From an uncultured virus (IMG/VR IMGVR_UViG_2675903516_000002) (lineage: Duplodnaviria; Heunggongvirae; Uroviricota; Caudoviricetes): 20,000 nt of DNA. The stretch is taken from the IMG/VR virus record IMGVR_UViG_2675903516_000002; one strand, written 5' to 3'. The translations under genes and the position numbers were made by a program. Below, piece after piece: positions 1-20,000 of this stretch (within the stretch, counting starts at the first letter, position 1; each line of letters opens with the position of its first letter). A model generated the notes under the pieces. The model was not told where the DNA came from. It ran no database searches and saw only the letters and a list, made by a program, of their open reading frames with translations.

Positions 1-74
1 TTCAGTCAACCCCCGCGTTAGCTTCAACCGTTGATGTTATTAGCGGCTTGAGTGCTGTCGCTGGTTTGAGTTGA
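1..74 (+). CDS. cII: 3' end of 186-type CII lysogeny-establishment regulator (partial)
   Basis: Frame from position 3 reads QSTPALASTVDVISGLSAVAGLS*, stop TGA at 72-74. It resembles the CII C-terminus as recalled and lies directly upstream of fil, as in 186. Confidence 0.75.
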   Translation, partial: QSTPALASTVDVISGLSAVAGLS

Positions 75-83
75 GGTGTCTTT

Positions 84-269
84 ATGATTATTTCTATTGC
101 CCCATTGTTGAAACAGCAAAGCCCGGTAAACCTGCGCCATTTCGGTAACGGTGTGCTGGAATTGAAGAGCGGCCAGCGCTGGAAGCCGGGAAGTAATCAA
201 AAGGCGCTTTTACAAGAATTGTCCTCTGCAATGAAGACGCCAATATTACGTCGTCTGTTCGGACGTTGA
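84..269 (+). CDS. fil: Fil-like phage filamentation protein (DUF2724)
   Basis: SIAPLLKQQSP...HFGNG...GQRWKP matches the Fil pattern (S.A.LL..QSP...GHG.....G.RW.P). GAGG RBS upstream; follows cII. Confidence 0.8.
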   Translation: MIISIAPLLKQQSPVNLRHFGNGVLELKSGQRWKPGSNQKALLQELSSAMKTPILRRLFGR

Positions 270-280
270 TTGGGGGTTAT

Positions 281-592
281 ATGCTGCAATTAACGGAAGC
301 TGAAAAATTAAGAATGACGGGTATTGCTCGTATTGCTGAATTAAAAGAAACGCATTTCCGTAATAGAAAGAATGTTGCTCTGGAGGCTTTTGATAAATCA
401 CCGGCACATTTGCGGAAAACAATCTGTTTTCATGCTGGGTTAAAAAGCCGTCATGTGAATATGCAGTTTTCAGAATTAACGCCAGCAGAAAGAGAATCTG
501 TTGTTGAAACGTTGAATTACTTAATTGAGTTTACTCGTTCGTTGCCGTCATTTGTCAGTAATGATGACTGCACACTGAATATTATTAATTAA
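281..592 (+). CDS. DUF5347 / P2 gpB-related early protein
   Basis: RKTICFHAGLKSRHVNMQFSELTPAERE resembles the repeat unit of P2 protein B. ATG at 281 has a G-rich RBS at 272-276 and is preferred over 266. Confidence 0.65.
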   Translation: MLQLTEAEKLRMTGIARIAELKETHFRNRKNVALEAFDKSPAHLRKTICFHAGLKSRHVNMQFSELTPAERESVVETLNYLIEFTRSLPSFVSNDDCTLNIIN

Positions 593-657
593 CCGAATCC
601 GAAATATATGGCGTTTTACTCGCCGGGATTTCCATTACCTAAAATAAGGTTATAGAA

Positions 658-1164
658 ATGAAAAAGACAGATGTATATACCGTGCTGGAAGAAATTGAGC
701 GTGCTCGTGATGTTTTTTCGCATCTGAAGAGATCCAACTACACTAAAAATAGAGAAGTAAATGAGGTTGAGATATTTGGTCATTTGTCAAAGGCTATGGT
801 TGCAGCAAACTTAATTTATGTGAAGTCAAAAAATAATAATCAAGTACCAGAGAAAAAAGAAAAAGAATGTATAGCATCACCAAAAACTCATCAATTAAAA
901 ATTCTACCTGAGTATTATCAGGCTGTAATTGAGGGGAAGAAAAAAGCGGAGTTACGAGAAAATGACCGAGGTTACTCTATTGGTGATTATTTACTTTTGG
1001 CTGAGTGGGATTTTAAAGGCGATGTATATACCGGGCGTAAAGTCATAGTAGAAGTTACAGATATTACTCTATGTGATTTTGCCACTCCTAATTTTGTCAT
1101 GCTTTCATTTGATGGCATCGACTCTATCAATACTCATTCTTTTGATGGAGGCATCCCATTTTGA
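658..1164 (+). CDS. ASCH/PUA-like (DUF3850) domain protein with N-terminal extension
   Basis: C-terminal half HQLKILPEYYQAVIEGKKKAELRENDRGYSIGDYLLLAEW...YTGR carries the ASCH GxKxxExR motif. TAAGG RBS; AT-rich. Confidence 0.8.
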   Translation: MKKTDVYTVLEEIERARDVFSHLKRSNYTKNREVNEVEIFGHLSKAMVAANLIYVKSKNNNQVPEKKEKECIASPKTHQLKILPEYYQAVIEGKKKAELRENDRGYSIGDYLLLAEWDFKGDVYTGRKVIVEVTDITLCDFATPNFVMLSFDGIDSINTHSFDGGIPF

Positions 1165-1439
1165 ATAACACTCATCCAGCACAAAATATATGGGTGGGTG
1201 TAGACCCCGCCAAGCCGGGCAGTGACAGCTCAGTCACAATGATGTCAGTTGAATCAATGGAACTAATGCTCAATGAAGCGCGCATGGATGAAAGAAAGAA
1301 TCAGGCAGCGCTGGTTTCATTTCGTTTGGATGAGATTGCTAATCAAATTCTAAACCGAGAATTGAACGGTGTAGAGGCGGCGGAGCTGCTTAACTACATC
1401 GCCGAGGGGATTCTTAACCAAGCGCAGGCACAACACTGA
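1161..1439 (+). CDS. DUF2732 family early protein (P2 orf80-like)
   Basis: LNEARMDERK...RLDEIANQI..RELNGVEAAELL is typical of the family. TTG start overlaps the upstream stop, with GGAGG at 1147-1151. Confidence 0.75.
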   Translation: MNNTHPAQNIWVGVDPAKPGSDSSVTMMSVESMELMLNEARMDERKNQAALVSFRLDEIANQILNRELNGVEAAELLNYIAEGILNQAQAQH

Positions 1440-1744
1440 TGGTTGACGAAATTGTCATTGATGCTCGTTACGCAATTACTTTGTGTGAGCCAACCAAAAC
1501 TCTAGGCCGAATTCCAAACCTCGTGCTTAACGAGATTAAATTCACCAAAGAAAATGAGAGGGTATTGGCGGTAATTGCTCACTATCCTACAAGGGTTAGT
1601 TTAGTAAGTGATTTAATTCATCATCGTATTTATCGCTCTGGCGTTAATTCTATTCCGGCATTGGTTGAAGAAACCAAACGCCTTGCTGAATTATGTGAGA
1701 AAGGATTTAAAGATTTTCACTCTCCTAACTTATTACCTAAATAA
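1439..1744 (+). CDS. DUF5405-like early protein (paralogue 1)
   Basis: Coupled start (TGATG). I.ID.RY.IT...LVLNE.K....IAHYP....LV..LI pattern shared with the next ORF. Confidence 0.6.
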   Translation: MVDEIVIDARYAITLCEPTKTLGRIPNLVLNEIKFTKENERVLAVIAHYPTRVSLVSDLIHHRIYRSGVNSIPALVEETKRLAELCEKGFKDFHSPNLLPK

Positions 1745-1754
1745 AGAGTTTATT

Positions 1755-2018
1755 ATGCATATTAAAATTGGTGAAAAACACGTTGTTACTTCTGGCAGTC
1801 TGCAATTTATTCTTAATGAAGTAAAAGTAAGTCAGAAAGGTAAAAGTGAGGGGCAGGAACGTTTAGAGCCTATTGCTTATTATCCAGCTATTGCACAACT
1901 GGTTGAGGGATTAATAAAGCGCAATATAGGTGAAGCGCAAATTAATAGTTTTGCATCACTTGGGAATGAAATTGGTCGCATCGGTAAACTGTGCCAAGAA
2001 GCCTTTTCAGCCAAATGA
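1755..2018 (+). CDS. DUF5405 family early protein (paralogue 2)
   Basis: MHIKIGEKHVVTSGSLQFILNEVKV...GQERLEPIAYYP. ATG at 1755 preferred over 1665, which would overlap the previous gene; ATGA overlap with A. Confidence 0.7.
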   Translation: MHIKIGEKHVVTSGSLQFILNEVKVSQKGKSEGQERLEPIAYYPAIAQLVEGLIKRNIGEAQINSFASLGNEIGRIGKLCQEAFSAK

Positions 2019-4294
2019 CAGATTCAATCCGTGGCCGTATTACCCCAACTCCGCCGTTGCCTTATCCGGGCAGCGGCGCTGCTGTTCCTGCCTATACCTA
2101 CCCCGGCAGCAAACCGCGCGAAACTTTGCCCGGTATTCAAAGACCGCTTACCCGTGAACAACTGATTCAGGGGCAAGCCGCTTTAGACAAAATCAATAAC
2201 CTGCCTCACTTTCTGCGTAGCCAGTTTATTTCTCGCTATCAATACCTGTTAGCCAATAAAGGGCTAAACGACGCTAACAAATGGCTGGTGTTTGTCTTTG
2301 ACCAGCGTATTTGGCCGCGTATTCAGGTGGTCAATAGTAAAAATGTTATGCGCCTTAGTGCGTCAATGAGCTTTTCCACTGATGCCCCAACCTATGCCAG
2401 CCTCGCGGGTATGCATGATAAAGAGCTGCGCCGCTTTGCCCGCAAAATCGGTGATGCGCTAATGGTGGCGTACAACCATCATTGTGATGAATGCATTAAG
2501 GCTAATCAGGGTGACAGGGCCGTTTTATTGCAGGCCGATACACAGGTACGGATATTCGGCGATCTTGCCAGAATGGCGCGCGCTTTTAATATCACCCCGA
2601 TGCACTGGCGCAAATACCTGAAAGGCCGTTTAGATATCACGTCTGCTATCGCCAGTCTGTCACGGCTGGTTAACCCTGAGTGGTGGGAGCGCAAACTCAA
2701 AGCGCAGCGCACCCGTTGGCGGGAAGCATTATTGATTGCTGTCGGTAATGTTAGCCGGGATATTTCAGCATCTTCTTATGCCAGTAAGCAGGCTATCCGC
2801 GAAGTGTTCGCCCGTCGCCAGTCTAATCTGGAATATCTCAAAAGCTGCCAGTTAGAAAATATTGAAACCGGTGAGCGCATCGACCTGATTGATAAGGTGA
2901 TGGCGAGCATTTCTAATCCAGAAATTCGCCGCATGGAGCTAATGAACACCATCGCTTTCACGGAAAAATATGCTGCCGGGCAAAAGCACGTCGGTATGTT
3001 CCTGACCATCACCACCCCGTCCAAATATCACCCGACTCGCGTTGTTGGGAAAGGTGACAACGAGAAAGTCCAGCTTAATCATAAGTGGAATGATGAAGCC
3101 TATTCACCAAAAGACGGCCAGCGCTATCTCTGCAAGATTTGGAGCAAGATGCGCACCGCCTTTAAAGACAACGAATTAAGTGTCTACGGAATGCGCGTAG
3201 TTGAGCCACACCATGACGGTACGCCGCACTGGCACATGATGCTGTTTTGCCAACGCCGCCAGCGCCAGCAGGTAATCGACATCATGCGCCGCTATGCGTT
3301 GAAAGAAGATGGTGACGAGCGCGGAGCCGCTAAATACCGCTTTGAGTGTAAGCACATGAACAAAGGCGGGGCCGCTGGCTACATCGCTAAATACATTGCC
3401 AAGAATATCGACGGCTACGCGCTTGAGGGTGAACGTGATCATGAAACCGGTGAGCTGCTGACTGACTCCGCTGCGGCGGTAACAGCGTGGGCGGCAACGT
3501 GGCGCATCCCTCAGTTTCGCCCGATTGGGCTTCCCTCCATGGGAGTCTATCGCGAGTGTCGCCGTATCCGTTCTATTAGTCTGGCTGAGACTTTTGACGA
3601 AACCGTGGAAGCTGTGCGTCATGCGGCTGATGAGGGTGATTTTGCTGCCTACATCATGGCGCAAGGTGGCACCAATTGCGGCAATCAGACCGTCCGGTTA
3701 GCCAAGCGCGTCGCCGATGAACTCAACGCCTACGATGAAGAAGTACAGAAAGTCGTCGGTATCTACGCGCCGCATTTAGGCGCTGACCATATTCATGAAA
3801 CCCGCACAACCCAATGGCGCATCGTTGCTGGTGCCGTTGACGTTGAGCTTTTGACTTTGAAAAGCGCCTCTGGCGCGCCTCGGAGTCCTGTCAATAACTG
3901 TGGGTTAGGTGGAAACACCCAAGCGCCAAATGACCCCAACGGGCAGGATAAAACGCCTGTGGCGGCGATGGAATACCCACCGGACGCCGTTATTGACTGG
4001 TCGGACACTGCCGCCGTGAGGGCGATTGTGGCCCGCGTTAAAGAGAAACAGCCAACGATAAGCAAGATGCAACGCAGTTATGACCCCACCAAGGGCCGAC
4101 TTATTGCGCCATCCGCCCGTTTAACCCGCGAAGAACGCCAGCGCATCCCCCAAATCCGCAACGATTTACTGTTGAAAGATATCAGCGCCCAACGTTGGGA
4201 GCTGGAATCGTTAGCGCGTGGGGCTTCAATGACGTTTAACGACACAGTTATTCAATATCCGGCCTTGTCCGACTGGCCGGAATTCGATGATTAA
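2015..4294 (+). CDS. A: Rolling-circle replication initiator endonuclease gpA (HUH family)
   Basis: FLTITTPSKYH, EPHHDGTPHWHMMLF (HUH) and GYIAKYIAKNIDG (two catalytic Tyr). ATG at 2015 is coupled to the upstream stop. Confidence 0.97.
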   Translation: MTDSIRGRITPTPPLPYPGSGAAVPAYTYPGSKPRETLPGIQRPLTREQLIQGQAALDKINNLPHFLRSQFISRYQYLLANKGLNDANKWLVFVFDQRIWPRIQVVNSKNVMRLSASMSFSTDAPTYASLAGMHDKELRRFARKIGDALMVAYNHHCDECIKANQGDRAVLLQADTQVRIFGDLARMARAFNITPMHWRKYLKGRLDITSAIASLSRLVNPEWWERKLKAQRTRWREALLIAVGNVSRDISASSYASKQAIREVFARRQSNLEYLKSCQLENIETGERIDLIDKVMASISNPEIRRMELMNTIAFTEKYAAGQKHVGMFLTITTPSKYHPTRVVGKGDNEKVQLNHKWNDEAYSPKDGQRYLCKIWSKMRTAFKDNELSVYGMRVVEPHHDGTPHWHMMLFCQRRQRQQVIDIMRRYALKEDGDERGAAKYRFECKHMNKGGAAGYIAKYIAKNIDGYALEGERDHETGELLTDSAAAVTAWAATWRIPQFRPIGLPSMGVYRECRRIRSISLAETFDETVEAVRHAADEGDFAAYIMAQGGTNCGNQTVRLAKRVADELNAYDEEVQKVVGIYAPHLGADHIHETRTTQWRIVAGAVDVELLTLKSASGAPRSPVNNCGLGGNTQAPNDPNGQDKTPVAAMEYPPDAVIDWSDTAAVRAIVARVKEKQPTISKMQRSYDPTKGRLIAPSARLTREERQRIPQIRNDLLLKDISAQRWELESLARGASMTFNDTVIQYPALSDWPEFDD
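3875..3903 (+). other. Rolling-circle origin / gpA nick site
   Basis: GCGCCTCGGAGTCCTGTCAATAACTGTGG matches the P2 ori located inside gene A; nick expected between 3882 and 3883. Confidence 0.9.
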
Positions 4295-4313
4295 TCTACC
4301 TGAGAGGAAAACC

Positions 4314-4673
4314 ATGACTAAAACCGACGCCACTACCCGTAAACAGGCACAGCGCCAGCGTGATAAATCCGCCGGTATCAATGAAATTCGCGCCCGACTG
4401 GAGCCAGAAGAGTTCGCCATGCTAATCGAGGGCATGACCGCCCGGCGTCTGTTCCGGCCAGCTTACGATTTACCGGAATATATCGCGCTGCTGATTCGAC
4501 AAGATAACCAGCGACTAAAAGAGCAACAAGCCGAGCTGGGTAAACAACGCTGTGGCAAATGTGGCGATACCTTGCCGGGCGATCCAAATGGGTGTTGTTT
4601 ACGGGGTGAAGCGGCGTGTTGGCAAACCAAAGGTATCAACAGCTTATTAATTAGTGCAGTTAAACCATTGTGA
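4314..4673 (+). CDS. Conserved phage hypothetical protein, basic N-terminus and C-terminal Cys cluster (possible Zn-binding DNA-binding protein)
   Basis: RKQAQRQRDK...YIALLIRQD...CGKCG...CC......CW. ATG at 4314 has GAGAGG RBS (alternative start 4287). Confidence 0.75.
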   Translation: MTKTDATTRKQAQRQRDKSAGINEIRARLEPEEFAMLIEGMTARRLFRPAYDLPEYIALLIRQDNQRLKEQQAELGKQRCGKCGDTLPGDPNGCCLRGEAACWQTKGINSLLISAVKPL

Positions 4674-4716
4674 CGCGTCACGGCGGATTACTTTTACAAC
4701 ATATAGCGCGTCACAA
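4668..4716. repeat. Palindrome and inverted repeat (possible operator)
   Basis: Perfect palindrome GTGACGCGTCAC at 4670-4681; TTGTGACGCG (4668-4677) is the reverse complement of CGCGTCACAA (4707-4716). Confidence 0.6.
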
Positions 4717-4749
4717 GCATCTGATTTAACTAAACAGCCATATACAGTA

Positions 4750-4794
4750 TTGACCTGAATATTGTTTTACTCGATACTGTATATAAATACAGTA
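4750..4794 (+). promoter_or_regulatory. Sigma70 promoter overlapped by LexA (SOS) box
   Basis: TTGACC (4750-4755), 17 bp spacer, GATACT (4773-4778). Near-consensus SOS box TACTGTATATAAATACAGTA at 4775-4794. Confidence 0.92.
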
Positions 4795-4810
4795 TAATAA
4801 GGAGCCTGCA

Positions 4811-5005
4811 TTGAAACCCGTTGATAAAATAGAATTAACACTATCAAGAATTCAGTTTATTGCTGAAGTTTCGCAAGTTGCACAGTGTAGTAATAGCGAG
4901 TTTCTTGTCGCCATGTCGTTGATATCAGACCTGACCAGCCAGATAGTCACGAGCCAAAATTATGATGAGATTTTCTATAACGCCGACGGTAAAAAATCGC
5001 ACTGA
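4811..5005 (+). CDS. tum: Tum-like SOS-induced antirepressor (short form, no DinI-like domain seen)
   Basis: LSRIQFIAEV....CSNSEFLVAMSLISDL resembles the 186 Tum N-terminal domain. TAAGGAG RBS, TTG start, LexA box upstream, position between A and cos as in 186. Confidence 0.72.
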   Translation: MKPVDKIELTLSRIQFIAEVSQVAQCSNSEFLVAMSLISDLTSQIVTSQNYDEIFYNADGKKSH

Positions 5006-5181
5006 TAAATCCCCCATAAAATAATGCATGTGTGGCCTCCCATCGTGATTTGGGTCATGCATGCATATAGTGCATGATTCCGCATGTTGATCCCCTCCCC
5101 TATTTCCCCTGTTAGCGCCAGTTCCGGCGCGGATCTCAATGGATCATGCAAGTGCATGAAAAGCGACCTGCAAAGCGCGCA

Positions 5182-5200
5182 GGCGTGGCGGGGATAGCAT
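5182..5200. other. cos site (19-nt cohesive end)
   Basis: GGCGTGGCGGGGATAGCAT closely matches the 186/P2/P4 cohesive end. Flanked by the GCGCGCA/TGCGCGC inverted repeat and upstream TGCATG repeats. Confidence 0.93.
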
Positions 5201-5363
5201 TGCGCGCAAAGGGTTTTGATACCCTTATTTATAGATCTTGGGCGGGCCGTGGTGCTGCGTTCGGTTGGGTTGGGAATCAATGCGTGTTCATGGGTTGCGA
5301 GGGCGTAGCGGGCGTCTGGTGGCGTATGGTGCGAGGTGTTGGAATTGCTACTTTTCGGGCATG

Positions 5364-5387
5364 AAAAAGCCGCCCGGTTCGGCGGCT
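5364..5387 (-). terminator. Intrinsic terminator of the leftward terminase-portal operon
   Basis: Stem AGCCGCC/GGCGGCT with 6-nt loop, followed by a T-run on the minus strand. Confidence 0.8.
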
Positions 5388-5411
5388 ATGATATTCAAAA
5401 ATATCAATTAA

Positions 5412-5801
5412 CTATTTGCAAACTTGAAACGCCGCCAACTTATTGTCATCCGTAAACTGTGCGGCAACAACGCCGTCTTTGACCAGTGAATTAATAATTC
5501 CAAGCGCGCCAGTCATGTATTTGCCTTTAGACATACCGCAAGCTACCTCAGAGTCATGGGCTAACGTCGCGTTACACTCTATTCGATGCGATACCAGCGC
5601 AGTAATACAATCCGGGTCAAGTGACAACGCTTGATTAAGAATATCAACAGCCAGTTGCGCTGTGATTTTCTGGTTAGTTTGAGTTTCCATAATTATTACT
5701 CGTTTCGTTTCGCATTTTTGGGGTGGCTGAGGCGGTGGCGCGGGCCTCTTCACAATATCGCCGGGGTTATATGGCGGTGGTGTTGGCGCTTTACGTCCCA
5801 T
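5412..5801 (-). CDS. Hypothetical protein with Pro-rich N-terminus
   Basis: 129-aa ORF starting right after the portal stop, with GAGGA RBS and ending just before the terminator. Alternative internal start at 5690. Confidence 0.7.
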   Translation of the reverse strand: MGRKAPTPPPYNPGDIVKRPAPPPQPPQKCETKRVIIMETQTNQKITAQLAVDILNQALSLDPDCITALVSHRIECNATLAHDSEVACGMSKGKYMTGALGIINSLVKDGVVAAQFTDDNKLAAFQVCK

Positions 5802-5802
5802 A

Positions 5803-6840
5803 TCAATCCTCGCTTATCAGTTCATAAGGCTTGAACCGGATCACCTCTTGCCCTATCCAGTCATTCACCTCTTTCAATCGTTCTTGCAACGGCGTTAACT
5901 CATTGCGGACAAAGACTTGTGAGGCTTTCGCCACGTCACCGAAACCGCCAGTATTGTTGGGAATAATCCCCATCATCTGCGGTGGCACCCGGTGCACACT
6001 GAGCAGGTCGTCGCGGGTGGCGTTCTTGATATTAAAAAAGTCATCTTTGGTGGCGACTTCGCTCAACGGTAAAATCTGGATACCGTCTTTCTTGCCATTA
6101 GGTGCGTACATAAACAGGTTGCGGAAATTGCCTAACCCTTTAGTGTCGCGCATCGCTTTACGCATTGCCTCAATATCGCTGCTACTTTGCGCGGCGTCAG
6201 TCATATACAGGATGTATCCCGCGTGAGCGCCGTTCTGGTAATACTTGCGTCGAAACAGCGTGGCCGCTTCGTTGAGCCAGGCAGAGTTTAAGCCGCTGAG
6301 ATATTCCGGCAGGCCATAAAGTTCCTGATTAATATCCGGCTCTATCAAGTGGAAAATGCTACCAGCTTCAAACAAGTGTTCATTTTTCCAGTTCTGCACA
6401 AACCAATAGCAATCTTTTTCCAGCCCCCGGCGGGTGTACTTGGCCGGGCTGGGGTCGAGTCGCAGTGGCGCGCCAAGTTGATTGCGGCGAACCTCTAAAA
6501 ACGCATTGCCAAACACCAGATAATCCAGTGCATAGCGGCTAAATGATTGCTGACTGAGCATCGAATGTGGAATAAAGGTACTCGCCAGAATATTGCGCTT
6601 CACATACAGCGGTGAGCTGTGATGCACCGCCGCCCGGAAGCTGCGCGCCAGCCCATCAAAGCTAATCGGCGGGTCATACCATTTACCGTTACCGGTGCAT
6701 TCGATGTAATCCAGTATTTCCCGCTTATCAAGAACGGCGGAGGGCTCGCCAAAGGTGAAAGCCTCCACCGGCTGCTGTTGACTGGCGGTGTGATTAGTTG
6801 CCGGGCGACTTAATGCCTTGCGGCCCTTGCGCTTACTCAT
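5803..6840 (-). CDS. Q: Portal protein gpQ
   Basis: EAFTFGEP, AVHHSSPLYVKRNIL, YGLPEYL, FRRKYYQNGAHAG, HRVPPQMMG. ATG at 6840 coupled to the upstream stop. Confidence 0.97.
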   Translation of the reverse strand: MSKRKGRKALSRPATNHTASQQQPVEAFTFGEPSAVLDKREILDYIECTGNGKWYDPPISFDGLARSFRAAVHHSSPLYVKRNILASTFIPHSMLSQQSFSRYALDYLVFGNAFLEVRRNQLGAPLRLDPSPAKYTRRGLEKDCYWFVQNWKNEHLFEAGSIFHLIEPDINQELYGLPEYLSGLNSAWLNEAATLFRRKYYQNGAHAGYILYMTDAAQSSSDIEAMRKAMRDTKGLGNFRNLFMYAPNGKKDGIQILPLSEVATKDDFFNIKNATRDDLLSVHRVPPQMMGIIPNNTGGFGDVAKASQVFVRNELTPLQERLKEVNDWIGQEVIRFKPYELISED

Positions 6841-7601
6841 TTCACTTCTCCTGCATTGTTTGCCGCTTGTGACCAGTCGCACAAATATAAGAGCTTGAAA
6901 TCATCCGCCGTCATGTGTTTTTCCAGCCAACCCTTATCCCAATCTTTTTCCCATAACGTGCAGCCTTGTTGAATGGCATCATCAGTCGTGACCGATTGAC
7001 GAAATACATCATCAGCACAAAAAACGCCGTTATTTGTGTGTATCACCGGTGCTGTTTTTCGTGGGTGTTGCAGTGAACTATTCCAAATCTTGAACGCAAT
7101 ATGTGAGCGGGAGGGTGTGGTATAGAGCGTTAAACGATGATTTTTGTGCATCGCTATCCCCTTAGCCATTTGCAGTATTGAACGCGGGTTTTTAGCCCAT
7201 GCATATTCACCCAGATACACATTCCCGGTTTGAGCGGCTGCGTGACTGTTTTCACCGTGAAAGGCGATAAGCGCGCCATTACCTAGCAGCAGGTTACTCG
7301 GCGAGAATGGGTGCACGTTTACCCCAACTACTCGGCAAAACTCGGCAATATAAGCGCGGGTATTCAAGGCGCTTGGTCTGGTGCAGGTTAAAAAATGCTG
7401 ATTGCGGCCGCTGGTAATGGCATCCAGTAACGCTTCAAAAGCGAAAAGCCAGTCGGCCCCAATCTGGCGCGACTTGGTGAGACTGCGATCTGTGCCGGTC
7501 TGCCCCACGCGATACCACGTCTTTTGATAGTCAAAGGCCGCGTTTTCGAAATGTTCGCGCAGGCCGTCAACTTGACCAGCAGTGAAAATCATTGATTTCA
7601 T
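6837..7601 (-). CDS. Terminase ATPase-domain-only paralogue with altered Walker motifs (probably related to the extra packaging gene of phage 186)
   Basis: Aligns by eye to gpP residues ~127-370 (FDYQ, KSRQIGA, EALLDAIT.GRNQ, GN.YL.EY, TPS, CDDG/CADD.FRQ). ATGA overlaps at both ends. Confidence 0.88.
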   Translation of the reverse strand: MKSMIFTAGQVDGLREHFENAAFDYQKTWYRVGQTGTDRSLTKSRQIGADWLFAFEALLDAITSGRNQHFLTCTRPSALNTRAYIAEFCRVVGVNVHPFSPSNLLLGNGALIAFHGENSHAAAQTGNVYLGEYAWAKNPRSILQMAKGIAMHKNHRLTLYTTPSRSHIAFKIWNSSLQHPRKTAPVIHTNNGVFCADDVFRQSVTTDDAIQQGCTLWEKDWDKGWLEKHMTADDFKLLYLCDWSQAANNAGEVK

Positions 7602-9370
7602 CCGTAAAACTCCAAAAAATTAGGGCTGTGACCGCCATATGTCGCGGTAAGGGGTTCATTTAACAGAGCGTGCATAATTGCCCACGCCACATCGGCATGG
7701 CTGGCTTCTTCACTGCGGCTGGCGACATAAGTGGAACTCTTACCGCTGGCGGTCATAGTCTTGCGAATGGCCATAAATGACTGGGTGATATCGGTGTGGC
7801 CAGTGTCATATTCCAGACGGCCGTTATTAATGGTGTGCTTGGCTTTCAGCACCATGGCGGTTTTGATTTCAGGGGTGTATTTGATTTCCCTTGCGGCTGG
7901 GAAGAACTGGCGCACCAACTGGAAAACGCCTTGGCCGACGGTAGTGGCATCAATACCGATATATTCCACACAATACTTATGCGTCAGCTCTTCGATATGT
8001 TTAGCCTGCGCTTCAAAATCCATCCCTTTCCACTGGTGGCGCTCCAATACGCGGAACTTGCCGCCCGGCACCATTGGCGGTGCGATCCCCGCGCACCCGG
8101 CACTGTCGCCGCCGTTGGCCTCGGACGGGTCGTAACCAATCCACACCGGGCGATGCCCAAACGGCCGCAACGAATACGGGTTGTAGTCTTCCCACTCTTC
8201 CAGACTGTCCACCATACAAGCCTGCAACTCGGCGAACGGGAAGACGGACGCTTGATCGTCCACAAACTCGCACATCAACAGGTTTTGATATTCTGACGGG
8301 CCGTATTCCAGTGAGAGCTGGTTGAGGTCAAACAGGTTACAGCCGCCCGCCAGTGCATCTTCAACTGTGACTATCTGCCGCCACTGACCATCATCACACA
8401 GCGCACCACGAGCCAAATGGCTGTGGCTTAAATCCAGTTGGATATGGTCGGATTTATTGCGGCGGCCTTTATTGAACAGCTCACCAGACCAGAACGGATA
8501 GGCACTGTGCGCCAGACTCGACGGCGTGGAGAAATAGGTGGTACGCCATTTTTTATGTAATGACATGCCGCTTGCGACTTTGCGCAGTTCCTGAAACTTG
8601 GGTATCCAGAAATATTCATCAAGATAGAGATTGCCGGTGTAGCTCTGCGCAGTACGTACGTTCGTGCCGAGAAAGAACAGGCGCGCCCCGTTGGGTAGCA
8701 CCATCGGGTCGCCTTTCAGGTCAACATCAACCATGCGGGCAAAGTCGATAATGTAGCTTTTGAACACGTGCGCCTGTGCCTTACTGGCGGACAAAAATAT
8801 CTGGTTACGCCCGGTGGTGATGGCATCTAACAGCGCTTCGCGGGCAAAGAAGAAGGTAGCGCCAATCTGACGCGACTTCAGGATATTGCGGATACGGTGG
8901 GCTAGCCCGGCCTCAAACCAATTACGCTGATAATCAAAGATATTTTCGTGAAAAATAGATTCCAGTTTTTCAATCGCGGATTCACTGAACAGGTTTTTAT
9001 CCGGGATTTTGCGCTCCCCTTTGTTGCGGTTCGCCACATTTGGATTTAAATCCGCTTCGCTGCCGGTCTGGCTATAGCGGTTCACCCGCGCCAGCCGTTC
9101 AATCTGGCGGCCTAACAGGTCAATCTCTTTAAAATCCCGCCCCTCTTTGGCGTCTTTCATGATGAGCTGAATCAACCGCGCTTCCATGCTGGTTTCTACA
9201 CGAGAAATGGGCGCAATAGCATCCCACCCGTCGCGCTTCTTCCAGCTCTGCACAGTCGGCGATTTCAGGCTTAGCTGGTCTGCGATTTGGCGCACAGAAA
9301 AACCCTGCCAGTAAAGCAAGGCCGCCTGTCGCCGTGGGTCGCTGATAATGGTGCTCGGTGTCGTATTCAT
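7598..9370 (-). CDS. P: Large terminase (ATPase/nuclease) subunit gpP
   Basis: N-terminal HTH, Walker A LKSRQIGAT, Walker B LYLDE, STPS motif, nuclease WIGYDP and HADVAWA. Confidence 0.98.
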   Translation of the reverse strand: MNTTPSTIISDPRRQAALLYWQGFSVRQIADQLSLKSPTVQSWKKRDGWDAIAPISRVETSMEARLIQLIMKDAKEGRDFKEIDLLGRQIERLARVNRYSQTGSEADLNPNVANRNKGERKIPDKNLFSESAIEKLESIFHENIFDYQRNWFEAGLAHRIRNILKSRQIGATFFFAREALLDAITTGRNQIFLSASKAQAHVFKSYIIDFARMVDVDLKGDPMVLPNGARLFFLGTNVRTAQSYTGNLYLDEYFWIPKFQELRKVASGMSLHKKWRTTYFSTPSSLAHSAYPFWSGELFNKGRRNKSDHIQLDLSHSHLARGALCDDGQWRQIVTVEDALAGGCNLFDLNQLSLEYGPSEYQNLLMCEFVDDQASVFPFAELQACMVDSLEEWEDYNPYSLRPFGHRPVWIGYDPSEANGGDSAGCAGIAPPMVPGGKFRVLERHQWKGMDFEAQAKHIEELTHKYCVEYIGIDATTVGQGVFQLVRQFFPAAREIKYTPEIKTAMVLKAKHTINNGRLEYDTGHTDITQSFMAIRKTMTASGKSSTYVASRSEEASHADVAWAIMHALLNEPLTATYGGHSPNFLEFYG

Positions 9371-9415
9371 GCCATTAGGCTACGCGACCAGCCCGACCCT
9401 CTGCGCGTACTCGCT

Positions 9416-9437
9416 GTTGTGCCAGCCCCGTCACAAC
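9416..9437. promoter_or_regulatory. Ogr/186 B late-activator site of the divergent pP/pO promoters
   Basis: GTTGT-GCCAGCCCCGTC-ACAAC contains TGT-N12-ACA, centred about 56 bp from the P start codon. Confidence 0.8.
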
Positions 9438-9523
9438 TGGCTTTCGTTGTTGCTGCCGCCATACATCAGGAAACTAAGCCCCGAACCGAATAATAATAAT
9501 CACACTGAATGGAGCAGCCACTT

Positions 9524-10378
9524 ATGGCTAAGAAAGTATCAAAATGGTTTCGTATCGGCGTTGAGGGTGATACCTGCGACGGGCGAGTGATTGACGCCGA
9601 CGATATCAACCAGATGGCAGAGTCATTTGATCCGCGCGTCTACGGTTGCCGCATCAATCTGGAGCATCTGAAAAGTTACTCACCGGACAGCACTTTCCGC
9701 CGTTATGGCGATGTATCAGCACTTAAAGCGGAAACCATTGCAGACGATTCAATCCTGAACGGTAAGCGTGCGTTGTTCGCCCAAATCAGCCCAACCGATG
9801 ATTTGGTGCAGATGAACAAAGCCTTACAGAAAATCTATACCTCCATGGAAATTCGCCCGAACTTTGCCAATACCGGTAAAGCCTATCTGGTCGGGCTGGC
9901 GGTGACTGATGACCCCGCCAGCCTCGGCACTGAAATGCTGGAATTCAGCGCCAAAGCCAAACACAACCCACTGGCCGCCCGTAAGTCTCACCCGGATAAC
10001 TTTTTCTCTGCGGCGGTTGAAGTGCAACTGGAATTTGAAGACGTGGCCGAACCGGGTGCCACCTTACTCAGCATGGTGAAGTCAGTATTCAGTCGCAAAC
10101 ATGCAACTGATGACGCCCGTTTTAATGATGTGCATGAGGCAGTGAATGCCGTGGCAGTGCATGTGCAGGAACAGGGAGAAACCATTGAGGCCCGTTTTAC
10201 CTCTATTGAGAAGCAATTTGCTGACCAAGTGGTGGAGCTAAAACAGAGCATCGAAAAGGGAAAACAAGGGGTTACGTCCCTCGAAACCAAACTTTCTATC
10301 ACTGAAAACTTTAGCCAGACCAAACGCCCGGAATCCACCGGCGGTAACAATCAAAACGATGTATTGACCGACTGCTAG
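9524..10378 (+). CDS. O: Capsid scaffolding protein/protease gpO
   Basis: SKWFRIGVEGDTCDGR, INLEH, YTSME, YLVGLAVTDDPASLGTE, terminal LTDC. GGAG RBS before ATG 9524. Confidence 0.97.
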   Translation: MAKKVSKWFRIGVEGDTCDGRVIDADDINQMAESFDPRVYGCRINLEHLKSYSPDSTFRRYGDVSALKAETIADDSILNGKRALFAQISPTDDLVQMNKALQKIYTSMEIRPNFANTGKAYLVGLAVTDDPASLGTEMLEFSAKAKHNPLAARKSHPDNFFSAAVEVQLEFEDVAEPGATLLSMVKSVFSRKHATDDARFNDVHEAVNAVAVHVQEQGETIEARFTSIEKQFADQVVELKQSIEKGKQGVTSLETKLSITENFSQTKRPESTGGNNQNDVLTDC

Positions 10379-10452
10379 TTGGGGTCACTGGCCGCCAGCT
10401 GTGCGGCCCACTGGTTATTTCACCCATATTATTTAACTGAATCAGGATTATT

Positions 10453-11682
10453 ATGCGCCCAGCAACCCGTTTTAAATTTAATGCCTATCTAACCCGTCAA
10501 GCCGAGCTGAACGGGGTAGAAACAGGCGACCTGAATAAAAAATTCAGCGTCGAACCCTCTGTTACGCAAACCATCATGACCCGCGTGCAAGAGTCCTCAG
10601 AATTTCTGAGCCGCATCAATATTGTGCCGGTATCGGAGTTGACCGCCGAAAAGGTCGGTCTTGGTGTCAATGGCTCGGTTGCCAGCACCACCGATACTGA
10701 CGGTGGCGACGAACGCGAAACTGCCGAGTTTGCCTCACTAGACAGTGAGAAGTATTTCTGTGAGCAGGTGAACTACGATTTCCATATTCGCTATAACACC
10801 CTTGACCTGTGGGCGCGCTATCAGGACTTCCAGACCCGTTTGCGCGACGCCATTATCAAGCGGCAGGCACTTGACCGCATCATGGCAGGCTTCAATGGCA
10901 CTCACCGCGCCAAAACCTCTAACCGCGCACTCAACCCGCTGTTGCAGGATATCGCGCCGGGCTGGTTACAAAAATACCGCACCAATGCGCCAACCCGCGT
11001 AATGAGTAACATCATCGGTGAAGATGGTGCGGTTGTGTCAGAAAAAATCCGTGTCGGTCATGGCGGTGATTACGTCAATCTGGATGCGCTGGTGATGGAT
11101 GCCACCAATAACATGATTGCTGAATGGCATCAGGAAGACCCTGAACTGGTGGTTATCACTGGCCGCCAGTTGATGCAGGATAAATATTTCCCCATCGTCA
11201 ACAAAGAGCAGGAAAACAGCGAAACCCTCGCCGCTGACTTGATTATTAGCCAGAAACGTATCGGCAATTTACCGGCTATCCGTGTGCCTTTCTTCCCGGC
11301 TAACGCATTCATGATAACCCGCCTCGATAACCTGTCTATTTACTGGCTGGAAGACTCGCACCGCCGCCATATCGATGAGAACGCCAAGCGTGACCGCATC
11401 GAAAACTACGAGTCCATTAAACAGGATTATGTCGTGGAAGATTACACCTGTGGCTGTCTGGTGGAAAACATCGAAATCTTACCGGCGAAAAAAGACAGCA
11501 CCTCGTCCCCGGCTGCGGCCGCATTGATGGTATCGGAAGCCCCGAACTATGACGGCCTGGCTGCGGCGATCATGGCAGCGGTGAAAGTGGCGTCGAACCC
11601 GGAGGATGCCACAGTGGAAACCGCTACTGAAACTCCCCCGGAAACCACAGAAGAAGCACCGGCAACCAAAGGGAGCAAATAA
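10453..11682 (+). CDS. N: Major capsid protein gpN, with C-terminal extension
   Basis: KFSVEPSVTQT, LDRIMAGFNG, PLLQD...GWLQKYR, PFFPANA...TRLDNLSIY. Confidence 0.98.
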   Translation: MRPATRFKFNAYLTRQAELNGVETGDLNKKFSVEPSVTQTIMTRVQESSEFLSRINIVPVSELTAEKVGLGVNGSVASTTDTDGGDERETAEFASLDSEKYFCEQVNYDFHIRYNTLDLWARYQDFQTRLRDAIIKRQALDRIMAGFNGTHRAKTSNRALNPLLQDIAPGWLQKYRTNAPTRVMSNIIGEDGAVVSEKIRVGHGGDYVNLDALVMDATNNMIAEWHQEDPELVVITGRQLMQDKYFPIVNKEQENSETLAADLIISQKRIGNLPAIRVPFFPANAFMITRLDNLSIYWLEDSHRRHIDENAKRDRIENYESIKQDYVVEDYTCGCLVENIEILPAKKDSTSSPAAAALMVSEAPNYDGLAAAIMAAVKVASNPEDATVETATETPPETTEEAPATKGSK

Positions 11683-11685
11683 ACC

Positions 11686-12345
11686 ATGACCAGTCCTGCG
11701 CGCCGCCACTTTCTGAGACAGTCGGCTATTGCTGCCTCACAGCTGCGGGATAACCCGCTGCGCCACGCCACCGGCTACGAGCTGATGTTGCTCAAGCTCA
11801 ATGAAGATAAGCGCAAGCTGAAACAGGTGCGTTCAAATGAGCGTAAAGCCGAGCTGAAGCGGCAGTTATTGCCGGATTACCTGCCGTGGATCTCTGGCGT
11901 GTTGAGTGAGGGGAAAGGCGCGCAGGACGCCATTGTAATGACCATCATGATTTGGCGTCTGGATGCCGGGGATATCCCCGGTGCACTGGATATCGCCCGT
12001 TATGCCCTGCGTTATCAGTTAGTGCCAACTGACCGCTTTACCCGCTCTACCGCCTACCTGATTGCCGAGGAAGTCGCGGACGCTGCGGCGCGCGCCTATG
12101 CCACCGGTAAGCCGATTGATATTGAGCCTCTGCTGCAAACCATTGAGCTGATGGAAGATGAAGACATGCCCGACCAAGTGCGCGCCAAACTGCACAAAAT
12201 CACCGGCTATGTGCTGCGTGACAGTGACCGGGGCGAACTGGCCCTGAGCCACCTTCACCGCGCACTCCAATTGCATACCGGTTGTGGCGTCAAGAAAGAC
12301 ATTGAGCGACTGGCCGTGAAGTTAAAGAACGCCGCCAGCCGCTAA
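11686..12345 (+). CDS. M: Small terminase subunit gpM
   Basis: MTSPARRH, KAELKRQLLP.Y.PW, WRLDAGD, DMPDQVRAKLHK, GVKKDIERL. Confidence 0.96.
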   Translation: MTSPARRHFLRQSAIAASQLRDNPLRHATGYELMLLKLNEDKRKLKQVRSNERKAELKRQLLPDYLPWISGVLSEGKGAQDAIVMTIMIWRLDAGDIPGALDIARYALRYQLVPTDRFTRSTAYLIAEEVADAAARAYATGKPIDIEPLLQTIELMEDEDMPDQVRAKLHKITGYVLRDSDRGELALSHLHRALQLHTGCGVKKDIERLAVKLKNAASR

Positions 12346-12444
12346 CCCGAACGCTCCCCGAGCCGGGCGGCACGATGGCCGCAACAGGGTTTACCTTGTT
12401 AACGCCGTCGTCCACCGCCCACCCATTCTGATATTGAGGTTGCC

Positions 12445-12918
12445 ATGACCACTGTTGTTATCCCCGCGCCACGGCCTGACAAAACGGCCGAACCGGTGAT
12501 TGAAAATACCTTTTTCTGGCCTGCGGTTGACCCGATAAAACTGCGCGAGCTGTTGCGCCTTGAGGGAACCGTCACCGCCGAGCGCCTGCGCTTTACCATC
12601 AAAGGCGCTATTGCGGAGGTTAACGCTGAACTGTACGAGTACCGCCGTGACCAGATGGCGGCAGGCTTTAAAACACTGGCCGAAGTACAGGCTGAGCAAC
12701 TGGACGGTGAAAGCATCCAGTTGGCCGAGTACCAGCGCGCGGTCTGTGCCATTACGGCCGCACTGTTGGCCGAGCGTTATCGCGGCTATGACGCCAGCAC
12801 GCGTGGTGATAAACGCGCGGAGGCCATTGAAAGTACGGTTGATGAGTTGTGGCGTGATGCGCGGATTAGCATTCGCAACATTGCCGGTAAGCCTCACAAC
12901 ATTATTGGCCTTATCTGA
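12445..12918 (+). CDS. L: Head completion protein gpL
   Basis: IENTFFWP, GTVTAERLR, Y.RAV, ERYRGYDAS, LWRDAR; synteny. Confidence 0.95.
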   Translation: MTTVVIPAPRPDKTAEPVIENTFFWPAVDPIKLRELLRLEGTVTAERLRFTIKGAIAEVNAELYEYRRDQMAAGFKTLAEVQAEQLDGESIQLAEYQRAVCAITAALLAERYRGYDASTRGDKRAEAIESTVDELWRDARISIRNIAGKPHNIIGLI

Positions 12919-13121
12919 TGCAGGTCAACGCGTTGCAAGGCGACACGCTCGACGCATTGTGCTGGCGCTATTACGGGCGCACGCAAGATGTGCTGGAGAA
13001 AGTCTATGACGCGAATCCGGGGCTGTCGGAGCTGGGGGCCATTCTGCCGCATGGTTATCCGGTGGCGTTGCCCGACATGGCCCCGGCGGCCCAACGTGAA
13101 ACCGTTCAATTATGGGATTGA
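12918..13121 (+). CDS. X: Tail protein gpX (LysM-like)
   Basis: QGDTLDALCWRYYGRT, ANPGL, terminal VQLWD. Confidence 0.95.
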   Translation: MQVNALQGDTLDALCWRYYGRTQDVLEKVYDANPGLSELGAILPHGYPVALPDMAPAAQRETVQLWD

Positions 13122-13123
13122 AA

Positions 13124-13333
13124 ATGGAGAAATTTAGCTCTGCGGTAGCCTATGTATTGGCGCTGGTACTGGCGTTTATTGGCGCACTGAGTCCGCAAGA
13201 TATCGCGTTTTATGTGGCGGCGGTGGCCGCTGCAGCGACCTGTTTTATCAACTGGTACTACCGGCGCAAGAGCTATTTCTTGCTGAAAGAGTTGGCTATC
13301 AGGCGGGAGGTGTTCGATGAACTCAATCGTTAA
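13124..13333 (+). CDS. HP1-family holin
   Basis: Hydrophobic segments and INWYYRRK motif; overlaps the endolysin start. Alternative in-frame ATG at 13112. Confidence 0.88.
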   Translation: MEKFSSAVAYVLALVLAFIGALSPQDIAFYVAAVAAAATCFINWYYRRKSYFLLKELAIRREVFDELNR

Positions 13334-13823
13334 GCGCTGTTTGATCGGGGCGATTCTGGCGCTGGCCGCCACCTTGCCAAATTACCAGACGCTCAACACA
13401 TCGCCCGCCGGGCTAAAACTGATTGCCGATTATGAGGGCTGCCAGCTCAACGCCTACCAGTGTAGCGCCAATGTCTGGACAAATGGCATCGGTCATACGG
13501 CAGGCGTTAAGTCGGGCAGCGTTATCAGTGAGCGACAGGTGGCGGTCAATCTGGTCGCTGACGTGCAGCGGGTCGAACGGGCTATGGCGGTGTGTATGCC
13601 GGTTGCCATGCCGCAACCGGTGTATGACGCCGTGGTGTCGTTTGCCTTTAACGTGGGTACGGGGGCGGCCTGTCGCTCGACGCTGGCCTTTTTTGTCAAC
13701 AAGGACGACTGGCGCAGCGCCTGCAATCAGCTGCCACGCTGGGTGTACGTCAACGGCGTGAAAACCAAAGGGTTAGAGCGTCGCCGCACCACCGAACAAA
13801 CACACTGTCTGAGCGGGGTCTGA
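13317..13823 (+). CDS. SAR endolysin (GH24 lysozyme)
   Basis: N-terminal KR followed by an Ala/Leu/Gly-rich signal-anchor; triad E40-C49-T55; FAFNVG and GLERRR motifs. Confidence 0.93.
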   Translation: MNSIVKRCLIGAILALAATLPNYQTLNTSPAGLKLIADYEGCQLNAYQCSANVWTNGIGHTAGVKSGSVISERQVAVNLVADVQRVERAMAVCMPVAMPQPVYDAVVSFAFNVGTGAACRSTLAFFVNKDDWRSACNQLPRWVYVNGVKTKGLERRRTTEQTHCLSGV

Positions 13824-13824
13824 T

Positions 13825-14241
13825 ATGCGCACATTACTTCTGTTATGGGTTTTGATGATGGGGGTGCTGGCGTGGCACGCCCATAACCTTAAAAAAGAGT
13901 TAGACAGCGCCAAACTGGTGATTGGCACTTTATCCGCCGGAATTGAGAGCCGGGACAACGCGATCACCCGCCTGCAAGATGAGGCCCGGCAACAGGCAGA
14001 CAATGAGCGGGCATTACGCCAATCACTGAGCCACGCCAGCACCTTGTCATTATCTCGTGAACAGAGAATTCAAAGGTTACTCAATGAAAATAAAGTCTTG
14101 CGTGATTGGTTCGCTACTGCTTTGCCTGCTGGCGTTATCCGGCTGCACCAGCGCCCCGCGTTCGCCAACCCCAACGATTATTTACGTTGGCTGTCCGACG
14201 GTGAGCAGTTGCCCGCTGCCGGGCAGCACACCGGCGGTTAA
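13825..14241 (+). CDS. lysB: Inner-membrane spanin LysB (Rz-like)
   Basis: N-terminal TM helix, coiled coil, LLNEN..LRDW....LP..VIRL..RP. Confidence 0.9.
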   Translation: MRTLLLLWVLMMGVLAWHAHNLKKELDSAKLVIGTLSAGIESRDNAITRLQDEARQQADNERALRQSLSHASTLSLSREQRIQRLLNENKVLRDWFATALPAGVIRLHQRPAFANPNDYLRWLSDGEQLPAAGQHTGG

Positions 14242-14398
14242 CGGTGATTTAAGTGCCGATATCCGCCAGTTAGAAGCCGCACTGGTGGCCTGCGGGCTGC
14301 AAGTGGAAGCCGTTAAACAGTGTCAGGAACAACACCATGTTAAAACCCAAACTGTTACGCCAAGCCTTAACCGACAGTCTGCAACTGTTCCAGACTAA
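14084..14398 (+). CDS. lysC: Outer-membrane lipoprotein spanin LysC (Rz1-like), overlapping lysB
   Basis: Signal peptide with lipobox LSGC, Pro-rich segment, CP.V..C.LP, NGDL, C..QV....CQ. Confidence 0.88.
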   Translation: MKIKSCVIGSLLLCLLALSGCTSAPRSPTPTIIYVGCPTVSSCPLPGSTPAVNGDLSADIRQLEAALVACGLQVEAVKQCQEQHHVKTQTVTPSLNRQSATVPD

Positions 14399-14792
14399 CC
14401 CGGAGCGGCTGAAAATGTTTGTTGATGGCGGGCGCATTGTCTCAACACTGGCCCCGTCGCTGTCTTTTGAAAATCAATATACGCTGACGCTGTTTATTGA
14501 GGATTTCCCCGATGATGTTGATTATCTCTTTGTGCCGATACTGGCATGGTTGCGGGAACATCAACCGGACATCATGGCAACAGAAGAAAAACGCCGCACC
14601 GGCTTTATTCATAAGGTTGATGTGATGAGCGACGTGTTGAGTGATATCCGTATCGACCTGCAACTGACTGAGCGGGCTATTGTGAAAGAGGTAGACGGTG
14701 CATTGCATGTTGACCATGCGCTGGAACCGGCGTGGCCGGGAACGCCAACACGACCAACAGCCATCTACTTTAACGGTGAAACGGTCAAATGA
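14337..14792 (+). CDS. R: Tail completion protein gpR
   Basis: MLKP..LR.AL, NPERL..FVD.G, SLSFE, WLREHQPD, LQLTER. Confidence 0.95.
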   Translation: MLKPKLLRQALTDSLQLFQTNPERLKMFVDGGRIVSTLAPSLSFENQYTLTLFIEDFPDDVDYLFVPILAWLREHQPDIMATEEKRRTGFIHKVDVMSDVLSDIRIDLQLTERAIVKEVDGALHVDHALEPAWPGTPTRPTAIYFNGETVK

Positions 14793-15238
14793 ATGAACTG
14801 AAACCATTTGATGACGCATTGGCCGGGCTGATTGCCAGTCTGACACCCAAAGCCCGCAAAGCGCTGGCGGTGACGGTTGCAAAACGCCTGCGGGCCAGTC
14901 AGCAACAACGCATCAAACGCCAGCAAGCGCCCGACGGCACCCCGTATGCGGCGCGTAAATCTCAACCGTTACGTAAACCCAAGGGCCGGATTAAGCGGGA
15001 AATGTTCGCCAAGTTGCGCACCTCGCGCTATATGAAAGCCAACAGTAGTCCCGATGAGGCGGTGGTTGAGTTTGCCGGGCGCGTGGAACGGATGGCGGCA
15101 GTGCATCATTTTGGCCTGCGTGACCGTCCGAACGTGCACAGCAAAGATGTGCAGTATGATGAGCGACCGTTGCTCGGTTTTAGTCAGCAAGATATTTGGA
15201 ACATTACAGACGAAATGCTAAATCACTTGTCAAAATAA
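14789..15238 (+). CDS. S: Tail completion / virion morphogenesis protein gpS
   Basis: QQQRIKRQQAPDGTPYAARK, MFAKLRT, VHHFGLRD, Y.ERPLLG. Confidence 0.95.
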   Translation: MNELKPFDDALAGLIASLTPKARKALAVTVAKRLRASQQQRIKRQQAPDGTPYAARKSQPLRKPKGRIKREMFAKLRTSRYMKANSSPDEAVVEFAGRVERMAAVHHFGLRDRPNVHSKDVQYDERPLLGFSQQDIWNITDEMLNHLSK

Positions 15239-16307
15239 GGAATTCATGAGGAACAACTTGATTAATTGATGGTGACTTATTGGCATTAAGAATACTGTTC
15301 AAAACTGAATAGCACTCTTTATAGATATCAGGTTGCCTTTCTTTTTTAATACAAGTGTTTTGAATGTATCGCATACAAAAACCAGCGACAAGATCAGCTA
15401 TTTGAATTCCTTTTTTTTTCGTTGATGATTCGAATGACAAGTTAGCTATTTCGTTGAAGTTATAATTAGATGCCGGAGTGTAAGCATTGATATTGTTTTT
15501 TTCTATCTGTACTTTCGCGGCCTTGATGATTTCATCAAACTGCACTTGCTCGTCATGAATAAATTTAACATTAGCTATTTTACCTCGCATGCTTTTGTTA
15601 ACTCTAGCATATACATTACAGAAAGATGATAGATTAGGTAGCATCCATGAGGGGCTACCATTTTTTAATAAATCCTTACTGGGAATATATGTATTATGCC
15701 TATTAACATTCTCATTTAACGCATTGTTTATGTCATCTTTAGTCATCAGCACTGAGTGCAATAAACATGAAGCTATAGGAGTAGTATCTTGAACCATGTT
15801 TTGGTAGTGTTCTACAATGCTTGAAATTACTTTTAAAGTGTCTTGTATCGTTCCACTTTCACATGAGTCTATAAATAAATGTAGAGTGGAATCTGGTAGG
15901 TTATTATATAGACTCCACGCAAAAGACTGCCTTATAAAATTTGATTTTTCACTTTCCGTTTGCAATGCGGGCAAAACAATGTAATTAGTGATATGCGCTA
16001 TTAAGAAATACCTTTTATCAACAATCTCAACAAATACAGGGAATTCATTTTTCTTTAAAAAACAAAACAACTCGACTAACAGTTCTGGTTTTTTGTAGTA
16101 GATGTTTTTTGATTTAAATTCATGCCCCTGAATTTTATGTTTTAACTTTAAACCTTCCATGAAATTAAATATATCATCTTCTTTATTATCTGGAATACCA
16201 ACACAACCTAATGAAAAAACTGGTTGAGATGAAAAGTTGAATTTCTCATCAGCATTAGCTACATCACCAGTGTTACCACTCTCATCTAGATAAAAATTGT
16301 AAGTCAT
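15204..16307 (-). CDS. DUF3800-like (RNase H-fold) protein; AT-rich moron, candidate defence/lysogenic conversion gene
   Basis: N-terminal FYLDESG, HEFK, FIHDEQ and C-terminal S...GIQIADLVAG motifs. ATG at 16307 with GGGAG RBS; 367 aa; antisense to the late genes. Confidence 0.85.
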   Translation of the reverse strand: MTYNFYLDESGNTGDVANADEKFNFSSQPVFSLGCVGIPDNKEDDIFNFMEGLKLKHKIQGHEFKSKNIYYKKPELLVELFCFLKKNEFPVFVEIVDKRYFLIAHITNYIVLPALQTESEKSNFIRQSFAWSLYNNLPDSTLHLFIDSCESGTIQDTLKVISSIVEHYQNMVQDTTPIASCLLHSVLMTKDDINNALNENVNRHNTYIPSKDLLKNGSPSWMLPNLSSFCNVYARVNKSMRGKIANVKFIHDEQVQFDEIIKAAKVQIEKNNINAYTPASNYNFNEIANLSFESSTKKKGIQIADLVAGFCMRYIQNTCIKKERQPDIYKECYSVLNSILNANKSPSINQVVPHEFLILTSDLAFRL

Positions 16308-16339
16308 GTAATTAGCTCCCTGTGTATTCCAATAAACTA

Positions 16340-16359
16340 TTGTGCCATGTCTCATACAA
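16340..16359 (+). promoter_or_regulatory. Ogr/186 B late-activator site of pV
   Basis: TTGT-GCCATGTCTCAT-ACAA (TGT-N12-ACA) shares TTGTGCCA...ACAAC with the P/O site; centred about 55 bp before the V ATG. Confidence 0.8.
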
Positions 16360-16367
16360 CATGGATA

Positions 16368-16395
16368 AGTTTATTAGTTTTACCCTGCGTGACAA
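16368..16395 (-). promoter_or_regulatory. Putative sigma70 promoter of the DUF3800 moron
   Basis: Minus strand TTGTCA (16395-16390), 16 bp spacer, TAAACT (16373-16368). Confidence 0.45.
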
Positions 16396-16404
16396 ATTGT
16401 CTAC

Positions 16405-17046
16405 ATGAACACACAAACCCAAATCACTGAAATTCTGCGCCTGCTGCGTAACCTGATCCGTATTGGTACGGTGGCCGAGGTCGATCTCGACCAAGCCCTG
16501 TGCCGTGTGGCGACGGGAGACAATACCACCGGCTGGCTTAACTGGCTGACGCTGCGCGCCGGTCAATCGCGATCATGGTGGGCACCGTCTGAGGGTGAGC
16601 AGGTGTTGATATTATCCCTCGGCGGCGAACTGGACACCGCCTTTGTGCTGCCGGGCATTTTCTCTGATGACTTCCCGCCGCCGTCGGCCTCGGCGAATGG
16701 CTTGTATATCGCCTTTCCTGACGGTGCCACGTTGCACTATGAACCTGAGAGCGGCGAGTTGCAGGCTGATGGCATCAAAACGGCGGTTATCAATGCCAGT
16801 GAATCGATAAATGCCACTGCCCCTACTATCACCTGTGCCGCCTTGGTCAAAATCCTGCTGGACACACCCGAAGTGGAATGCACCAACAACCTGACTACCG
16901 GCACGTTGAACGTGAAGAAAGGCGGCACGATGAGCGGCAATATTGACCATTCCGGCGGCAAGTTTTCATCCAATGGTGTGGTGGTTGATGACCATGACCA
17001 CGGCGGCGTCTTGCGCGGAGGGGATTATACGGAGGGGATTAAATGA
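16405..17046 (+). CDS. V: Baseplate spike gpV
   Basis: LRNLIRIGTV, WL.WLT.RAG, WWAPSEGEQV, C-terminal HDH metal-binding motif. Confidence 0.96.
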   Translation: MNTQTQITEILRLLRNLIRIGTVAEVDLDQALCRVATGDNTTGWLNWLTLRAGQSRSWWAPSEGEQVLILSLGGELDTAFVLPGIFSDDFPPPSASANGLYIAFPDGATLHYEPESGELQADGIKTAVINASESINATAPTITCAALVKILLDTPEVECTNNLTTGTLNVKKGGTMSGNIDHSGGKFSSNGVVVDDHDHGGVLRGGDYTEGIK

Positions 17047-17393
17047 CTACTGCGACATATCTCGGCATGAGCCGCAACGCCGGGCAAACCATTACCGACG
17101 CTGACCACATCAGCCAGTCTATCGCTGACATTCTTATCACTCCTGTGGGTTCGCGGGTGATGCGCCGGTCTTATGGCTCACTGTTATCTGAGCTGATTGA
17201 CCAGCCACAAAATCCGGCCCTGCGCCTGCAAATTATGGCCGCCAGTTACAGTGCCATTTTGCGCTGGGAGCCGAGGGTCAAGCTGACTGGCATCACCTTT
17301 GAAACCACCTTAGACGGGAAAATGGTGGTTGATATCACCGGCACCCGCACCGATAGCGCGGCCCCCCTCTCTTTAACCATCCCTGTGAGCTAA
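17043..17393 (+). CDS. W: Baseplate wedge protein gpW (gp25-like)
   Basis: HISQSIADILITPVGSRVMRR.YGS, WEPR. Confidence 0.96.
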   Translation: MTTATYLGMSRNAGQTITDADHISQSIADILITPVGSRVMRRSYGSLLSELIDQPQNPALRLQIMAASYSAILRWEPRVKLTGITFETTLDGKMVVDITGTRTDSAAPLSLTIPVS

Positions 17394-17397
17394 CCCT

Positions 17398-18306
17398 ATG
17401 GCAACCATTGACCTGAGCCTGTTACCGCCACCGTTTGTGGTGGAAGAACTGGATTATGAAACCCTGCTGGCCGAGCGCAAAGCCACGCTGATATCTCTTT
17501 ACCCAGAAGAACAGCGCGCCGCCGTGGCCCGCACGTTGTCGCTGGAATCTGAGCCACTGGTCAAGCTGTTGCAAGAAAATGCTTACCGCGAGGTGATATT
17601 GCGCCAGCGCGTTAACGATGCGGCCCGTGCGGTGATGGTGGCCTATGCCGTCGGCAGTGATTTAGACCAGCTCGGCGCAAATAACAACGTTGAGCGGCTG
17701 GTTATTACCCCGGCTGACCCCACCGCCATTCCGCCGATTGACGCGGTGATGGAATCTGACAGTGATTTCCGGGTGCGTATCCCGCAAGCCTTTGAGGGCT
17801 TGAGCGTGGCGGGGCCAACGGGTGCGTATGAATATCACGCCAAAAGTGCTGACGGGCGGGTCGCTGATGCCTCGGCAATCAGCCCAACACCCGCCTGTGT
17901 CACGGTTACAGTGTTGTCGCGTGAGGGTAACGGTGAGGCCTCGGCCGAGTTGTTGGCGGTGGTCGAAGCCGTGCTGAATGATGAGAATACCCGGCCGGTG
18001 GCTGACCGGGTCACGGTGCAATCGGCCCGCATTGAAGACTATGAAATTGACGCGGTGCTCTACCTGCATCCGGGGCCGGAAGCGGAGCCGGTGCGCATTG
18101 CGGCTGAGAAAAAACTGACTGCCTTTGTCACCGCACAGCGCCGCCTCGGCCGCGACATTCGCCTGTCAGCACTCTATGCCGCGCTGCATGTTGAGGGGGT
18201 ACAGCGGGCGGTGATTAATGCCCCGCTGGCCGACGTGGTGCTGGATAAAACTCAAGCTGCTTGGTGCATCGGCAGCACTATCACTGTCGGAGGGACGGAT
18301 GACTGA
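17398..18306 (+). CDS. J: Baseplate protein gpJ
   Basis: IDLS.LP.P, LESEP..KLL, SVAGPTGAYEYHA, RPVADRV. Confidence 0.97.
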   Translation: MATIDLSLLPPPFVVEELDYETLLAERKATLISLYPEEQRAAVARTLSLESEPLVKLLQENAYREVILRQRVNDAARAVMVAYAVGSDLDQLGANNNVERLVITPADPTAIPPIDAVMESDSDFRVRIPQAFEGLSVAGPTGAYEYHAKSADGRVADASAISPTPACVTVTVLSREGNGEASAELLAVVEAVLNDENTRPVADRVTVQSARIEDYEIDAVLYLHPGPEAEPVRIAAEKKLTAFVTAQRRLGRDIRLSALYAALHVEGVQRAVINAPLADVVLDKTQAAWCIGSTITVGGTDD

Positions 18307-18907
18307 CCGTTTATTGCCTGTCGGTTCCTCGGTGCTGGAAGTGGCCGCCGCGCGCGCCTGTGCTGAACTGGAAAACACCCCGGTTCCGATTCGCCAGCTG
18401 TGGAACGCCGACACCTGCCCGCTTGAATTGTTGCCTTATTTGGCATGGGCGTGGTCAGTGGATCGCTGGGATGAGAAGTGGCCGGAAGCCACTAAGCGCT
18501 CAGTGGTGAAGTCCTCGCAGTACGTCCACAAACACAAAGGCACCATTGGCGCGATTCGTCGGGTGGTCGAGCCGCTCGGCTATCTCATCAAGGTGATTGA
18601 GTGGTGGAAGACCAACGAAACCCCCGGCACCTTTCGCCTTGATGTTGGTGTGTTGGAGACCGGTATTACCGAAGAAATGTATCAAGAGCTTGAGCGGCTG
18701 ATAGACGACGCCAAGCCATGCAGCCGCCACTTAGTCGGCCTGTCTATCAATCTCGACAGCAACGGCCCGCTGTATGTCGCCGCCGGTAGTTACAGCGGTG
18801 ATGAGCTGACCGTATACCCGTATTTACCTGAAACCATAACCGTGACCGGCGAGGGTTACGCCAGTGCCGCAATCCACATTATCGATGACCTGAGAGTGAA
18901 CCCATGA
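18299..18907 (+). CDS. I: Baseplate/tail protein gpI
   Basis: LLP.GSS.LE, LLPYLAWAWSVDRWD, H.HKGT, AKP.SRH. ATG at 18299 overlaps the end of J. Confidence 0.96.
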   Translation: MTDRLLPVGSSVLEVAAARACAELENTPVPIRQLWNADTCPLELLPYLAWAWSVDRWDEKWPEATKRSVVKSSQYVHKHKGTIGAIRRVVEPLGYLIKVIEWWKTNETPGTFRLDVGVLETGITEEMYQELERLIDDAKPCSRHLVGLSINLDSNGPLYVAAGSYSGDELTVYPYLPETITVTGEGYASAAIHIIDDLRVNP

Positions 18908-20000
18908 CAGCGAGATTCTTTGCTTTACTGACCAACATCGGCGCGGCCAAGCTGGCGAACGCCACCACGCTCGGCACCCGCTTAGAGATTACCCAAATGG
19001 CGGTCGGGGATGGCGGCGGAACCCTGCCAACCCCCAACCCGGCACAAACCAAACTGGTGAATGAGCAGCGCCGCGCCGCCCTTAACATGCTGACCATTGA
19101 CCCGATTAACACCAGTCAGATTATTGCTGAACAGGTTATCCCTGAGACTGAGGGCGGGTGGTGGATCCGGGAGATTGGCTTGCTGGATAAAGACGGTGAT
19201 TTGGTTGCGATTGCCAACTGCGCCGAAACTTATAAGCCACAATTGCAAGAGGGCAGCGGGCGCACCCAAACCATTCGGATGATTTTAATTGTCAGTAGCA
19301 CGGCTGCTGTCACGCTGAAAATCGACCCGTCAGTGGTGCTGGCTACGCGCAAGTATGCTGATGATAAAGCGATTGAGGTTAAGCAGTACGCTGACAACCT
19401 GCTCACCGAGCATGAGAAATCACGCAATCACCCGGATGCCAGTAAGACCGAAAAGGGCTTTGTTAAATTAAGCAGTGCCACAACCAGCGATAGCGAAGTG
19501 TTAGCCGCCACGCCGAAAGCGGTCAAAACAGTCGCCGAAGCAGCAGCGAAAGCATTGGGAGACCACGGCAAAGACGCTAATCCGCACGACCAGTATTTTC
19601 AGATTGCCAATCTGTTATCTGAGATTAAAGCACTGGGGCCAGCCGCACTGGCTGAGACTCTCGCAAACCTTGGTTTAGGCGATGCGGCTAAAAAGAACGT
19701 TGGTACGGCTTCTGGCACTGTCGCGGCGGGAAACGACGTAAGATTTAATGAAACTACGATTATGTATCCAGATGGTAGCGGGGCGAGTCCCTACAATTAC
19801 CCGGCAAATACTAGAAAAGAATATGCGAACCCTTTCCCAGGGAAAAATATCATCGTTGTTGCGGAGGTTTATTATAACGGCGTTTGGGGGCAGACGGGGT
19901 GGTTCTCTAATTCCACGGTGACGAATGCTGTGGGTATTTTAGCAACACAAAATATAGCTACAGACGTTATTGTTGTGCAATCGGGTAGCTTTGGCGTATT
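18904..20000 (+). CDS. H: Tail fibre protein gpH (5' part; runs off the window, so absent from the ORF track)
   Basis: Translated manually: MTARFFALLTNIGAAKLA...MAVGDGGG...GGWWIREIGL...YKPQLQEGSGR...HPDASKTEKGFVKLSSA...AATPKAVK; no stop seen before 20000. Confidence 0.96.
   Translation, partial: MTARFFALLTNIGAAKLANATTLGTRLEITQMAVGDGGGTLPTPNPAQTKLVNEQRRAALNMLTIDPINTSQIIAEQVIPETEGGWWIREIGLLDKDGDLVAIANCAETYKPQLQEGSGRTQTIRMILIVSSTAAVTLKIDPSVVLATRKYADDKAIEVKQYADNLLTEHEKSRNHPDASKTEKGFVKLSSATTSDSEVLAATPKAVKTVAEAAAKALGDHGKDANPHDQYFQIANLLSEIKALGPAALAETLANLGLGDAAKKNVGTASGTVAAGNDVRFNETTIMYPDGSGASPYNYPANTRKEYANPFPGKNIIVVAEVYYNGVWGQTGWFSNSTVTNAVGILATQNIATDVIVVQSGSFGV
19658..19683. other. Putative serine-invertase crossover site (hix/gix/cix-like)
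   Basis: CTCTCGCAAACC-TT-GGTTTAGGCGAT; the reverse strand carries the AAACCAAGGTTT core of Hin/Cin/Pin sites. Confidence 0.65.

Follow-up and report, generated by a model that had tools for sequence, protein, structure and literature searches.

An accessory paralogue of the terminase ATPase domain, with an exchanged Walker A/Walker B residue pair, between the terminase and portal genes of a P2-like Yersinia phage

Viral DNA packaging is classically illustrated by the terminase motor, and both P2 and 186 serve as model phages. What does a second, stand-alone copy of the terminase ATPase domain do in a P2-like Yersinia phage, lodged between the genes for the large terminase and the portal? The gene considered here, called W below, lies in a window of 20,000 nucleotides (the whole stretch of DNA that was analysed). 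An extra ATPase-domain gene was annotated in phage 186 in the 1990s. Literature searches returned no paper on the function of 186 gene W or of terminase paralogues; the available parts of a jumbo phage review (PMC7824862) and of bioRxiv 10.1101/2025.02.27.640495 are unrelated to the gene.

The W gene (P0001; 6837..7601, minus strand) is an intact open reading frame with a product of 254 aa. It is flanked by a large terminase (TerL) gene of the gpP type (7598..9370, minus strand), whose 590-aa product has helix-turn-helix (HTH), ATPase and nuclease domains and canonical Walker A and B motifs, and by a portal gene of the gpQ type (5803..6840, minus strand) that starts at the ATG at 6840. Both junctions are ATGA overlaps, which read tcat on the strand shown: the TerL stop overlaps the W start at 7598..7601, and the W stop overlaps the portal start at 6837..6840 (both minus strand). 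The latter is also the second edge of a 762-nt cassette that is present in some phages and absent from others. An AGGAG Shine-Dalgarno sequence for the portal gene can be read at 6848..6852 (minus strand), within the final codons of W, and may explain the conserved C-terminal Gly-Glu of the W protein. A terminator-like hairpin (5368..5387, minus strand) closes the TerL-W-portal-orf129 operon, and no sigma-70-like site was found within it.

The W protein covers the ATPase domain of terminase and nothing else. BLASTP aligns it to residues 127-369 of the adjacent TerL with 35% identity over 250 aa (E 4e-45). Pfam detects only Terminase_6N in W and adds Terminase_5/HTH and Terminase_6C in the neighbouring TerL. 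The features of a functional TerL that are absent from W are the RNase H-like nuclease (Terminase_6C), the N-terminal gpP-type HTH and indispensability for virions. NCBIfam and PADLOC (a library of defence systems, not of counter-defence) give no family for W. A structural model of W (pLDDT 72.6) matches the T4 gp17 ATPase domain at a TM score of 0.65 and also matches the D6E and P74-26 TerL proteins, its fold matches to terminase ATPases spanning TM 0.55-0.65. The earlier note had described an intact 254-aa reading frame, ATGA-coupled on both sides, that encodes an ATPase domain without HTH and nuclease and stems from an old, diverged duplication, and these points are borne out by the overlaps, the Pfam and alignment results, the low identity to TerL and the deep, separate clade described next.

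W is closer to the W protein of phage 186 (45% identity) than to its own TerL, and the W family forms a 41-row clade separate from TerL (SH-aLRT 99, FastTree support 93). A recent duplication of TerL is ruled out by the 35% identity together with the depth of this clade. By sequence, position and domain content, the window's gene belongs to the phage 186 W-protein family. The 186 protein (U32222 CDS 1215..1961, annotated 'similar to Orf12') likewise lies between terminase (Orf12) and portal (Orf2), has 248 aa against the 254 here and shares the ATPase-only architecture and the position in a clade apart from TerL. Its counterparts occur in PSP3, EtG, Midge, SI22, SW9 and BIS20. In phage P2, P and Q abut with no gene between them. 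The earlier note was right both that P2 lacks such a gene and that 186 has one at this position. The ATPase domain of P2 gpP/TerL has Terminase_6N, the YQ motif, the P-loop Lys and Arg, the catalytic Glu and TTPS in common with W, whereas W has neither HTH nor nuclease, has the Mg-binding Thr and Asp replaced and is dispensable.

The closest relatives are the W proteins of the Yersinia phages vB_YenM_201.16 (YP_010664228; 92.5% identical) and vB_YenM_56.17 (YP_010664280; 83.9%), which have the same gene, operon and motifs and in which the gene is annotated as a second 'terminase large subunit' CDS. The available part of the paper that describes these phages (PMC9224151) does not discuss this second CDS. 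In all genome comparisons, relatives stand in for the window's own assembly. The order TerL-W-portal is found in 14 of 16 loci examined (the remaining two are broken prophages). Among 80 viral-contig loci it occurs in 70. P0024, a relative with Pro at the Walker B position, had no loci in viral_contigs or genome_contigs, and its context comes indirectly, by way of an alignment.

The active site of W is altered at two positions and otherwise retained. Its Walker A motif, KSRQIGAD (7452..7475, minus strand), ends in Asp50 where TerL has the Mg-binding Thr (KSRQIGAT), and its Walker B motif, NVYLGE (7206..7223, minus strand), has Gly131 (GGT) in place of Asp, followed by the catalytic Glu132 (NLYLDE in TerL). 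Walker A Lys43, P-loop Arg45 and Glu132 are kept, as are YTTPS (7110..7124, minus strand), the counterpart of FSTPS in TerL, and FDYQ (7524..7535, minus strand), which we take to be the adenine-binding motif and whose Gln26 is invariant in the family. The Walker A and B changes and the retained catalytic Glu, FDYQ and TP motif agree with the earlier note. In the structural model, Asp50 lies in the Walker A loop, between strand 38-42 and helix 49-64, and Walker B lies on strand 127-130. A profile search of PDB sequences gave no match for W and matched TerL only through its nuclease domain, so the assignment of Asp50 and Gly131 rests on the alignment to TerL, the motif pattern and the modelled secondary structure.

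Across the family the two replacements go together. In a 133-row alignment, all 65 full-length TerL proteins combine Thr or Ser at the end of Walker A with the Walker B Asp. Asp at the end of Walker A occurs in 29 rows, all of them short proteins, and the Walker B residue is not Asp in any of these 29 (14 Ser, 10 Gly, 4 Pro, 1 Ala), 11 of which are near-identical Yersinia sequences. None of the 133 rows has Asp at both positions. Similarly, among loci picked solely by a Walker B [S/P]E, all 70 that could be read have Asp as the last Walker A residue. The Walker B Gly is restricted to the Yersinia clade, and Ser is commonest elsewhere. The phage 186 clade of the family keeps the canonical residues (KSRQIGAT and VYLDE, against KSRQIGAD and VYLGE in the window). 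Of the two changes whose conservation among homologues the earlier note proposed to check, the Walker A one marks a deep clade, always with loss of the Walker B Asp, while Asp to Gly is confined to the Yersinia clade and the 186 clade has canonical Thr and DE. The Thr to Asp change is not strain-specific; a strain-specific point mutation is ruled out by conservation throughout the clade. A single origin of the exchange is weakly supported (SH-aLRT 80; two changes after dropping both motif columns; AU p 0.39).

The canonical P-loop pair consists of Ser or Thr at K+1 and the Walker B Asp. W has its replacements at the same positions, beside the conserved Lys and catalytic Glu, and in the clade that carries the swap the polarity of the pair is exchanged: the Asp sits on Walker A, and Walker B has Ser, Gly, Pro or Ala instead. 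According to PMC9599734, replacing either residue abolishes activity in the enzymes studied. Two exceptions are named in the passages considered here: Gly takes the K+1 place in nucleotide monophosphate kinases, and Glu can stand in for the Walker B Asp. These passages name no Asp at K+1 (PMC9599734).

Two readings of this pocket may be compared. W could be a dead pseudo-ATPase that acts by binding only, with pocket residues that serve the fold or nucleotide-independent contacts. It might then be a dominant partner, fill a spacer position in the TerL ring or mediate docking at the portal. Both members of a pair described in PMC9599734 as strictly conserved and required for activity are replaced, and in the Yersinia clade even the Ser is lost. 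Lys and/or Glu are missing from a number of further stand-alone lineages (P0114, P0116, P0123, P0128, P0131 and P0143) and from P0074 inside the swapped clade, so proteins of this kind can work, or at least persist, without catalysis. The dN of W is also high relative to that of TerL. However, Gln26, Arg39, Arg45 and Gly48 are invariant across 21 diverse rows from the swapped clade, Lys43, Asp50 and Glu132 are at least 90% conserved there, and the catalytic Glu is kept in 28 of the 29 swapped rows. The Lys, the P-loop Arg, the catalytic Glu and the Gln of YQ thus rank among the best-conserved residues over branches of 0.4-1 changes per site, and the exchange, being reciprocal and strictly coupled, looks compensatory rather than like decay. 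A dead pocket is therefore considered doubtful. Between the two possibilities first raised, a pseudo-ATPase or an Asp-swapped enzyme, the coupled replacements, together with the retention of Lys, Arg, Glu and Gln, favor the second, with a nucleotide site putatively rebuilt and not dead.

Purifying selection acts on W. Its dN/dS is 0.18-0.36 (10 pairs among 5 loci), well below 1, and all 254 codons are intact, with no frameshifts, in 5 of 5 loci. The most conserved stretch runs from Walker B to the C-motif (dN/dS 0.09-0.14), and no segment of the gene exceeds 0.37. The dN of W is about 10 times that of TerL and portal at equal dS, and its GC3 is 0.50 against 0.61-0.62 in the flanking genes. Relaxed constraint, lower GC3 and the dispensability described below are what a decaying duplicate without function might display, one retained for a time by the translationally coupled operon. 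Such a duplicate is disfavored and highly improbable given the dN/dS values, the lack of frameshifts, the conserved active-site residues and the depth, diversity and synteny of the family.

Some phages naturally do without W. The sister phages vB_YenM_06.16-2 and vB_YenM_31.17 lack exactly these 762 nt, with TerL proteins 99.5% and 98.6% identical, and in them one ATGA joins TerL straight to portal. All four group-2 Yersinia phages were plaque-purified, as stated in the available part of PMC9224151. Because the W-less sisters form plaques, an indispensable role in the motor is ruled out: W is dispensable, an accessory protein of the packaging module and not a core motor subunit. 186-like phages without W are also found (SEN1 and others), so that the gene is polymorphic for presence in two separate lineages whose flanking genes are 93-99% identical. 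TerL is about 99% identical with or without W while the dN of W is about 10-fold raised, and there is thus no sign of partner co-adaptation. The natural absence of W from viable sister phages had not been foreseen in the earlier note.

The lettered genes of phage 186 were defined by conditional-lethal mutants. If gene W was defined by amber mutants, their lethality may come from a polar effect on the coupled portal gene and not from any requirement for W itself.

The polymorphism also bears on a possible role in conflict, in which W would be a counter-defence shield or mimic against Avs-type terminase sensing or would protect the packaging machine from being hijacked by satellites or rival phages. 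Presence or absence between near-identical flanks in two lineages, the raised dN at equal dS and the same fold as the protein that Avs3 binds in 8dgc (the rank 6 structure match) would be typical of accessory conflict genes. On the other hand, no part of W evolves with a dN/dS above 0.37, PADLOC has no match within its defence-only library, expression of W is late only, and none of the analyses here connected W with satellites. Furthermore, a protein resembling terminase should set off an Avs sensor, not silence it. A conflict gene is therefore an unlikely explanation, ranking below the pseudo-ATPase and well above decay.

The reading preferred here, to which a probability of roughly 45% is assigned as a whole, is that W is a W-family accessory protein whose rebuilt pocket binds Mg-nucleotide and that modulates the TerL-portal machine. 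To the observed homology, synteny, coupling, covariation, selection and dispensability it adds nucleotide binding, partners and a benefit, all of which are putative. W is a stand-alone gene of long standing, paralogous to the ATPase domain of a P2-type large terminase and translated together with its two neighbors, terminase and portal, as part of the late operon for packaging; infectious particles form without it, yet selection keeps it where present. Walker A Thr and Walker B Asp, a pair joined by a hydrogen bond, have given way to a Walker A Asp and a small Walker B residue, presumably Ser ancestrally and Gly here. W would still bind Mg-nucleotide, with a carboxylate supplied by Asp50, and hydrolysis would perhaps be slow. 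It would modulate the TerL-portal machine, on it or next to it, in a nucleotide-dependent way and might improve packaging under some condition absent from laboratory plates. With Gly at the Walker B position of the window's W, the hydroxyl partner is gone, which speaks against a rebuilt site. The raised dN, the missing sign of co-adaptation, the lower GC3 and the weak support for a single origin count against the proposal as well.

A bolder version, held only tentatively, is that the W clade represents a natural, long-lived exchange of the Thr/Asp pair, regarded as the universal catalytic pair of P-loop NTPases, and that the enzyme still both binds and hydrolyzes Mg-ATP. W would then be a dispensable accessory powered by ATP, with which the terminase-portal motor is tuned or protected. 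In that version the Walker B position would have changed from Asp to Ser and later to Gly or Pro.

These results show that in most of the W family the Walker A Thr and the Walker B Asp have been exchanged together, with the rest of the ATP site conserved. The elevated dN of W fits an accessory or conflict-related role. Since the 762-nt cassette sits seamlessly between near-identical packaging modules, an in-frame deletion should be viable and its phenotype conditional. If the exchanged site does hydrolyze Mg-ATP, the W family would be a ready-made test of how far P-loop catalysis depends on the Thr-Asp pair, and W would point to an accessory layer in the packaging of phage DNA that has yet to be described.

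The window is a portion of a P2-like phage or prophage. A survey of its genes and Pfam domains places replication gene A first, then a minus-strand operon of terminase, W, portal, and a 129-aa ORF, followed by genes for scaffold, capsid, small terminase, head completion, lysis, and tail. The W ORF is intact at 254 aa (6837-7601, minus strand). Sequence reading shows its ATG overlapping the terminase stop codon (ATGA, 7598-7601, minus strand) and its stop codon overlapping the portal ATG (ATGA, 6837-6840, minus strand). A scan of the terminase-W-portal operon finds no sigma-70-like site within it, and a terminator-like hairpin (5368-5387, minus strand) lies 3' of the operon, behind the 129-aa ORF. 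W is co-translated with terminase and portal. The portal Shine-Dalgarno sequence AGGAG (6848-6852, minus strand) sits within the final W codons, so W proteins may conserve their C-terminal Gly-Glu on account of this RNA signal and not for the sake of the protein.

Several other features of the window deserve mention. The 129-aa ORF (5412-5801, minus strand) overlaps the portal stop codon and gives no Pfam domain match; it is annotated as an exonuclease in relatives and has a counterpart in the Yersinia phages 201.16, 56.17, and 31.17, with other genes in its place in 06.16-2. The major capsid protein (10453-11682, plus strand) is 409 aa long and carries a C-terminal extension of ∼70 aa beyond the P2 capsid profile, which stops at residue 340; the capsid gene of 31.17 is shorter (1137 nt). 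A 383-aa DUF3800-domain gene (15204-16355, minus strand), flanked by tail genes S and V but oriented against them, looks like an accessory gene (moron) inserted within the late region. The early region encodes a 168-aa protein with DUF3850/ASCH domains (658-1164, plus strand).

W aligns with residues 127-369 of the neighboring 590-aa large terminase at 35% identity (E 4e-45). Terminase_6N is its sole Pfam domain, whereas the terminase additionally has a gpP-type HTH and a nuclease domain. An AlphaFold model (20-sequence alignment, pLDDT 72.6, pTM 0.76) resembles terminase ATPase domains in a structure search, including that of T4 gp17 (TM 0.65), with further matches to the D6E, P74-26, and Avs3-bound PhiV-1 terminases. 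The W motifs are FDYQ, KSRQIGAD, NVYLGE, and YTTPS versus FDYQ, KSRQIGAT, NLYLDE, and FSTPS in the terminase, so that both sequences and the motif alignment agree with the readings of the earlier note. In the predicted model, KSRQIGAD occupies the loop joining strand 38-42 to helix 49-64 and NVYLGE closes strand 127-130, placements as expected of Walker A and Walker B.

W genes have been recorded ever since phage 186 was sequenced. The earlier note described an extra 186 gene at this position, and the 186 record indeed has a CDS there, "W protein, similar to Orf12," flanked by the portal (Orf2) and terminase (Orf12) genes and with 45% identity to the window's W. PSP3, EtG, Midge, SI22, SW9, and BIS20 all have the W gene; P and Q abut in the P2 record, bearing out the claim that P2 lacks it. 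The nearest records are the Yersinia enterocolitica phages vB_YenM_201.16 (93% nucleotide and 92.5% protein identity) and vB_YenM_56.17, in each of which two genes bear the annotation "terminase large subunit." Used as a tblastn query, the window's W (P0001) matched 489 phage records at 512 sites, which leaves room for a second copy in no more than 23 of them. In a sample from the family of the nearest genome, 108 of 401 genomes matched, six of which have short copies adjoining a terminase (seven loci); at genus level 13 of 28 matched, with a W-type copy in four. Searching 1.84 billion representatives with a profile returned 539 matches at E <= 0.001, many of them proteins of 220-285 aa beginning at the ATPase domain. 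The order terminase-W-portal on one strand is found in 14 of 16 excised loci and the same order in 70 of 80 viral contigs; the other two loci, L061 (G322:C33) and L062 (G125:C1), are broken P2-like prophages in which terminase and portal are fragmented and W is missing. Literature searches, with most subscription journals outside their coverage, turned up no paper that deals with what the family does.

The two Walker changes are strictly coupled. Motifs were compared in the 133 rows of an alignment of all collected proteins that have a near-complete domain, setting aside rows with <190 aligned residues and rows that could not be assigned clearly to the short or the full-length class. Each of the 65 full-length terminases ends Walker A with Thr or Ser and has the Walker B Asp. 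Among the 68 short rows, 29 end Walker A with Asp, and in all of these another residue replaces the Walker B Asp (Ser in 14, Gly in 10, Pro in 4, and Ala in 1), although 11 are close Yersinia relatives and hence not independent. Canonical motifs occur in 31 short rows; the other eight are odd, with Thr/Ser and a Walker B Asn, Gln, Pro, or Ser, one Walker A Asn, and one row lacking the motif. No row of the 133 has Asp at both positions. In viral contigs picked by the Walker B pattern [S/P]E alone, all 70 readable W ORFs have the Walker A Asp (five more were unreadable by pattern). Likewise, 12 of 14 W-type genes at loci from genomes found by plain similarity are swapped, the canonical two being 186 itself and a 186-like prophage. 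On the question posed in the earlier note, whether both substitutions are conserved in homologues, the answer is mixed: Walker A Asp without Walker B Asp is conserved across a clade, but Gly is restricted to the Yersinia clade, where one partial member has Ser, and the 186 clade is canonical.

PMC9599734 describes the Walker A Ser/Thr and Walker B Asp as a hydrogen-bonded pair in which Ser/Thr ligates Mg, terms both strictly conserved, and states that substituting either one abolishes activity; as exceptions it names nucleotide monophosphate kinases, which have Gly, and a Glu that takes the place of Asp. The main rival reading, doubtful but serious, is that W is a dead binder. In the Asp/Ser arrangement the two positions still supply a carboxylate and a hydroxyl between them, each now where the other used to be, and the exchange is probably a compensatory rebuild. 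Over 21 diverse swapped-clade rows there is no variation at Q26, R39, R45, or G48, and conservation is at least 90% at K43, D50, and E132, one member (P0074) having lost both Lys and Glu. The strict coupling and reciprocal nature of these changes are new here, as is the conservation of the rest of the site. Other stand-alone terminase-ATPase lineages outside the W clade (proteins P0114, P0116, P0123, P0128, P0131, and P0143) have likewise lost the Lys of Walker A, the catalytic Glu, or both, and may be independent duplications turned true pseudo-enzymes.

A 58-row IQ-TREE tree with terminases as the root recovers the W family as a clade (SH-aLRT 99). Within it, one branch is the 186 clade with canonical motifs (99), and the other unites 31 swapped rows (80), including two members with a later Walker A change to Ser. 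When the two motif columns are dropped, the best tree requires two changes, but a tree uniting the swapped rows is not rejected (AU p 0.39). The data are thus compatible with a single origin of the swap.

W is naturally absent from close relatives. The terminases of vB_YenM_06.16-2 and vB_YenM_31.17 are 99.5% and 98.6% identical to that of the window (tblastn), and in both phages the terminase and portal CDSs share four bases, with no gene between. Their junction, ...TTTTACGGATGAGTAAGCGC..., is exactly the window sequence minus the 762 nt separating its two ATGA, with flanks 93-97% identical in nucleotides. W is present in two and absent in two of the four Yersinia phages of this group, all described in a passage of PMC9224151 as mitomycin C-induced, plaque-forming, purified through three single plaques, and grown to mass lysates. 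Similarly, the 186 portal-W-terminase stretch is covered in full in EtG, Midge, PSP3, SI22, and SW9, whereas 19 records among the matches listed cover just 78% of it, as two or three segments whose flanks are 93.5-95.3% identical. Because SEN1 and FSLSP004 are each entered in both GenBank and RefSeq, the 19 stand for 17 distinct phages. These records (the vB_YpM MHG and MDG series, RCIP0057, 613R3, PHB48, SEN1, and FSLSP004) are annotated terminase then portal, and the two genes abut in SEN1. Taken together, the plaque-forming sister phages and 186-like phages lacking W indicate that W is not required for infectious particles. The terminase gives no sign of co-adaptation to W. The exact natural deletion in plaque-forming sisters is likewise new here.

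Pairwise Nei-Gojobori estimates for five Yersinia-clade loci (the window, 201.16, 56.17, and two genomes) give dN/dS of 0.18-0.36 for W, 0.024-0.039 for the last 495 codons of terminase, and 0.007-0.036 for portal. As dS is alike in the three genes (0.12-0.49), W exceeds its neighbors about tenfold in dN, a difference also new here. By 30-codon window the W ratio runs from 0.09 to 0.37, with its minimum over residues 106-165, and GC3 is 0.50 in W and 0.62 and 0.61 in the flanking genes. The frame is unbroken at 254 codons in all five loci, and on both counts the check proposed in the earlier note comes out in favor of a maintained gene; that W is a decaying duplicate is very unlikely. A role in conflict, as counter-defense against terminase-sensing immunity or defense against hijackers, matches the presence/absence polymorphism and fast evolution of W but is improbable.

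The lettered genes of 186 were generally defined by conditional-lethal mutants. Should W amber mutants be lethal, the natural relatives lacking W would point to a polar effect on portal, which is translationally coupled to W, as the cause. W is co-translated with terminase and portal, selectively kept, and with its nucleotide pocket retained, yet optional and fast-evolving. This combination favors, at a probability of 0.45, an accessory role in which W, probably by binding nucleotide, would modulate the packaging machine to a conditional benefit.
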